This document shows, piece after piece, positions 1 through 64,000 of a stretch of DNA of 64,000 nt. How positions within the stretch are numbered: position 1 is the stretch's first letter; each line of letters begins with the position of its first letter. Made by a program: the position numbers and the translations under genes. The notes beneath the pieces are model-generated. The model was not told the DNA's origin and searched no databases. It saw only the letters and a list, made by a program, of their open reading frames with translations. This stretch comes from Candidatus Latescibacterota bacterium (lineage in GTDB: Bacteria; Latescibacterota; UBA2968): NCBI GenBank assembly GCA_965198115.1, contig OZ240241.1, positions 768,001-832,000 of the forward strand. The letters run 5' to 3'.

Positions 1-2342
1 TTTGGACCCGTGAATTCGGCGAGTGTGCCGGTGCCGTCGGTTTCGCGAACTTGCTCGATGATCCTTTCGAAGAGCTCGGAGTGCGTCTCGGCTCGTGTGC
101 GGATGCTCTCCCCGGGTGTTCGCCGTAGTACCCGACGCAGCCGCTGCGCCAGGTTCGTGACGTCACGCGGTTTTTCACCCAGTCGCTCGTCGAGGAAGGA
201 TACGGCAGACTCCAGGAAACCGACGAGTTCCGAAAGGTCGGTGGTGCTGAGATTGACCTGGTGGCTGGACTCGGTTTCGGCCTGGTCGACGTGTTCGAAG
301 GAAGGCATGTAGCCCTGTCTCGTGAGCAGCTGAGCCAGCGTCTCCGGTCTTGCGTTGACTTTGATGCCCGCGACGGTCGGCGCGAATCGTTCTCCGAGCA
401 GATCGGCGATCTGTTTCTGGGCATACAGCTCATCGAGTCTGGCGGGCTCGTCGACACTGACATAGCCTGTGGCCAATCGTATTTGAATCTCGCCGTGTTT
501 GTCGTTGCAGTCTTTGACGAGGGACTTGACCATATCTGGAACTCCGGTTGCGCTTCGCTCCCTCAGAAACCTGAGGATGCGAGTCGAGGTGAACCCCCGG
601 TTGAGGGCGTCGAGTATAGCCTCCCGGGTGATGTGAAAGTGGCTGACGACGTCGATGTTTCGGAGATCGGTCAGACCGCACAGTTGCACGTAGTCGGTGA
701 TCGGCAGGTCGGGCGGGGCGAGCACCTCGAGGTTGGGTTGGATCACGAATCGGGCGTTGGGGTTCGTGGGCACGCCGAATGCGATGTCTTCCTTGCTTCG
801 CTTGAGGACATTGCGGCCTGCTGCGGTCAGCCGGAAGCAGGCGCCCTCGCTCGCGTGGAGCGGACGATCAAAAGCCCCGGGGTTTCCGATTTCGACGAGG
901 CCCATCCACGAAATGGCTCCGACGAACATCCGGCGGAGAAGCTCATCGGCGGTCGTTCCGCGTGAGGAGAGCACGGTGCCCGCCGCCGGACCGTCGGTCA
1001 GGGTCTTGAAGGCGGGCGAGATTTTGGCGAGCGTTCGGTAGAACTGGCTGTAGGCGACCCACTTGTTCCCCGGGCAGCGAGCGAGTCCCGACAACACTTC
1101 GCTTCGGAGAGCTTTCAGTTCGTCCGCGCGATCTTTCTTTCCGTTGACTGGTGCGCGATCGGCCGCCCACTCGTTCCATCGATTGGTTTCTCTCCAAAAT
1201 GCGACGAGGGTTTTCAGAAGGCTTGTGTGTTTGGCGATACGGCGTGGGCCCGTTTTCGTCAGCACCCACCGGCCGTTTTCCGCGGCCGAAAGACCCGCTT
1301 CTTCGGCGAACAACATCAGGAAATCAGGATAGCCCGGGTCTTCGTCTGCTTTGAAGAATCTTCCAGCCTCCCGGAGTTCGCCCTTGGGCATCCCACCACG
1401 TTTGAGTGTTTTGGGACGTTTTCGCTCGATCAGCCCAAGTAGGGTTCCGAGGTCCCGCGGGAGGAGATTGCCGGGTGCGACGATCTGGGTCGGTGCCTCC
1501 GCGTCATCACTTAGAGCGTCCTCGGGGGGACTCTCGAGTCGACCCCCCTGAGCTTTGGCGAGAGATCGCAGAACCTTTGCAAGGTCGCTTGCGATCACGA
1601 GGGGTTGGTCGCGGGATAGACGACTTCTCTCGGGTGCGACGAACAGGGGCGTCTTCCAGATCAGATCCTCGAGTGCGCGAACCGCCCCTTCTCCGAGACG
1701 AGCTTCGACGACCGCGGGCGTGGGTTCCGACTCGGACAGGACGAGGTCGAGGACGTCCCGGCGCTCCTCGCTCAAAGCCTTCAAATACGTCTTCAGCTGA
1801 TCCGGATCAGTCAGATGACTACGAACCAGCTCGATCAGGTAGGGACGCCGCGTTTCACGCGTCCGGATGCCCAGGTCGGCGGCGAAGGCCTTGAGTTGCC
1901 CCTGGGAATGGTTGACGAGGAGGGAACGAAGTCGGTTGTGCTGGCTCGCTGGCACGGGAAGCGACTTCACGATCGACTCTGGCACACCGACGAGCGGATC
2001 GGCGGCACCGTGCACGTGCGTGTCCTGAAAAGCGAGGCCGATGAGGGTCGCGCATTCGATCATCTCATCGAAACGATGCTCGAACCCGTGCCCCAGCTCC
2101 TTCACAGCGATCGACCGGGGTAGCTCACCTCCCTCGGCGGCGAGCTCGACGAGAAGGTCCCGGCAGGGCTCGTTCAGTCTGGTCAGATGACGCTTCACGG
2201 CTGCCGGCCGCGAAAGATGGCGCGAGAGGGCGTCGATCAGTGCGGGTTTGTTGAGGTGGCTGTCGGTCTCGAGGTTGGTTTCGGCGGCGATTCGACGGAG
2301 TAGGGGAACCGGTTGGGCCGTCAGTGCGGCGCGGAGCTTCAT
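1..2342 (-). CDS. Helicase-associated (Helicase_C_3 / XPB N-terminal-like) domain protein, 3'-truncated by the window edge (>780 aa)
   Basis: Not in the ORF track because it has no stop in the window. Hand translation from ATG 2342 (ATGA overlap with the upstream stop) is open to the edge: MKLRAALTAQPVPLLRRIAAE...FVIQPNLEVLAPPDL...IDVVSHFHITREAILDALNRGFTSTRILRFLRERSATGVPDMVKSLVKDCNDKHGEI. This matches the PF13625-type pattern. Confidence 0.85.
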   Translation of the reverse strand, partial: MKLRAALTAQPVPLLRRIAAETNLETDSHLNKPALIDALSRHLSRPAAVKRHLTRLNEPCRDLLVELAAEGGELPRSIAVKELGHGFEHRFDEMIECATLIGLAFQDTHVHGAADPLVGVPESIVKSLPVPASQHNRLRSLLVNHSQGQLKAFAADLGIRTRETRRPYLIELVRSHLTDPDQLKTYLKALSEERRDVLDLVLSESEPTPAVVEARLGEGAVRALEDLIWKTPLFVAPERSRLSRDQPLVIASDLAKVLRSLAKAQGGRLESPPEDALSDDAEAPTQIVAPGNLLPRDLGTLLGLIERKRPKTLKRGGMPKGELREAGRFFKADEDPGYPDFLMLFAEEAGLSAAENGRWVLTKTGPRRIAKHTSLLKTLVAFWRETNRWNEWAADRAPVNGKKDRADELKALRSEVLSGLARCPGNKWVAYSQFYRTLAKISPAFKTLTDGPAAGTVLSSRGTTADELLRRMFVGAISWMGLVEIGNPGAFDRPLHASEGACFRLTAAGRNVLKRSKEDIAFGVPTNPNARFVIQPNLEVLAPPDLPITDYVQLCGLTDLRNIDVVSHFHITREAILDALNRGFTSTRILRFLRERSATGVPDMVKSLVKDCNDKHGEIQIRLATGYVSVDEPARLDELYAQKQIADLLGERFAPTVAGIKVNARPETLAQLLTRQGYMPSFEHVDQAETESSHQVNLSTTDLSELVGFLESAVSFLDERLGEKPRDVTNLAQRLRRVLRRTPGESIRTRAETHSELFERIIEQVRETDGTGTLAEFTGP

Positions 2343-3751
2343 GGGGTGGCGACCGAGTCAGCGGTGAACGACCAGATCCGCGCGTCAGGGTCCTCGTGGG
2401 CGTCAGCGGGCAGCCCACATTTCTGACAAAGAGCTTCGACAAACTGTCGCTGGTCCCAACCTCTGTCGACGGGAACTTGTGGAAGCAGGACGCCGTGCTG
2501 GTTTCTGACGCTGATGAAAAGGCCGTGATGTCCGATTTCTATGTCTTCGATACGCGGCAGGGGGCTCAGCGGGCTGAGAATCGAAAGTTCGATCGAGATG
2601 TCCTCGGCTTCGTCGAGCGAAAGAGGCGGAAACCTCGGGTCGGACGTGGCTGCCCTGTAAGCCATCGTCCGGACCGTTTCAGCCAGGGAATCGGCGCCGT
2701 GAACATCTCCGATACAGCCTCGCAGGTTACCGTGTAGCCTGAGGGTGACGAACGCACCCCTGGGCGATGCCAGGATTTCGCTCGATACGTGTTCGAGTGG
2801 GGGATTCGGTCTCCCCTGGGCGGCCTCGAACACAGCCGTTTTGGCGATGTCGACGAGGGTTTGCCGATCGGCGTCCGACACCGTGCCAGCGTGGGGCCTG
2901 CAAAAGACGACTGCGCCGTATCCGACGACGTAGCCACCGGTTCTTCCCGAGACGCGATTCGAATTGGTGTTCGCGACCGTGAAACCCGAGGTGGCGCCGA
3001 GGGCCCGTGTCGCGACGATGGTGGCAGCGACGCCGACCGCACCGCAGGCGGCCGCGCCGAGTGTCTCGATCTCGTGTATGAGCGCGTCGGCATCGTAGGC
3101 TTCGATGAGCCCGAGGGTCGTGTCGTCGCTCCTGGAACAGTCGATGGCATCGTGTCCGTGATACAGGTCCGAGCTGGCGATGACGAGCGTGTTCGGAGCC
3201 AAACGACGCGAAACTCGGGCAATCGCTCGTCCCAACGCCTTCCAAGGGCTGGATTCGGGGTTCCCCACGAGCACCGGAATGAAAGAGAAGTCGTCGAGTA
3301 CGGTCTGGAGGAACGGGAGCTGGACCTCGATCGCGTGTTCACCCCGGAGCTCTGATGCGTGATCCGTCCTATGACCCGTGTCCGTGCACGATGTGTCGAG
3401 TTCGTCCGCCAACGCATCCGCGAAGGCACGATCGACGGGGACAGGGCCGAGGGGCGTGTGGTAGGCGGCGCCGTTATAGATCGAAAGCCCGACGACCGAT
3501 TCCCTGTGGCTGGGTGCGACGATGACGACGGCATCGTAGCGCGCACCCCGAAGTGGCCGATAGGCGGTCGCGGCGACCTGTCCCGAATAGACGTAGCCGG
3601 CGTGGGGGGAAACGAGGCCGACGATGCGTCCGGGCAGGGAAACGTCAGGGGCCCGGTCGAGCAGATCGGTCACGGTGTTTGAGAGCTCGGCAGGATGGGC
3701 GGGGTAGAAGCTTCCGTCGACAGCGGGGGGGCGAGCCGAAAGTTCGAGCAT
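2339..3751 (-). CDS. AmmeMemoRadiSam system protein B (Memo-like) fused to protein A (AMMECR1 domain)
   Basis: N-terminal RPPAVDGSFYP, PHAGYVYSG, EHAIEVQLPFLQ, ASSDLYH; C-terminal GAFVTL...LRGCIG...DPRFPPL...GVLLPQV. Confidence 0.93.
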   Translation of the reverse strand: MLELSARPPAVDGSFYPAHPAELSNTVTDLLDRAPDVSLPGRIVGLVSPHAGYVYSGQVAATAYRPLRGARYDAVVIVAPSHRESVVGLSIYNGAAYHTPLGPVPVDRAFADALADELDTSCTDTGHRTDHASELRGEHAIEVQLPFLQTVLDDFSFIPVLVGNPESSPWKALGRAIARVSRRLAPNTLVIASSDLYHGHDAIDCSRSDDTTLGLIEAYDADALIHEIETLGAAACGAVGVAATIVATRALGATSGFTVANTNSNRVSGRTGGYVVGYGAVVFCRPHAGTVSDADRQTLVDIAKTAVFEAAQGRPNPPLEHVSSEILASPRGAFVTLRLHGNLRGCIGDVHGADSLAETVRTMAYRAATSDPRFPPLSLDEAEDISIELSILSPLSPLPRIEDIEIGHHGLFISVRNQHGVLLPQVPVDRGWDQRQFVEALCQKCGLPADAHEDPDARIWSFTADSVATP

Positions 3752-4218
3752 TACTGGATGATGAAGTCGGGAAAGTAGACGCGGAGGACTTCGCCTCTAA
3801 CGAGCATCGCGTTGACGGCGAATCGAATCTCGTCTTTGATAAACTCACGATCTTCGGGATTGTCGAGTTCCTCGACCTTTTTCGACGACAGGATCCGTAC
3901 GACCGCGTCCCGCAGCTTGGGCTGCTGCAGGTCGAGCTGGTTGTAGGCGCTGGCGGGAGAGACGCCCAAGCTGATCTGCGCCTTGATGAAGCGCAACCCC
4001 CCGTCGGAGATCGAATCGGCGGGATTGACGAGGAATTCACCGAGCGTGTTGAACGTTGCCTCGGGTTCGTCGCTGATGGCGATGTCGACCTTTACTTCCT
4101 CGATCTCTTCGACCTGAGGGCCTTCGATTCGTTGAATCACGATCTTGTTGATCAGCAGGTAGGCAATGCTGGCCTGACCGAGAACGACCAGCATAACGAG
4201 TGGCATGTAGCGGTTCAT
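3751..4218 (-). CDS. fliL: Flagellar basal body-associated protein FliL
   Basis: Single N-terminal TM, then EFLVNP...PKLRDAVVRILSSK...KDEIRFAVN...VYFPDFIIQ. ATG 4218 chosen as start. TAATG coupling to the next gene. Confidence 0.9.
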   Translation of the reverse strand: MNRYMPLVMLVVLGQASIAYLLINKIVIQRIEGPQVEEIEEVKVDIAISDEPEATFNTLGEFLVNPADSISDGGLRFIKAQISLGVSPASAYNQLDLQQPKLRDAVVRILSSKKVEELDNPEDREFIKDEIRFAVNAMLVRGEVLRVYFPDFIIQ

Positions 4219-4252
4219 GCGTGAGACCTGTAGGAGCGCTGAAATGTGGAGC

Positions 4253-4286
4253 AAAAAGAGGTTGAGGGCATCCAAGCCTCAACCTC
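4253..4286 (-). terminator. Terminator-like hairpin within the fliL leader
   Basis: Minus strand GAGGTTGAGG-CTTGGATGC-CCTCAACCTC-TTTTT (10-bp stem plus U tract). Confidence 0.55.
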
Positions 4287-4315
4287 AAAGTTACTGATTT
4301 GACCGCTTGTTTCAA

Positions 4316-4344
4316 ACGATAGGGAATGGACCCACTCAAGTCAA
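4316..4344 (-). promoter_or_regulatory. Putative sigma-70 promoter upstream of fliL
   Basis: TTGACT-N17-TATCGT on the minus strand. Confidence 0.5.
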
Positions 4345-4380
4345 GGTTGCCCGATTCAGTAGCGATGCACGATGTCGGGC

Positions 4381-4420
4381 AAGAAAGAAAGCCGCAGGCG
4401 ATGATCGCCTGCGGCTTTTC
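4381..4420 (-). terminator. Intrinsic terminator downstream of flagellin (possibly bidirectional)
   Basis: Palindrome AAAGCCGCAGGCGAT-N-ATCGCCTGCGGCTTT followed by CTTTCTT on the minus strand. Confidence 0.8.
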
Positions 4421-5743
4421 GGGAAAAACAACAACTGCTTCGAGAAACCCGCCGATTTTTCGATGGGACGCCAGCGTCGGCGGAGCGCTGGCCGTGGTGG
4501 GTGGGCCACCTGTCGACGGTTTTCGAGTTCCGTCGACTTCGACAGGAGCGGTAACGCTCGACTGCCGGCCTGCGCCTTATTGTTCCGCCTGAGCTTACTG
4601 GAGGAGCGACAAGGCATTCTGCGGGATTGCGTTGGCCTGTGCCAGGAGCGCTGTGCTCGACTGGACCAGGATCTGCGCCCGCGTGAATGCCGATACTTCC
4701 TCCGCGACGTCCGCGTTACGAATCGAGGATTCGGAGGCCTGAAGGTTCTCGAATGCGTTCTCCAAGGACCGAATCGTGAATCCGAGTCGGTTTTGGATCG
4801 CACCGAGGTCACCACGGACCCCTGCTACACGATCGATCGCCAGATCGATCGTCGAGATCGAACTCCGGGAGCTCTCCAGCGTGGCGATAGAAACGCCCGA
4901 CAGGTTGAGGTTGACGCCGCTGGCTCGCATGTCGGTGATGTTCACCTCGAGGCGATGCACGGCGCCATCGTCCGGGCCGATCTGGAACGAACCACCTGTG
5001 CCGCCTTCGATCGTCAGTGTCAGTCCGTCGAGCTCGCCATCGCGATAACCGTCGATGGCGGGGGAGGTCAACGTCGCGGCTCGCTCTCCGGAAAGGGTCA
5101 GCTGAATACCGAGTCGATCGAAGTTGGCCACGACCGCGCTGCCGGTTGCGACGATGCCGCCTGTGGCGCCGTCGCTGTCGAGCGCGGGACCAATGTCGAT
5201 GGTCTGTGTCGCTATGCCATTACCAAGTGTAATCTGGCTGTCTGTGTTGCCACTGTCGATGAAGATATAGTTGCCCGCGTCGGCACCCGTGATCGAGACG
5301 TCGAGGATACCCGTCGTGGCCGAGGCCAGGGCGGTCGATGCGGTCAGATCCTCGCTTACAGAGTTGCCGAAGCCGTTGAGCAGCGAGATACCGTTGTAGC
5401 TGGTCGCGTTCGCGATGCGGTCCATTTCCGTGATGAGCTGGACCGCCTCAGCGTTCAGGGCGGTGCGGTTGCCGTCGTTGAGTGTGGACGAAGCAGACTG
5501 GACGGCGAGCTCACGCATCCTGATGAGGATCGCGCTCACTTCGTTGAGCGCACCCTCAGCGGTCTGAATGAGGTTGGTACCCTGCTCTGCGTTTCGGACG
5601 GCCTGGCGGAATCCGCCTAGCTCTGCCCGCATCCCTTCTGATACGCTCAACCCGGCTGCGTCGTCGGCAGCTCGATTGATCCGTATACCCGACGAGAGTC
5701 TTTCGATTCTCGTCGCCAGTTGCCGATTGTTAATCATCAACTG

Positions 5744-7116
5744 GAGCTATAATCAAAAGGTGTGGAAAAAGAGAAAGGGCGACCCTACCCTTCCCGTGAG
5801 ATAGTTGATTCACACAAAACCGGGTGAGAGGCCCGGTTGGGAAGGAGGATCGCCGTGAAGGAACATACGCATAGAGCCCCATTGAAGTCCATGCCGACGT
5901 GGGAGACGGTTGACGATTGGATCCGTGAAGAGATCCAGGGCCGGTTCCAGTCCATTCTGGAGGAGGAGGCGACCGCGTTCTTGGGCCGGTCGTGGTATGA
6001 GCGCCGAGCCGAGGTTGATAGCTCCAGGGGCTACAGGAACGGCTACGGCAAGCCCCGGCGTCTCTCGACGAGCTGCGGAACGATCAAGGTCCGGCGTCCC
6101 CGGGTTCGTGGTCTGGAAGAGCGGTTTGAAAGCCGCATCCTCCCCCTGTTCGCCCGGAGAACCAGGGCCATTGGAGATCTGCTTCCCGACCTTTATCTCC
6201 ACGGTCTCTCCCAGGGCGACTTCGAGTTGTCTTTGCGTGCGCTGCTCGGTGATGGCGCGCCGCTTTCGCCGACCTCGATCGCTCGTCTTCGAGGGAAGTG
6301 GGAGGTCGACTTCCAGGACTGGAAAGAAAGGCGTCTGGATAATCGCGAACTGGTCTACGCCTGGGCTGATGGCATCTACGTCAAAGCCGGGCTCGAGCGC
6401 GAGAAGGCGTGTCTGCTGGTCGTGATCGGCGCGATGAGCGACGGCAGCAAGGAGATCCTGGCGATAGAACCCGGTTATCGAGAGTCTACAGAATCCTGGC
6501 TCACGGTGCTCCGGGATCTCCGGGATCGCGGGCTCGAACATCCTGTCCTGATCGCCGCGGACGGGAATATGGGCATCTGGGCGGCCGTTGATCAGGTCTG
6601 GCCAGAGAGCCGGCAACAACGGTGCTGGAACCACAAGATCCTCAACGTGCTCGACAAGGTCGCCAAGCGTGCACAGGCTGAAGCCCGCGCACTGCTCGTC
6701 CAGATCCCCTATGCCGGCACGAAAAAGGAGGCCGAGAAGCTCCGGAAACGCTTTGCCGCACGGTATCGCTCACAGTTCCCTGCCGCCGTGGAGACGCTCG
6801 AAAGAGACTGGGATCGGATGGTCACGTTCTACGACTTCCGAAGGAACACTGGAAACACCTGAGAACCACGAACGTCGTCGAGAGCCCCTTTGCTTCCGTT
6901 CGGCTTCGCACAAACGCCGCCAGGCGATTCAAGAAAGTCAGGAACGCCACGGCTCTCATCTGGCGTACGCTCAAGGTCGCAGAGAGCCGATTCAGGAAAC
7001 TCACCGCGCCACACTTGCTACAACAAGTCTACGATCAGAAACACTCAACCGGACCGCAGGTCGAAGCCGGGAAGATGGCCGCCTGATTTCTTTTACACAC
7101 CTATTGACCTGAGCTC
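5744..7116 (+). mobile_element. IS256-family insertion sequence (1373 bp)
   Basis: Imperfect terminal IRs GAGCTATAATCAAAAGGTGTGGAAAA / GAGCTCAGGTCAATAGGTGTGTAAAA. Direct repeat TCAACTG at 5737-5743 and 7117-7123. Confidence 0.93.
5855..7086 (+). CDS. IS256-family transposase, one-base frameshift near 6838
   Basis: AGGAGG + GTG start. YRNGY, WADGIY, LIAADG, QRCWNHK motifs. Continues in another frame as PKEHWKHLRTTNVVESPF to TGA 7086. Confidence 0.9.
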
Positions 7117-7177
7117 TCAACTGTCGCCGGGTGTTTAAGGCGATGATGTTGTTGTTCACCCGAAGTGGCATCTTAAA

Positions 7178-7220
7178 CCTCCTTGTTTGTTGCTACCGAA
7201 CCAGCTTCCTTGCCGGTTTC
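7178..7220 (-). promoter_or_regulatory. Two putative CsrA/RsmA-binding sites in the flagellin leader
   Basis: Hairpin ACCGGC-AAGGAA-GCTGGT with GGA in the loop, and ACAAGGAGG overlapping the Shine-Dalgarno; same layout as B. subtilis hag. Confidence 0.6.
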
Positions 7221-7541
7221 GAAGATCTTTCGCCCTGATGCCCCTTTCTTGGAAGCGAAAGACCTTTTGAAGATGGTGGGTCAAACTCTGGAGCTGAGGG
7301 TAGTGGCTTCGCCGCAGTCGGCGTCTATTACCCCTTCACCTTCCGGCGTCGTGTCCCCATCAGACCTTCAGCTGGTGAGGAAGGAGCGCCGCTCCGGGAT
7401 GCTGCTACTCGCGACTCGCTTGTTTGACGCGACCATCCCTTTTGCAGGACTGAACCCGTAGACGCCCCCAAAGGCCTCTCCTCCGTGGCGTCTCGTATTT
7501 CAATGTCCTACTTGATAGTTCTTGGTAGTGGCTCAGTATAA

Positions 7542-7568
7542 CTATCGGCGGGGACGAATGCGGCTTTA
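7542..7568 (-). promoter_or_regulatory. Sigma-28 (FliA/SigD) promoter of flagellin
   Basis: TAAA-N15-GCCGATAG on the minus strand (consensus TAAA-N15-GCCGATAA), upstream of fliC. Confidence 0.88.
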
Positions 7569-7660
7569 GACTTTTTCGGCGTTTCTTCCGCCAGAAGACG
7601 GTCTTCTCCGGAAGAAAGGTGGGAGTGCCGATGGTGCATACATATATATTAGATGCCGCT

Positions 7661-8242
7661 ATGGACGCGTTCCGCCTGCGGCTTGCCACCGTGGTTTCAC
7701 TGTTTCTGAATCCGGCGGTTTTCGCCGCCTGGGTGCTGATCGCGACGCTTGGTGAGGAGTTTGGCGCCCGCTCGGGCTGGGTGGCCCTGCTGCTCTGCCC
7801 TGGCGTACCGGTCCTGCACGCGGTCTATCTTCGCGCGACCGGACGGGTAAGCGCCTTTTTCATTCCCCGTTCCCGAGACCGCATCGTTCCCCTCATCGTA
7901 GCCGGTACAAGCAGCTTCCTGGCCGGTACGGTTCTCTTCCGTGCGGGAGCGCCGACCGTTCCCGTAGCACTCCTCTTCGCTCTTTGCGGGCTGGCGCTCG
8001 GTCTCGCCGCCGTTTCCACGCTCTGGCTCGTCAGTCTCCACGCGGCGGGGGTGACCGCCTCCGCGACTGCGATGACCGTTGCATTACCCGAGTGGGGCGT
8101 GCTCTTCTGGGTTGCCGCGTGTGCGGTCTCGTGGGCACGTATCGAGACCCGTGCCCACACAGGCCCACAGGTTGCGGGAGGAGCCGTTGCCGGCAGCGCG
8201 ATCTATCTGTTCACGCATCTGGTGATGACTCAAATGGTATGA
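7661..8242 (+). CDS. PAP2-superfamily-like integral membrane protein
   Basis: About 6 hydrophobic segments; VSLHAAG and SWARIETRAHTGPQV motifs. Confidence 0.7.
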   Translation: MDAFRLRLATVVSLFLNPAVFAAWVLIATLGEEFGARSGWVALLLCPGVPVLHAVYLRATGRVSAFFIPRSRDRIVPLIVAGTSSFLAGTVLFRAGAPTVPVALLFALCGLALGLAAVSTLWLVSLHAAGVTASATAMTVALPEWGVLFWVAACAVSWARIETRAHTGPQVAGGAVAGSAIYLFTHLVMTQMV

Positions 8243-8694
8243 ATCTGCCGTGGCGAAAGAAGCAGGCAAAGAAGACCGTCACAGCGCGTACGGCGATCGG
8301 AGCGATTCGACAGCTCTACAATCACTACCAGAAGCAGGCGAATATGTGGGGTTACGCACTGCTTTCGTCGCTCGTGCTCATTTTTTTGTGGGTCGGATAC
8401 AGTGTGCTTCGGGAGGTGAACTACGCTTATTTGTCGCTCCCGTTGATCGGCATCGTGATTTCGGCGTTCCAGATGTATCGCATCAAAGGCATTTCGAACA
8501 CCCTACGACAGGCCCACACGATCCAGCAACAGGTCGATAAGGCGGAGGCGGAAAAAAGAGAGCAGGAGGAGGCCGAGGCCGGTGGTGAGGCCGCCGCCCG
8601 CAATGGGCCGTCCCGGTCGGCAGCCGCAGAGGCCGAATCCGCCGACGAGGAGGGAGCCCAAGGAGACGAGGGGGATGAGGGAGACGAGGCCTGA
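8239..8694 (+). CDS. Hypothetical membrane protein (2 TM, acidic low-complexity tail)
   Basis: ATGA overlap with the upstream stop; MNLPWRKK...; 151 aa. Confidence 0.7.
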   Translation: MNLPWRKKQAKKTVTARTAIGAIRQLYNHYQKQANMWGYALLSSLVLIFLWVGYSVLREVNYAYLSLPLIGIVISAFQMYRIKGISNTLRQAHTIQQQVDKAEAEKREQEEAEAGGEAAARNGPSRSAAAEAESADEEGAQGDEGDEGDEA

Positions 8695-8742
8695 GTGAAA
8701 CCGTCCGTTCGGTAAATCTGTCCATCCATATGGAATGTGCCC

Positions 8743-10179
8743 ATGTCGTCAGATACCCGATATCAGAACCCGTTGACTGAGCGCTACGCCAGTCCGGAGA
8801 TGAGCGCCACTTTTTCGGACCAGACCAAGTTTTCCACCTGGCGATCTCTCTGGATCGCCCTGGCCGAAGCCGAACGCGATCTCGGTCTGCCCATTACGGA
8901 TGAGCAGATCGACGAACTACGTCGACACAAGGAGGACATCGACTACGAAATCGCGCGAAAACGGGAACGAGAGGTTCGTCACGACGTGATGGCCCACGTC
9001 TACGCCTATGGCGAGCAATGTCCGACGGCCCGTCCGATTATCCATCTGGGCGCGACGAGTGCTTACGTTCAGGACAACACGGAACTCCTACAGATCCGCG
9101 AGGGGATCCGGATCGTGCGCAAGAAGCTGGTCAACCTGATCGCGGACCTCCGGGCTTTTGCGCTGGAGCAAAGGTCGCTGCCGACGCTGGGTTTCACGCA
9201 CTTTCAGCCTGCCCAGCTGACCACCGTCGGAAAGCGTGCGAGTCTATGGCTCCAGGACGTGGTGATGGACTACCAGGACCTTGTGTATCACCTGGAAACC
9301 TTGCGCTTTAGGGGCGTCAAGGGAACGACAGGCACGCAGGCCAGTTTTCTGGATCTGTTCGACGGGGATCACGATCGGGTGAAAAGACTGGACCAGCTCG
9401 TGACGGAAAAGATGGGATTTGGTGCCGCGGCGACGATCACCGGACAGACGTATTCGCGGAAGGTGGATGCGCAGATCGGGGACCTGTTGTCCCGCATCGC
9501 CCAGACTGCCCACAAGTTTGGCAACGACCTGCGTCTTCTTCAGAACCTGAAGGAGGTCGAGGAACCGTTCGAGAAGGGGCAGATCGGCTCTTCGGCGATG
9601 GCTTACAAGCGGAACCCGATGCGATCGGAGCGCATCTGTGCCCTCGCCAGATACGTGATCACGTCTGCCCAGAGCCCCGCCTTCACGCACGCCACGCAGT
9701 GGTTCGAGCGCACGCTGGACGACTCGGCGAACAAGCGTTTGGCCTTGCCGCAGATGTTTTTGGGCGTCGATGCGATTCTGATCCTCTTTATGAATGTGGC
9801 AAGGGGTCTCGTCGTCTATCCGAAGATCATTCGGCGTCACGTCGACGAGGAACTGCCCTTTATGGCGACCGAAAACATCCTCATGGCGTCCGTCAAACGT
9901 GGCGGCGACAGACAGGAACTCCACGAACGCATCCGGGTTCATTCGATGGACGCAGGGCGGCGCGTGAAGGAGGAAGGGCTGGACAACGATTTGTTGGATC
10001 GGATCGGCGCCGACGACGCCTTTGGGATGACGCGAAGCGATCTCGACGATCTTCTGGATCTGGAGGCCTTCGTGGGGAGGGCACCCGAGCAGGTCGACCA
10101 GTTCATCCAGGACGAAGTCGACCCGATTCTCGAAAAAGATCGCGCACTTCTTGGTGAAGGGGCGGAGGTGTTCGTGTAG
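8743..10179 (+). CDS. purB: Adenylosuccinate lyase
   Basis: RHDVMAH, IHLGATS, FTHFQPAQ and the signature GSSAMAYKRNPMRSE. Confidence 0.97.
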   Translation: MSSDTRYQNPLTERYASPEMSATFSDQTKFSTWRSLWIALAEAERDLGLPITDEQIDELRRHKEDIDYEIARKREREVRHDVMAHVYAYGEQCPTARPIIHLGATSAYVQDNTELLQIREGIRIVRKKLVNLIADLRAFALEQRSLPTLGFTHFQPAQLTTVGKRASLWLQDVVMDYQDLVYHLETLRFRGVKGTTGTQASFLDLFDGDHDRVKRLDQLVTEKMGFGAAATITGQTYSRKVDAQIGDLLSRIAQTAHKFGNDLRLLQNLKEVEEPFEKGQIGSSAMAYKRNPMRSERICALARYVITSAQSPAFTHATQWFERTLDDSANKRLALPQMFLGVDAILILFMNVARGLVVYPKIIRRHVDEELPFMATENILMASVKRGGDRQELHERIRVHSMDAGRRVKEEGLDNDLLDRIGADDAFGMTRSDLDDLLDLEAFVGRAPEQVDQFIQDEVDPILEKDRALLGEGAEVFV

Positions 10180-10200
10180 CCGTCGGTCAGCAGGAGTCGG

Positions 10201-11608
10201 TTAGGGGGTGGTACTCTGTAGAGTGCCGCCCTTTTCTTTTCGACTACCTGCTTGAGATACGCGATCCGTGCGCGGGCCGTCGCCTTCGAGTCATCCTCAT
10301 CGGGCCAGAGGTCGACGAATTTTTCGTAGGCGCGAAGCGCCTTTTCGTCCTCTCCGGCGTTTCGGTAGAGGGCACCGAGGGGATAGTAGTCAGCGGCAGA
10401 AGTGCTGTCGACCCTTACGACAGTCTCCAGTGACTCTATGGCCGATGTCCAGAACGCCACATGGTTAGCGCGGCTGACAGAAGGAATGCTACGTAAATGA
10501 GGAACTGAGGGATGCCATACTCCGCTGCAAACCACAGATAATCGTTGTGAGGGCGTCGAAAAGCGCGCCCCGGACGTATCTGCTCTCCCCTATCGTATCG
10601 AGGGTACTCGTTCTCCCAGTCCATTAGCCCCACCCCGAATAGAGGATAGTCCAGGACCATGCGAATCGTGTTCATCCAGGTGGACATTCGCCCGCTGTGT
10701 TGTGCGTGCCCGATTGAGAGCAAGGCCTCAGAAACAGATGACTTTTGGTCCGGAATGCGAGCGAGTCTCCCAAGCTGTTCCGGAGCGGGTTGGATCTGCG
10801 CGCCCCAAGTGACGCAGGCAACCGCTGCGGTGGCAATCAGAACCTTGCGACGCGTCATGAGATGGAGTTCGGATGATAGGAAGTGAAGGTGCTTGCGCCT
10901 CAAGATGAGGCACACGCCTACGAGCATTATTGCGCTCGCCAGGCCCACCCAGCTGCCGCGAGTTCGTGTGTAGATCAGCAGCAGCACCGAAGCGGCCGAG
11001 GAGGACGCGGTGAGGATTTCTGCCAAGGCGCTTCGTGTCATCAGGAACGGTACGATCCCAACAGGAACGGCGACGATAAGATACATTGCCAGCAGGTTTC
11101 GGTAAGAAAACGTCGCACTGGGGAGGCCTGCAGTTGGCCATTGAAGAAACGCCAGATTCAAGTACTGGCAGATTCCAATGATGGAAACGACGATCGTAGC
11201 CAGGGAAATACACCAGGTCCAGAGAGGTAGGTTTTTCCGTTCGGTCAGGCGGGAAAAGGCGAAGTATAGCGATGTCAGCATAGCAAACTTCGCCAACTCA
11301 AGTCCTCCTCGGAGCCAGGACGTCGACCCCAGGTAGGCGACGCACGTCGTGGCTAGGAAGGCGAGCGTCCACTGGTCCAGCTTGCTCAGATGACCAATGC
11401 CTTTACCGCTCCCAAACCACAAAAGGGACACGAAAACCGTGGCAGCCGCCACCGCGACGTACTTCGGCATGAGGCCTGGGTCCGAAAAGCCTAGGGGATA
11501 GACCCACGCCGTTCTGAAGATCAGTCCTGCACCCGCCAACGATGTTGAGCGATAGAGAGGCGGTCGGCTACTCTCGTCGACCGTATTTTCTATGATGTTT
11601 GCCTCCAT
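10201..11608 (-). pseudogene. O-antigen ligase family protein with C-terminal TPR, apparently internally deleted or frameshifted
   Basis: TRTRGSWVG, PLFGVG and RPHNDYL motifs, stop at 10436. A TPR-like segment (SAIESLETVVRVDSTSAADYYPLGALYRNAGEDEKALRAYEKFV) follows in another frame. The 3' end is uncertain. Confidence 0.7.
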
Positions 11609-11812
11609 CAAATGCCGTGTTCGCGCCGTAAGGGTCTTCGACAGTCAAATCAAGATAGTAACAGCAATCGTCCGACGGAAACGCGCAACGACAAACACTC
11701 TGCGATCTTCGAGACAAGAATACGAATCAAAGAGTGGCTCCGTACTCGGTACCGGTCGTATCTTGGGCGGGCCATCGCTCGGTTTGAACCAAAACAGCCT
11801 TCCCAAGGCTTG

Positions 11813-13779
11813 ATGCTGATGTCGATAGAGCCACAAATTCGTGCAGCTTCGGTCGACGCCGGAACCTCGCGCCCTCCCGTCACCCTTCTGTCACTGACGT
11901 TGGGCATGTTGTTCTGTGTGTTGGCGACGGTGGCGGGTTCGTATGCTCGATTCGTCCTTCACACCACGCGTTTGGACCAGAACCACCTTTCCATGGCTGC
12001 TGTCGTACCGCTGGCCCTGATCGCCGTATTCCTCTCCCGCCCGTTGAAGATCCGCCGTGGTGAAATGATCGTGATCTTCTCGATGGCCCTGATCGGCGCG
12101 ACGATGCCGACTTACTTCATCGGAAAGCTGATCGCCAACATCACCGTGCCCTACTATCTCGCCACACCCGAGAACCAATGGGCCACCTTTTTCGGCTCAG
12201 ACCTGCCTTCTTACGCCGTTCTCGAGCCCGGCCGCGCCCTCGAATGGTTTTTCGAAGGCTTGCCCCGCGGATCGACGATTCCGTGGGATGCTTGGGTGGT
12301 ACCGGTCTTCTGGTGGGTTACGGTGATCGCTGCCTTCTACGGTTGCTGTCTGTGTCTGATGGTGGTGCTGAGAAAGCAGTGGATGGAATACGAACGTGTC
12401 GAGTATCCTTTGATGGAAATGCCCCTGGCGATCGTGGAGGAACCACGGAACGGCAGGCGATGGCTTCGGGTGCCGGTCATGCAGTCTCCGCTGTTCTGGA
12501 TCGGCTTCGGGATCCCGATGTTCATGATTTTGTGGAACATCGGGTCCTATTTCAATCCGACCTTCCCATCGATTCCCTGGCGCTATCCGACGATTCAATT
12601 TGGACGACAGTTTCCGCCTCTTCGGATGCTGCTGTATCCGATGATCGTTGGCTTCGCCTATTTCATCAAGCTTGACATCCTTCTGAGTCTCTGGGTTTTC
12701 AACGTATTCACGAACCTCGAGATCGGAGTTTTCAATCGTCTTGGCTACGAGGCCGGTGCATACGAGGAGTATTCCACGAAGCCGCTGTCGGTAGGCGCTC
12801 AAACGATGGGGGCTTTCATCGTCATCGTCTCGGTCGGTTCTGGATGGCACGTCACCATCTTCGGGATGTGTTCCGAAAAGCTTTCTACGGTGATCGCGAC
12901 GTGGATGACTCGAGCGAGGTGATCTCCTATCGTACAGCTGTGTTCGGGTTCCTCGTTTGTGCGGCCTACCTCGTGGTGTGGCATTACCGCACCGGCATGG
13001 AACTGAAACTGATCCCTCTTTTTCTCCTGGGCTGCCTGGTGATGTACCTGGGGATCACACGCGTGATCGCCGAAACGGGGCTCATCGCCCTTCGCGCACC
13101 ACTGATGCCCCAGCCGTTTGCTTTGTTTCTGATGGGTTCGGACGTCCTCACGCAAAGGACGATGGTGTCCATCGCGCTTTCCTACTCCTGGTGCAGCGAC
13201 ACAAAGACGACGATCATGCCCTCACTCGCCCATTCGTTGAGGCTCTACGATACCGTGAGGGGGCATCGTCGGGCTCTGCTGGGTGCCGTTCTTTTGGCGA
13301 TGACAGTTGGAGTCGCCGCCTCGTTCGTCTACACGGTTCACGCAGGCTACGAGACGGGTGCGGCGAACTACGGTGGAATTTTCACGGGGGGACTGGCCCA
13401 GTATCCGTGGGACAACCTCGTGAAAAAATCGAAGGAACCGTTCGATACACAGTGGAAGCCCCTGAGCTTCATGGGCATCGGAGCCGTCGTCACCGGGATC
13501 CTGATGATCGTGCGATATCGTTACCCGGCGTGGCCGTTTCACCCTGTTGGTTTCGCGGCGGGACCCGTGATCCCCGCCAATTATCTGTTGTTGTCGTTCC
13601 TGGTTGCTTGGTTCATCAAGCAGGGGATCCTGAGTGTTGGTGGAATCCGAGGCTATCGCGCCGGGAGGCCGTTCTTCATCGGACTCATTCTGGGACATTT
13701 CGTGGGTGCGGCCCTTTCCTTCGGTGTCGATATGGTCTGGTTTCCGGGACGAGGCCACGGGATTCCGTTCTCGGACTAG
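11813..13779 (+). CDS. DUF6785/DUF6784-type polytopic membrane protein (putative transporter), one frameshift near 12838
   Basis: Two overlapping ORFs join as ...VG(F)WMARHHLRDVF. Motifs YYLATPENQW, LRKQWMEYERVEYPL, WPFHPVGF, RPFFIGLILG. Confidence 0.78.
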
Positions 13780-13932
13780 TGCGATCCAATCCCCACGATG
13801 AGGCCAGCGGCGACTTTGTTCCACGAGGGAGTGGCACTCCAGCCGCGTTATGATGTAACTTTCTTCCGTGCACGTGTGTCTGAGAATTGAGTCAGCCTGA
13901 AATGGAACACCATCCAACCGCTTGGAGGCATC

Positions 13933-14454
13933 ATGCCCGAGGCAATCGCTGTAGCTGATGCGTTGGCCGAGCTCGTCGAAGCCGGTTTCACCCGAGATCA
14001 GGGTCGTCTCGAAACGATTTTCATTCGCCCGGAGCACGATGGGCGCGAAGAACTCGAAGAGGCTACGTTGACGACGGCCGAGGGGGTCGTCGGAGACCTG
14101 TGGAAAACCAAGGATTCCCGAACACAGATTACGCTCATGAACGCAAAGGTCCTCGACTGCGTTTGCCAGGGGGATCGATCGCGATGGGGGCTGGCGGGTG
14201 ATCAGCTGATCGTCGACCTCGACCTGAGCGTTGAGAACCTGCCCGTCGGGCAACGACTACAGATCGGAGAGACGACGGTCGAGGTGACCGAGATTCCGCA
14301 CACGGGATGCCAGAAGTTCACTGCCCGGTATGGGGCCGAGGCATTGGACTACATCAACGCCGAGGTGCGAGCAGATCTGCGTCTGCGGGGCGTCTACGTG
14401 AGGGTGGTCGAAGATGGGACGGTGCGAGCGGGAGACGCGATCGAAAAGATCTGA
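13933..14454 (+). CDS. MOSC domain-containing protein
   Basis: GVVGD, QITLMN, AGDQL, PHTGCQKF, RLRGVYVRVVEDGTVRAGD; GGAGG RBS. Confidence 0.92.
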   Translation: MPEAIAVADALAELVEAGFTRDQGRLETIFIRPEHDGREELEEATLTTAEGVVGDLWKTKDSRTQITLMNAKVLDCVCQGDRSRWGLAGDQLIVDLDLSVENLPVGQRLQIGETTVEVTEIPHTGCQKFTARYGAEALDYINAEVRADLRLRGVYVRVVEDGTVRAGDAIEKI

Positions 14455-14477
14455 AGATAGACTGAGCAAAGAGAGCA

Positions 14478-14516
14478 GGCCCCGGCGTTTCAACGACGTC
14501 GGGGCCCCTTTCTTTG
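14478..14516 (+). terminator. Intrinsic terminator after the MOSC gene
   Basis: GGCCCCGGCGTT-TCAAC-GACGTCGGGGCC followed by CCTTTCTTT. Confidence 0.65.
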
Positions 14517-14571
14517 TAGAGTCGGGTTTGTGTCAGACAGCGATGCCGTGCGTCTCGAGCCACTTTTTTTT

Positions 14572-15991
14572 GGCTCTATCCGGGTTTCTCAACGGTGAAA
14601 CTATAGAATGACAAGGTCATAGATCGTTCCCTACGCTTGGTTGTGTGTGTAGGACAATCAAAGCGAAGGGGGTGCGACCTATGACCGGGAGCAGATTACT
14701 ATCGAAACTGCTGAGATTCAAGGGGTTCCGTGTTGTCAGCTGGTGGTTTGAGGGGAGAAGCTGTTTCGTCATCGCCGTAAAGCCCCATAAGAATGGTTGT
14801 TGTTGTCCGGAGTGCGGCCGTCGAGGTAAAATCGTCCGCACAATGCCCCATCCGCGTCGGTGGCGTGACATTCCGGTGTGCGGGTGGAGGGTCTGGCTTC
14901 TCTACCATCCTCGGGAGATTCGGTGTCCTACCCACGGTCGTGTGGTCGAGGAGATTCCGTGGGCGGAGCGGTTCTCTCGGGTGACGTATCGCTTCGAGTA
15001 TGCCATGCTGCGCTACTGCCAGACCATGACGCAGAAGGCGGCGTCCGAGTTGCTGCGCATCTCTGCCTCGACGCTGTCGGATCTCCTTCACCGATCCATC
15101 ACGCGGCTTCGTGAAGGTCATCGTATCCGAGGGCTCAAAACCATCGGGATCGACGAGATCTCCTACGCCAAGCGTCACAGGTACGCCACGCTCGTTTACG
15201 ATCTGGACCGCTCCTGCGTGGTGTGGGTTGGCCGCGGCAGGGCGCGTAAAACGATCGATCGGTTTTTCACAGAGGCTCTCAGTCCCTACCAGAGATCCAA
15301 GATCGAGTGGGCCTGCTGCGACATGAGCGAAGCTTACATCGGAGCCATCCAGGAACACTGTCCGAATGCCAAGCTGGTCCTCGATCGCTTTCACATCGTC
15401 AAGGCTCTCAATGCCGCCGTTGACGAGGTCCGTAAGGACCAGTGGCGTAAAGCTGCCCCGGATGAGCGCAAAGCCATGAAGGGCCTCCGATGGCTCCTCT
15501 ACCGGCACTCAGCGACACGCTCCAGAGGGGATACTCGGACACTCAAAGCACTGGAGAAGGCGAACTACCGAATCTATAGAGCCTGGAGACTCAAGGACGA
15601 GTTCGAGCAGTTCTGGGAATACAAAGCGCCCTGGGCTGCCGAACGCTTCCTGAAATGCTGGACGACGTCCGCACTCAGAAGTCGACTTGAACCCCTGCGA
15701 AAGTTCGTCAGGACCCTGCGACAGCACTTCTTCGGCGTCCTCGCATTCGTGAACACGCGTCTTACCAACGCCATCGCCGAAGGCCTCAACCGAATCGTCC
15801 AAATCGTCAAGAACCGAGCCAGCGGATTCCGCACACTCGACGCATTCAACGATATGATCTTCCTTACCGTCGGAGACATAAACATCCCTGAGCAGATTCC
15901 GAAGAGGTTCCGCACACTCTAACCGCGCCCCCATGCCAGGAACCACGGCACCTTCACCCACTTCATCTCGTTGAGAGATCCGGATATAGCC
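14572..15991 (+). mobile_element. ISL3-family insertion sequence, copy 1 (1420 bp)
   Basis: IRs GGCTCTATCCGGGTTTCTCAACG / GGCTATATCCGGATCTCTCAACG. Near-identical to 38379-39798. Degenerate 8-bp target duplication TTTTTTTT / GTTTTTAG. Confidence 0.95.
14681..15922 (+). CDS. ISL3-family transposase
   Basis: CPECG zinc finger, IGIDE, CCDMS, DRFHIV, TNAIAEGLN. Confidence 0.96.
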   Translation: MTGSRLLSKLLRFKGFRVVSWWFEGRSCFVIAVKPHKNGCCCPECGRRGKIVRTMPHPRRWRDIPVCGWRVWLLYHPREIRCPTHGRVVEEIPWAERFSRVTYRFEYAMLRYCQTMTQKAASELLRISASTLSDLLHRSITRLREGHRIRGLKTIGIDEISYAKRHRYATLVYDLDRSCVVWVGRGRARKTIDRFFTEALSPYQRSKIEWACCDMSEAYIGAIQEHCPNAKLVLDRFHIVKALNAAVDEVRKDQWRKAAPDERKAMKGLRWLLYRHSATRSRGDTRTLKALEKANYRIYRAWRLKDEFEQFWEYKAPWAAERFLKCWTTSALRSRLEPLRKFVRTLRQHFFGVLAFVNTRLTNAIAEGLNRIVQIVKNRASGFRTLDAFNDMIFLTVGDINIPEQIPKRFRTL

Positions 15992-16828
15992 GTTTTTAGG
16001 GGTGCGTCCTCATCCTTTACGTTGTAGAACCCCGTTTCGTTGACCTTCTGTCCAAGCAATTGTCGCCGAATTGGATCCGACGATTTCAGCAGATCATCAG
16101 GCAACCTCGGCTCGAACTGTGGCCGCATCCATCGATAGGCGTAGCCGTAGAAAAGGACCTTGCGGACGACGGATGAGTGGTTTGGGCTTCGAGCGTGCCA
16201 TAGCCTACGATCGAAGAGGGTGACATCACCCGGGCGAGCGCAGACAGGAATAGCCCCATCGGGATTTCGATCGGACGGAATCTCGAGGGAGTCGCGAAGG
16301 TGACTGCCGGGTACAACCCAGAAGTTGCCACGGCCTGGTTCGCCGACGTCACTGAGCCAAAGGACGACTTTCATCGAGAGACGCGGGCGTGGACGGGATT
16401 CGATTTCGTCGTTCACGCGGCCGCTGTCCTGGTGGAAAGCGAGCGGTTCGGAAAAGCACGATCCTTCTACGCCTTCCTGCGGTGTGATGCCCAGATGGTG
16501 GTGATAGAGGTAGATGTTCCACCCCAAGATCGACCACACGAGCGGTAGCGTGGCAGGATGGTCGATGAGTTCCACGAAGATCGGGTCTCGCCAGAGGTAG
16601 TCGTGATGGAGCAAGTTCTTGGAAGGGTCGTGTCCTTCCTCTACAAGATGGTTCCATAAGCGGTCCACAGCTTCGGTCAGGTCGGAAACGTGCTGTGGGT
16701 CCAAAACGTCTTCGAGGACCAGGAAACCCTGATCCTCGAAGATGCGACGCCGGTCTTTGGGTAATTGGTACTGGAGCGCTGATTCGTCCACGGATTCCTG
16801 CCGATCTGCTCTGTCGCGCCCGAACCTT

Positions 16829-17557
16829 CTACTTCTTCTTGATGTACGGGTCGCTGCTGCCCCTCGCTTCGCGGAGCGCAGCGAGCCCCTGCCCTTTGAT
16901 CTTCAGCACCTTTCCGATACTCACTTCCTCTTTCTCGATGAGGGCCTTGGCGTTGGCCAGGACCGCCTCGAGGTGTTCCACAGGAAACTTGACGGCACCG
17001 TTCTCATCCATGTGGATGATCTCTCCGGGGGCGATGTCCATTCCCGCGATGTGGACGGGTACCTGGACGGCCTGGATCGCCTGCGGACCGTGACCCGGTG
17101 TGATCCCGTTCGTCAGATACTGAAACTCCATCGGACGGATTTCGTGGATGTCCCTTGACGGTCCGTTCGTGATCGCGCCGGTCGCACCCACTGCCATCAT
17201 GTTCGACGTCATGTTCCCGCCCGCGAGCCCCACCTTGTTCGCCAATTCGGGCGGGAACCGTTGCTCGAAGCAGAAGATGGCAGGCTTCGGTCCGTTGTCC
17301 ATGGCTTCGAGGACTTCGGTGAAATCGTGGGCGGGGTAGTTGGGGTCGGGTACGCTGTAAACGCAAGTAACCGCGTAGCCGGCGATGGCCCCGAGTTCGG
17401 GGTACCAGCACTGAAGGGAGTTGTCGGTATACCAGTTCATCGTCCAGGGGTTGTAAAGGCTCAGGCAGAGCGGATTACCGGGGTAGGTAGCGACCACGTT
17501 CGTGATGGTCGGTGTGTCGATTTTTCGGAGTTCTTCGAGCATTTCCTGGTCGGACAT
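16829..17557 (-). CDS. RraA family protein (HMG/CHA aldolase-like)
   Basis: DTPTITN, GYAVT, GGNM, GAITNGPSRDIHEI, PGEIIHMDENGAV. Confidence 0.88.
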   Translation of the reverse strand: MSDQEMLEELRKIDTPTITNVVATYPGNPLCLSLYNPWTMNWYTDNSLQCWYPELGAIAGYAVTCVYSVPDPNYPAHDFTEVLEAMDNGPKPAIFCFEQRFPPELANKVGLAGGNMTSNMMAVGATGAITNGPSRDIHEIRPMEFQYLTNGITPGHGPQAIQAVQVPVHIAGMDIAPGEIIHMDENGAVKFPVEHLEAVLANAKALIEKEEVSIGKVLKIKGQGLAALREARGSSDPYIKKK

Positions 17558-17601
17558 GGTCTTCTCCTGGTGGGGTTGGTGATGTCCTGGTCTAAACGAG
17601 G

Positions 17602-18477
17602 CTACGCAGGACCGACAGGCATACCCTTTCGGTCCGTCCTGGCCCGGAACAGGCTGCCTTCGTTGCCGGTCACGTAAAGCGACTCGGGATCCTCGTCACC
17701 GAACGCACAGTTGGTGGGGCTGATGCCTTCGGGAACAGGATGCGTGTCGAGCACGCGACCGTTCGGGGCGAAGACGTAGATCATCGGGCCGGGCCCGCTC
17801 TGTGCCCAGCCTGCCGTCGCGACGATGTTTCCGTCCACATCGAGGCGCATGCCGTCGATGCCGCGGTGGGGATAGAAGTTGTGGACGACTTGATAGTCTC
17901 CGACCGAGCCATCGTCATTGATGGGGTAGGCGCGAAGCTCTCGTGTGACGTCCGGTCCATAGTCGCTCTGTGCGACCAATAAGGTTTTCAAGTCGGGCGT
18001 GACGATCAATCCGTTAGGACGTGTCGTGTCGAAGGTGACGCGTACGATGTCGTAGTTGTCCTCGCCGATCGGGTCCAGACGAAAGATGGACTCGTGATCG
18101 AGTTCCATGTCGGTTCGATCGCCGTAGCGTGGGTCGGTAAACCCGACTCGCCCCTCCGTATCGACGACGATGTCGTTGGGGCTGTTGAGTCGCCGGCCGC
18201 CGAAGCTGTCCGCCAGAACGACTGGTTCCCGGTCCTCAACGTAGATGACGACTCGTCGACCATCTCCTTCGCAGGCGTAGAGTCGACCGGCAGCATCCAG
18301 CGTCAGTCCGTTGGCCCCGTTCGTGTCCGTTCGGAACTCAACGCAATCGCCCGTCGACGGGTCGTACTTCATGATTCGGTTGTTCGCAATGTCGGTAAAG
18401 AGCAAGTGGTCGCCACGCCACACGGGACCCTCTCCGAAGGCGTAGGGTCCTGCGACCCGTTCAAACTGCCAGGCCAT
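17602..18477 (-). CDS. SMP-30/gluconolactonase/LRE family protein
   Basis: EGPVW, NGLTLD, NSPND, PNGL, DGMRLDVDGN, TNCAFG. Confidence 0.94.
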   Translation of the reverse strand: MAWQFERVAGPYAFGEGPVWRGDHLLFTDIANNRIMKYDPSTGDCVEFRTDTNGANGLTLDAAGRLYACEGDGRRVVIYVEDREPVVLADSFGGRRLNSPNDIVVDTEGRVGFTDPRYGDRTDMELDHESIFRLDPIGEDNYDIVRVTFDTTRPNGLIVTPDLKTLLVAQSDYGPDVTRELRAYPINDDGSVGDYQVVHNFYPHRGIDGMRLDVDGNIVATAGWAQSGPGPMIYVFAPNGRVLDTHPVPEGISPTNCAFGDEDPESLYVTGNEGSLFRARTDRKGMPVGPA

Positions 18478-19231
18478 CGAGTTTCCTTTCCTTCTCTGTA
18501 CCGATGCTCTTGGGGCGGTGAATGTTGGCGCACATCAGTTGTTCGACCAGCTCTGAAGGGTTCTCCAGCTCATCGAGCTGCCCCCGCATGTCCTCCTGTG
18601 TGATCACACAAGGGCGCATATACATCCCGAGCAGGCAGGATCGAGCCTGATCGGTCTGATTCGGTCTGGCCGTATGCCACCACGCCCCGTGCGCGAAGAC
18701 GACGGATCCCTGCATGCCTGTCAAAATCTCGCCGTCTGACTTCCAGGCATCGCGTGGTTCGTCGGGCGGTTTGCCCTTCCGGTGGGAATACGGGACTGCG
18801 CCAGTGGCCCCATTCTCAACGGTGAAGTCATCCAAGAGCCACACCGTCTGACCGGCGAGGTTTCCGTTCGGCCACGGAGGTGTGATCGACCAGTAAGGAT
18901 AGTCGGCGTGCCAGCCGATACGGCCGTGTCCCGGATAGAGGGTGTTGGCCGTCCACGTGGAGCATACGACGTCCTCACCCAGATACCGCTTCCACACGTC
19001 GACGATCAGAGGATGACACATGAGATCCAAGAAAACCGGATCCTTGACGGCGATGCGACCGACGCGTTGGCTGCCCGATGCCTGTTCTTCGGGCGTGATC
19101 TCGTCGGCAAGCAGGCGCGACAAGACGCCATTCACACGATCCGCGTGCTCAGCCGAAATGACATCGGGGACAACGACAAACCCCCGCTCATCCATTCTGG
19201 CGATGATCTGATCGACGGACAATTCAAACAT
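18461..19231 (-). CDS. Phytanoyl-CoA dioxygenase (PhyH) family protein
   Basis: WHADYP, LDDFTVENGAT, WWHTARPN; GAAAGGA RBS before ATG 19231. Confidence 0.92.
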   Translation of the reverse strand: MFELSVDQIIARMDERGFVVVPDVISAEHADRVNGVLSRLLADEITPEEQASGSQRVGRIAVKDPVFLDLMCHPLIVDVWKRYLGEDVVCSTWTANTLYPGHGRIGWHADYPYWSITPPWPNGNLAGQTVWLLDDFTVENGATGAVPYSHRKGKPPDEPRDAWKSDGEILTGMQGSVVFAHGAWWHTARPNQTDQARSCLLGMYMRPCVITQEDMRGQLDELENPSELVEQLMCANIHRPKSIGTEKERKLDGLAV

Positions 19232-19243
19232 AGGATTCCTTTC

Positions 19244-20631
19244 GGTCAAGTCCCATAGTCAGTTGAAAACTCATCGGGCCCCGTAGTTTGGTCAGGCTCT
19301 CTTTTGAGCATTCTGTTCGTTGTCGAGATTCAGATCTTTGTTCAGTGCTTGCCTGAGTAGGGGAAGATGTTTGTATCCGCTCACGCGTCGCAGGCGAGGT
19401 TCGATGTCGAGGAGTGCGGCAGCCACCCATCTGTGTCTCTGGGGAGAGTTGTTCCAGCGTCTGACCTTCCGAGTGAGCTCGCCGGTCATGCTGTTGAGGG
19501 CTTCGATGCAGTTGGTGGTTCGGAAGCTTCGTTTCAGGAATGGGAGCATACCCAGCCGGTGGAGGGTCAGGGTTTCCTCCAGGCCTTCCTCGAGGCTCGT
19601 TACGGCAGACTGATTCATCAGCTTCAGTTCGGGTTTAAGTGATTCGAGTGCGGCCTTTGCCTCCTCGTAGGTGTCGCAGTCATAGGCTTTCTGGAGCTTC
19701 CGTCGAACTCTTGGACGTTCCCTCTCCGGGAGATAGCTGACGACATTCTCGCGCTTGTGCCACTGACAGCGATGCACGCGCACATACCCTTTGAGGGCTT
19801 TGGTGACAGCACTGCGGAGTCCCTTTGAGCCGTCAAGCACAACGAGAAGGCCCTGGTCGTAGCACAGGCCTCTCCGGATGAGGTCCTGGATCAGCTGGCG
19901 GCAGATCCGTTCGTTCTCCGTCGCCGATTCGACGAAGCCCAGGGGGATCTTCTGGCCGTCCATCGTGACCCCCGGAGCGATCACGATCTCTTCGTCGGCA
20001 AAGCTCTTTCCGTCAATGAACAGGGTCACGAAGCCGTAGTCGTCGAGGGGACGCTCCTGGAACTGCTTCCGCTTCTTCGCGGTGGCTTTGATGAACCGCC
20101 GCGAGACGGAGGACGCTGAGATACCAAACGCTTCTGGAACCGATTCGGCACAGGCCTTGTAGTTGCGGCACGAGATCCCCTTGAGAACACGAAGCAACAG
20201 CCCCTCGTCCGTCTTCTTGGGCGTCTGTAGAGCCCGGTATGCAGCCAGGGAAACCTCTGCGTCGGTCTCGACGTCGCGCACCCGGGGAACGTCTAACGGG
20301 AGCTTCTGGTCCATCAGATACACGGATCCCTTCTGGCTTCCCCACCGACGATGCGCCTGCTCCGAACCTTTGCGCGCATACCGAACGCCTGCGAGCTGCT
20401 CGACCTCCTGCTGGAGGAGGTCTGCCACTGCCTCCAGACCCAACGGGATCAACGCCTGGATCACCGACAAACGCGTCTCCAAATCGATGACATCGCCCTC
20501 AACCTTGACTTCACCATCGCCTACAAATAGCTTCTCCATCTGGGCTCCTTTCTTACGGGTATACGCTCCTACACGTCTACCCAACGTAAGTTTGGAGCCC
20601 TCTAAGTTTCAACTACGATAGGCACAACACC
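19244..20631 (-). mobile_element. IS256-family insertion sequence (1388 bp)
   Basis: Ends GGTCAAGTCCCATAGTCAGTTGAAA / GGTGTTGTGCCTATCGTAGTTGAAA. Perfect 8-bp target duplication TTCCTTTC at 19236-19243 and 20632-20639. Confidence 0.93.
19292..20539 (-). CDS. IS256-family transposase
   Basis: LFIDGK, VVLDGSKGL, RCQWHKRENV, RTTNCIE. Confidence 0.93.
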   Translation of the reverse strand: MEKLFVGDGEVKVEGDVIDLETRLSVIQALIPLGLEAVADLLQQEVEQLAGVRYARKGSEQAHRRWGSQKGSVYLMDQKLPLDVPRVRDVETDAEVSLAAYRALQTPKKTDEGLLLRVLKGISCRNYKACAESVPEAFGISASSVSRRFIKATAKKRKQFQERPLDDYGFVTLFIDGKSFADEEIVIAPGVTMDGQKIPLGFVESATENERICRQLIQDLIRRGLCYDQGLLVVLDGSKGLRSAVTKALKGYVRVHRCQWHKRENVVSYLPERERPRVRRKLQKAYDCDTYEEAKAALESLKPELKLMNQSAVTSLEEGLEETLTLHRLGMLPFLKRSFRTTNCIEALNSMTGELTRKVRRWNNSPQRHRWVAAALLDIEPRLRRVSGYKHLPLLRQALNKDLNLDNEQNAQKRA

Positions 20632-20769
20632 TTCCTTTCAATCGGCGACCTAAGATGACGCAAGGGGATGAAAAAGCAAGCTGTTGAGAGGCGGCCCGCT
20701 CGGCCAAACCGCTTGAAGGATCGGTCGGATTGGGCTTAATTGGTCGCTCGCTCATCGAAAGGAGACCCC

Positions 20770-21831
20770 GTGCCAAGATTCGCACCCCAAAGACTCAGAG
20801 AGATCGGTTACGAACTCTTCCACGCCCTCGGCTGTCGTGATGAAGATGCGAGGGCCGCCGTCGACCATCTCGTCGAATCCAACCTTTTTGGCCACGATTC
20901 GCACGGAGTGCTGCGGCTCTACGAATACGCCCGGGCAATTCGTGAAGGACGGTTCGTGGCGGATGCCAAACCGAAGATCGTGAAGGACCATCCCGCGACG
21001 GCGGTAGTCGACGCCGGGGGAGCGCTCGGCCAGGTCGGCGCAACGTTTGCGACTGAGCTGGCAATCCAAAAGGCGCGTGACTACGGCATTGGATCCGTCT
21101 CCCTCAGAAATACGAGTCACATCGGGCGAGTGGGAGCCTATCCGCTGATGGCCGCGCGAGATGGCTTCGTGGGGCAGATTTTCGTTAACGCCGGTCACCT
21201 TGGCTATCAGATTGCCCCGTTCGGTGGGATCGACGGCAGGCTGAGCACGAACCCGCTGGCTTTTTCGGCACCCCGGCGGAATCACGAGCCCCTGATGGTC
21301 GACATGACGACATCGGTCGTGGCGGAAGGCAAGATTCGTGTCGCGTTGAACCGTGGAGACCGGCTGCCCAACGGCTGGGTCATCGATCACGACGGTCAGC
21401 CGACGAACGACCCCACGGATTTCAGTGAAGAGCCCTACGGGGCCATTCTTCCCCTGGGTGGCGTCGTTGCCCACAAGGGGACGGCGCTCAGCATGATGGT
21501 GGAAGTACTTGGAGGCCTGCTGAGTGGGCTGGGCTGTGCGAGCGGGTCACGGACGATGATCAGCAACGGGGTTTTTCTGAACGTCTACAACATCGAGTAT
21601 TTTGCAGATCTGGATGAGTACTACGACGAGTTTGAATCACTCATCGCCCACGTAAAGTCCAGCCGTCTTGCGGACGGTTTCGATCAGATTCTCATTCCCG
21701 GCGAGCCCGAATTCATGAGCGCGGAGCGACGGGAAAAGGAGGGGATCGAATTGGATGACACCACCTGGTCGCGGATCGAGGAAGAAGCGCGTCTGGCGGG
21801 TCTCGACCCCGGGAAATGGTCGCAGGCGTGA
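20770..21831 (+). CDS. Ldh_2-family (malate/L-lactate/hydroxycarboxylate) dehydrogenase
   Basis: GHDSHG, HIGRVGAY, STNPLAF, DMTTS, HKGTAL, IPGEPE; GGAG RBS + GTG. Confidence 0.92.
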   Translation: MPRFAPQRLREIGYELFHALGCRDEDARAAVDHLVESNLFGHDSHGVLRLYEYARAIREGRFVADAKPKIVKDHPATAVVDAGGALGQVGATFATELAIQKARDYGIGSVSLRNTSHIGRVGAYPLMAARDGFVGQIFVNAGHLGYQIAPFGGIDGRLSTNPLAFSAPRRNHEPLMVDMTTSVVAEGKIRVALNRGDRLPNGWVIDHDGQPTNDPTDFSEEPYGAILPLGGVVAHKGTALSMMVEVLGGLLSGLGCASGSRTMISNGVFLNVYNIEYFADLDEYYDEFESLIAHVKSSRLADGFDQILIPGEPEFMSAERREKEGIELDDTTWSRIEEEARLAGLDPGKWSQA

Positions 21832-21898
21832 TGGAACATAGAACATTGGACAGACATTGGCAGATAGCGCGGAACCGGACTTTCAAATCGGGATTCGT

Positions 21899-23026
21899 AT
21901 GGACGAACTCAGATTCGGTGTGATCGGCATCAAAGGTCGGGGAGACGGTCTCGCTAAAGAGGCAGCATCGATCGACGGTGTCGAGGTCGTGGCTGTGGCG
22001 GATCTGGATAGGGACGCCGCGCGACAAATCGGAAGTTCGATCGGTGCCGCCGTATACGACGACTACGAGGAGATGTTAAAGCAGGTCGACCTCGATGCGG
22101 CCGTGATCGCGACGCCCCACCGGTTTCACGCGCCGATGGGGCAGGCTTGTCTGGAAGCCGGGCTGCACACGTTTCTGGGAAAGCCGATCGCGAACACGGT
22201 GTCAGAGGCGGATCGACTGGTCGAGGCAGCCGCTACTCGAGGTTTGACATTCGGGATCGGTCACAACTACCGGACATTCCCGGGCAACATCGTGATGAAG
22301 GCGCTCGTCGAGGAAGCCGCGCCGATCCATCGGGTTCTTTGGCAGTGGTTGGACACGCGGCCAGAGACATACTATGACCGGGATATCTGGCGCTGCACGT
22401 GGGCCGATGCCGGGGGTGGCGTGCTCATGAACCAGACCAGCCACGATCTGGACCTGCTGTGTTGGATGTTGGGGGAGCCTGAGGAGGTGTCGGCGATGAT
22501 CGGTAATTGGGGCCACCGATCGGAAATCGAGGACACGGCCGTGGCCAACATCCGATTCAGGTCGGGTGCGATCGCGAACGTTCAATTGGGAATGTGCGAC
22601 CGGGCCCTGAACTACAGGCAGGTGGCAGGTGATCGCGGTGTGGTCGAGTTTCGAGACGAAAGGAATCCCAACAGTGTCGTGCCGGATTCGCTCAGGATCG
22701 GTCGCTACGCGCACGCCATGCGGGCGTTCATTGCCAAGAATGACGGCGTCACATCGAGACCCGACGTCACGTGGGAGGAGATAGACGTCGTGGGTGAGCG
22801 TCGTTTTCCACAGATTGTACCGGACTTCGTGTCGGCGATCAGAGCAGAACGTGACCCCGTGACGAGCGGTGCATCCGCTCGTGTGACGTTGGAACTGATC
22901 AATGCCATCATTCTTTCTTCGTTCACACGGGCGTCGGTACGAATGCCCGTCGATCGGGTCGCCTACGACGCCCTGTTCTCGGAGTTGAGCGATGGACGTA
23001 AACGGGTTGACCGGTGGGGCTCGTGA
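21899..23026 (+). CDS. Gfo/Idh/MocA family oxidoreductase
   Basis: LRFGVIG, IATPHRFH, LGKP (normally EKP), GGGVLMNQTSHDLD. Confidence 0.9.
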   Translation: MDELRFGVIGIKGRGDGLAKEAASIDGVEVVAVADLDRDAARQIGSSIGAAVYDDYEEMLKQVDLDAAVIATPHRFHAPMGQACLEAGLHTFLGKPIANTVSEADRLVEAAATRGLTFGIGHNYRTFPGNIVMKALVEEAAPIHRVLWQWLDTRPETYYDRDIWRCTWADAGGGVLMNQTSHDLDLLCWMLGEPEEVSAMIGNWGHRSEIEDTAVANIRFRSGAIANVQLGMCDRALNYRQVAGDRGVVEFRDERNPNSVVPDSLRIGRYAHAMRAFIAKNDGVTSRPDVTWEEIDVVGERRFPQIVPDFVSAIRAERDPVTSGASARVTLELINAIILSSFTRASVRMPVDRVAYDALFSELSDGRKRVDRWGS

Positions 23027-23097
23027 GCGACCTGACAACAGGAATCGTGAAATGTAGGTCGAGAGCAGGGTGATTTACAATCGAACAGGAGAGGACT

Positions 23098-24141
23098 GTG
23101 GCTGACTATCTGGTTTACGCCGGTACCTACACAAGGAAGAATAGCGTTGGGATCTATGTCTTCAGGTTCAACGAAGAGGATGGGAGCCTCGAGTCGGTGG
23201 CCGATCCGGTTCCGTGCAGCAACCCATCCTTTCTGGCGGTTCATCCTGGCGGGAAATCTATCTACGCGGCGAACGAGGATGACGCGGGCGGCGTGACCGC
23301 GTATGGAATCGCAGAAGGCGGGGTCCTCGCCAAGTTGAACGAACAGCCTTCTCACGGGGCGGATCCGTGTCATCTGATGTGCGATGCCACGGGACGGTTC
23401 CTGATCGTGGCCAACTACACGTCTGGAACGGTTTCGGTCTACCCCACCCAAAACGACGGGCGGCTCGGGGAAGCGAGTGAGAGGATTCAACACGAAGGCT
23501 CGAGTATTCTGCCGCGACAGACCGGACCTCATGCCCATTCGGTCAACATCGATGCTCAGAACCGGTTCGCGTATCTGGCCGACCTGGGAATGGACCAGGT
23601 CGTGATCTATGAGATGGATCTTGAGCAGGGGAGGTTGCGACCAGCCGGCCGTCTCGATACAGCCTCGGGCGCCGGGCCACGTCACTTTCACTTTCACCCG
23701 AACGGTAGGAACGCATACCTGATCAATGAGATTGGGTGTACGTTGAGCGCTCTCGCGTATGACGCGAGTTCGGGAGCGCTGGAAGAGATCAACACGCTGT
23801 CGACACTGCCGGGAGAAGTGGAGGAAGGGTTTTCGACAGCCGACGTGCACGTCCATCCGAACGGACGGTTCGTCTATGGGTCGAACCGCGGTCACAACAC
23901 CATTGCGTGTTATAGCATCGATCAGACGACAGGCGCGATCGAATTCGTCGAACGGACGGATGTCGAGCCCGTGCCTCGCAACTTCGCCATCGATCCGACG
24001 GGGAACTTTCTGCTTTCGGCCGGTTCCAACTCGGGCAAGACGACGAGCTTCAGAATCGATGGGGACACCGGCAGCCTCACGCCAACGGGCGCGGTCGCCG
24101 ACATTCCCGAGTGTGTCTGTTTGATCTTCGTTGAGGTGTAA
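23098..24141 (+). CDS. pgl: Lactonase family protein (6-phosphogluconolactonase Pgl/YbhE-like beta-propeller)
   Basis: GTYT, NPSFL, PCH, VANY, PHAH, DLGMD, GPRH, SNRGHN, PRNF. Confidence 0.9.
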   Translation: MADYLVYAGTYTRKNSVGIYVFRFNEEDGSLESVADPVPCSNPSFLAVHPGGKSIYAANEDDAGGVTAYGIAEGGVLAKLNEQPSHGADPCHLMCDATGRFLIVANYTSGTVSVYPTQNDGRLGEASERIQHEGSSILPRQTGPHAHSVNIDAQNRFAYLADLGMDQVVIYEMDLEQGRLRPAGRLDTASGAGPRHFHFHPNGRNAYLINEIGCTLSALAYDASSGALEEINTLSTLPGEVEEGFSTADVHVHPNGRFVYGSNRGHNTIACYSIDQTTGAIEFVERTDVEPVPRNFAIDPTGNFLLSAGSNSGKTTSFRIDGDTGSLTPTGAVADIPECVCLIFVEV

Positions 24142-24207
24142 TTTCAGGAGCTTCGGCGGGCGCGAAAGCGTCTCGAATCTTGACTTGGCCTGGGGTGTCA
24201 CGCGTGA

Positions 24208-25350
24208 CTATTTCGTAATCACCAGGATTCTGTCGTCCTCCGCACCCGGGTTTCCCCGCCCATCCCGATTACTCGTCGCCAGATAGACCTCGCCCCGAGG
24301 TCCGACGAGCACATCGCGCAGCCTTCCAAACTGCCCAGCGAACAGCTGCTCCTGTGCAATGACCGATCGGCCGTCCTGGCTGAGCTGCAGCCGGTAGAGG
24401 GTCGACCCTTTGAGGGTCGTGAACAGCAGGCTGTTCGACCACTCTGATATCAGGCTACCCGAGTAGAAATCCATGCCCGACGGTGCGATCGTCGGTGTCC
24501 AGGCCGCCATCGGCTCGACCACGTCGTTGGCGGTGCAGAACTCCATTTCGGGACCGATGTCGTCGTCGCAGAACCCGTGTACGCTGGGCCATCCGTAGTT
24601 ACCGCCGGCGACGACGCGATTGACTTCGTCGTTCGTCGACGGTCCGTGCTCGGTGACGTAGAGGTCTCCGGTTGTCGGGTTGAAGACGATGCCTTGGGGG
24701 TTTCGGTGTCCGAAGGAGTAAATCGCGTTGCCGAACGGATTGTCGACGGCGGGTGTACCGTTCAGGGTCAGCCTCAAGACCTTTCCCGCAAGATTGTTCG
24801 TGTCCTGCGGCAGACTCGTGTTTTGGGCGTCACCCGTCGTCAGGTAGAGATGTTCTTCGGGGCCGATGGCCAGACGTGCGCCGTCGTGGTTGCTGGCCCC
24901 GGGAATCAGGTCGATCAGGATCTCCTCCCCGCCCAGACCCAATCCGTCCCACGATCTCCGAACCAGACGGTTTCGGATGTTTCCCGAAACGCCGTAGGAA
25001 TAGGCGAGGTAGACCCACGGGGATGCCGGGAAGTCTGGATGCAGGGCAAGCCCGAGCAGCCCACTTTCGCTCTGTTCTAAGGCGCCGACTGTCGCGACCT
25101 CGGTGACCGATCCACTGGCCGTGTCGATCCGTGAGACGACACCTCGCCGCTCCGTGACCCACAGGACGCCGTCGGGCCCCATGACGATATCCCACGGGGT
25201 ATCCAGACGAGTGGCCACGGTGCGGACAGACAGATCGCCGGGTATGTCCCCTCCCGGATTTCCGGCCGGTTCAGGAGCGAAAGGTCCTTCTTCGATGGCG
25301 CCGCAGGCTACGATGAGGCAACTCAGAAGCGATGAATACCGACGATGCAT
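24208..25350 (-). CDS. PQQ-dependent sugar dehydrogenase (GSDH family), probable lipoprotein
   Basis: IVAC lipobox-like signal; GLLGLALHPDF, NHDGARL, GHRNPQG, GNYGWP, GRLRDV. Confidence 0.92.
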   Translation of the reverse strand: MHRRYSSLLSCLIVACGAIEEGPFAPEPAGNPGGDIPGDLSVRTVATRLDTPWDIVMGPDGVLWVTERRGVVSRIDTASGSVTEVATVGALEQSESGLLGLALHPDFPASPWVYLAYSYGVSGNIRNRLVRRSWDGLGLGGEEILIDLIPGASNHDGARLAIGPEEHLYLTTGDAQNTSLPQDTNNLAGKVLRLTLNGTPAVDNPFGNAIYSFGHRNPQGIVFNPTTGDLYVTEHGPSTNDEVNRVVAGGNYGWPSVHGFCDDDIGPEMEFCTANDVVEPMAAWTPTIAPSGMDFYSGSLISEWSNSLLFTTLKGSTLYRLQLSQDGRSVIAQEQLFAGQFGRLRDVLVGPRGEVYLATSNRDGRGNPGAEDDRILVITK

Positions 25351-25424
25351 CAGGATGTGTCTCCGGATTCGCTCAGGGAAAGGGAACGAACCTTAAACCC
25401 GAGGAGGACGCCTGGGTTCCGGGA

Positions 25425-27010
25425 TCACCGAGCGGGGAGGAGGGCGGGTTCCTGGCGGATCACGACGAAGGTGAGTTCGGTGCCCGGGTCGAGTCGCACG
25501 CTCAATCCGCGGCTTAGGTGTCGGCCTTGCCAAATGGCAGAAGATTCTGATTGGGGAAACCGCAGCTCGTAATCCGTGTCCGGGTCGATGACATACGGAC
25601 GGGGATACACCCCGTCGGAGTGGGGATGCAGGGAGGTGAACAGGAGCCGACCCTGCCACGGGCTTTGCGCCCGGGCCGCGAAATAGAGCGAGTCGCCAAC
25701 GGCCGTCGCTCCCCACGCCAGATCAGATCGCCAGGGGATCAACCTCGCTCCATAGATGGCATCGTGTGCCGTCGCCGCCAGCCATCGGAGACGTCTTGCG
25801 TCACCCATGTCATCGACCCGTGGTGTCGATGGTACTTGAATAGCTTTGCCGATGGCGTGACGGACTTTTGAGGACAACGAATCGGACCCCAACCGATTCG
25901 CGAGAACGGCCGACTCGACGAGCGCATCCGTCGTCAAGCTGGAGGCGATCCTGCTGGCCTGCTCGGCATAGGTCGTGTTGCCACTCAGTTGGCCGAAGCG
26001 TGGGCCGCGGAAAGAAGACGCGCCTCGTGCTTGGACGCGCGCCGCCGGTCGATCCTGTAGCCGCCTCTGGCATCCGGATCGATCCTGCGTGAAATTCTGC
26101 CACCGGGGGTTCGACCGTGGCGGAAGATGGTGTCGAACATGCCCGAAATCATCGGGCGATACACATCCGCTCGTGCCGAGCTATCCTCGACCTCTGCGCC
26201 GTAGAGGGAAACGAGCCCTTCGATGATCGCGACGCCGCCGTCATCGAGTGTCAGTTCTCCGTCTCGTGCCCGGTCTGCAGCGAAATCCCACCGATCTGCC
26301 GGGAGTCCCCCATTCTTGGGCATCACGCCGACGCAGTAAGCGTCGCCTATGCGTCTGGCGTAGTAGAGATATCCTTCGTCGCGGGTCGCTGAGCTCAGGA
26401 GTGGGAGTAATTTGAGATACCTCCCGTTCACACCTGATCTGTCCGAAGGGATGGGGCCTTCGGCGAAGTCTGTCGTGACAGCAGCGCGAAGGAAAGCGGC
26501 ATCGACAATGGCGCGCATTCTGTCTGTCCAGGGGCCGGGTCCCGTCAGCACGACGGCTCTGGAGAGACCCACGGCGTAGTGGGAGGCGTTGGCGACGATG
26601 CGATCGGCGTCGGTCGTCGCGTGGACGAATCGTCTGCGTTCGAGATCGTAGTCGTCGGGCAGAGCGGCCAGACGTGAGGTCAGGTTGATCTCGTCACGGA
26701 GGGTCTCACGGAGGAGACCGGCGTAGAGAGGGTGGTCGGTCAGCCACGCGGCGATGACGAGCGAGGGAAAGAGTTGCGCTGCCGTCGTTGCGATCGACCA
26801 GCGGTCGCCCTCGGGCCCGGCACGAAGAAGACTCGATTCCGTATCCTTGCGCCCGGCCCAGGCGACGAGCAGATCGTGGATTTGAGGAAGGGTATTCACA
26901 GACAGTGCCGCGTTTTCTCTGGCGACCTGGAATGCAGCCGGGTCAAGAGCGGCCGAGGGTCCGTAGCAAAGGGTGGTGAAGGCAACGGCCGTAAAGAGCG
27001 TTAGGGTCAC
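25425..27010 (-). CDS. Hypothetical exported protein, one frameshift near 26000
   Basis: GTGA coupling to the upstream gene and a signal-peptide-like N-terminus. ORFs 25985-27010 and 25425-25937 join via ...AAH(R)FGQLSGNTTYAEQASRIASSLTTD. Confidence 0.65.
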
Positions 27011-28194
27011 GCGTGCACGTGCTCCGCTTCGTTGACGACTGGGCCGGTCACGTCGTTCGAGTCGAGTCGGAGGGGTGTGGCGTCCTTGCCGATGAAAACG
27101 GCTGTGCTCTGGACGCCGAGTCCCGTGTCGGCGATTTTGTTTCGCTCGAATGTCAGATCGTGCGTGTGGCCAAGAACCCGAACGCCACAGCCTTCCTGAG
27201 CACTTCCGTTGTCCGAAATCTCGTTGTCGATGAACCGGTTGCGATGGCCGGCCATGGGTTCGGATTCGTTACGAAACAAGATCCCCTCACGACCGTTTCC
27301 ACGAACACGGTTCCTCGTGAATACGTTGTCCGTGTCTTTATGACCGATGGAGATACCCGTTTCTCCGTTGTCCAGCAATTCGTTGTCCTCGAACACGCCG
27401 TGCTTGACGCGCCAGCAAAGGAACAGACCGATCCGACCGTTGCCTTCGGACCGGCACCGTCGAATGGTGGGCGATCCGCTCCCGCTCCCGGGATGAAGAC
27501 CCAGGTGCGTGTTGCCCTCGCAGACACAATCCTCGACGGTCACGTCCTGGCTCTGCTGGAAACTGATCCCGTCCCCCGCGTAGTCGAACAACCTTGCAGT
27601 CTTCGATCGTCGTTCCGTGGGCTCGGTAGAGGAAGATTCCTGCGCCGCGGCATCCTGTCAGATAGCCGTTGCTCTCCTTGTGTCCTTGGATCTCAAGCCC
27701 CGAGATGGACACGTTTTCGACGTAATACCCGCTGATGACGGGAAAGGTCGTAGCGGCCGATGCGTTTCGGGAGACGAGGTAGTCCCCGTTCATCGGCTTG
27801 CTGACTCCGAACCTATCGCCATCTCGCCAGAGGAGCGTGGCCACGACGTGGTGGAATCCTCCGGAAGCGTTGTCGCCACGCTCACGCCGTCGCCCACACG
27901 GAAGCCGTCGGCGTTGGCGAGTGTGATCTGTTCTTCGCCATAGTCGCCGTCGAGGACGAGGTTACTCGAAGCCGCATCGGATTTGGAAAGGATGGCGCCG
28001 TCGCCTTCGATCACTACGTTCGAGCGAAGGTGTAGGGAATCGCGCATGGCATAGTCCCCGCGCCCGACGCGAACACTGCCGCCTCCGAGAGAGGCGACGT
28101 AGTCGACGGCTGCCTGCAGGGCACGGTGGTCGCTTCCCACGATGTCAGCGTCCGCCTGACCGACCGTTACCGAGATTGATTGCTTCTCATCCAT
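27007..28194 (-). CDS. Right-handed parallel beta-helix repeat protein, frameshifts near 27876 and 27591
   Basis: ALQAAVDYVASLGGGSVRVGRGDY N-cap and repeated xxN/GI strands across three consecutive overlapping ORFs. Confidence 0.82.
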
Positions 28195-28256
28195 CGTTTT
28201 GCCTCGGTTTCATTAGGCATAGAGGATGGAACATTGAAGAGTAAGACCGACCAATA

Positions 28257-29644
28257 GGTCAAGTCCCATAGTCAGTTGAAACTCATCGGGCTCCGTGGTA
28301 TTCATGCTCTCTGCCGAGCATCTTGATTGTCGCCGAGATTCAGGTTGTTTTTCAGTGCTTGCCTGAGCAGCGGGAGGTGTTTGTATCCGCTCACGCGTCG
28401 CAGGCGTGGTTCGATGTCGAGGAGTGCGGCCGCGACCCATCTGTGTCGCTGAGGAGAGTTGTTCCAGCGGTTGACCTTCCGTATCAGGTTGCCGGTCATG
28501 CTGTTGAGCGCCTCGATGCAATTGGTGGTTCGGAAGCTTCGCTTCAAGAACGGGAGCATCCCCAGCCGGTGGAGGGTCAGGGTTTCCTCCAGTCCTTCCT
28601 CGAGGCTTGCCACGGCAGACTGATTCATCAGCTTGAGTTCGGGTTTGAGTGATTCGAGTGCGGCCTTTGCCTCCTCGTAGGTGTCGCAGTCATAGGCTTT
28701 CTGAAGTTTCCGTCGAACTCTTGGACGTTCTGCCTCCGGGAGGTAGCTGACGACGTTCTCGCGCTTGTGCCACTGACAGCGATGCACGCACACATCCCCT
28801 TTGAGGGCTTTGGTGACGGCACTGCGGAGTCCCTTTGAGCCGTCCAGCACAACGAGAAGGCCCTGGTCGTAGCACAGGCCTCTCCGGATGAGATCCTGGA
28901 TCAGCTGACGGCAGATCCGTTCGTTCTCCGTCGCCGATTCGACGAAGCCCAGGGGGATCTTCTGGCCGTCCGTCGTGACGCCCGGAGCGATCACGATCTC
29001 TTCGTCGGCAAAGCTCTTTCCGTCGATGAACAGGGCGACCAAGTCGTAGTCGTCGAGCGGTCGTTCCTGGAACTGCTTCAGCTTCTTTGCGGTGGCTTTG
29101 ATGAACCGTCGCGAGACGGAGGATGCCGAGATTCCGAACGCTTCGGGTACCGACTCTGCACAGGCTCTGTAGTTGCGACAGGAGATTCCCTTGAGCACAC
29201 GAAGCAGCAGCTTCTCATCCATCGCTCTGGGCCTCTGCATCCCCCGGTATGCGGCCAGAGAAACCTCCGTATCGGACTCGACGTCGCGCACACGGGGAAC
29301 GGCCACCGGCAGCTTCTGGTCCATCAGATACACGGACCCTTTCTGGCTTCCCCATCGACGATGCGACTGCTCTGAACCCTTACGCGCATACCGAACGCCT
29401 GCGAGCTGCTCCACCTCCTGCTGGAGCACGTCGGCAACGGCCTCCAGACCCAGCGGAATCAGCGCCCGGATCACCGATAAACGCGTCTCCAAATCCATAA
29501 CGTCTGACCCAACCTTGACTTCGCCATCCCCTGCAAATAGCTTCTCCATCGTGGGCTCCTTTCTTACGGGTACACGCTCTCACACGCGTACCCACAACGT
29601 AAGTTTGGAGCCCTTTAAGTTTCAACTAGGATAGGGACCTCACC
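28257..29644 (-). mobile_element. IS256-family insertion sequence (1388 bp), diverged relative of 19244-20631
   Basis: Same left end GGTCAAGTCCCATAGTCAGTTGAAA. Right end ...TTTCAACTAGGATAGGGACCTCACC. Flanking direct repeat CGACCAAT(A/G). Confidence 0.92.
28302..29549 (-). CDS. IS256-family transposase
   Basis: Highly similar to 19292-20539; same DDE motifs. Confidence 0.93.
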   Translation of the reverse strand: MEKLFAGDGEVKVGSDVMDLETRLSVIRALIPLGLEAVADVLQQEVEQLAGVRYARKGSEQSHRRWGSQKGSVYLMDQKLPVAVPRVRDVESDTEVSLAAYRGMQRPRAMDEKLLLRVLKGISCRNYRACAESVPEAFGISASSVSRRFIKATAKKLKQFQERPLDDYDLVALFIDGKSFADEEIVIAPGVTTDGQKIPLGFVESATENERICRQLIQDLIRRGLCYDQGLLVVLDGSKGLRSAVTKALKGDVCVHRCQWHKRENVVSYLPEAERPRVRRKLQKAYDCDTYEEAKAALESLKPELKLMNQSAVASLEEGLEETLTLHRLGMLPFLKRSFRTTNCIEALNSMTGNLIRKVNRWNNSPQRHRWVAAALLDIEPRLRRVSGYKHLPLLRQALKNNLNLGDNQDARQRA

Positions 29645-29661
29645 CGACCAATGGTTTATTC

Positions 29662-30720
29662 TCAATGTTCTATCTTCAATCGTATCTCTCTCCCCGTTTC
29701 CGCACTTTTGAGCAGTCCTTCCATCATCTGTTGTACAATAAGGCCGTGGCGAAGTGGAGCGCTGGTCTGCTTGCCATTCAGCACACAGTCGATGAAGTGC
29801 CCGGCGATCGCGTTCCAGCTCGCCTCGCCCCCTCGAGGCAGGTCGACATTCACATCCTGCGGTGTCGTCCCATCGTTGCGATACAGCGTCAGCGGCGACA
29901 GTTGACCGCCGGCCTCCGTACCAAACAGCTCGATCTGGAATTCCCCGGGTTGGTGGGAGGCCCAGAAGCTTTCGATTTGGAGTCCAACCCCGTTCTCGAA
30001 GCGGATGAAGCCGCCCGCGAAGTCGTCCGCTGCGAATTTTCGGGCGAGGGAGCGGGGGACCGTGCCGGCACCGCTGTAGCCCAGCCCTCGCGGACCGAAT
30101 TTCGCGCCCGAGACACCCGTCACGGTGGCCGGTACAGGAAAGCCCAGAATCGTCCATACAGCGTCGAGCGCGTGAACCCCCATGTCGCGAAAGGCCCCGC
30201 CGCCCTCGCTGATGAATCCCAGATTCCACGCGGGGATTCCGCTTCGTCGCACGCTCCTGGCGCGCGCGTAGTAAAGTTCACCGAAATAGCGCTCTCGGGA
30301 CAACTTGCTCAGGTAACTGCACGCGGGGCCGAAGCGCGTGGATAACGACATCATGTTCACAACCCCGGCCGCTTCCGCCGCTTTCACGAGCCGTTTCGCG
30401 GCGGCATCCGAGTCGGCGAGCGGTTTTGTCACGAGGACGTGCTTGTCACGCCTGACAGCCTCGAGCGCGATCGGAACGTGCCACTGATTTGGGGTGCCGA
30501 CGAACACGGCGTCGATTTCCGGGTCGCGACACATCGCTTTGTAGTCCGTGTAGAACTTCGGTGCGCCGGGAAGTTCGGCCGCGAATTCTTCCATGCGCGA
30601 CGCGTCCAGATCGCACAACGCGACGACCTCGCCGTTAGGATGTCCGGACAGGGCCCGCCCGTTGGGCTTTCCGATTCCCATGCCTACGATGGCAACACAC
30701 ACTTTCTTGCGTGAGGGCAT
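29662..30720 (-). CDS. Gfo/Idh/MocA family oxidoreductase
   Basis: VAIVGMGIG, VGTPNQWH, VTKPLA, GGGAFRDMGVH. Confidence 0.92.
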   Translation of the reverse strand: MPSRKKVCVAIVGMGIGKPNGRALSGHPNGEVVALCDLDASRMEEFAAELPGAPKFYTDYKAMCRDPEIDAVFVGTPNQWHVPIALEAVRRDKHVLVTKPLADSDAAAKRLVKAAEAAGVVNMMSLSTRFGPACSYLSKLSRERYFGELYYARARSVRRSGIPAWNLGFISEGGGAFRDMGVHALDAVWTILGFPVPATVTGVSGAKFGPRGLGYSGAGTVPRSLARKFAADDFAGGFIRFENGVGLQIESFWASHQPGEFQIELFGTEAGGQLSPLTLYRNDGTTPQDVNVDLPRGGEASWNAIAGHFIDCVLNGKQTSAPLRHGLIVQQMMEGLLKSAETGREIRLKIEH

Positions 30721-30905
30721 GAACGATTCCACTGAGATTGAACGCCAAACCGCTTTGATCGGACGACCGGAAGGTCTATCATTCACGACGCGTGGGGGAT
30801 AGGTACGGATATTCCATTGAAAAGTGAATATTGAAAATTGAACGTTCGATTCATCGGGCCTCCGGCCTGAATGTTTCGGTCTCGTGCCACCGATAGGGAG
30901 AAACG

Positions 30906-32041
30906 ATGCTGACGCGACAAGGATCCGAGGATAGACAAGCCCGCCTGAGGGAGCGGCTGACGGCGGACGGGATCGACGCTGTGATGATCACCGATCAGCG
31001 GGAGATCTATTACCTGACCGGCGAGCTTCTGAGCAACTACCCGTCCTTTCCATTTCTGTGCTTCCTCTATTTCAAGACCGATGGCGGAAGCTGGCTGGCC
31101 TCTCACGTGGACGACGGGCCGGCGCTCGTGGACGACCGCGTGACCTACAGCTGGATGGAGAACTATACGATGCACCCGGACCCTACCGTTCACCTGAACG
31201 AGGTCGTGCGCACGCGTCTGGCGGATGAGTCATCCGTCAAGACGGTTGGGTATCAGGAAGAAGCGACTCCGAAGCTGCTGGCGGACACGGTCGCCAACGC
31301 TGTCGATCCAGCAGCCTGGGTCTCTGTGGACGGGATGATCCGTGACTTGCAGAAGCGAAAGGACTCCGACGAGGTTGCCCTAATGCGGGAAGCCGCCCGT
31401 GCGGGCCTCGCTGCCTACACGGCAGCTCAGAAGACGATGGCGCCGGGGGTGAACGAACTCGAGGTGCTGTCAGCAGGTCAACTGGCTGCGCGTGAGGCCG
31501 TGGGCGAGAACATCTTTCACGGTGGGGACTACCAGTGCGCGGAACTCGGCGGATGGGCACGGGACCACACCATCGAGGCGGGGCAGCTCTACATCATCGA
31601 TGCGCACACGTGCTATCGCGGCTACTGGTCGGATCTCTGCCGGACGTGGGCAGTGGATGGGAACCCGACGGATCTTCAGGTGAAAGTCTTCGACCACATC
31701 AAGGCGATACTCGAAGACGTGCCCAATCTCGTACAGCCGGAGGCAAGGGGACCGAGCTGTTCGCGACGATCGATGCGCGCATTCGGGAGCTGCCGGAATT
31801 CGTCGATGAGAGACTGATCCACCACGCGGGACACGCCGTCGGCATTCGTCCGCACGAGATGCCGGACCTGAACAAGAACCGTGAGGGAATTTTCGAAGTG
31901 GGGAATGTGATCTCTTGCGAGCCCGGGGCTTACAGCGAGGCACTCAACTTCGGAATGCGACTTGAGAATACGTTCTACATCGGCGAGAATGGACTGGAGA
32001 ATATATCGGAGTATCCGATCGAGATTGTTCCGAGGAAGTGA
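30906..32041 (+). CDS. M24-family Xaa-Pro peptidase, frameshift near 31740
   Basis: IID...YWSDLCRT in the first ORF; HHAGHAVG...HE...CEPG...RLEN in the second. Confidence 0.88.
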
Positions 32042-32046
32042 ACCCA

Positions 32047-32070
32047 CCCTTCGCCTGCGCTCAGGGCAGG
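32047..32070. repeat. REP-like dispersed intergenic repeat
   Basis: CCCTTCGCCTGCGCTCAGGGCAGG; 21/24 identical to 45095-45118. Confidence 0.65.
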
Positions 32071-32091
32071 CGCCACACACGGAGAACACAG

Positions 32092-32125
32092 AGGGCGAGG
32101 CCTTGCGGCTTCGCCCTTTCCATTT
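32092..32125 (+). terminator. Putative intrinsic terminator between convergent genes
   Basis: AGGGCGAGGCC-TTGC-GGCTTCGCCCT-TTCCATTT. Confidence 0.55.
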
Positions 32126-32178
32126 TCGGATGGCGACCGTCCCGAACACGAATGTCGTGAAGTGAATTGCGGGCGAGG

Positions 32179-33207
32179 TTACGTCCCGTAGACCTTTGAC
32201 TGGCCTGGAGGAGTGGGCAGTGACAGGATCTTGCCTTTGTCCGCTGCTTCTCGCGCCATCAGGGCGAGGCGGGTGACGTAGGTGGCTTCGTAAGGATCGA
32301 TCAGGTGCGTGCCCTCACCCTTCAGTTCCGCGATGAGATCGGCGAGGAGGTTGATGGATTCGGGAAGAGGGAGGTCGCAGGGCTCGCCCTCCCGCAGGAG
32401 AGTGGTGCGTGTTCCACCGTCGACGATCTCCAGGACACCTTCACTGCCCGCAATGCGGAGACGATCGTCGCCGTGGGTCGCAGCACCTTCGGGCCGAAGA
32501 TAGTCGAGATGGATGACCGCCGTGCCTCCGTTTCCGAACCGGTACAGGATCCCGCCGTGGTCTTCGCAACCGGGATAGTCCGGGTGTGATGCGTTGCCGT
32601 GCAGGGCGGTGACGTGCGTGTAGTCCTGGCCAGTAACCCAGCGGACGTAGTCGATGGCGTGGATGGCAACCCACGGGATTGATCCGCCATACGTCTCCCG
32701 CTCGCGGAAGAAATCGGGTCGTTTGCCAAATTTGTAGGACTTTTGCCCCGTCGCCAGAATCGGTTCGCCGATCAGGCCGTCGGTGACAGCCTTTCGGGCG
32801 GTGAGGAAGGAGGGCCCGAAGCGCATCCCGAACATGGCAGTCAATCGGGCTTTGCTTCTGACGCGCGCTTCTTCCACGCGATTGAGCGCATCGAAGGACG
32901 TGGCGACCGGTTTCTCGCTGACGACGTGGATATCCCGATCGAGGGCGGCGACCGTGGCTTCCGCATTCATCGGGTAGGGACGACAGACGGCTACGATGTC
33001 GAGGTCGGCCTAGTCCAGCATGGCGACCCAATCGTCGTAGAAGACCGTGTTATCCGAAAAGGCGGGATGAGCTCGAACTCTCTTGAGATCCTCGCCGGGT
33101 GTGCCCGTGGCAGCGGCTGCGAGGAGGGCGTCGTCGAGTTTTGGGATGCCGTCGAGGACGTAGTTGAGGTGGCCGACCGTTCCGATGACCCCTACGCGAA
33201 AAGACAC
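32179..33207 (-). pseudogene. Gfo/Idh/MocA family oxidoreductase with an in-frame TAG at 33010-33012
   Basis: GAGG RBS + GTG 33207. VSFRVGVIGTVGH...WVAMLD*ADLDIVAVCRPY...HVVSEKP; both ORF-track pieces are in the same frame. Confidence 0.85.
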
Positions 33208-33220
33208 ACGAGTTTCCTCG

Positions 33221-33577
33221 TTAGAGTGCGTCGTGACGACCGCGAGGTTGGGAGATGATTTCGTGACGCCCCGCGCCGAGTGATTCTGCGATGGCCGTTG
33301 CGATGGCGTGGGCATCGACGGATGTGCCGCAGGTGAAGACGTCGACGGCCGCATAGCCCCGCTCGGGCCAGGTGTGGACCGCGATGTGGCTTTCTGTGAT
33401 GACGACGACACCGGACACGCCGTGGGGGGAGAAAGGATAGAACGAGGAAATCACGACGGTTGCGCCAGCGTCTCTCGCGCTGTCTTCGAGGGTGCGTTCG
33501 AGGAAGGGGGCGTCGTTCAGCCGGTCCTTCGGACAGTCGTAGAGTTCGACGAGTAGATGTTGACCCAGGGCGTCCAA
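33221..33577 (-). CDS. speD: S-adenosylmethionine decarboxylase proenzyme (pyruvoyl-dependent, class 1B)
   Basis: GQHLLVELYDC, GVSGVVVITESHIAVHTWPE...YAAVDVFTCG; TTG start. Confidence 0.9.
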   Translation of the reverse strand: MDALGQHLLVELYDCPKDRLNDAPFLERTLEDSARDAGATVVISSFYPFSPHGVSGVVVITESHIAVHTWPERGYAAVDVFTCGTSVDAHAIATAIAESLGAGRHEIISQPRGRHDAL

Positions 33578-33585
33578 CGATCGGC

Positions 33586-34353
33586 TCAGAGAAGGGCTGC
33601 GACGAAATCGCGAGCGTCGGCAGCTGCGCGCACGGGAAGATCCCAGTCGGCGTGTTCCAGTTCCACAACGAGGTGTCCATCGTAGCCTGCGCCGTCCAAG
33701 AGCTTGACTAAATCCTGAAACGGCAGGTCGCCTTCTCCGAAGGGAACGGGGGTTGCCCCTTTCTGCTCGCGCAGATGAACCAGGCCTATTCGGTCTGCGA
33801 ATTTCTCGGTGAAGCCCACGACGTCCAAGCCCGCGCTCAGAAGATGGCCGGTGTCGACGAGGATTCGGGCGCGTTCGCCGACGTTGGGTAGGACGGCGCT
33901 GTAGTCGTCGATGTTTTCGAGCCGGTTACCGCGGTGGTTCCCGAGATTGAGGGAAATGTCGGGGACGCGCTCGAGGAGGGTGTTGACGCCCCCGATCAGA
34001 TCTTCCATCGCCTCATCCGTTCGTGCCCCGCCTTTGGTGTTGGCCGATTTCAACCGGAGTGCGCGGGTCAGATGGATATCCCATTCGATCTGGCGCAGGT
34101 TGTAGGGTAGGTTCCGCTCGTCGCTGTCCGCTTTCCGACCGGTGATATTCCGAATGTTCAGACCGGTCAACGTGACGCCGGATGCGTCCAGCTGTTCCCG
34201 TACCATCCGGACGGACCAATCAGGATGGACTGGACTGCTCTGCGTCCACGTTCGGAAGAGCTCGATCTTGTCGAATCCTGCACGGCGCGCGAGGTCCGTC
34301 GCATCGGGCAGCAGCGCGGATGGACAATGGGTGGGGCTGAATACGAGTTCCAT
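33586..34353 (-). CDS. Sugar phosphate isomerase/epimerase family (xylose-isomerase-like TIM barrel)
   Basis: GFDKIEL, DTGHL, VHLRE, PFGEGDLPF, GYDGHLVVELE. Confidence 0.85.
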   Translation of the reverse strand: MELVFSPTHCPSALLPDATDLARRAGFDKIELFRTWTQSSPVHPDWSVRMVREQLDASGVTLTGLNIRNITGRKADSDERNLPYNLRQIEWDIHLTRALRLKSANTKGGARTDEAMEDLIGGVNTLLERVPDISLNLGNHRGNRLENIDDYSAVLPNVGERARILVDTGHLLSAGLDVVGFTEKFADRIGLVHLREQKGATPVPFGEGDLPFQDLVKLLDGAGYDGHLVVELEHADWDLPVRAAADARDFVAALL

Positions 34354-34385
34354 GAAACCAAACACCTTACCACGAAAAAACCTGA

Positions 34386-34543
34386 ACCACCAAACACACG
34401 AAATACACGAAAACTGGGTGGAGAGCCGGAAGGAAGCAAAGAGCCCAAGGTTGGTTCGAAGGTAGGCCCATCGCCACGCGGACTCTCGTGACTTCGATCT
34501 TAGGTCTGGCAGGCCCGTTCGTGCTTTTCGTGTATTTCGTGGT
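34386..34543. repeat. Pair of 26-bp inverted repeats with 9-nt periodicity bracketing about 106 bp (MITE/REP-like)
   Basis: ACCACCAAACACACGAAATACACGAA (34386-34411) versus the reverse complement of 34518-34543, ACCACGAAATACACGAAAAGCACGAA; 22/26 identical. Confidence 0.7.
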
Positions 34544-34552
34544 GTGTCTGTC

Positions 34553-35293
34553 TTAGTCGATGCCGTCCCAGTATGTCCAGTGATCGTCGGGAAATTCGAA
34601 GAGGATGTCGCTGTTGTCGACGTGGTTGAGGCGTGTGATCGTACAAAAGCGGATTTCCGGCCGACAGTTCTTCGAGGCGGAATGAACCGTGCCTCCGTGC
34701 CAGAGACAGGCGGTTCCGGGAGGGCCGGTGATCTCGACGGGATCGGGCATGTCGTAGACTTCGCGTACGTTCCCGCCCTTCACGCTGAGCATAGCGTGCG
34801 TTTTAAAGTACTCGGCCGATTGGAGATGCGTCCCGGGCCAGACCGTGAATCCCCCACCCCTCGGGTGCTGGTGGCTCAGATACATCGTCACACCGATGAA
34901 GAACCGTCCGACGGTCCCCTCGGGGACGCCATTCGTGGGTGTGTAATAGCCATCCAGATGGCCACCAGGAGCCGTCCATTCGGTCTCACCGGACGGGAAG
35001 TTGAGCTGCGGGCCGAATGACTGGGGACGAGTCAACTTCCCTTTACCGACGAGCGATTCCGCGGCTTCGTAAACGGGTGATTCGAAGAGGGTGGCGAGCA
35101 GCGCCGGATCATCGCCGCACTTGGGCATGGTGGGGCCCGCTCCGACCCACGTGGAAGGGTCGTCACGGTTCGCTTCTATGTGGGGCCAGATGGCCTCGAC
35201 CCCGGCTTCGACCTGCTCGTCGGTCAACGTGTTGTGAAGCACGAGGTAGCCGTTTTCCTTGAAGAAGGTCTTATGTTCACCGATCAGAGACAT
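34553..35293 (-). CDS. Phytanoyl-CoA dioxygenase (PhyH) family protein
   Basis: FFKENGYLVL, GHLDG, GGFTVWPGTH, LWHGGTVHSASKN. Confidence 0.88.
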   Translation of the reverse strand: MSLIGEHKTFFKENGYLVLHNTLTDEQVEAGVEAIWPHIEANRDDPSTWVGAGPTMPKCGDDPALLATLFESPVYEAAESLVGKGKLTRPQSFGPQLNFPSGETEWTAPGGHLDGYYTPTNGVPEGTVGRFFIGVTMYLSHQHPRGGGFTVWPGTHLQSAEYFKTHAMLSVKGGNVREVYDMPDPVEITGPPGTACLWHGGTVHSASKNCRPEIRFCTITRLNHVDNSDILFEFPDDHWTYWDGID

Positions 35294-35312
35294 CGCAACC
35301 CCGTCTCAGGGA

Positions 35313-36242
35313 TCATTCCCTTTCGGCCAGCCAGCGCTCGGCGTCGATCGCTGCGGCACAACCGGTGCCTGCCGCCGTTACCGCCTGGCGATAGATGTGA
35401 TCGACGCAATCGCCACAGGCAAAAATGCCATCGACGCTCGTGTAGGTCGTGGGTGATTTCACTTCGATGTAGCCGTTCTCGTCGAGGTCGAGTTTGCCGC
35501 CGAGCCATTTCGTGTTGGGCACGTGCCCGATGGCGACGAACACGCCCTGACAGTCGAAGTCGCGCTTTTCGGAGGATTTCACGTTTTCGAGTTCTACGCC
35601 TGTGACCGTCAGTTGCTCCGGGTCGTAGATGTCGGTAACGACGGTATCCCAGATGAAGTCGATCTTGTCGTTGGCGAAAGCGCGCTCCTGCATGACTTTG
35701 GACGCTCGAAGCTCGTCCCTGCGGTGAACGACGTTCACTTTTGAAGCGAACCGGGTGAGGAATAGGGAATCTTCCATTGCCGTGTCGCCGCCACCGATGA
35801 CGACGAGTTCCTGATCGCGGAAGAAGGCCCCGTCACACGTGGCGCAGGAGCTCAGGCCGTGACCGAGCAGCTTGGATTCAGACTCGAGCCCGAGGTAGCG
35901 GGGGCTGGCGCCGGTCGCGATGATGACGGTCTTCGACTCGACAGTACGGTCCCCGTCGATCGTGAGCTTGAAAGGCTGAGCGCTCGTGTCGATTTCCGTG
36001 ACCAGCCCGTATTCGAGTCGCGTGCCGAACTTCACTGCCTGGGCCCTCATGTCCATCATGAGAACCGGGCCGTCGATCCCTTCGGAGAACCCAGGATAGT
36101 TCTCGACAAGGGTGGTCGTGCCCAACTGGCCGTTCGGCAGGTCGCCCTCGAACACCAGAGGCTCGAGGCCCGCACGCGAGCTGTAAAGCGCAGCCGTGTA
36201 GCCCGCGCAACCTGTTCCCACAACAACGACGTTTTCCACCAT
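35313..36242 (-). CDS. trxB: Thioredoxin-disulfide reductase
   Basis: CATCDG active site, GGGDTAMED, VHRRDELRAS, YRQAVTAAGTGC. Confidence 0.97.
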   Translation of the reverse strand: MVENVVVVGTGCAGYTAALYSSRAGLEPLVFEGDLPNGQLGTTTLVENYPGFSEGIDGPVLMMDMRAQAVKFGTRLEYGLVTEIDTSAQPFKLTIDGDRTVESKTVIIATGASPRYLGLESESKLLGHGLSSCATCDGAFFRDQELVVIGGGDTAMEDSLFLTRFASKVNVVHRRDELRASKVMQERAFANDKIDFIWDTVVTDIYDPEQLTVTGVELENVKSSEKRDFDCQGVFVAIGHVPNTKWLGGKLDLDENGYIEVKSPTTYTSVDGIFACGDCVDHIYRQAVTAAGTGCAAAIDAERWLAERE

Positions 36243-36468
36243 CCCCTCCGTTACGGTTTATGTCGTTTCAGATCCCCGATAAGGTCGGTTCCAACCCTGC
36301 TTCGAGTCCAACCAGGCACGTTTCGTGCAGCACACGACGTAAGTAGAACAGGCGGGAGATTGCCGTGTTGTCAACCGGATGGTTGAGATGTGGCTTCTGA
36401 AGGGAAAGCGATGAGAGTAAAGAGGAAACTGCAGAAGGTCAGGTTGCCTGAACTCTGAACACTCGCTT

Positions 36469-36843
36469 CTACTCATAAAGTACGATGTCGTCGCCTTCCC
36501 GCTCGACTCGATAGGATCGCACACGAATGTTCGGATCGGTAATGCTCACACCAGTTTTGACGTCGAATTCCCACTGGTGCCACGGGCATTTCAAGATCTC
36601 GTTTTCCCGTTCGTGGGCGTAACCGAATCCTTGCGCGACGACGAGTGGGCGAAGTCGCCCGAGGCAGAGTGGGCCTGTTCTGTGGGGGCAGATGTTACGG
36701 AGTCCGTAGAAGTCGCCGCCTACGTTGAAGATGCCGATTTCCCGCGTCCCAATCTTGATGATCTTGCGATGGCCGGGCTCCAGTTCTTTGGCGCGAGCAA
36801 CGACGTGGCGTTTGGTCTTTCCGTTGCTTCCCTCAGATGCCAT
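36469..36843 (-). CDS. Rieske [2Fe-2S] ferredoxin
   Basis: CPHRTGPL...CPWHQWEFD; overlaps the upstream stop. Confidence 0.94.
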   Translation of the reverse strand: MASEGSNGKTKRHVVARAKELEPGHRKIIKIGTREIGIFNVGGDFYGLRNICPHRTGPLCLGRLRPLVVAQGFGYAHERENEILKCPWHQWEFDVKTGVSITDPNIRVRSYRVEREGDDIVLYE

Positions 36844-37960
36844 ACATCTCCCGCGCGTTCGTCCCGAAAATTTTGGCGCGAAGATTGTCGTCGAACCCCG
36901 GAAGCAGGCCGGATGGCTCGTCCCAGTCCCAATGAGGATAATCGCTTGCGAATACGAAGACTTCGTCCGCTCGACACCACCTCAGATAGGTTTCCATGTC
37001 CTCGCGAGTTGGCATATCGGGCATCGGCTGCGTACCCAGGCGAATGTTGGTGCGAACATACTCGCTGGGAAGCTTCTTGACCCACGGTGTGTAGTCGCGG
37101 AGCGACTTCCAGTCTTTGTCCATGTGCCAGAGCAGACCGGGTAGCCAGAAGGTGTCCACTTCGATGAACAGGAACATGAATTCAGGGAACTTCTCGAAAA
37201 CACCCTCACAAATCAGGCTCGTCACGTGGGCCATCGCAACCTGGGGACGGGCCATCCGCATTTCGAGATAGTAGGTCGGATAGCCGGCTGCTGTCGGGGA
37301 TGCTGATGTACCAGCGCCTTCGGCACCAAAGTGGCAGGAAACAGGCAGACCGTGGCGTGCACACGCTTCGTAGATTGGGTGGTAATGCCGGTTGCCGAAC
37401 GGCATTCGTGCACCGGCCGGCATCATGACTTGAATGTAGCGGGGATCTGGACCCAGCCGGTCGATCTCCTCGACTGCGAGTTGGGGATCGGCCGGTGAAA
37501 TGTGTATGGAGGCTCTGAGGCGATCGTCGGCTGCAAGCCAGGTTTCAGCAGTCCAATCGTTGAACGCCCGGCAGTATGCGGATGCGTAGTCGGGGTTGTG
37601 GTGAACGGCAGCCGCGTAGGGGCCACCGGTGAGAACGCCCAGGTCGATGTCATACCGATCGAGGTGCTTTTCGACGCAGACATCGATGCGGGTACCTGGG
37701 CTCTCGTCTCCGTCGATTTCGGCCCACAGATCGTGACGTGAACCTTTCCCTGGCATATTGGTGTAGCCCAGGCCCGGCATCATACTTCCAAAGTCCTGGA
37801 TCTGCTCTACGTATTGTCTTGGAAGAAAGGGAAAGAGCTCCTCGGACTTGCCGACGTTGTGGTGCACGTCGCAATCGATAATCTCGGGAACGGTCTTGGT
37901 TTTGGTCGGTACTTTGACCTCGATTTTCTCCACCGGACGCCGGAACGTGGCCACGGACAT
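36833..37960 (-). CDS. Amidohydrolase_2 family protein (possible dinuclear oxygenase subunit)
   Basis: IIDCDVHH, YHPIYEAC...CHFG, EGVFEKFP...FIE, FASDYPHWDWD. Confidence 0.9.
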   Translation of the reverse strand: MSVATFRRPVEKIEVKVPTKTKTVPEIIDCDVHHNVGKSEELFPFLPRQYVEQIQDFGSMMPGLGYTNMPGKGSRHDLWAEIDGDESPGTRIDVCVEKHLDRYDIDLGVLTGGPYAAAVHHNPDYASAYCRAFNDWTAETWLAADDRLRASIHISPADPQLAVEEIDRLGPDPRYIQVMMPAGARMPFGNRHYHPIYEACARHGLPVSCHFGAEGAGTSASPTAAGYPTYYLEMRMARPQVAMAHVTSLICEGVFEKFPEFMFLFIEVDTFWLPGLLWHMDKDWKSLRDYTPWVKKLPSEYVRTNIRLGTQPMPDMPTREDMETYLRWCRADEVFVFASDYPHWDWDEPSGLLPGFDDNLRAKIFGTNAREMYGI

Positions 37961-38003
37961 GGGTGCCTCCTTGACCTGCTGAGTGCTAAACAGTGCCGTC
38001 CTG

Positions 38004-38033
38004 AGAATATGGGGTAGGCTGCACCTAAGTCAA
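38004..38033 (-). promoter_or_regulatory. Putative sigma-70 promoter of the amidohydrolase-Rieske unit
   Basis: TTGACT-N18-TATTCT on the minus strand. Confidence 0.45.
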
Positions 38034-38378
38034 GCGCTATGAGGATCTTGGGGCTGCGCATATATTGCGTGCATACGTCCTCCTGGCCAAAAACGACAAA
38101 CTCAAAGGAGACTGTCATGGCCACCACATCGATCCGATTCGGTGATATCGAGCATCTGACTGATCGAGAGACACAGATCTGGCTTCGCGCGATCGACTCG
38201 AAGGTCCTTGCTGCGGCGATGAAAGGCGCGAGACGACCTGTCCGAGACAAGATTCTCAAGAACGTCTCACAGCGCGTGGCTGTTCTGTTGGAAGATGAGG
38301 GGAAGCGGATAGGGGCCAGCCAGTCGCCCACCGCCCGAGCGCAGGGTGAGGCTCTTCTGATCGGACTGGTCATAAAAA

Positions 38379-39798
38379 GGCTCTATCCGGGTTTCTCAAC
38401 GGTGAAACTATAGAATGACAAGGTCATAGATCGTTCCCTACGCTTGGTTGTGTGTGTAGGACAATCAAAGCGAAGGGGGTGCGACCTATGACCGGGAGCA
38501 GATTACTATCGAAACTGCTGAGATTCAAGGGGTTCCGTGTTGTCAGCTGGTGGTTTGGGGGGAGAAGCTGCTTCGTCATCGCCGTAAAGCCACATAAGAA
38601 TGGTTGTTGTTGTCCGGAGTGCGGCCGTCGAGGTAAAATCGTCCGCACAATGCCCCATCCGCGTCGGTGGCGTGACATTCCGGTGTGCGGGTGGAGGGTC
38701 TGGCTTCTCTACCATCCTCGGGAGATTCGGTGTCCTACCCACGGTCGTGTGGTCGAGGAGATTCCGTGGGCGGAGCGGTTCTCTCGGGTGACGTATCGCT
38801 TCGAGTATGCCATGCTGCGCTACTGCCAGACCATGACGCAGAAGGCGGCGTCCGAGTTACTGCGCATCTCTGCCTCGACGCTGTCGGATCTCCTTCACCG
38901 ATCCATCACGCGGCTTCGTGAAGGTCATCGTATCCGAGGGCTCAAAACCATCGGGATCGACGAGATCTCCTACGCCAAGCGTCACAGGTACGCCACGCTC
39001 GTTTACGATCTGGACCGCTCCTGCGTGGTGTGGGTTGGCCGCGGCAGGGCGCGTAAAACGATCGATCGGTTCTTCACAGAGGCTCTCAGTCCCTACCGGA
39101 GATCCAAGATCGAGTGGGCCTGCTGCGACATGAGCGAAGCTTACATCGGAGCCATCCAGGAACACTGTCCGAATGCCAAGCTGGTCCTCGATCGCTTTCA
39201 CATCGTCAAGGCTCTCAATGCCGCCGTTGACGAGGTCCGTAAGGACCAGTGGCGTAAAGCTGCCCCGGATGAGCGCAAAGCCATGAAGGGCCTCCGATGG
39301 CTCCTCTACCGGCACTCAGCGACACGCTCCAGAGGGGATACTCGGACACTCAAAGCACTGGAGAAGGCGAACTACCGAATCTATAGAGCCTGGAGACTCA
39401 AGGACGAGTTCGAGCAGTTCTGGGAATACAAAGCGCCCTGGGCTGCCGAACGCTTCCTGAAATGCTGGACGACGTCCGCACTCAGAAGTCGACTTGAACC
39501 CCTGCGAAAGTTCGTCAGGACCCTGCGACAGCACTTCTTCGGCGTCCTCGCATTCGTGAACACGCGTCTTACCAACGCCATCGCCGAAGGCCTCAACCGA
39601 ATCGTCCAAATCGTCAAGAACCGAGCCAGCGGATTCCGCACACTCGACGCATTCAACGATATGATCTTCCTTACCGTCGGAGACATAAACATCCCTGAGC
39701 AGATTCCGAAGAGGTTCCGCACACTCTAACCGCGCCCCCATGCCAGGAACCACGGCACCTTCACCCACTTCATCTCGTTGAGAGATCTGGATATAGCC
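38379..39798 (+). mobile_element. ISL3-family insertion sequence, copy 2 (1420 bp)
   Basis: Same IRs as copy 1, with at least 7 substitutions relative to it. Degenerate 8-bp duplication CATAAAAA / CCAAAAAG. Confidence 0.95.
38488..39729 (+). CDS. ISL3-family transposase
   Basis: Differs from copy 1 at two residues (E/G, Q/R). Confidence 0.96.
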   Translation: MTGSRLLSKLLRFKGFRVVSWWFGGRSCFVIAVKPHKNGCCCPECGRRGKIVRTMPHPRRWRDIPVCGWRVWLLYHPREIRCPTHGRVVEEIPWAERFSRVTYRFEYAMLRYCQTMTQKAASELLRISASTLSDLLHRSITRLREGHRIRGLKTIGIDEISYAKRHRYATLVYDLDRSCVVWVGRGRARKTIDRFFTEALSPYRRSKIEWACCDMSEAYIGAIQEHCPNAKLVLDRFHIVKALNAAVDEVRKDQWRKAAPDERKAMKGLRWLLYRHSATRSRGDTRTLKALEKANYRIYRAWRLKDEFEQFWEYKAPWAAERFLKCWTTSALRSRLEPLRKFVRTLRQHFFGVLAFVNTRLTNAIAEGLNRIVQIVKNRASGFRTLDAFNDMIFLTVGDINIPEQIPKRFRTL

Positions 39799-40256
39799 CC
39801 AAAAAGGCTCGATCGTTTGGCCGCCACCGGGTTCAAAACCGAAGAAGCGGAAACTGACGAAGAAGTATCTGAACGAAAAGCAAAAGGCGCTCAGGGGGAC
39901 TGCGTCCCTGGAGACGCTGGAAGATCTGAACAAATGGGTTGCCAGCATGGCAAATGTGGCTCGAGCGGAAGGGATTCTGGAACTGCAGAAGGTCGATTGG
40001 GCGGCGATGGACGAGTTTTCCGCTACCGCGCTCAAGTTGATCGTGGATGGGACCGAGCCCGGGTTGGCGCGCGAGGTGCTGGAGAATCTGGCGGGATCGC
40101 GCCTACGGGAAGAGGAGACTCGATACCGGAAGGTGATCGAAGGGATGATCTCCATTCAGGCGGGTCAGAACCCGAAGTTTATCGAGCACAAGGTTGCTGT
40201 GATCTTCTATTGACGACCTGTGGCTTGACAAGGGTGTTGAAGCAGCAGCGTCTTAC

Positions 40257-41007
40257 TTATCCGACGATGTCGAACTGCCTCGCGACGACCCAGTCGGGTC
40301 TCGGATCGTCGACTTGTTTGGGCTTGTTGTCGATGTCGTTGTAGGCTGCAATGAAGGTGTTTCGCGGGAGCGGCGTTGTGCCCGCTCCCGTGGATCAGGT
40401 TGCAGTCGAAAAACAGGACGTCACCCGGTTCGCCTGTGATGTGGGTGATGTCCTCTTCTCGAATGACGGTTTTCAAGTCGTCCGGAGGGATACACCACTG
40501 TTTGTAGCTGGTGGTGACGGTGTCGGCTTCGTGCTCGATGCGTCCGCCCTTGTGGGACCCCGAGACGACCATGACACAGCCGTTGTTGAGCGTCGCCTCG
40601 TCTATGATGATCATCGCTGACACCAGATTCGGTCCGACCCCGTCCCACATCCAATAGCCGTAGTCCTGGTGCCACAACCAGACCGTACCCTCGAAGGCTT
40701 CCTTCACGTTGAGCTTCGAATGGAAAATGTAGGTATCGTTCCCGATGGCCTGCTTGATCGGCTCCAGAATCTTGGGGTTGCGGATGACCTCGGCGAATGC
40801 CGGGTGATACCGATGGGCGAGGAAGACCTGCCGGACGGCGCCGCCTCGCTCTCGTTCCCGGTGCATTCCGTCTTCTTCGTCCTCCCCGCTTAGCAGAACT
40901 GGAATCCCATCGCGTAGCGACTCGACCTCGGACGTACTCAGAAGACCGCGCGCGAAACGGTATCCGTTCTCACGGAACTCCGCAATTTCTCCCTCGCTCC
41001 ATTTCAT
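40257..41007 (-). pseudogene. PhyH/ectoine-hydroxylase-like dioxygenase, frameshift near 40372
   Basis: HSKLNVK, WHQDYGYW, IHGSGHN. The native tail PLPRNTFIAAYNDIDNKP...RPDWVV...TAA 40257 is in another frame. Confidence 0.82.
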
Positions 41008-41014
41008 TTCTGTT

Positions 41015-41152
41015 TCACCGGGACCTTTCTGCAACGCTCTTCGTCTCTCTGGGTCGATGGTCGATGTGAAAATAACGATTCACTCCGTCCTCCGGATATA
41101 TCGTTTTCTCTCCGTACTGTTCAATCACTGGGCCAACTCTGGAATCGGACAT
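41015..41152 (-). CDS. Small hypothetical protein (45 aa) or gene remnant
   Basis: TGATG coupling to the upstream dehydrogenase stop; MSDSRVGPVIEQYGEKTIYPEDGVNRYFHIDHRPRETKSVAERSR; fills the intergenic gap. Confidence 0.45.
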   Translation of the reverse strand: MSDSRVGPVIEQYGEKTIYPEDGVNRYFHIDHRPRETKSVAERSR

Positions 41153-42120
41153 CAGAGGCCGTCCACCCGCGCCAGGGGCCGCTCGCCGCGGTCGACGCGG
41201 TCGATGTTTTCGTAGACGAAACGGCCCCGGCGGGTCCACGTGTCTCGTGTGATGCCCGCGGTGTGGGGGGTGAGAAGGACGTTGGGTAGACGCAGCAGGG
41301 GATTGTCCAGATCGGGGGGTTCCTTCGCGAAGACATCGAGACCTGCGAACGCGATGCTGCCCGACGAAAGGGCGTCCGCAAGTGCTGGCTCCTCGATCAC
41401 CCCGCCGCGACAGGTGTTGATGAGGACCGCGGACGGCTTCATGAGCGAAAGGGCGTGAGCATCGATCGTGTTGCGCGTCGAGTCGTTGATGGGAACGTGC
41501 AGCGTGACGATGTCGGCTTGCTCGAGCAGGGCCTCCCGTTTCACGTAGCTGACCCCGAGGTCCTTCTCGACGGCGGTGTCCACACGCACGGGATCATTGT
41601 AGATCGTGCGCGGCCCGAACGGGCTTAGCCGCTCGGCCACCTGCCTTCCGATATGACCGAGTCCGATGATGCCGACTGTCTTATTGTGAATCGTGTAGGT
41701 GCATTCGCCGGTGGGCATTCTGCTCCAGTCACCGGATCGTACGTCCGCGTCCAGTTCGGTCAGACGTCGGTAAACGCCGAGGATGAGGGCGAGCGTGTGT
41801 TCGGCGACGTCGATCGAGTTCGTACCGCCGTTGTTGGCGACCGGAATCCCGAGAGATGCACAGAGACCGAAGTTGATGTGCTCGAAACCCGCACTGACGA
41901 GATGAAGCAGCTTGACGTTCGCGGCGGCACGAAGGATTTCATCGTCGACGCGGTTCGGTCGAAAGAGGATCAGGTGTTCCGCGTCTCTGACGTGGTCGAT
42001 CTGCTGAGAGACCGGCGTGTCGTGGCGAACCACGACGGTTTCGATGTGGGAGGGCGACTGACCGACGAACTCGTCGGCAAGATCGGGCTCCAGCCCGGTG
42101 ATGAAGACGGCCTTCGACAT
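41152..42120 (-). CDS. D-isomer-specific 2-hydroxyacid dehydrogenase
   Basis: VAEHT, GIIGLGHIG, LHVP, INTCRG, GLDVF..EP, TPHTAG. Confidence 0.94.
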   Translation of the reverse strand: MSKAVFITGLEPDLADEFVGQSPSHIETVVVRHDTPVSQQIDHVRDAEHLILFRPNRVDDEILRAAANVKLLHLVSAGFEHINFGLCASLGIPVANNGGTNSIDVAEHTLALILGVYRRLTELDADVRSGDWSRMPTGECTYTIHNKTVGIIGLGHIGRQVAERLSPFGPRTIYNDPVRVDTAVEKDLGVSYVKREALLEQADIVTLHVPINDSTRNTIDAHALSLMKPSAVLINTCRGGVIEEPALADALSSGSIAFAGLDVFAKEPPDLDNPLLRLPNVLLTPHTAGITRDTWTRRGRFVYENIDRVDRGERPLARVDGL

Positions 42121-42290
42121 TCGAGAATCTCCGTGTGGGACGATGTGAGGGGTATACGTAATCGCTGAAGCCGTGATGGGGCAAGACCTTACGCACGGCC
42201 TCGGTTATTGCGTCACGGGTCGGGCGGGCACATGTTGGCCACGTCCAGGACAGTGGGATACCGACCAGGAGTAGCACGGAGGGAGACGGT

Positions 42291-43559
42291 GTGAGCAGAT
42301 ACGATCTCATCCTCAAGGGCGGGCGCGTGATCGACCCGGCCAACGACATCGACCAGGTCGCCGATGTGGCGATCAAAGATGGCAAGATCGCTCGCGTCGG
42401 TGAGTCGATCCCCGGGGGGAACGGTTGTGTCGATGTCACGGGTTTCCTCGTGACCCCGGGTCTGATCGACATCCACGTCCACGCCTACACGGACCGCGCC
42501 AATGCGGCGCCGGGTTTTTTCGTGGCGAGTCTGAACGCAGACGCCCATTTCCTGAATTCGGGTGTTACGACGTGTGTGGACACGGGAACCGCAGGCGCTC
42601 AGGAGATCGATCACTTTCGGGAGAGCGTGATCGAAAAGGCGACGACCCGGATTCTTGCATATGTGAACATCTCATCGCCCGGCATGGGAGCTCCCGAGCA
42701 GACAATTTCGAACTTCGACGTCGACGCGGCGGCAAGCGCGGCGGATCGAAACCGTGAGGTCGTGGTCGGCCTCAAGACGGCCCACTACTGGACGAGCAAA
42801 CCTTTTGACGACGATCATCCACCGTGGGAATCGGTCGAGCGCGCGGTCGATGCCGGAAAGGCGTGCGAGATGCCCGTGATGGTCGACTTCTGGCCCCGTC
42901 CACCCGAGCGACCCTACCCGACTCTGATTCTCGAGAAGCTGAGACCCGGTGACATCCACACACACGTTTTTGCGCGACAGTTTCCTGTGATCGACGAAGC
43001 CGGCAAGGTGCAACTGTATATGAGGGAAGCGCGCGAGCGTGGTATCTGGTTCGACCTCGGTCACGGTGCGGCGAGTTTCTGGTATCGGAACGCGGGCCGA
43101 GCCATCGCAGACGACTTCGTGCCTGATTCGATCAGTACGGACCTGCACATGGGTAACATTCGGGGGCCTGTGATCAGCATGCTCGACACGATGTCGAAGT
43201 GCGTGGGAATGGGCATGAGCCTTTCCGATGTGATCTACCGATCCACGGTGACACCGGCGAAAGCGATCGACCGCCCGGAGTTGGGGACTCTGAGCGAGGG
43301 AGTGGAGGCCGATGTGGCCGTGCTGGAGCTTCAGAATGGCGCGTTTTCGTTTCAGGACTGCGGTTACACACGGATCGACGTCGCGGAGAAACTGGATTGC
43401 GTGATGACGTTGCGGGCGGGCAAAATCGAGTTCGAACGGGACGGCCTGACGGTGCCGGGGTGGCAGGATGCACCGGAGAGCTACTGGCCGGTCACGGAAG
43501 TCGGCGTGCCCATCGAGCGGTTCTGGCGTGACAGTGAAGTGGAGGGGCTTTCGAGTTGA
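42291..43559 (+). CDS. Amidohydrolase/deacetylase family metallohydrolase (dihydroorotase-like)
   Basis: PGLIDIHVH, GVTTCVDTG, LRPGDIHTH, FDLGHG, ISTDLH. Confidence 0.9.
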   Translation: MSRYDLILKGGRVIDPANDIDQVADVAIKDGKIARVGESIPGGNGCVDVTGFLVTPGLIDIHVHAYTDRANAAPGFFVASLNADAHFLNSGVTTCVDTGTAGAQEIDHFRESVIEKATTRILAYVNISSPGMGAPEQTISNFDVDAAASAADRNREVVVGLKTAHYWTSKPFDDDHPPWESVERAVDAGKACEMPVMVDFWPRPPERPYPTLILEKLRPGDIHTHVFARQFPVIDEAGKVQLYMREARERGIWFDLGHGAASFWYRNAGRAIADDFVPDSISTDLHMGNIRGPVISMLDTMSKCVGMGMSLSDVIYRSTVTPAKAIDRPELGTLSEGVEADVAVLELQNGAFSFQDCGYTRIDVAEKLDCVMTLRAGKIEFERDGLTVPGWQDAPESYWPVTEVGVPIERFWRDSEVEGLSS

Positions 43560-43658
43560 CAGCAGGTGGGTAAGGAGGCGTGTCGGTCTGGAGCCACCTA
43601 GAGATGCCCATTCAAATGCCTGGGTGATGTGTGGTTACGCCAGCCAGGCGAGTAGAGG

Positions 43659-43696
43659 AAGGCCGGCCATCGGAGGACAGATGGCCGGCCTTTTCT
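43659..43696. terminator. Intrinsic terminator between convergent genes
   Basis: AAGGCCGGCCATC-GGAGGACA-GATGGCCGGCCTT-TTCT (13-bp stem). Confidence 0.75.
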
Positions 43697-43708
43697 GTCG
43701 GACGCGGG

Positions 43709-45055
43709 TCAGAGCGTACGATGCTTCCAATGGCCCTGGGCGAATTTTCGCACTGTGAGAAAGCCCTGCATCGCGCTGAAAATGACGAGGGCGAGCCAGA
43801 TGCCGTCGGTGTCCCAACCGAGGGTGAATGCAAGCAGGTAGGCCACTGGGAGTTGGACGAGCCACTGAGAGACGATGGTGTAGATCAGTGGGGAAATCGT
43901 ATCGCCGGCGGCCCGGAGGGTTCCCTGGCTGGCGATGGCTGAACACATGAACGGTTCGGCCGCCGCTAGGGCGTAGAGGTAGGGAATACCGACGGCGATG
44001 ACGGCTGCTTCATCCGTGAAGATGCCCATGAAGACATCGGCCAGGAAGACGAAAGGGAGGCCCAGGAGGGTCAGGATTCCGACGGAGAGGGCCAACGTGG
44101 TCCAGCCTCTTGCATCGGCTGCATCGAGGTCTTTCGCGCCGAGGCTGCGGCCGACCACGGACGTCGTGGTCGTCCCGAACGATAGCGACGTCCGGCGCAC
44201 CGTGTGTCCCATCTGTCTTCCGATGGAGTAGGCGGTGAGTGCAACGGTCGGATTGGCGGTCATCGCGACGAGTTTCATGTAGAGGACGTTGGAACCATTG
44301 CGAAATAGTCCCTGCAGCGCGGAAGGGATACCGATCCGCAGGATTCGGCGTGAACGGTCCCACTCGGGGAAGTATGACGTGCCTGGAAGGAAGGCAAATC
44401 CGAACCGCCCAGAGTAGAGGACGGCGAATCGTATGGCGTTGCTGAAAACACCGCGCACGAGATTTCCAACGGCAGCACCGGTGACTCCCATCTCCGGCAA
44501 CCCCCAGACACCGTAGATGAAGGCGTATGCCGAGGCGAGATGGACCACGTTGGAGACGAGCGTGATGTAAAAGAGGGTCCGTGTATCTCCCGCTGCGTAG
44601 AGGCACGAGTCCAGGGTCCTGTCGAGGGCCATCAGCGGCAGGCTGGCGTAGATGACTTGGAGGTAGGGCGCCGCCAGCAGGCTGACCGAATCGGGGATGC
44701 TCAGCGACCTGAGGGCAACGTCCGTCGTAAGGATGCCGAACGCGCTGATAGCCGAACTGATGAGAACCACGAGCGTGACCGATTGCTTTGCGGTCTTGCT
44801 CGCGTCGGTCAGATCCTTCGCCCCGACGGACTGTGCGACCATGGCCATCGTGCCTGTGGCGACGGCGATCATTGTGATGCCGAGGACGAACAGGATGGTG
44901 CGCGCGATACCCACAGCCGAAATCGCCTCTGACCCGAGGGAGCGGACCATGAAGATCTCGGCGAATCCAACGAGGTTCTCTACCTGCGTAGCCAGGGTGA
45001 GGGGCAGTGTCAGCCCGAGGAACGAGCGGGTGATGGAGAAGTCGAATCGGGTCAT
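43709..45055 (-). CDS. MATE family efflux transporter
   Basis: About 12 TM; AAGDT in both halves, GVTGAA, RIGIPSAL; ATG 45055 preferred as start. Confidence 0.92.
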   Translation of the reverse strand: MTRFDFSITRSFLGLTLPLTLATQVENLVGFAEIFMVRSLGSEAISAVGIARTILFVLGITMIAVATGTMAMVAQSVGAKDLTDASKTAKQSVTLVVLISSAISAFGILTTDVALRSLSIPDSVSLLAAPYLQVIYASLPLMALDRTLDSCLYAAGDTRTLFYITLVSNVVHLASAYAFIYGVWGLPEMGVTGAAVGNLVRGVFSNAIRFAVLYSGRFGFAFLPGTSYFPEWDRSRRILRIGIPSALQGLFRNGSNVLYMKLVAMTANPTVALTAYSIGRQMGHTVRRTSLSFGTTTTSVVGRSLGAKDLDAADARGWTTLALSVGILTLLGLPFVFLADVFMGIFTDEAAVIAVGIPYLYALAAAEPFMCSAIASQGTLRAAGDTISPLIYTIVSQWLVQLPVAYLLAFTLGWDTDGIWLALVIFSAMQGFLTVRKFAQGHWKHRTL

Positions 45056-45079
45056 TGTTTGAGCTTGGGTTTCCCGTTG

Positions 45080-45128
45080 CGTCCCCGTGCAGAGCCCTTC
45101 GACTGGGCTCAGGACAGGCACGGGGACG
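45080..45128. repeat. REP-like repeat nested in an 11-bp inverted repeat
   Basis: CGTCCCCGTGC...CCCTTCGACTGGGCTCAGGACAG...GCACGGGGACG. Confidence 0.65.
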
Positions 45129-45214
45129 AGCGCACCTCTTTGATTCCTAAAAGTCGAAAAGGGTGCGTTACGCTCGCCCCTGGGCTCCGCCCGGGGGCTC
45201 TGTTCGGATCTGCT

Positions 45215-45961
45215 TCACTCGGGAAGATCCGGTTCGCTCATGATGAGGTCAGCGATCTGGTCTTCCGTGACGTTTTCCCGGTTGTGCTCCGCCAGCTTTC
45301 TTCCCTGAGACAATACCACCAGCCGATCGGCCACTTGAAACACGTGGTGAAGGTTGTGGGTAATGAAGACGACGCAGAGACCCCGATTACGGGCGGCGCG
45401 TATGTAGCCGAGCACCTTGCGCGTTTCGCCGATCGAGAGGGCGGAGGTGGGCTCGTCGAGGATGAGGATCTTTGTCCCGAAGTGGACGGCGCGTCCGATG
45501 GCGATCGATTGACGTTCTCCGCCGGACAGTGAGGCCACGGGCTCGTCGGCGCTACGGATACGGATGCCGATGTCGGCGAGCGCGGTCGTGGCGAGTGCAC
45601 TCATGCGGGTGTGGTCGAGGGTCCGGATCGGTCCGACATAGCGTGTGAGCTCCCGTCCGAGATAGAAGTTTCGGGCAATGCTCATCCTGGGAACGAGAGC
45701 CAGGTCCTGATACAGCGTCTCGATTCCGAGGCGACGTGCCGCCTGCGGCGTTTTGACGTCGACGCGCCGCCCCTCGAACTCGACGTGACCGGAGGTCGGC
45801 TCGTGGACCCCCGAGAGGATCTTGATTAGCGTCGACTTTCCCGCACCGTTGTCGCCGAGCAGGGCCACGACTTCGCCCGGGTCAAGATCGAGATCGACGT
45901 CGGAGAGGGCGGTGATGTGGCCGAACCGTCGTCCCACCTTGACCAGACCGATCAACGACAT
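45215..45961 (-). CDS. Sugar ABC transporter ATP-binding protein (single domain)
   Basis: GDNGAGKST, LSGGERQ, ILDEPT, ITH. Confidence 0.95.
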   Translation of the reverse strand: MSLIGLVKVGRRFGHITALSDVDLDLDPGEVVALLGDNGAGKSTLIKILSGVHEPTSGHVEFEGRRVDVKTPQAARRLGIETLYQDLALVPRMSIARNFYLGRELTRYVGPIRTLDHTRMSALATTALADIGIRIRSADEPVASLSGGERQSIAIGRAVHFGTKILILDEPTSALSIGETRKVLGYIRAARNRGLCVVFITHNLHHVFQVADRLVVLSQGRKLAEHNRENVTEDQIADLIMSEPDLPE

Positions 45962-47163
45962 CAGCGGTCCCTCCGCACGCAGGTGTTGATGACGACAGCC
46001 GCGATCATGATTGCCCCGATGGCGCCGCGGAAGACGTTGGAAGGCACGTTGATCAGGACGAGTCCCGTTCGGAGCATACCCGTCAGCGCCGTTCCGATTG
46101 CAGATCCTACGATACTGCCGAATCCTCCCGTCAATAGGGTGCCGCCGATGACGACGGATGCGATGATTTCGAGTTCGAGACCGTCGCCGCGCAGCGGATC
46201 CACACTCTTGAGACGTGCGACCTGAACGATCCCCGCCAGTGCCGCCAGTCCACCGGACAGCACGAAGTTTACGATACGCACGCGATCGATGTCGATCCCC
46301 TGGACGCGGGCCGCCTCAGCGTTGCCTCCGGTCGCGAAGACGGCGTTGCCATAGCGTGTGTGTAGCAGGATGAACGCGAAGATCCCCGTCAATCCGAGCC
46401 ACCAGAAGATCGATGTGCGGTAGTTCGCGGAGGATGCACCGAATTCATTGCGTCCGTTGAGTATCTGAAAGGCGTCAACTTCGACCGTGGAAAACGGCGA
46501 GAGCCCATAGGCATCGAGAGATCGGTATAGCACGTAAAGTCCGGCGACGCACGCGATCGATGCCGCGGAAAACGCCCCGCGGGACGAGGATCGGTTGCGC
46601 AACGTGGGGAGAGCCATCCAGACGACCGTCAGGCAGATCGCGCAAGCCCCGAGGAGGATCAGAATGGCAGGGACGTCGAGTGTCGGGTTCTGACGTGAGT
46701 GGTCGGCGTATCGGACGATGCGCCCACCCGACACGACGGTCAGCGGGATGGCTCGATAGACGAGCATCGTGCCGAGGGTGACGATGAAAGACGGGATACG
46801 GGTCCAAGCGAGGAGGAGGCCGTTGAACAGGCCGAGCACACAGCCCGCTGCGATCCCGAATGATCCGGCCAGAAGAATCGGGCTACCGCCGACGGCCGAA
46901 CCGAGAAAGACGAGAGAAGACACGCCGAGAATCGAGCCGACGGACAGGTCGAACTCGCCCGAAATCATGAGCAACGTGATTCCGATGGCGGCGATACCCG
47001 GAACGGCCTGGCTGCTCAAAATGGAGGAGAAGGATGCGTGCGTCAGGAACGTGTCGGGGGTTGCGAGGGCGAAGAACAGGAAGACGACCAGGAATCCGAC
47101 GAGGGCGCCGGCTGCGGGTTCACGGGATAGAGTGCGACGCAGGTCTGGGAGCAGGACGGACAA
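45961..47163 (-). CDS. Sugar ABC transporter permease (BPD_transp_2)
   Basis: GEFDLSVGS, IPSFIVTLG, GGNAEAARVQGI, ELEIIASVVIGGT. Confidence 0.93.
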   Translation of the reverse strand: MSVLLPDLRRTLSREPAAGALVGFLVVFLFFALATPDTFLTHASFSSILSSQAVPGIAAIGITLLMISGEFDLSVGSILGVSSLVFLGSAVGGSPILLAGSFGIAAGCVLGLFNGLLLAWTRIPSFIVTLGTMLVYRAIPLTVVSGGRIVRYADHSRQNPTLDVPAILILLGACAICLTVVWMALPTLRNRSSSRGAFSAASIACVAGLYVLYRSLDAYGLSPFSTVEVDAFQILNGRNEFGASSANYRTSIFWWLGLTGIFAFILLHTRYGNAVFATGGNAEAARVQGIDIDRVRIVNFVLSGGLAALAGIVQVARLKSVDPLRGDGLELEIIASVVIGGTLLTGGFGSIVGSAIGTALTGMLRTGLVLINVPSNVFRGAIGAIMIAAVVINTCVRRDR

Positions 47164-47166
47164 TGA

Positions 47167-48143
47167 TCACCGTGTGCCCTTGTCGACCAGTTTGGCAATG
47201 ACGTCGACGTTGCTCCGATCGATCGCGAGCGGGCCGGTGAGGATGTCCTGGGCGAGGCTGAGTCCGTACTCGAGGTTGAGGTAGAGGAAGACGACGGTCA
47301 GGTACCCTTGCAAGTAGGGTTGCTGGTCGATGGCCTGGATCGTCGTGCCGCTGCGAATGCGCTCGAAGATAGCGGCGCTCGTGTCGTGTGTCGTGTGAAG
47401 GATGTCGTCGCGACCGGTGTCGTCGACGAACAGGTAGTAAGCATCGGCTGGAAGCGGGCCCAGGGTGGCGATGGCGTTAGTCTGCGGGTGGCCCAAGAAG
47501 TAGTCCCCAAGCAGACCGGAGGATTGTTGATGTCGTTCGAAATGGTCAGACCGTCGACGGGTATGCCCGCGGGTTCCAGAATACTTCTGAATCCCGCGAC
47601 ACGCGCTTCGAGGCCGCTGTGGCCGACTTCCTGGATCGGACAGACGGCGCGCCTGATCTCGACGTTTCGACGTTCGGCTTCGGCAAGGATGGCCCTGGCG
47701 TTCGATTGCCCACCGAGGAATTCTCTGGCGCCGACGTAGAACAGCGTGGGCAATGCGTCGGGGCCACCCGAATTGGGGTCGGCGGTGTTCAGGACGACGA
47801 CGGGAACACCCGCTTCGCGCGCTCGTTCGACGCTCTCGCGGATGGCTTCGGGATCGGGGCACGTAATGCCAATCCCGTGGACCTGGCGGGCAAGAGCATC
47901 GTCCAGAAACACGGGCATATCCTCGATCGAGAAGGTCGGGTTGCTCAACCATTGGACTTCGACGCCATAGCGCTCACCTGCGTCCTCCATGCCTTTGATC
48001 ACGACGTTCCAGAACGGGTTGCCAGGCCCCCCGTGCGTCACGAAGGCGAAGCGATAGGGTTCGGCTGTGACCGCGGCGCAGAGATGCAGAATGGCGGCAA
48101 GTGACGTCAGGATGCAGCGGCGGAATCCCAAGATGATCTCCAT
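47167..48143 (-). CDS. Sugar (inositol/ribose-type) ABC substrate-binding protein, frameshift near 47528
   Basis: FVTHGGPGNPFWNVV in the first ORF; AIDQQPYLQGY...ILTGP in the second. Confidence 0.87.
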
Positions 48144-48282
48144 CTGCGGATGGTCAACGATTGCGACGGCAAGATATCCAGAAAGCGACAGGGAGGGAAG
48201 CGGGCGCAGGTGGTGAACCGGGGCATCGCGCCTCGGGTTTTTTTGATTGCCTCACAGAATGCGGCCTGAGGGGTCGCCATAA

Positions 48283-48954
48283 TCATCGTCGACTCAACGT
48301 CTTGAGAAAAGCCATCGTCTGCTTGGGTACCCAATCGGCGTCGCCAGCTGCCTTCGCGTGAGCGAGCAGAAAATCGACTTCCTCGGGGGTGTCGACGTCG
48401 TACCAGGGAGGGATCAGGTCGAGTTTCAGTCCCGCGGTCTGGACACGCTCGACCGTCTGAGCGAACACGTGGTGTGTGCTCCACTCGATGTCTTCGAAGA
48501 TCGATGGATGATCGTCGGTGACGCCGACGAGGTAGTAGCCGCCGTCCGTGCTGGGACCGAGGACGACATCGTGATGATCGAGCGCGTCGAAAGCAGAGGT
48601 GAGATGAGCACTCGGCAATGAAGGGATGTCCGTGCCAATGAGGATGACACGATGGGCACCGGTTTCGAGGCTTTGTCGCAGGGCCGTTGACATGCGGCTA
48701 CCGAGATCGGCGTCGGATTGAGGCACCAGGTTCCAGTCGGGGCCGGCCACCTCGCGAAGCGAGGCTTCGGCGGTCGAGGGTGTATAGCAGAGGATGTGAG
48801 CGCCCGCGTGGATCGTTCGAGCTTTGGTGAGCGTGTCGGAGATGAAAGCGCGGTAGAGTCCTGCGGCTTCGTCCGGGGTGAAGCGTCCGAACAGACGAGT
48901 TTTGACCTGGCCGGGTTGTGGATCCTTCGCGAAGACGATGACGTGAGCGTTCAT
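48283..48954 (-). CDS. TIGR04282/DUF2064 family glycosyltransferase-like protein
   Basis: VFAKDPQPGQVKTRL, DLGSRM, IGTDIP, LGPSTDGGYYLVG, WYDVDT. Confidence 0.92.
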   Translation of the reverse strand: MNAHVIVFAKDPQPGQVKTRLFGRFTPDEAAGLYRAFISDTLTKARTIHAGAHILCYTPSTAEASLREVAGPDWNLVPQSDADLGSRMSTALRQSLETGAHRVILIGTDIPSLPSAHLTSAFDALDHHDVVLGPSTDGGYYLVGVTDDHPSIFEDIEWSTHHVFAQTVERVQTAGLKLDLIPPWYDVDTPEEVDFLLAHAKAAGDADWVPKQTMAFLKTLSRR

Positions 48955-49703
48955 GCCTTCTCGGACAGGACGATCATGTGCTCGCTGTCACACGTGTAGG
49001 GTCCACCGTGAAAGTCACCCCATACGTCGATCGGCCGGAGGCTCGCCGCCTGCAGGAGCATCTCGATTTCGGTGAAGGCGTAGACGCGGATCGAATGCCA
49101 CAGCTGCGTCTCCTTGCCGTCTTCGACGACCGTGACATCGACGTGCGAGCGTCCCGAGATGGGGTCGAAGCTGCGCTCTTCCACGAGGAGCATGCCATCG
49201 GGGTGGTAGACCTGCTGTGGCGCCGAGTGTCGTAGGATGAACTCACGGTTCACCGTTTCGAGGATAAACCGCCCTCCCGTGCGTAGCGTCTTCGCAATGT
49301 TGCACAACACGCCGAAGTTCTGATCTTCGTCCTCGAAGTAGCCGAACGACGAGAAGAGGTTGATGACAGCGTCGAAGGTCCCCTCAGGGAAGGGGAAATC
49401 TCGAACGTCGCTTCGAACGAGTCGCACACCCGGCCTTACTCCCGCCTCCTGGGATCGCTGCCGAGCGGCGGTGAGCATTTGGCTCGAGCGGTCCAGCCCA
49501 TAGACCCGACAGTGGACCGACAGAGGCAGCGCGTGACGTCCGTAGCCACACGCCAGGTCGAGGAGCTTGTTTTCTGAGGAGAGGGTGAGTGTCCTGGCAA
49601 CGAATTCGACTTCGACATCGGTTTCGGGATGGTCGTCGAAGCGGAGATACTCGTGCTGGAAGAAGCGATCGTACCACGGCGTCTGATCGGGTGCGTCGGG
49701 CAC
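48951..49703 (-). CDS. Class I SAM-dependent methyltransferase
   Basis: LLDLACGYGRH, FDAVINLFSSFGYF. Confidence 0.93.
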   Translation of the reverse strand: MPDAPDQTPWYDRFFQHEYLRFDDHPETDVEVEFVARTLTLSSENKLLDLACGYGRHALPLSVHCRVYGLDRSSQMLTAARQRSQEAGVRPGVRLVRSDVRDFPFPEGTFDAVINLFSSFGYFEDEDQNFGVLCNIAKTLRTGGRFILETVNREFILRHSAPQQVYHPDGMLLVEERSFDPISGRSHVDVTVVEDGKETQLWHSIRVYAFTEIEMLLQAASLRPIDVWGDFHGGPYTCDSEHMIVLSEKA

Positions 49704-49709
49704 GGCGTC

Positions 49710-51164
49710 TCAGGTAAGTTTTCGAGCGAGGAGCTGGTTGGCCACCTTGGGGTTGGCCTGCCCTTTGGTGGCTTTCATGATCTGGCCCATGAAGAATCCC
49801 TGGAGTTTCCTGTCACCTTCCTTCAAGCGTGAGAACTCATCCGGGTGGGCCGCGATGATTTCATCGACCGTGGCTTCCAGCGCGCCCTCGTCGCTGATTT
49901 GCACGAGACCCTGACGGTCGACAATCTGAGCAGGATCATCACCTGTTTCGGCCATTTCGGTAAAGACCTTCCGGGCGACGCCCGTGCTGATCGCTCCGTC
50001 GTCGACGAGCGCGATGAGGGTGGCGAGCTGTTCGGGTGACGCCTTGAGCTCGCCGATTGCGATCTTCGCTTCGTTCAGCGTGCGCAGAACATCGCCCTGA
50101 ACCCAGTTGGCAGCCGTGGATGCTTCCGCGCCCGCTCCGACGACGGATTCGAAGTAGTCCGCGGTCGTTCGATCCGCCGTCAGGACTTCGACCTGTTCGT
50201 CGGTCAAGCCGAAATCCGTCGTGAATCGTTCTCGTTTTGCGGCGGGCAGCTCCGGCACCTGGTCTCTTACGCGATCGATCCACGTCTGGTCGACGGCGAT
50301 CGGCACCAAATCGGGATCCGGAAAGTAGCGATAGTCGTCCGATTCTTCTTTGGTGCGCATAGGGCGAACGTCTTCGCGATCTGGGTCGAACAACATCGTT
50401 TGCTGGACGACGTCGTCTCCCGAGCGGACGACGTCGATTTGCTGGCCGATTTCCACTTCGAGGGCGCGCTGGCAGTTCCGAACGGAGTTCATGTTTTTCA
50501 CTTCGACCTTGACGCCGAGTTCCTCGCTTCCGACCGGGCGGATCGAAACGTTCGCGTCAATGCGGACGTGTCCTTTTTCCATGTCGCCTTCGCTGGCGCC
50601 GGTGTAGACGAGGATCTCGCGAAGCCGGTTCACGAACTGCGATGCTTCCTCGGGTGTTCGGATGTCCGGCTCCGAAACGATTTCGATCAACGGAACGCCC
50701 GTTCGGTTGTAATCGACCATCGATTCACCGTGTGGCACGAACGCCTCGTCGTGGATGCTCTTGCCGGCATCTTCTTCCATGTGTATACGCACGAGGCGAA
50801 TGAAGCGCGTGCCCCCGTCGGCCGTGTCGACCTCGATGCCGCCGCCCGTGGCCAGAGGCATTTCGTCGTTGCTCTGATACTGGGAGATCTGGTAGCCCTT
50901 GGGCAGGTCGGGGTAGAAGTAGTTTTTTCGCAAGAATCTGCTTCGGGGCTGGATCGTACACCCGACGGCGAGGCCCATACGCATGGATAGCTCGACTACC
51001 TGCCGGTTGAGGACCGGGAGCGTCCCGGGTAGCCCCAGACACAGCGGGGTGACGTTGGTGTTGGGATCGTCTCCGAACGAAACGCGCGCCCCGCTGAAGA
51101 TTTTAGTCTGCGTGGCGAGTTGGGCGTGTACCTCCAGGCCAATGACGCTTTCGAACGCGCTCAC
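49710..51164 (-). CDS. gatB: Asp-tRNA(Asn)/Glu-tRNA(Gln) amidotransferase subunit B
   Basis: [42 protein letters not shown]. Confidence 0.98.
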
Positions 51165-52627
51165 GACGTTTGCTCCACGACGTAAGCGGTCCTGAAAAGT
51201 CGCTGTTCCTCGAAAGCGGGAGCCAGCAGCTGCAGGCCAATGGGGAGCCCGTCGGGGCTGCTGCCACAGGGTACCGAGATGCCGGGTATGCCGGCAAGAT
51301 TGACGGCGACGGTGTAGATGTCGGACAGATACATCTGCAGGGGGTCGTCGACCTTCTCCCCGATGGCGAACGCGGGCGTGGGTGACACGGGTGCAGCGAT
51401 GAGATCGCAGGTTTCGAAGGCCCGTTCGAAGTCGAGTTTGATGAGCGTTCGCACGCGCTGGGCTTTGAGGTAGTAGGCGTCGTAGTAGCCGGCGCTGAGC
51501 GCGTAGGTGCCGAGCATAATGCGACGTTTGACTTCGTCGCCGAACCCATCGCTGCGGGTTCTGCTGTACGTGTCGATGAGATCATCACCTTCGACACGCA
51601 GTCCGTATTTCACGCCGTCGAATCGCGAAAGGTTCGAAGAAGCTTCCCCAGTGGCGATGATGTAGTAGGAGGCGATGACATAATCGGGATGTCCGGCGAC
51701 GGGCAACGACAGCTCGCGTGTCTTCGCGCCAGCTGCCTCGAGCCGGGCGATGCCATCTTCTACGGACTGACGGACATCAGTGTCGAGCCCTTCGGAGAAG
51801 TAGTCGGTGGGGATCCCGATTGTCAGGTTGTCGACACCGGTGTCGAGCGTAGGCGCCGTCGGCTCGAAGGGAAGGTCGGCCGACGTGGAATCGTGACGAT
51901 CGTGTCCGGCGATGACGTCGTAGAGGAGGGCGGTATCGCGAACGTCGCGGCCGAGCGGCCCGATCTGGTCTAGGGAAGAGGCGTAGGCAACGAGTCCGTA
52001 GCGGGAGACGCGACCGTAGGTCGGTTTGAGCCCGACGACGCCGCAGAAAGAGGCGGGCTGACGGATCGATCCACCCGTGTCGGAGCCGAGGGCGAGGACG
52101 GTTTCGCTCGCCGCGACAGCAGCCGCCGAGCCGCCGCTGGATCCGCCCGCCACGCGGTCGGGGTTGTGGGGATTCCGAACGGGACCGTAGGCCGAATTTT
52201 CGCTCGATGACCCCATGGCAAACTCGTCCATGTTGAGCTTGCCCGGTATGACCGCGTCGGCCTGCTTGAGTCGTGCCGTGACGGTTGCGTCGTAAGGCGG
52301 AACGAAGTTGGGCAGGATCCTGGACGCGCACGTCGTGGTCACGCCCTTGGTGCAGATAAGGTCTTTCAGTGCGACGGGAATGCCGGCGAGGGGGCCGACG
52401 TCGTCGCCTTTTGCGACGCGATCGTCGACATCGGCTGCCTGTCGGAGCGCGCCCTCTTCGTCGAGGGTGACGTAGGCGTTGATGTGGGTGTCGCGTTCGG
52501 CGATGGCCGAGAAGAGGTCTTCGCAGACGGTTTGCGCTTTGATCTCGCCGCTGCGAATGAGGGGGATCAGTTCGTGCGCGGGTTGGGTGTTGAGTCCTTC
52601 CGGGGCTCCCACTCGTGTTCCCGTCAC
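51161..52627 (-). CDS. gatA: Asp-tRNA(Asn)/Glu-tRNA(Gln) amidotransferase subunit A
   Basis: [39 protein letters not shown]. Confidence 0.98.
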
Positions 52628-52634
52628 CGGTGGA

Positions 52635-52871
52635 TCAGGACTCGACTTTCTTCTCGGTCGATTCGGTTTGATCGGCCGAGGGTGCCGGAGGCGGTGGTTG
52701 GGATTCGGGGCTCGTTTCGATTTCGTCCTTCACGTCGCGAACCGCCCTTTTGAACTCCGTGATTCCCTTGCCCATTCCTCTGGCGATCTCCGGAATGCGC
52801 TTCGCTCCGAAGACCAACAACACGACCAAGAAGATGAGGAGGATTTCCCAGGTTCCGATGCCCTGTAACAT
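52635..52871 (-). CDS. tatA: Twin-arginine translocase TatA/TatE subunit
   Basis: TM helix + [22 protein letters not shown]. Confidence 0.95.
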
Positions 52872-52968
52872 GGCGATGATCCTTTCGGCGTGACCTTCGG
52901 CCGCGCGTGTTCCAAACCAGTGTTCAGTCAGTCTTCAGGAAATGCACGTCTCTTGCCTAGTGGAAGAA

Positions 52969-53250
52969 TCAGTATGAATATTTGACGTAATACCACGCGG
53001 TGCCAATGCCCAGCAGACTCAAGACGTTGAAGTTCAAGGAGAACCCCAGGGTGATGGTCATGACGATCAGGTTCAACCGCATAGGGTAAAACTCGTACTG
53101 AACGAGAGGATCGACCAGCACCTTTTGAACAACGTTGTTCTGGAGTCCCAGATTCTCGAACAGGACCCCCAGAACCTCCCCCACGATGTTTCCTGCCAGA
53201 ATCCCGACGAAGATCGCGACGATCAGAAAACCTACGTTGCGTTTACCCAT
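52969..53250 (-). CDS. DUF4321-like small membrane protein
   Basis: GILAGNIVGEVL...LNLIVMTITLGFSLNFNVLSLLGI. Confidence 0.75.
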   Translation of the reverse strand: MGKRNVGFLIVAIFVGILAGNIVGEVLGVLFENLGLQNNVVQKVLVDPLVQYEFYPMRLNLIVMTITLGFSLNFNVLSLLGIGTAWYYVKYSY

Positions 53251-53289
53251 ATGTTGTAGAAAACGCGCTCCGGCTTGGCTGTGTGCGTG

Positions 53290-54027
53290 TCAGCGAATGT
53301 TTGCGACTTCCCGGTCGGTGACGACGTGGACCAGCCACCGGATCGCCCCGGACAGGCAGAAGACGAGTGCGACCGGGAAGAACGCCTCTTCGGTCGCGAT
53401 GACGACCAAGGCGAGCGCGCCGAAAGAGAGCGCGAGTCGGAACCGGTCTCGGGGAGTTTCGAACGTGAACCGGGGGAAGGCGGGGTAATCGAAAGGGCTG
53501 ACCATCAGGAAAGCCAGAAAGGCGCACAACGACAGGGCGACGTGGGGTTCCCGCGTGCTCTCCCATACCTGTTGGCTGAAAACGATGTAGCCGGCGAGCG
53601 TGGCTGCGGCTACTGGAATCGGGAGTCCGATGAAATCGGGTTTCACGGCATCCTCGTCCTCGTCGTGGTGCACGTTGAACCGAGCGAGTCTGAGCGCTCC
53701 GCAGAGAAGGAACACGAACGAGACGAGGAAGGGGAGCCAGCGGATCGTGAGCAGTGGTTCGAAGTAGTGCAGCATCAGGACGGCCGGTGCCACACCGAAC
53801 GAGCAGACGTCCGCGAGTGAGTCGAAATGCAGGCCGAACTGACCGTCGTCGGAGCCGTCGTCGAACAGGCGCGCGATTTTTCCGTCGAAAGCGTCGAGGA
53901 ACCCCGCGACGACGATGAGCCAGGAAGCTGGCACGAGTCGACCCTGGGCGGCGTAGTAGATCGACAGAAACCCGCAGAACAGGTTGCAGATCGTGAAGAG
54001 GCTCGGAACTGCTGCTCGTTTTGTCAT
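53290..54027 (-). CDS. pssA: CDP-diacylglycerol--serine O-phosphatidyltransferase
   Basis: PSLFTICNLFCG, DAFDGKIAR...FGLHFDSLADVCSFGVAP, RLARFN; ATGA overlap with psd. Confidence 0.95.
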   Translation of the reverse strand: MTKRAAVPSLFTICNLFCGFLSIYYAAQGRLVPASWLIVVAGFLDAFDGKIARLFDDGSDDGQFGLHFDSLADVCSFGVAPAVLMLHYFEPLLTIRWLPFLVSFVFLLCGALRLARFNVHHDEDEDAVKPDFIGLPIPVAAATLAGYIVFSQQVWESTREPHVALSLCAFLAFLMVSPFDYPAFPRFTFETPRDRFRLALSFGALALVVIATEEAFFPVALVFCLSGAIRWLVHVVTDREVANIR

Positions 54028-54668
54028 GTTGCGATGACTCCGATAACCGTTTCGCCGCCACGTACCCGATCGTTGATAGCGACCCGAATGTCCGAGCCCG
54101 CCGGAAGGAAGTGGTCGATTCTGGATCCGAACCGGATCAGACCGAATCGCTCGCCCGCCTCGACCTGCTGCTGAGGGGCGAGCGTGCACACGATGCGACG
54201 TGCCACGAATCCGGCAATCTGTTTTACGGCGACCCGACCGGAGGCTCCCTCCAGGGTGATTTCGGTTCGCTCGTTGTCGTCGGACGCCTTGTCGACGAAG
54301 GCGAGTCTGAACTGCCCTGGGATGTGCTGCACGCTTTGGACCGTTCCGGCGCAGGGCGTCCGGTTCACGTGCACGTTGAAGATCGACAGGAAGACGCTGA
54401 CTTTGACGGCTTCGCCAACCCAGGCGTCCTGGACCTGTTCGACAGCGACGACCCGTCCGTCCCCGGAAGCCAGAATGGCGCCTGGGTCTGACGGTGGCAC
54501 GCGATCGGGATCCCTGAAAAAGAAAGCGATAAATCCCGTCAAGACAAGTAGTAACACGCCCAGCCCTTCAGCAAGTGGCGCATTCGACAGCACCGCCCAG
54601 CCGCTCGCGGCCAACGCGGGGATCCCGGTCGACAACAGAAAAGGTCGTGCGTCCCGAGCGATCCGCAT
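54024..54668 (-). CDS. psd: Phosphatidylserine decarboxylase proenzyme
   Basis: FFRDPDR, FLSIFNVHVNR, QIAGFVARRI, IRFGSR. Confidence 0.95.
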   Translation of the reverse strand: MRIARDARPFLLSTGIPALAASGWAVLSNAPLAEGLGVLLLVLTGFIAFFFRDPDRVPPSDPGAILASGDGRVVAVEQVQDAWVGEAVKVSVFLSIFNVHVNRTPCAGTVQSVQHIPGQFRLAFVDKASDDNERTEITLEGASGRVAVKQIAGFVARRIVCTLAPQQQVEAGERFGLIRFGSRIDHFLPAGSDIRVAINDRVRGGETVIGVIAT

Positions 54669-54670
54669 CG

Positions 54671-55786
54671 TCAGCTGTTAGGGTCGCGTTCGAGGACGAG
54701 CCTGGCGTTGAACACCACGCGACCCCGGAGAACGCGGAGCCCGTAAACCGCGCCCACACGTCCTTCGCGGAAGACCTCGACGACCTCGTCGGCGCTGTTG
54801 ACGATGGCCTGGTTGACCATGACGATGACGTCTCCGGGCACCAGGCCGGCTTTCTGTGCTGGGCTGGCTTCCTCGACGGAGGTGATGAGCGCGCCGGCGG
54901 AGGTGGCCAAGCGCATGGCGCGGGCGATGCGTCGGTTGTTGTTGTGGATGACGAGGCCGGTCCAGAAATCGGGGCTCCCACCCTCGATCAGCCGGGTCGC
55001 GACCTCTAGAGCCCGCTCGATCGGAATGGCGAACCCGATGCCGAGCGAACCGCCACTCTGAGAGAAGATGAAGGTGTTGACGCCGATCACCTGACCGAGG
55101 CTGTTGACGAGGGGGCCTCCGCTGTTGCCCGGGTTGATGGAGGCGTCCGTCTGGATCATGCCCTGGTAGATGCGGCCGTCTTCTTCGGGCCGAAAGTTGC
55201 GGTCGACCGCGCTGATCACACCTACGGTGACGGTAGGCTTGGGGTCTCGAATCGTCAAGCCGAAAGGATTTCCGATGGCGATGGCCCACTCCCCGATGAT
55301 GGCATCTTCCGAGCTGCCCAGCGGTGGAACATCGAGCTCCGTAGCGTCGACGCGGACGACGGCCAGGTCGTGCTGGCGATCCATGAGCACGTTGCCTGCC
55401 GTATCTGTCACTTCGAACTTTCGCCCGTCGGGAAAGGTGACGGAAATCTCACGGGCATTCTCCACAACGTGGCTGTTCGTGAGGATGTATCCATCTTCAC
55501 GGATGATGAAGCCCGAACCGACACTCGGTATACGTTCCCGGATGATGGCTGGGCCGCCGAAGAACGCGTCCCCCCAGAAAGGATCCCGGTAGCGGGGATA
55601 CTCCTTGTAACGGTGTGTGTTGATGCTGACGACGGCGCCCGAGGCCTTTCCGACGGCCCTTACGATCGCGTTGCGTCGCGTCGTGGCGATCTCGTCCTGG
55701 ACGAACACTTGAGCTGTCGCCGGCAGATTCGACGTCAAAGCCACCAGGCCGATCACGGTCACGGCGATGGGCGTCCATCGAGCCAC
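54671..55786 (-). CDS. HtrA/DegP-like serine protease with one PDZ domain
   Basis: GSGFI...TNSHVV, DLAV, IQTDASINPGNSGGPL; GTG 55786 precedes the signal peptide. Confidence 0.92.
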   Translation of the reverse strand: MARWTPIAVTVIGLVALTSNLPATAQVFVQDEIATTRRNAIVRAVGKASGAVVSINTHRYKEYPRYRDPFWGDAFFGGPAIIRERIPSVGSGFIIREDGYILTNSHVVENAREISVTFPDGRKFEVTDTAGNVLMDRQHDLAVVRVDATELDVPPLGSSEDAIIGEWAIAIGNPFGLTIRDPKPTVTVGVISAVDRNFRPEEDGRIYQGMIQTDASINPGNSGGPLVNSLGQVIGVNTFIFSQSGGSLGIGFAIPIERALEVATRLIEGGSPDFWTGLVIHNNNRRIARAMRLATSAGALITSVEEASPAQKAGLVPGDVIVMVNQAIVNSADEVVEVFREGRVGAVYGLRVLRGRVVFNARLVLERDPNS

Positions 55787-55788
55787 AG

Positions 55789-56526
55789 TCAGACCTCGTA
55801 GTCCACTCGCTTCAGAAAGAGGCCCATCGGCGGAGCCGTAGAACTCGCCTCCCGACGGTCTTTCGCCTCCAGAATTTTCACTACCCTCTGTTCGTCGAGG
55901 GTCCCTCGTCCCACGTCGACCAGCGTGCCCACGATGCTCCTGACCATCGATCGGACGAAGCGATTCGCCTCTATGTCGAAGACCAGCGTGTCGGAGTCGG
56001 GTGTTCGCCAGGAACAGCGCGTGACATCGCACACGCGGGATTCCCGCTCCTCGGCCGCGACACAGAACGACGTAAAGTCGTGGCTACCTACCAGACGTCG
56101 CGCTGCCCGGTTCATGTGGTCGACGTCGAGGTGCGCCTTGACCCACCACGCGTAGGGTCGTCCGATGGCTCTGCGGCGTCTGGTGATCCGATATTCGTAG
56201 GCCCGGCATCGTGCGTCGTAGCGGGCGTGAAACGCATCGGACACCCTGTCGGCCGAGAGCACGCAGACGTCGCTTGGGAGCACGCCGTTGAGCGATCGGG
56301 CGATCTCGTTGGGCGTTCGGTCGCCGTCGTAGGGAAAGTTGACGACCTGGTCGAGCGCGTGAACGCCCGTGTCGGTCCTGCCCGCGGCCTGCACGCGAAT
56401 CGAGCTACCCGTAATCTGCGCGATGGCGGACTCGAGGGTGCCCTGAACCGTGCGTTCGTCGGGCTGGATCTGCCAGCCGCTGAATTCCGTTCCGTCGTAC
56501 TCGAGTCGCAGCCGGATGTTTCCCAT
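55789..56526 (-). CDS. truA: tRNA pseudouridine(38-40) synthase
   Basis: YDGTEFSGWQ, AGRTDTGVHA, HDFTSF, MVRSIVGTL. Confidence 0.97.
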   Translation of the reverse strand: MGNIRLRLEYDGTEFSGWQIQPDERTVQGTLESAIAQITGSSIRVQAAGRTDTGVHALDQVVNFPYDGDRTPNEIARSLNGVLPSDVCVLSADRVSDAFHARYDARCRAYEYRITRRRRAIGRPYAWWVKAHLDVDHMNRAARRLVGSHDFTSFCVAAEERESRVCDVTRCSWRTPDSDTLVFDIEANRFVRSMVRSIVGTLVDVGRGTLDEQRVVKILEAKDRREASSTAPPMGLFLKRVDYEV

Positions 56527-57326
56527 CAGGTCAGCAGAAGACCCGTACCGCCGATGACGCCGGTAGCGGTGAAGGCCACGTCGGCGGCGCCCATTTTCAA
56601 CTCACGATACCGGGTTCTGCCTGATCCTCCAGCATAACCGCGCGCCTCCATGGCGACGGCGAGTCGGTCGGCCCTGGCGTAGGCCGACACGAACAGGGGG
56701 ACCAGAAGGGGGATCAGCCTCCGCGCTCGATTGAGGATCGACCCCCCGAAATCCGCGCCTCGTGCGCGCTGAGCGTTGTAGATGCGTCCGGCTTCGTCGG
56801 CGAGGAAAGGGATGAAACGGAGCGCGATCGTCGCTGTCAACGCGAGTTCGTGAACGGGAATCCTGAACCGCTCGAACGGACGCAGCAGGCCTTCGAGTCC
56901 GTCGGCGAGGGAAAGGGGGGAGGTCGTGAGGGTCAAGAGGGATGTACCAAGGACGAGTACAGAGAGTCTGAGGCAGAGGAAGATGCCCCGCTCGACCCCC
57001 TCGGCGGTGAACGGGATCTCGGCGGCCGGGACCGAAAGCGGACGACCATCGACGAGCCAGGCGTTGAAAATCAGCGTGAGAAACAAGACGGGTGCCAAGG
57101 GTTTGAAATTGCCGAGGACGAGACTCAGAGGAAGCCGGCTCGCCCGGCCGATTGCCAGAAAGAGACAAAGTGCGGTGAGGAGCCACCCACTGCCTGCTGT
57201 GAGGGTCAGGGCGATCAGCCAGAGCGTGAAGGCGAGGATCTTCGCGCGGGGGTCCAGACGATGCATGGCCGATTCCCCCGGCACGAATCGACCCAGCGTG
57301 ATGGACTTTGAGAGAGGCAGGCTCAC
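56526..57326 (-). CDS. ecfT: Energy-coupling factor transporter transmembrane component T
   Basis: HRLDPRAK, IALRFIP, AQRARG, AMEARGY; start uncertain (GTG 57326 or 57416). Confidence 0.9.
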   Translation of the reverse strand: MSLPLSKSITLGRFVPGESAMHRLDPRAKILAFTLWLIALTLTAGSGWLLTALCLFLAIGRASRLPLSLVLGNFKPLAPVLFLTLIFNAWLVDGRPLSVPAAEIPFTAEGVERGIFLCLRLSVLVLGTSLLTLTTSPLSLADGLEGLLRPFERFRIPVHELALTATIALRFIPFLADEAGRIYNAQRARGADFGGSILNRARRLIPLLVPLFVSAYARADRLAVAMEARGYAGGSGRTRYRELKMGAADVAFTATGVIGGTGLLLT

Positions 57327-57475
57327 GGGTGCGGACCTGGTCGTAACCAGGGTGTCTGTCGTAGGGTTGCCGTGTTCGGTGTCGCGAAGGCCCCTCGTGA
57401 GGCGTTTCCGAGGCACAAATTACTGCCGTAACACGGTATAAATGCTTGAATTACGTTGCTGGGGCAGTGCGCGAT

Positions 57476-57504
57476 AATATACCCACGGTCGAAGGTCCAG
57501 TCAA
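57476..57504 (-). promoter_or_regulatory. Putative sigma-70 promoter of the ecfT-truA-...-gatB operon
   Basis: TTGACT-N17-TATATT in an AT-rich divergent intergenic region. Confidence 0.65.
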
Positions 57505-57649
57505 CGACTTATTCCAAGTGCAACCATATGTGAAACAATTGGTTATGTGAAGGCGCGGAGTGAAAGCCATTTTCAGTCCGATCGCCCGGTGGGAGGCCTG
57601 AGAGCGGCGTTTCGGCCCGGCGCGACCCTTGCACGGTCCCGGGAGACCG

Positions 57650-60074
57650 ATGCGATGCCCAGCTCTCACAGCCGCTCTCTTTCTGGGTCTCGGAGTCGCC
57701 CTGGGGCAGGAGGCGGGACTCACGACGCCGTTGCTCCTGTCGCTGGCCGCCGCCGTCTGGCTCGTCGCGATTCTGAGGCTGGTTCACCGGCCCGACCGTC
57801 CTGGATCGGGACATTGGGTGATGGGGCTGATTGTCCTTTGCGGGGCCCTGCGTGCTGACCAGGACGCGCTCGATCCCTCTCCTCATCTGGCGGGAAATCC
57901 GGTCGAGCCATTCGGGGGCACTGTTTTGTCCGCTCCCGAGCCACGTCCCAAGGGATCGCGGGTCACGATCGATCTCCTCTGGGCAGGGCCGGATGGCCGG
58001 CCCGCGCGGGGCACCGTGCTCGTTCATTTTCGGGATTTCACACCCGATCTGCGGCCGGGGGACCGGATCCAGGTAGAGGCTGCGCTGGAAAGGCCCACAT
58101 CGGCGCGCAACGCGGGTGTGTTCGACTACGCAGCCTACCTGCGCGGGCGAGGCATCCATCGAACCGCCCGAGTCAAGCGTCGCGACCTGGTTCACGTGAT
58201 CGAGACAGGCTACGTCGGTTTGAGCGCGCGCGTCATCGGGTCGATCCGCCGGCACGTGCGAGTGTGCATTGGACGCAACCTGACCGGTGCACCGGCTGCC
58301 GTGCTCCAGGGAGTGCTGCTGGGTGATCGAAGCGCGTTGGAGGACGATGTCCGTGCGACCTTCACGCGGGCAGGTGTCGCACACGTCCTGGCTGTCTCGG
58401 GTCTGCACGTGGGACTGATCGCGGCGGGCGCGTTCTTCGTTCTGAGGGCCCTGGGGTGTGGGAGACGGATCACGGGTTGCGTGACGCTGCTGGTTGTCTG
58501 GCTCTATGCCGCTGTGACGGGCGGTTCTCCATCGGTGATACGGGCCGCGACGATGGCGACGACCGTCCTCGGGGGCGGTCTTCTCGATCGTGAAGGGAAC
58601 GCGCTGAACGGGTTGGGGTTCGCAGCGTGCCTCCTGCTCGCCTGGCGTCCGGGCGACCTGCAGGACGTGGGATTTCAGCTCTCGTTCGGGCGCGACGGCA
58701 GGCATTCTGCTTTTCTTCCGTCCCATCCGCGACAAGCTGCCGTTGAAAGCGTCGGCGCTCGGCAAGGTGGTGTTCGATCCGCTGGTTGTGTCTCTGGCGT
58801 CCCAGATCGGCACGCTCCCGATCGTGATGGGCGTCTTTGGTGTGGTTTCGATCGTCGGACTCGTGGCGAACCTGGTGGTTGTTCCTCTCTTCGGCGTTGC
58901 CACGGGTCTCGGTCTGGGTGCGGTCGTCGCCGGGTCGCTGTCGTCGATCGCCGGAACAGTGCTGAACGGCGCCAGCTGGTTGTTTCTATCGATGGGTCTC
59001 CGGCTGACGGCTCTGGCCGCCGCGCCCTCGTGGGCGATCCTGATGACTCCTCCACTGACCGGGCCGCTGATCGTGGCGTATGTCTGTTTCTGTCTGCTGA
59101 TCGCGGAGGAGGTGCGGCGTTCCTACGGGTGGGTCTGTCTGTGCGGGGGACTTCTTGCGCTGAATTTTCAGGTGTGGGACGGCGTCTTGCGGCGGGCAGA
59201 TCGGTTGGAGATGCACGTTCTGGATGTCGGTCAGGGGGACGCGATTTTTCTCCGGTTCCCGAACGGGCGTACGATGCTGGTGGATGGAGGACCGCGTCTC
59301 CGAGGATGGGACGCGGGGGAGCGCGTCGTGCTCCCGTTTCTGCGTCATTCAGGCGTCACGCGGATTGATGCGGTCGTTGGGTCGCATCCCCACAGTGATC
59401 ACATCGGTGGACTGGTTACGATCCTCGAACAGATGCCCGTGGGGACGTATATCGACGCCGGTCAACCCTACGATTCGTGGATGGCCGGCCGCATCCGAAC
59501 GGCCGTGGAGCAGCAGGGGATCCGCCACGTGGTGGTCGCGGCCGGTGATTCGATTTCGGGTCTGGGCGGCTGGGGAGGTGTCGTTTTGCTTCCGACCGCC
59601 AATTTCGTGAACGTGGAAGGACCCGCGCCTGTCGGGTTGAACAATGGTTCGGTTGTCATACGGCTGACACGAGGAGAGGATCAGAGCATCCTGCTGACCG
59701 GAGACACGGAGCACGAGACGGACCGGACCCTTATGGCGTGGGGCGAGCGGGCAAGGGGAAGAATCCTGAAGGTCGCCCACCACGGCTCGCGAACATCGTC
59801 ATCGCCGGCTTTTCTGGAAGCTGTACGACCGGAAGTCGCGCTGATTTCGTGCGGGATCGATAACAAGTTCAAACACCCATCGCCCGAAGTTCTACGTCGA
59901 TACGGCGCACGGGAGGTGCGTGTCGAGCGGACGGATCTGGTCGGAGCGGTCCGCGTTTGGATCGACGATGACGGGTACGGAGTTGGAACGTGGTTGGGTA
60001 AAACAGCAACGGCGGATGTGCGTGGACTCAGCACATCCGCCGTAGACTTAGAGGGCGGAGGAAGCACCCCGTGA
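57650..60074 (+). CDS. comEC: DNA internalization competence protein ComEC/Rec2, frameshift near 58690
   Basis: GVAHVLAVSGLHVG and GFQLSF in the first ORF; LDVGQGDA, SHPHSDHIGG, KVAHHGS in the second; extra G in TTCGGGCGC. The true stop may be near 60001. Confidence 0.92.
60009..60043. terminator. Perfect 13-bp hairpin at the 3' end of comEC
   Basis: ACGGCGGATGTGC-GTGGACTCA-GCACATCCGCCGT; no clear U tract. Confidence 0.45.
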
Positions 60075-60528
60075 CGCGACGTATGGGATGCATCTCAGGA
60101 TTCCGACGCTCTGATTTTAGACGGACCTGAACCTGGCGCTATCTCCCCCAATAACGCCCGGTATGGTCCGAACAGAGCTAAGACTCCACCTTACGCGCGA
60201 AGCGAGATACCTCTCCGCCCAAATGGCGTCCGAGCATGCGGCTCGGATTCACTCGAGATCGTGTGTTGTCTTTCGGGTCAGACATTGAAACGACATCGTT
60301 GCGGGGGAGTTCGTCAGGAAGAACTTCGACTGCAGCGGGGGGGGGGTGGGTTTGAAAGGAGGGGGATGACAAAGTGGCGTAAAAGCGATGCGGTTGATTG
60401 TGCCATTTTGTCTGAAAATCCTCCTGGATGTTACCCGTCCCGACCGAGCTGGTGCGATGCGCAAGAAATACGCATATCCTCCTGTAGATAAAGGAGATAG
60501 ACACTTCCTGTCTTCAATATGCGTAGGC

Positions 60529-60557
60529 AATATAAGCGGGTGATCAGAGAGCGTCAA
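60529..60557 (-). promoter_or_regulatory. Putative sigma-70 promoter with no convincing downstream protein gene
   Basis: TTGACG-N17-TATATT with an A-rich upstream region. Confidence 0.6.
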
Positions 60558-60817
60558 GTACTTATTTCCGCATTTTTCCGGCCTGTAGAGCCGCTTTTGC
60601 GATAAGGTCTTGTAACACAAAAGCATCGTTATCGAAACTTTTTTTGATGCGCATTTTTAGGCACAAACGGCCTCCACACGCAGTGCGAGATCGTGCGAAA
60701 AAAGATGCGGGTCACAAGCTGCATATATGACAAGTGTTTACTGTCGGCAGGCGCCGGTGTTGGGGAGTGGATCGGAGCGGTCAGTCTGACCGTGCTCAGC
60801 TTTTGCTCGGGCCGCGA

Positions 60818-61780
60818 TCACTCCTCCCACTTACCCATGCGACTGAATTTTTCGATGCGGCTGGGGACGATCTCGTCGAGCGGCCGCCGGGAGAGGTTTT
60901 CGATGGCCGACACGATTGCCTGCTTCAGGTGGGTGGCCGCGAGGGCTGGATCTTTGTGGGCTCCACCGAGGGGTTCGGGTACGATTTCGTCGACGATACC
61001 GAGTTCGACGAGATCCTGGGCGGACATTTTCATGTTTTCGGCCGCGACCTCTTTTTTGTCGCGGTCTCGCCACAGGATGAGCGAGCACGAATCGGGGTTG
61101 ATGACCGAGTACCACGCGTGCTCCATCATCAGAATCGTGTCCCCCACGCCGATGCCGAGAGCACCCCCGCTCGCCCCTTCGCCGATGATGGCGATCACGA
61201 TGGGGACGCGCAGCCGTGCCATGTCGAACAGGTTACGGGCGATGGCCTCGGCGACGCTCCGTTCTTCCGACCCGATGCCGGGGTAAGCTCCCGGTGTGTC
61301 GACGAGGCAAACGATCGGTCGCTGGAACTTTTCCGCCATCTTCATGAGACGAAGGGCCTTCCTGTAGCCCTCGGGATGGGCCATGCCGAAGTTGCGGTGA
61401 AGGTTTTCCTTCGTGTTGCGCCCCTTCTGCTGTCCGATTAGCATCACGGGTCGGTCTTCGATCCTTCCCAGACCAGCGATGATGGCGGGGTCGTCCCGGT
61501 AGAGCCGATCACCGTGGAGTTCGACGAAATCGGTGACGATCAGGTCGATGTAGTCTTTGGTGTAGGGGCGCTGTGGATGACGCGCAATCTGGACTTTTTG
61601 CCAGGCACTCAGGTCGTTGTATATCTCGTTCCTGAGCTTGTCGAGCCGCTGGTTGAGGGCCGCAATCTCGGCCGACACGTCCACGTGCTCGGACTCCGCG
61701 TGGGCGGTCATCTCCTCAATCTTTTGCTCGATCTCTTCGAGCGGTTTTTCAAAATCGAGGTAAGGTTTGCCGTTCGGCAT
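60818..61780 (-). CDS. accA: Acetyl-CoA carboxylase carboxyltransferase alpha subunit
   Basis: [37 protein letters not shown]. Confidence 0.98.
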
Positions 61781-61782
61781 CG

Positions 61783-62985
61783 CTACGGTTCCTGAATCGA
61801 ATGGACGGCACTCCGAACCCGGTCGAGGGCATCAATCAGCTGATCCTCGGGCAGGGTGTATGAGAACCGCACGTAGCCTGGCGCGCTGAAGCCCGTTCCC
61901 GGGACGGCAGCGACGCCCACTTCCTCCAGTAGATATCGGCAGAAGCCCACATCGTCCGGGATAGCATCTCCCAGCAGGCCCGTGATATCGGGGAAGACGT
62001 AGAAGGCGCCCCTCGGACGGGGGCAGACGATCCCATCGAGTGCGTCGAGTGTGTCTGCGATCGTGTTCCTGCGGCGCTCGAAGGTTGCCCTCATTTCGGC
62101 GACGGCGTCCTGGGGTCCCTCGAGGGCGGCGATCGCAGCGTGCTGGGAAATCGTGCAGGTGTTCGTCGTTTCCTGGCTCTGAACTTTGGCGATGTGGGAG
62201 ACCCATTCCCTGGGGCCGGCGCCGTATCCGACCCGCCAACCCGTCATGGCATAGGTTTTCGAGAACCCGTTGACCGTTAAACACCGGTCCACGACATCGG
62301 CATTCAGGGCGGCGATCGAGACGTGCTCGCCGTTTCCGTAGATGAAGTGCTCGTAGATCTCGTCGGAGATCGTGAACACTCCTGCATCCGCGATCAGGTC
62401 GGCCAGCGTCTGGAACCGGGCACGATCGTAGATCCCCCCCGTCGGATTGCACGGGCTGTTGAAGATGATCAGCTTCGACCGGTCGGAGAGCGCGGACATC
62501 AATTGACCGGGTGTGAGACAGAATCCGCCTTCTGGATCGGTCGGGACGATAATCGGGATGCCGTCCATCAGTTTGACCTGGTCGGCGTAGCTGACGTAGA
62601 GCGGTGCGGGAAGGATGACTTCGTCGCCCGGGTCGACGAGAGCGACGATGGCGTCGAAGATGACCTGCTTGGCCCCGCAGGTGACGACGATCTGCGACGT
62701 GTCGTAGCCGAGACCGTTTTCGCGCTCGAGCTTCCGGACGATGGCTTCTTTGAGCTCGATCAGACCGGAAGCGGGTACCGTGTATTTGGTCTTGCCATCG
62801 CGGATGGCCTTGATGCCGGCTTCCTTGATGTGGTCGGGTGTGTCAAAATCGGGTTCACCGGCGCTCATGGTGATGACGTCGCGACCCTGTCGAACGAGGT
62901 CGGCGGCCAACGCGGTCGTCGCCACGGTAGCAGAGGGCTCCATCGCGCGAACCCTGGAAGCGTATACGTGTTGGGAATCCGACAC
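61783..62985 (-). CDS. PLP-dependent aminotransferase class I (aspartate aminotransferase-like)
   Basis: [37 protein letters not shown]. Confidence 0.95.
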
Positions 62986-62987
62986 GA

Positions 62988-64000
62988 TCAGGTCGTGTAT
63001 TCCGCGTTGATGCGGACGTAGTCGTAGGTGAGGTCGCAGGTGTAGAGGGTGGCTCCGGCGGGACCGGCGTCGAGATCGATGTCTATCGAGATTTCGTCGG
63101 CGCCGAGTGCTTCGACGGCCGCGTCGTGGTCGAACGGAACGCCTCCACCCGATGCGTAGATGGGGATACTCACAATCGAGACCGCCGCTCGATCCGGGTC
63201 AAAGTTAACGCCCGAGTAGCCCGCAGCGCAGAGGATGCGTCCCCAGTTGGGGTCTCGGCCGAACACGGCTGTCTTGACGAGGTTCGAGTTGGCGACCGAC
63301 AGGCCGACGGTGCGGGCATCCTCCTCATTTTGTGCGCCTCGAACCTCGATCGTGATGAGCTTGGTGGCGCCTTCGCCGTCGCGGGCGATCTGTCGGGCGA
63401 GGCTCGTGCAAACCTGCTGAAGAGCCGAAGCGAACGGTTCGACGTTGCCGTCGGATAGGGTGGCGCCCGACGCACCGTTGGCCAACACGAGTACCGTGTC
63501 GTTCGTGCTCATGTCACCGTCGACGGTGATGCAGTTGAAAGATCGCTGGACGGCGGCGGTGAGCTGGCTCTGGAGTTCCGAGGCTGGGAGTGCGGCATCG
63601 GTGACGACGAACGAGAGCATGGTCGCCATGTTCGGGGCGATCATTCCCGCGCCCTTGGCCATGCCGCTGACCGTCACCGTCGACCCCTCGACATCGAACG
63701 AGGCCGAAGCCGTTTTGGGCCGTGTGTCGGTCGTCATGATGGCCTCGGCTGCATCTTCCCAACCCGTCTCGCCGAGGCTCTTCACCGCGTCCTGAGCTCC
63801 CTTCAACAGGACGTCCATGGGCAAGGGCACACCGATCACGCCTGTGGAGTTGACGAGGACATCGTCGGCGGAGATGGACATCGTGTTCGCCAATTCGTGC
63901 GCCGTGCGAGCCGCATCCTGTTCCCCCGGTTCACCCGTACACGCGTTGGCGTTCCCGCTGTTGACGATGATGGCGCGGGCCGTTCCGGACTTCAGGTGAG
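62988..64000 (-). CDS. argJ: Bifunctional ornithine acetyltransferase/N-acetylglutamate synthase, 5'-truncated by the window edge
   Basis: NSGNANACTG, STGVIG, IMTTDT, AKGAGMIAPNMATML, DGEGATK, DPNWGRI, INAEYTT. Confidence 0.97.
   Translation of the reverse strand, partial: HLKSGTARAIIVNSGNANACTGEPGEQDAARTAHELANTMSISADDVLVNSTGVIGVPLPMDVLLKGAQDAVKSLGETGWEDAAEAIMTTDTRPKTASASFDVEGSTVTVSGMAKGAGMIAPNMATMLSFVVTDAALPASELQSQLTAAVQRSFNCITVDGDMSTNDTVLVLANGASGATLSDGNVEPFASALQQVCTSLARQIARDGEGATKLITIEVRGAQNEEDARTVGLSVANSNLVKTAVFGRDPNWGRILCAAGYSGVNFDPDRAAVSIVSIPIYASGGGVPFDHDAAVEALGADEISIDIDLDAGPAGATLYTCDLTYDYVRINAEYTT

Follow-up and report, generated by a model that had tools for sequence, protein, structure and literature searches.

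An ISL3-interrupted fusion of the FliG torque domain and a membrane-free MotA domain in a Latescibacterota genome, and the family of soluble proteins to which it belongs

The MotA–FliG contact of the flagellar motor is weak and membrane-bound, and to our knowledge its structure has been captured only through an engineered fusion. Several soluble proteins act at this interface as brakes or clutches, among them YcgR and FlgX as well as EpsE and MotI. FapA of Borrelia is described as another in a preprint (bioRxiv 10.64898/2026.10.14.759253). According to two further reports, FliG_C is bound only between two adjacent MotA heads in a pincer-like manner (PMC11302681), and the Arg face is provided by one MotA subunit and the Glu/Asp face by the next (PMC10374538). 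The laboratory fusion of PDB 8UCS, as presented in PMC11302681, is membrane-bound, comprises full MotA5B2 and carries FliG_C at the C-terminus, held between two MotA cytoplasmic domains. This engineered fusion is the nearest structure to the family described here, in which FliG_C is likewise tethered but which is natural and soluble. With YcgR, FlgX, FapA, EpsE and MotI the family shares the role that we infer for it, that of a soluble protein at the MotA–FliG interface. However, the known brakes and clutches have unrelated folds (PilZ, β-solenoid, glycosyltransferase) and experimentally shown effects, whereas the family copies the motor's own surfaces. Among the Pfam and fold matches listed for the family, there is no PilZ, EpsE or FapA homology.

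The window, a stretch of 64,000 nucleotides from a Candidatus Latescibacterota bacterium, contains a plus-strand ISL3 element of 1,420 bp (38379..39798) with inverted repeats at 38379-38401 and 39776-39798. The element encodes a transposase of 425 residues (38452..39729, plus strand; PF01610, DDE_Tnp_ISL3, E 7e-68; PF13542 and PF14690). It is flanked by an imperfect target duplication, CATAAAAA on the left (38371..38378) and CCAAAAAG on the right (39799..39806), with 3 mismatches in 8 bp. The hallmarks of ISL3 are present, namely the DDE transposase, the terminal inverted repeats and an 8-bp AT-rich target duplication, the last being imperfect at this gene-splitting copy. A second copy lies in the window at 14572-15991, and the genome contains 224 full copies, which were used to confirm the ends; an exact 8-bp duplication borders 140 of the 224, and none exact is found at the other 84. 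Only 59 of the 224 copies are located inside open frames, compared with 65% of random sites. ISL3 mostly avoids open frames, and therefore the insertion here fits a gene that was no longer needed, with AT-rich target choice explaining part of the avoidance.

We refer to the FliG_C unit as G and to the 94-residue membrane-free MotA unit as M. The split gene starts at ATG 38117 on the plus strand, 5 nt downstream of the ribosome-binding site AAAGGAGA (38104..38111, plus strand). Its N-half (38117..38377, plus strand) encodes the C-terminal torque domain of FliG (PF01706, E 8.3e-14, profile positions 19-80), as the initial annotation had read from motifs; it begins at an MFxF-like motif, carries K36, R53, D60 and E61, and lacks the GPVR motif. 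Beyond the element, positions 39807..39925 (plus strand) encode the end of FliG_C (GSIVWPP), a Lys/Pro linker and a short basic helix. In this region WPP and KxYL are conserved in alignments A1 and A3, and pLDDT is low at residues 97-101 in the G-M model of an intact homologue, P0006. The remainder (39926..40213, plus strand), ending with the stop codon TGA at 40211-40213 on the same strand, encodes the membrane-free MotA cytoplasmic domain of about 94 residues, as aligned by profile A3 with 8ucs_C. Arg at 39962-39964 occupies the R90 position, Gln at 39986-39988 occupies the E98 position, and the aspartate of VDG is retained.

Excision of 1,428 nt (the element plus 8 nt) places 38117-38377 in frame with 39809-40213 and gives a product of 222 residues, in agreement with the initial proposal of one frame of about 222 residues with its own ribosome-binding site. 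That proposal also removed one 8-bp target copy; the in-frame join after this removal holds, but the two flanks are not identical. Similarly, its KGSI junction arises when the right-hand copy is kept (38377|39806), but the coordinates first proposed, 38378|39807, give KSSI; both joins are in frame. An alternative frame after the element (P0003, removal of 1,427 nt) has no Pfam match and differs from the frame of the orthologue, and was rejected. Since the 8-bp flanks are imperfect, the target duplication alone is no proof of the join. The two flanks are one gene because an intact syntenic orthologue spans the join. In particular, the gene of P0006 (221 aa) has the neighbours of the window locus, an amidohydrolase/Rieske pair and a PhyH gene, on its two sides; both window halves align with it collinearly, and across the junction it encodes V-K-D-G-S-I. 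AAAGGAGG stands at its ribosome-binding position, the place of AAAGGAGA in the window. P0008 (224 aa) likewise contains both halves, and the C-half identities to P0006 and P0008 are 71% and 60%, respectively. The two domains thus occur in one polypeptide, as had been claimed. Compared with the P0006 orthologue, dN/dS is 0.143/1.084 and 0.196/1.475 for the two halves, or about 0.13 each, with dS near saturation; as judged from these ratios, both halves have been under purifying selection. Two short-read runs of one sample, possibly the source sample, gave contigs that end within the element on both sides, and no IS-free joint is present among them.

The G part of the P0006 model superimposes on FliG (PDB 1lkv) with a Z of 14.6 and an rmsd of 1.6 over 92 aligned residues. 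For the residue register we use a 99-residue structural alignment of P0016 residues 5-103 with Salmonella FliG residues 233-331. In this register, K36, R53, D60 and E61 of the window protein correspond to FliG positions 264, 281, 288 and 289, which in E. coli numbering we take to be torque-contact residues. Four of the five torque charges (264, 281, 288, 289 and 297) are kept in the window copy, and 297, with GPVR, is lost. The retention of the FliG Lys, Arg and acidic pair and of the MotA Arg, together with Gln at the MotA Glu position, agrees with the initial reading. Across the family, G has the fold of the FliG torque domain (PF01706; PDB 1qc7, 1lkv and 8umd; Z 14.6-17.1, rmsd 0.8-1.6) and shares its R281 and D288/D289 positions. 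Unlike FliG, the G proteins are without FliG_N and FliG_M, match the profile from position 19, have lost GPVR and are variable at K264. In the window chain, there is no match to PF14842 or PF14841 (FliG_N and FliG_M), and the open reading frame starts 7 codons before FliG_C. A G-M protein should therefore not be buildable into the C-ring in the known way.

The C-half has no Pfam match below E 0.1, yet its likeness to MotA, claimed initially from short sequence blocks, is recovered by the family profile. Profile A3, built from 31 family sequences, matches C. sporogenes MotA (8ucs_C) with an E of 1.2e-22 over stretches 76-143 and 221-246, and PomA with an E of 4e-16. MotA residues 144-220 are missing from M, and 76-143 is joined to 221-246 (C. 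sporogenes numbering). In accordance, the true motA genes of relatives match the C-half (P0002) as two pieces with the TM3-TM4 region between them. By these alignments, the C-half is a MotA cytoplasmic domain with TM3-TM4 removed. The blocks REVLE and IEG, initially described as directly joined, are separated by 17 polar helical residues, and the absence of a hydrophobic segment between them holds: the four MotA transmembrane helices are missing, and the highest 19-residue hydropathy in intact P0006 is 0.98. The junction helix has gaps in only 2 of 257 M domains, and the length of M is fixed at 94 residues. M shares with MotA/PomA (PDB 8ucs, 6ysf, 6ysl, 6ykm and 8bri) its sequence (E 1e-22), the helical head, the R90 position, the aspartate of VDG and the C-terminal EG..IQ.G.NP block. 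In contrast to MotA/PomA, M has no membrane helices, a single polar helix links its head and tail, the E98 position is variable (Gln in the window copy), and M proteins are without a MotB partner, with a predicted swapped dimer in place of the pentamer. Because M has no Pfam model, the genes are labelled merely as FliG_C or hypothetical proteins. The window protein is neither FliG nor MotA, being without FliG_N/FliG_M, the four transmembrane helices and an adjoining motB. Its gene lies between amidohydrolase and PhyH genes, outside any flagellar operon, as had been noted initially.

An exhaustive search with the C-half finds 521 clusters at 50% identity, 116 of them at E 1e-10 or better. A word-index search was blank for the longer C-half homologues, which reflects its sensitivity limit because the exhaustive search found many. 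We examined the architectures of 151 proteins, comprising the best 150 of the 521 clusters minus the window fragment, plus P0006 and P0008. By profile, these are G-M-M (45), G-M (30), M (23), M-M (22), M(2-5)-G (8), G-G-M-M (3) and a few others, among which are 3 ordinary MotA-like proteins and 2 membrane MotA-like–FliG_C proteins; some of the M and M-M entries are probably fragments. A domain bearing an L-K-K-Q-A-K-like motif, with no Pfam match, starts 27 of the 151 proteins. Pfam searches on 148 of the 151 reveal 7 with an ECF sigma factor and 3 with a SpoIIE phosphatase (PP2C), and at two loci (L046 and L048) a G-M gene overlaps an ECF sigma gene. Four G-M-M proteins (P0023, P0028, P0032 and P0138) have signal-peptide-like N-termini, as judged from hydropathy and by eye. 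In two sensor phosphatases (P0051 and P0067), M-M is positioned just ahead of the membrane helix that precedes the phosphatase; therefore, M-M lies outside the cytoplasm there and is unable to touch the motor. Natural membrane-bound MotA-like–FliG_C fusions also occur (L055, L056, P0118 and P0130), as do other odd fusions (FliM-FliG, FGE-FliG, AKR-FliG_C and MotA-FliG_C).

In a tree of 108 FliG_C domains, made by a quick method from 85 columns and mostly unresolved, 9 of the 10 M(n)-G domains fall in one branch (support 99) together with 3 G-M rows, which suggests separate origins. The commonest known phyla among look-alike clusters in the ESM Atlas are Thermodesulfobacteriota, Bacillota and Spirochaetota, each with few members; the ESM Atlas structure search returned nothing at TM 0.5 or more. 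A search of genome contigs matched the query's own genome and gave one weak match, and a plasmid search gave no match. One of the genomes, G042, is a Latescibacterota genome of the host's own order. Searches of the open-access literature yielded no description of the family.

The AlphaFold model of monomeric G-M (P0006, 13 alignment rows) has a pLDDT of 83.7 and a pTM of 0.51, and that of G-M-M (P0016, 57 alignment rows) has a pLDDT of 94.5 and a pTM of 0.88, the alignments being of unequal depth. A pTM of 0.88 requires that G be placed confidently in the predicted G-M-M structure. The single-M model matches MotA weakly (Z 5.0-5.3, rmsd 5.2-5.4, about 100 aligned residues) because one 34-residue helix joins its head and tail. 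One MotA chain, however, aligns over M1 and M2 together (residues 128-359 of the P0016 model; 144-156 residues, Z 12.4-14.6, rmsd 4.2-8.4). Since the aligned residues exceed one M, we read the match as a composite to which M1 contributes its head and long helix and M2 its long helix and tail. In the predicted arrangement, these parts would stand in for the MotA head, TM3, TM4 and tail; the two M domains would run antiparallel, swap helices and present a MotA-like head at either end. That G-M-M packs as one rigid unit in the models and monomeric G-M does not suggests such a swapped pair. The face by which FliG_C would dock on the M domains is presumed, and this docking may echo the solved 8UCS contact.

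The charges are distributed unequally between the domains. The G domains located ahead of M, 92 in all, have Arg at the R281 position in 81 cases and an acidic residue at position 289 in 77; K264 survives in 33, and GPVR has disappeared, whereas 12 of 12 full-length FliG controls retain all of these. These counts, and those that follow, come from related sequences and are thus not independent. Across 54 G-M-M proteins, an acidic residue is found at the E98 position in 38 M1 and 19 M2 domains, and a basic residue at the R90 position in 40 M1 and 49 M2 domains. The aspartate of VDG is present in 53 of 55 M1 domains and in 27 of 55 M2 domains, with Glu in a further 11. Single-M proteins have Arg (R/K) in 32 of 33 and Asp (D/E) in 32 of 33, but just 18 of the 33 have an acidic residue at the E98 position. 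This pattern fits a putative two-fold particle with two clefts, in which G-M-M would fill one cleft, the acidic face coming from M1 and the basic face from M2, and in which G-M dimers and G-G-M-M would fill both.

To place the family beside flagella, we surveyed 140 genomes of the phylum, each at least 85% complete. Some part of the G-M profile is matched in 55 genomes and none in 85, and the 85 are likewise without FliG and MotA matches; FliG-like and MotA-like parts give 10-20 matches per genome. Among the matches listed (150 of 447), at least 16 relatives, all in the host's class, have a continuous G-M match. FlhA is present in 15 of these 16 carriers, and, again among the matches listed, the fusion occurs in 15 of the 49 genomes that match FlhA substantially; the genomes are kin, so this co-occurrence is not independent. 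The exception, G138 (92% complete), has only a short FlhA fragment and no MotA_N match; five flagellins and four G-M-M genes are intact there. In G136, the flagellins are fragmented and G-M-M likewise. Most copies of the fusion have non-flagellar neighbourhoods of unrelated genes; in G054, the fusion gene comes first in an operon that also contains fliM, fliN, an FGE-FliG fusion, fliN and a loop-less motA. A loop-less MotA, considered as a split-stator partner, co-occurs in 8 of the 16 carriers (counting L047), and its neighbours in seven loci are mostly signalling or unrelated genes. Membership of a sigma-28 regulon was rejected: a sigma-28-like motif derived from 4 of 7 flagellin upstream regions (background 2.6%) occurs upstream of the fusion in 0 of 19 regions, two of which belong to the same gene. 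No sigma-70-like site is found on the strand of the fusion gene. Substitution for chemotaxis was also rejected, CheW being present in 12 of 16 carriers.

The host genome has no FlhA, MotA_N or MotB_plug match. Compared with the congener G001, 14.8 kb from flhF to fliK is deleted (names beyond flhA and motA assigned by eye), and the host's fliF, fliA and fliI are broken by frameshifts or a stop; 4 control genes are intact. G001 keeps the flagellar operon, and its syntenic site contains a 50-residue relic with a stop, indicating that the gene is dispensable for flagella. Since the window gene is interrupted and the host is without flhA, motA and motB, it has no motor action in this host. We regard as nearly certain the identity of the gene and the status of the window copy as a relic produced by flagellar loss.

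What the intact proteins do is a matter of graded probability. The initial annotation offered a motor brake, clutch or decoy, or a repurposed signalling module, carrying both interfaces. What the family shows speaks for a dimer latched onto itself rather than for two free interfaces, and the exported-looking members and the signalling fusions favour the repurposed module for part of the family. Our preferred account, held tentatively and somewhat short of probable, is that the protein is a soluble latched copy of the rotor–stator contact, likely a decoy or sensor in flagellated relatives. With loss of TM3-TM4, the helix into TM3 and the helix out of TM4 would become the one 34-residue helix; the helices being fused, a MotA-like head would be completed solely by the tail of the second M domain. 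One-M proteins such as the window protein would be homodimers with 2 G and 2 M, and G-M-M would be the single-chain version with one cleft filled. The swapped long helices would pair two MotA-like heads, which would grip the FliG torque helix. If the latch opens, either the released FliG_C would compete for the cleft of the stator or the released MotA heads would cap FliG of the C-ring, and stator engagement would be lowered or reported; whether the latch is open or closed would also be what the ECF-sigma and phosphatase fusions read out. We count for the latched decoy or sensor the syntenic orthologue, dN/dS, the contrast between the models, the charge split, the presence of FlhA in 15 of 16 carriers beside 85 genomes without any match, the joint decay in the host and in G136, and the G054 operon. 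Counted against it are the 15 of 49 FlhA genomes, the loss in G001, the lack of a sigma-28-like site, G138, the signal-peptide-like N-termini, the P0051/P0067 layout and the variable E98 position. A bolder version, in which a two-fold latch of 2 FliG_C and 2 MotA heads is opened by competing real FliG or MotA, serving as a motor clutch and, in the ECF sigma and phosphatase fusions, as the first direct sensor of rotor–stator engagement for gene expression, seems rather unlikely to us.

It is possible, if less than probable, that the closed FliG_C/M-M fold is instead an exapted, motor-independent signalling module, redeployed for sensing or dimerisation and governing ECF sigma factors, PP2C phosphatases and further outputs; its link to flagella would then reflect no more than the origin of its parts. 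This account best explains the exported, phosphatase-linked members, with their signal-peptide-like N-termini and extracytoplasmic M-M, and draws on the sigma (7 of 148) and phosphatase (3 of 148) fusions, the overlapping sigma genes at L046 and L048, the mostly non-flagellar neighbourhoods, the missing sigma-28-like site and the decay of FliG residues outside the cis contact. It sits poorly, however, with the 85 of 140 genomes that are without match and also without FliG and MotA matches, with joint decay beside flagellar genes in the host (G000) and G136, with the G054 operon of fliM, fliN and fliG, and with a standalone form of 220 residues that has no output domain. An open bridge, in which the protein does not bind itself and instead acts as a brake that cross-links rotor and stator, FliG_C entering the stator cleft and the MotA head binding C-ring FliG, is improbable. 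In its favour, the main charges are kept on both surfaces, the two domains have no fixed placement in the monomer model (pTM 0.51), and a flexible Lys/Pro linker of 12 residues lies between them; against it, the G-M-M model is closed (pTM 0.88), the M1/M2 charge split suits a cis cleft, and a single MotA head is insufficient to hold FliG_C according to PMC11302681. More doubtful still is the reading that domain shuffling, in a lineage rich in fliG, fliM and flagellin paralogues, left behind a stable fusion of marginal function; the 10-20 FliG-like/MotA-like matches per genome, the many odd fusions, the loss in G001 and the disruption in the window would be expected from it, but the dN/dS of about 0.13, the 521 clusters at 50% identity, the fixed 94-residue M with junction-helix gaps in 2 of 257, and the look-alike clusters in other phyla count against it. 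As for two unrelated genes joined by recombination between ISL3 copies, to which the three differences between the flanking 8-mers and the 84 of 224 copies without an exact duplication might point, the intact collinear orthologue with the same neighbours refutes such a rearrangement, and CCAAAAAG precedes no other IS end in the genome; we consider it practically disproved.

Because the window copy is broken and its host is without export and stator genes, the value of the finding rests in the family rather than in this allele. The family is natural and soluble and carries both faces of the contact in hundreds of diverged members with asymmetric charges, so that the energetics and specificity of the contact become testable on small proteins. 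If the latch reading is true, the family would offer a ready-made soluble mimic with which to solve and measure the torque contact. If the proteins act on motors, they would form a new class of regulator built of the motor's own parts; if they are motor-independent, they would be a clear case of a machine interface reused in signalling, even outside the cytoplasm.

The genome that hosts the window lacks an export gate and a stator, yet keeps 9 flagellin, 10 FliG_C, and 5 FliM matches, including a FliM-FliG fusion (C1:6269855-6271414). One of these remnant sites is in the window (5372-5743, minus strand), and the others are elsewhere in the genome. When the genome is compared with that of a congener that retains the flagellar operon (flagellar gene names other than flhA and motA being recognised by eye), a clean 14.8-kb deletion is found outside the window at C1:4520149-4520152, where the start of fliK is joined to the end of flhF. 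The deletion has removed flhA-flhB-fliRQP, fliN, two motB genes, motA, flgE, and flgD. The genes fliF, fliA, and fliI are still present, but each carries a frameshift or a stop. In the window, an ABC operon contains a gene resembling those for sugar-binding proteins (47167-48143, minus strand), which appears to be split across two frames.

A loop-less MotA of about 150 residues has the membrane helices and lacks the cytoplasmic domain; it is the complement of the membrane-free MotA cytoplasmic domain (M). It is found in the host genome (C1:4608365-4608874, L091), at the loci L092, L093, L094, L100, and L047, and altogether in 8 of the 16 fusion carriers and three other genomes. Some of its genes adjoin two-component or ECF genes.

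In G054, a relative that carries the FliG_C-M fusion, an accessory, switch-like operon (L047:4212-9216, contig C8) encodes, in order, the fusion, FliM, FliN, an FGE-sulfatase-FliG(N,M,C) fusion, FliN, and the loop-less MotA. At a second locus (L048:7067-12674, contig C44), a divergent fusion gene overlaps an ECF sigma gene. This pair is flanked by rsmG and a yidC-like gene, with a dnaA-like gene nearby (yidC and dnaA recognised by eye), and lies near the likely replication origin.

Three proteins (P0070, P0102, and P0120) contain four or five M domains in tandem, followed in two of them by FliG domains; five repeats equal the subunit number of the MotA pentamer. Natural membrane-bound MotA-like proteins with a C-terminal FliG_C (L055:7306-8556, L056:2-1195, P0118, and P0130) are laid out like the engineered fusion that was used for PDB 8UCS.

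Across the whole host genome, a single ISL3 element is present in 224 full, nearly identical copies, one of them at 14572-15991 of the window. Many copies are in tandem or have mismatched flanks. This pattern suggests a recent ISL3 burst and rearrangements.
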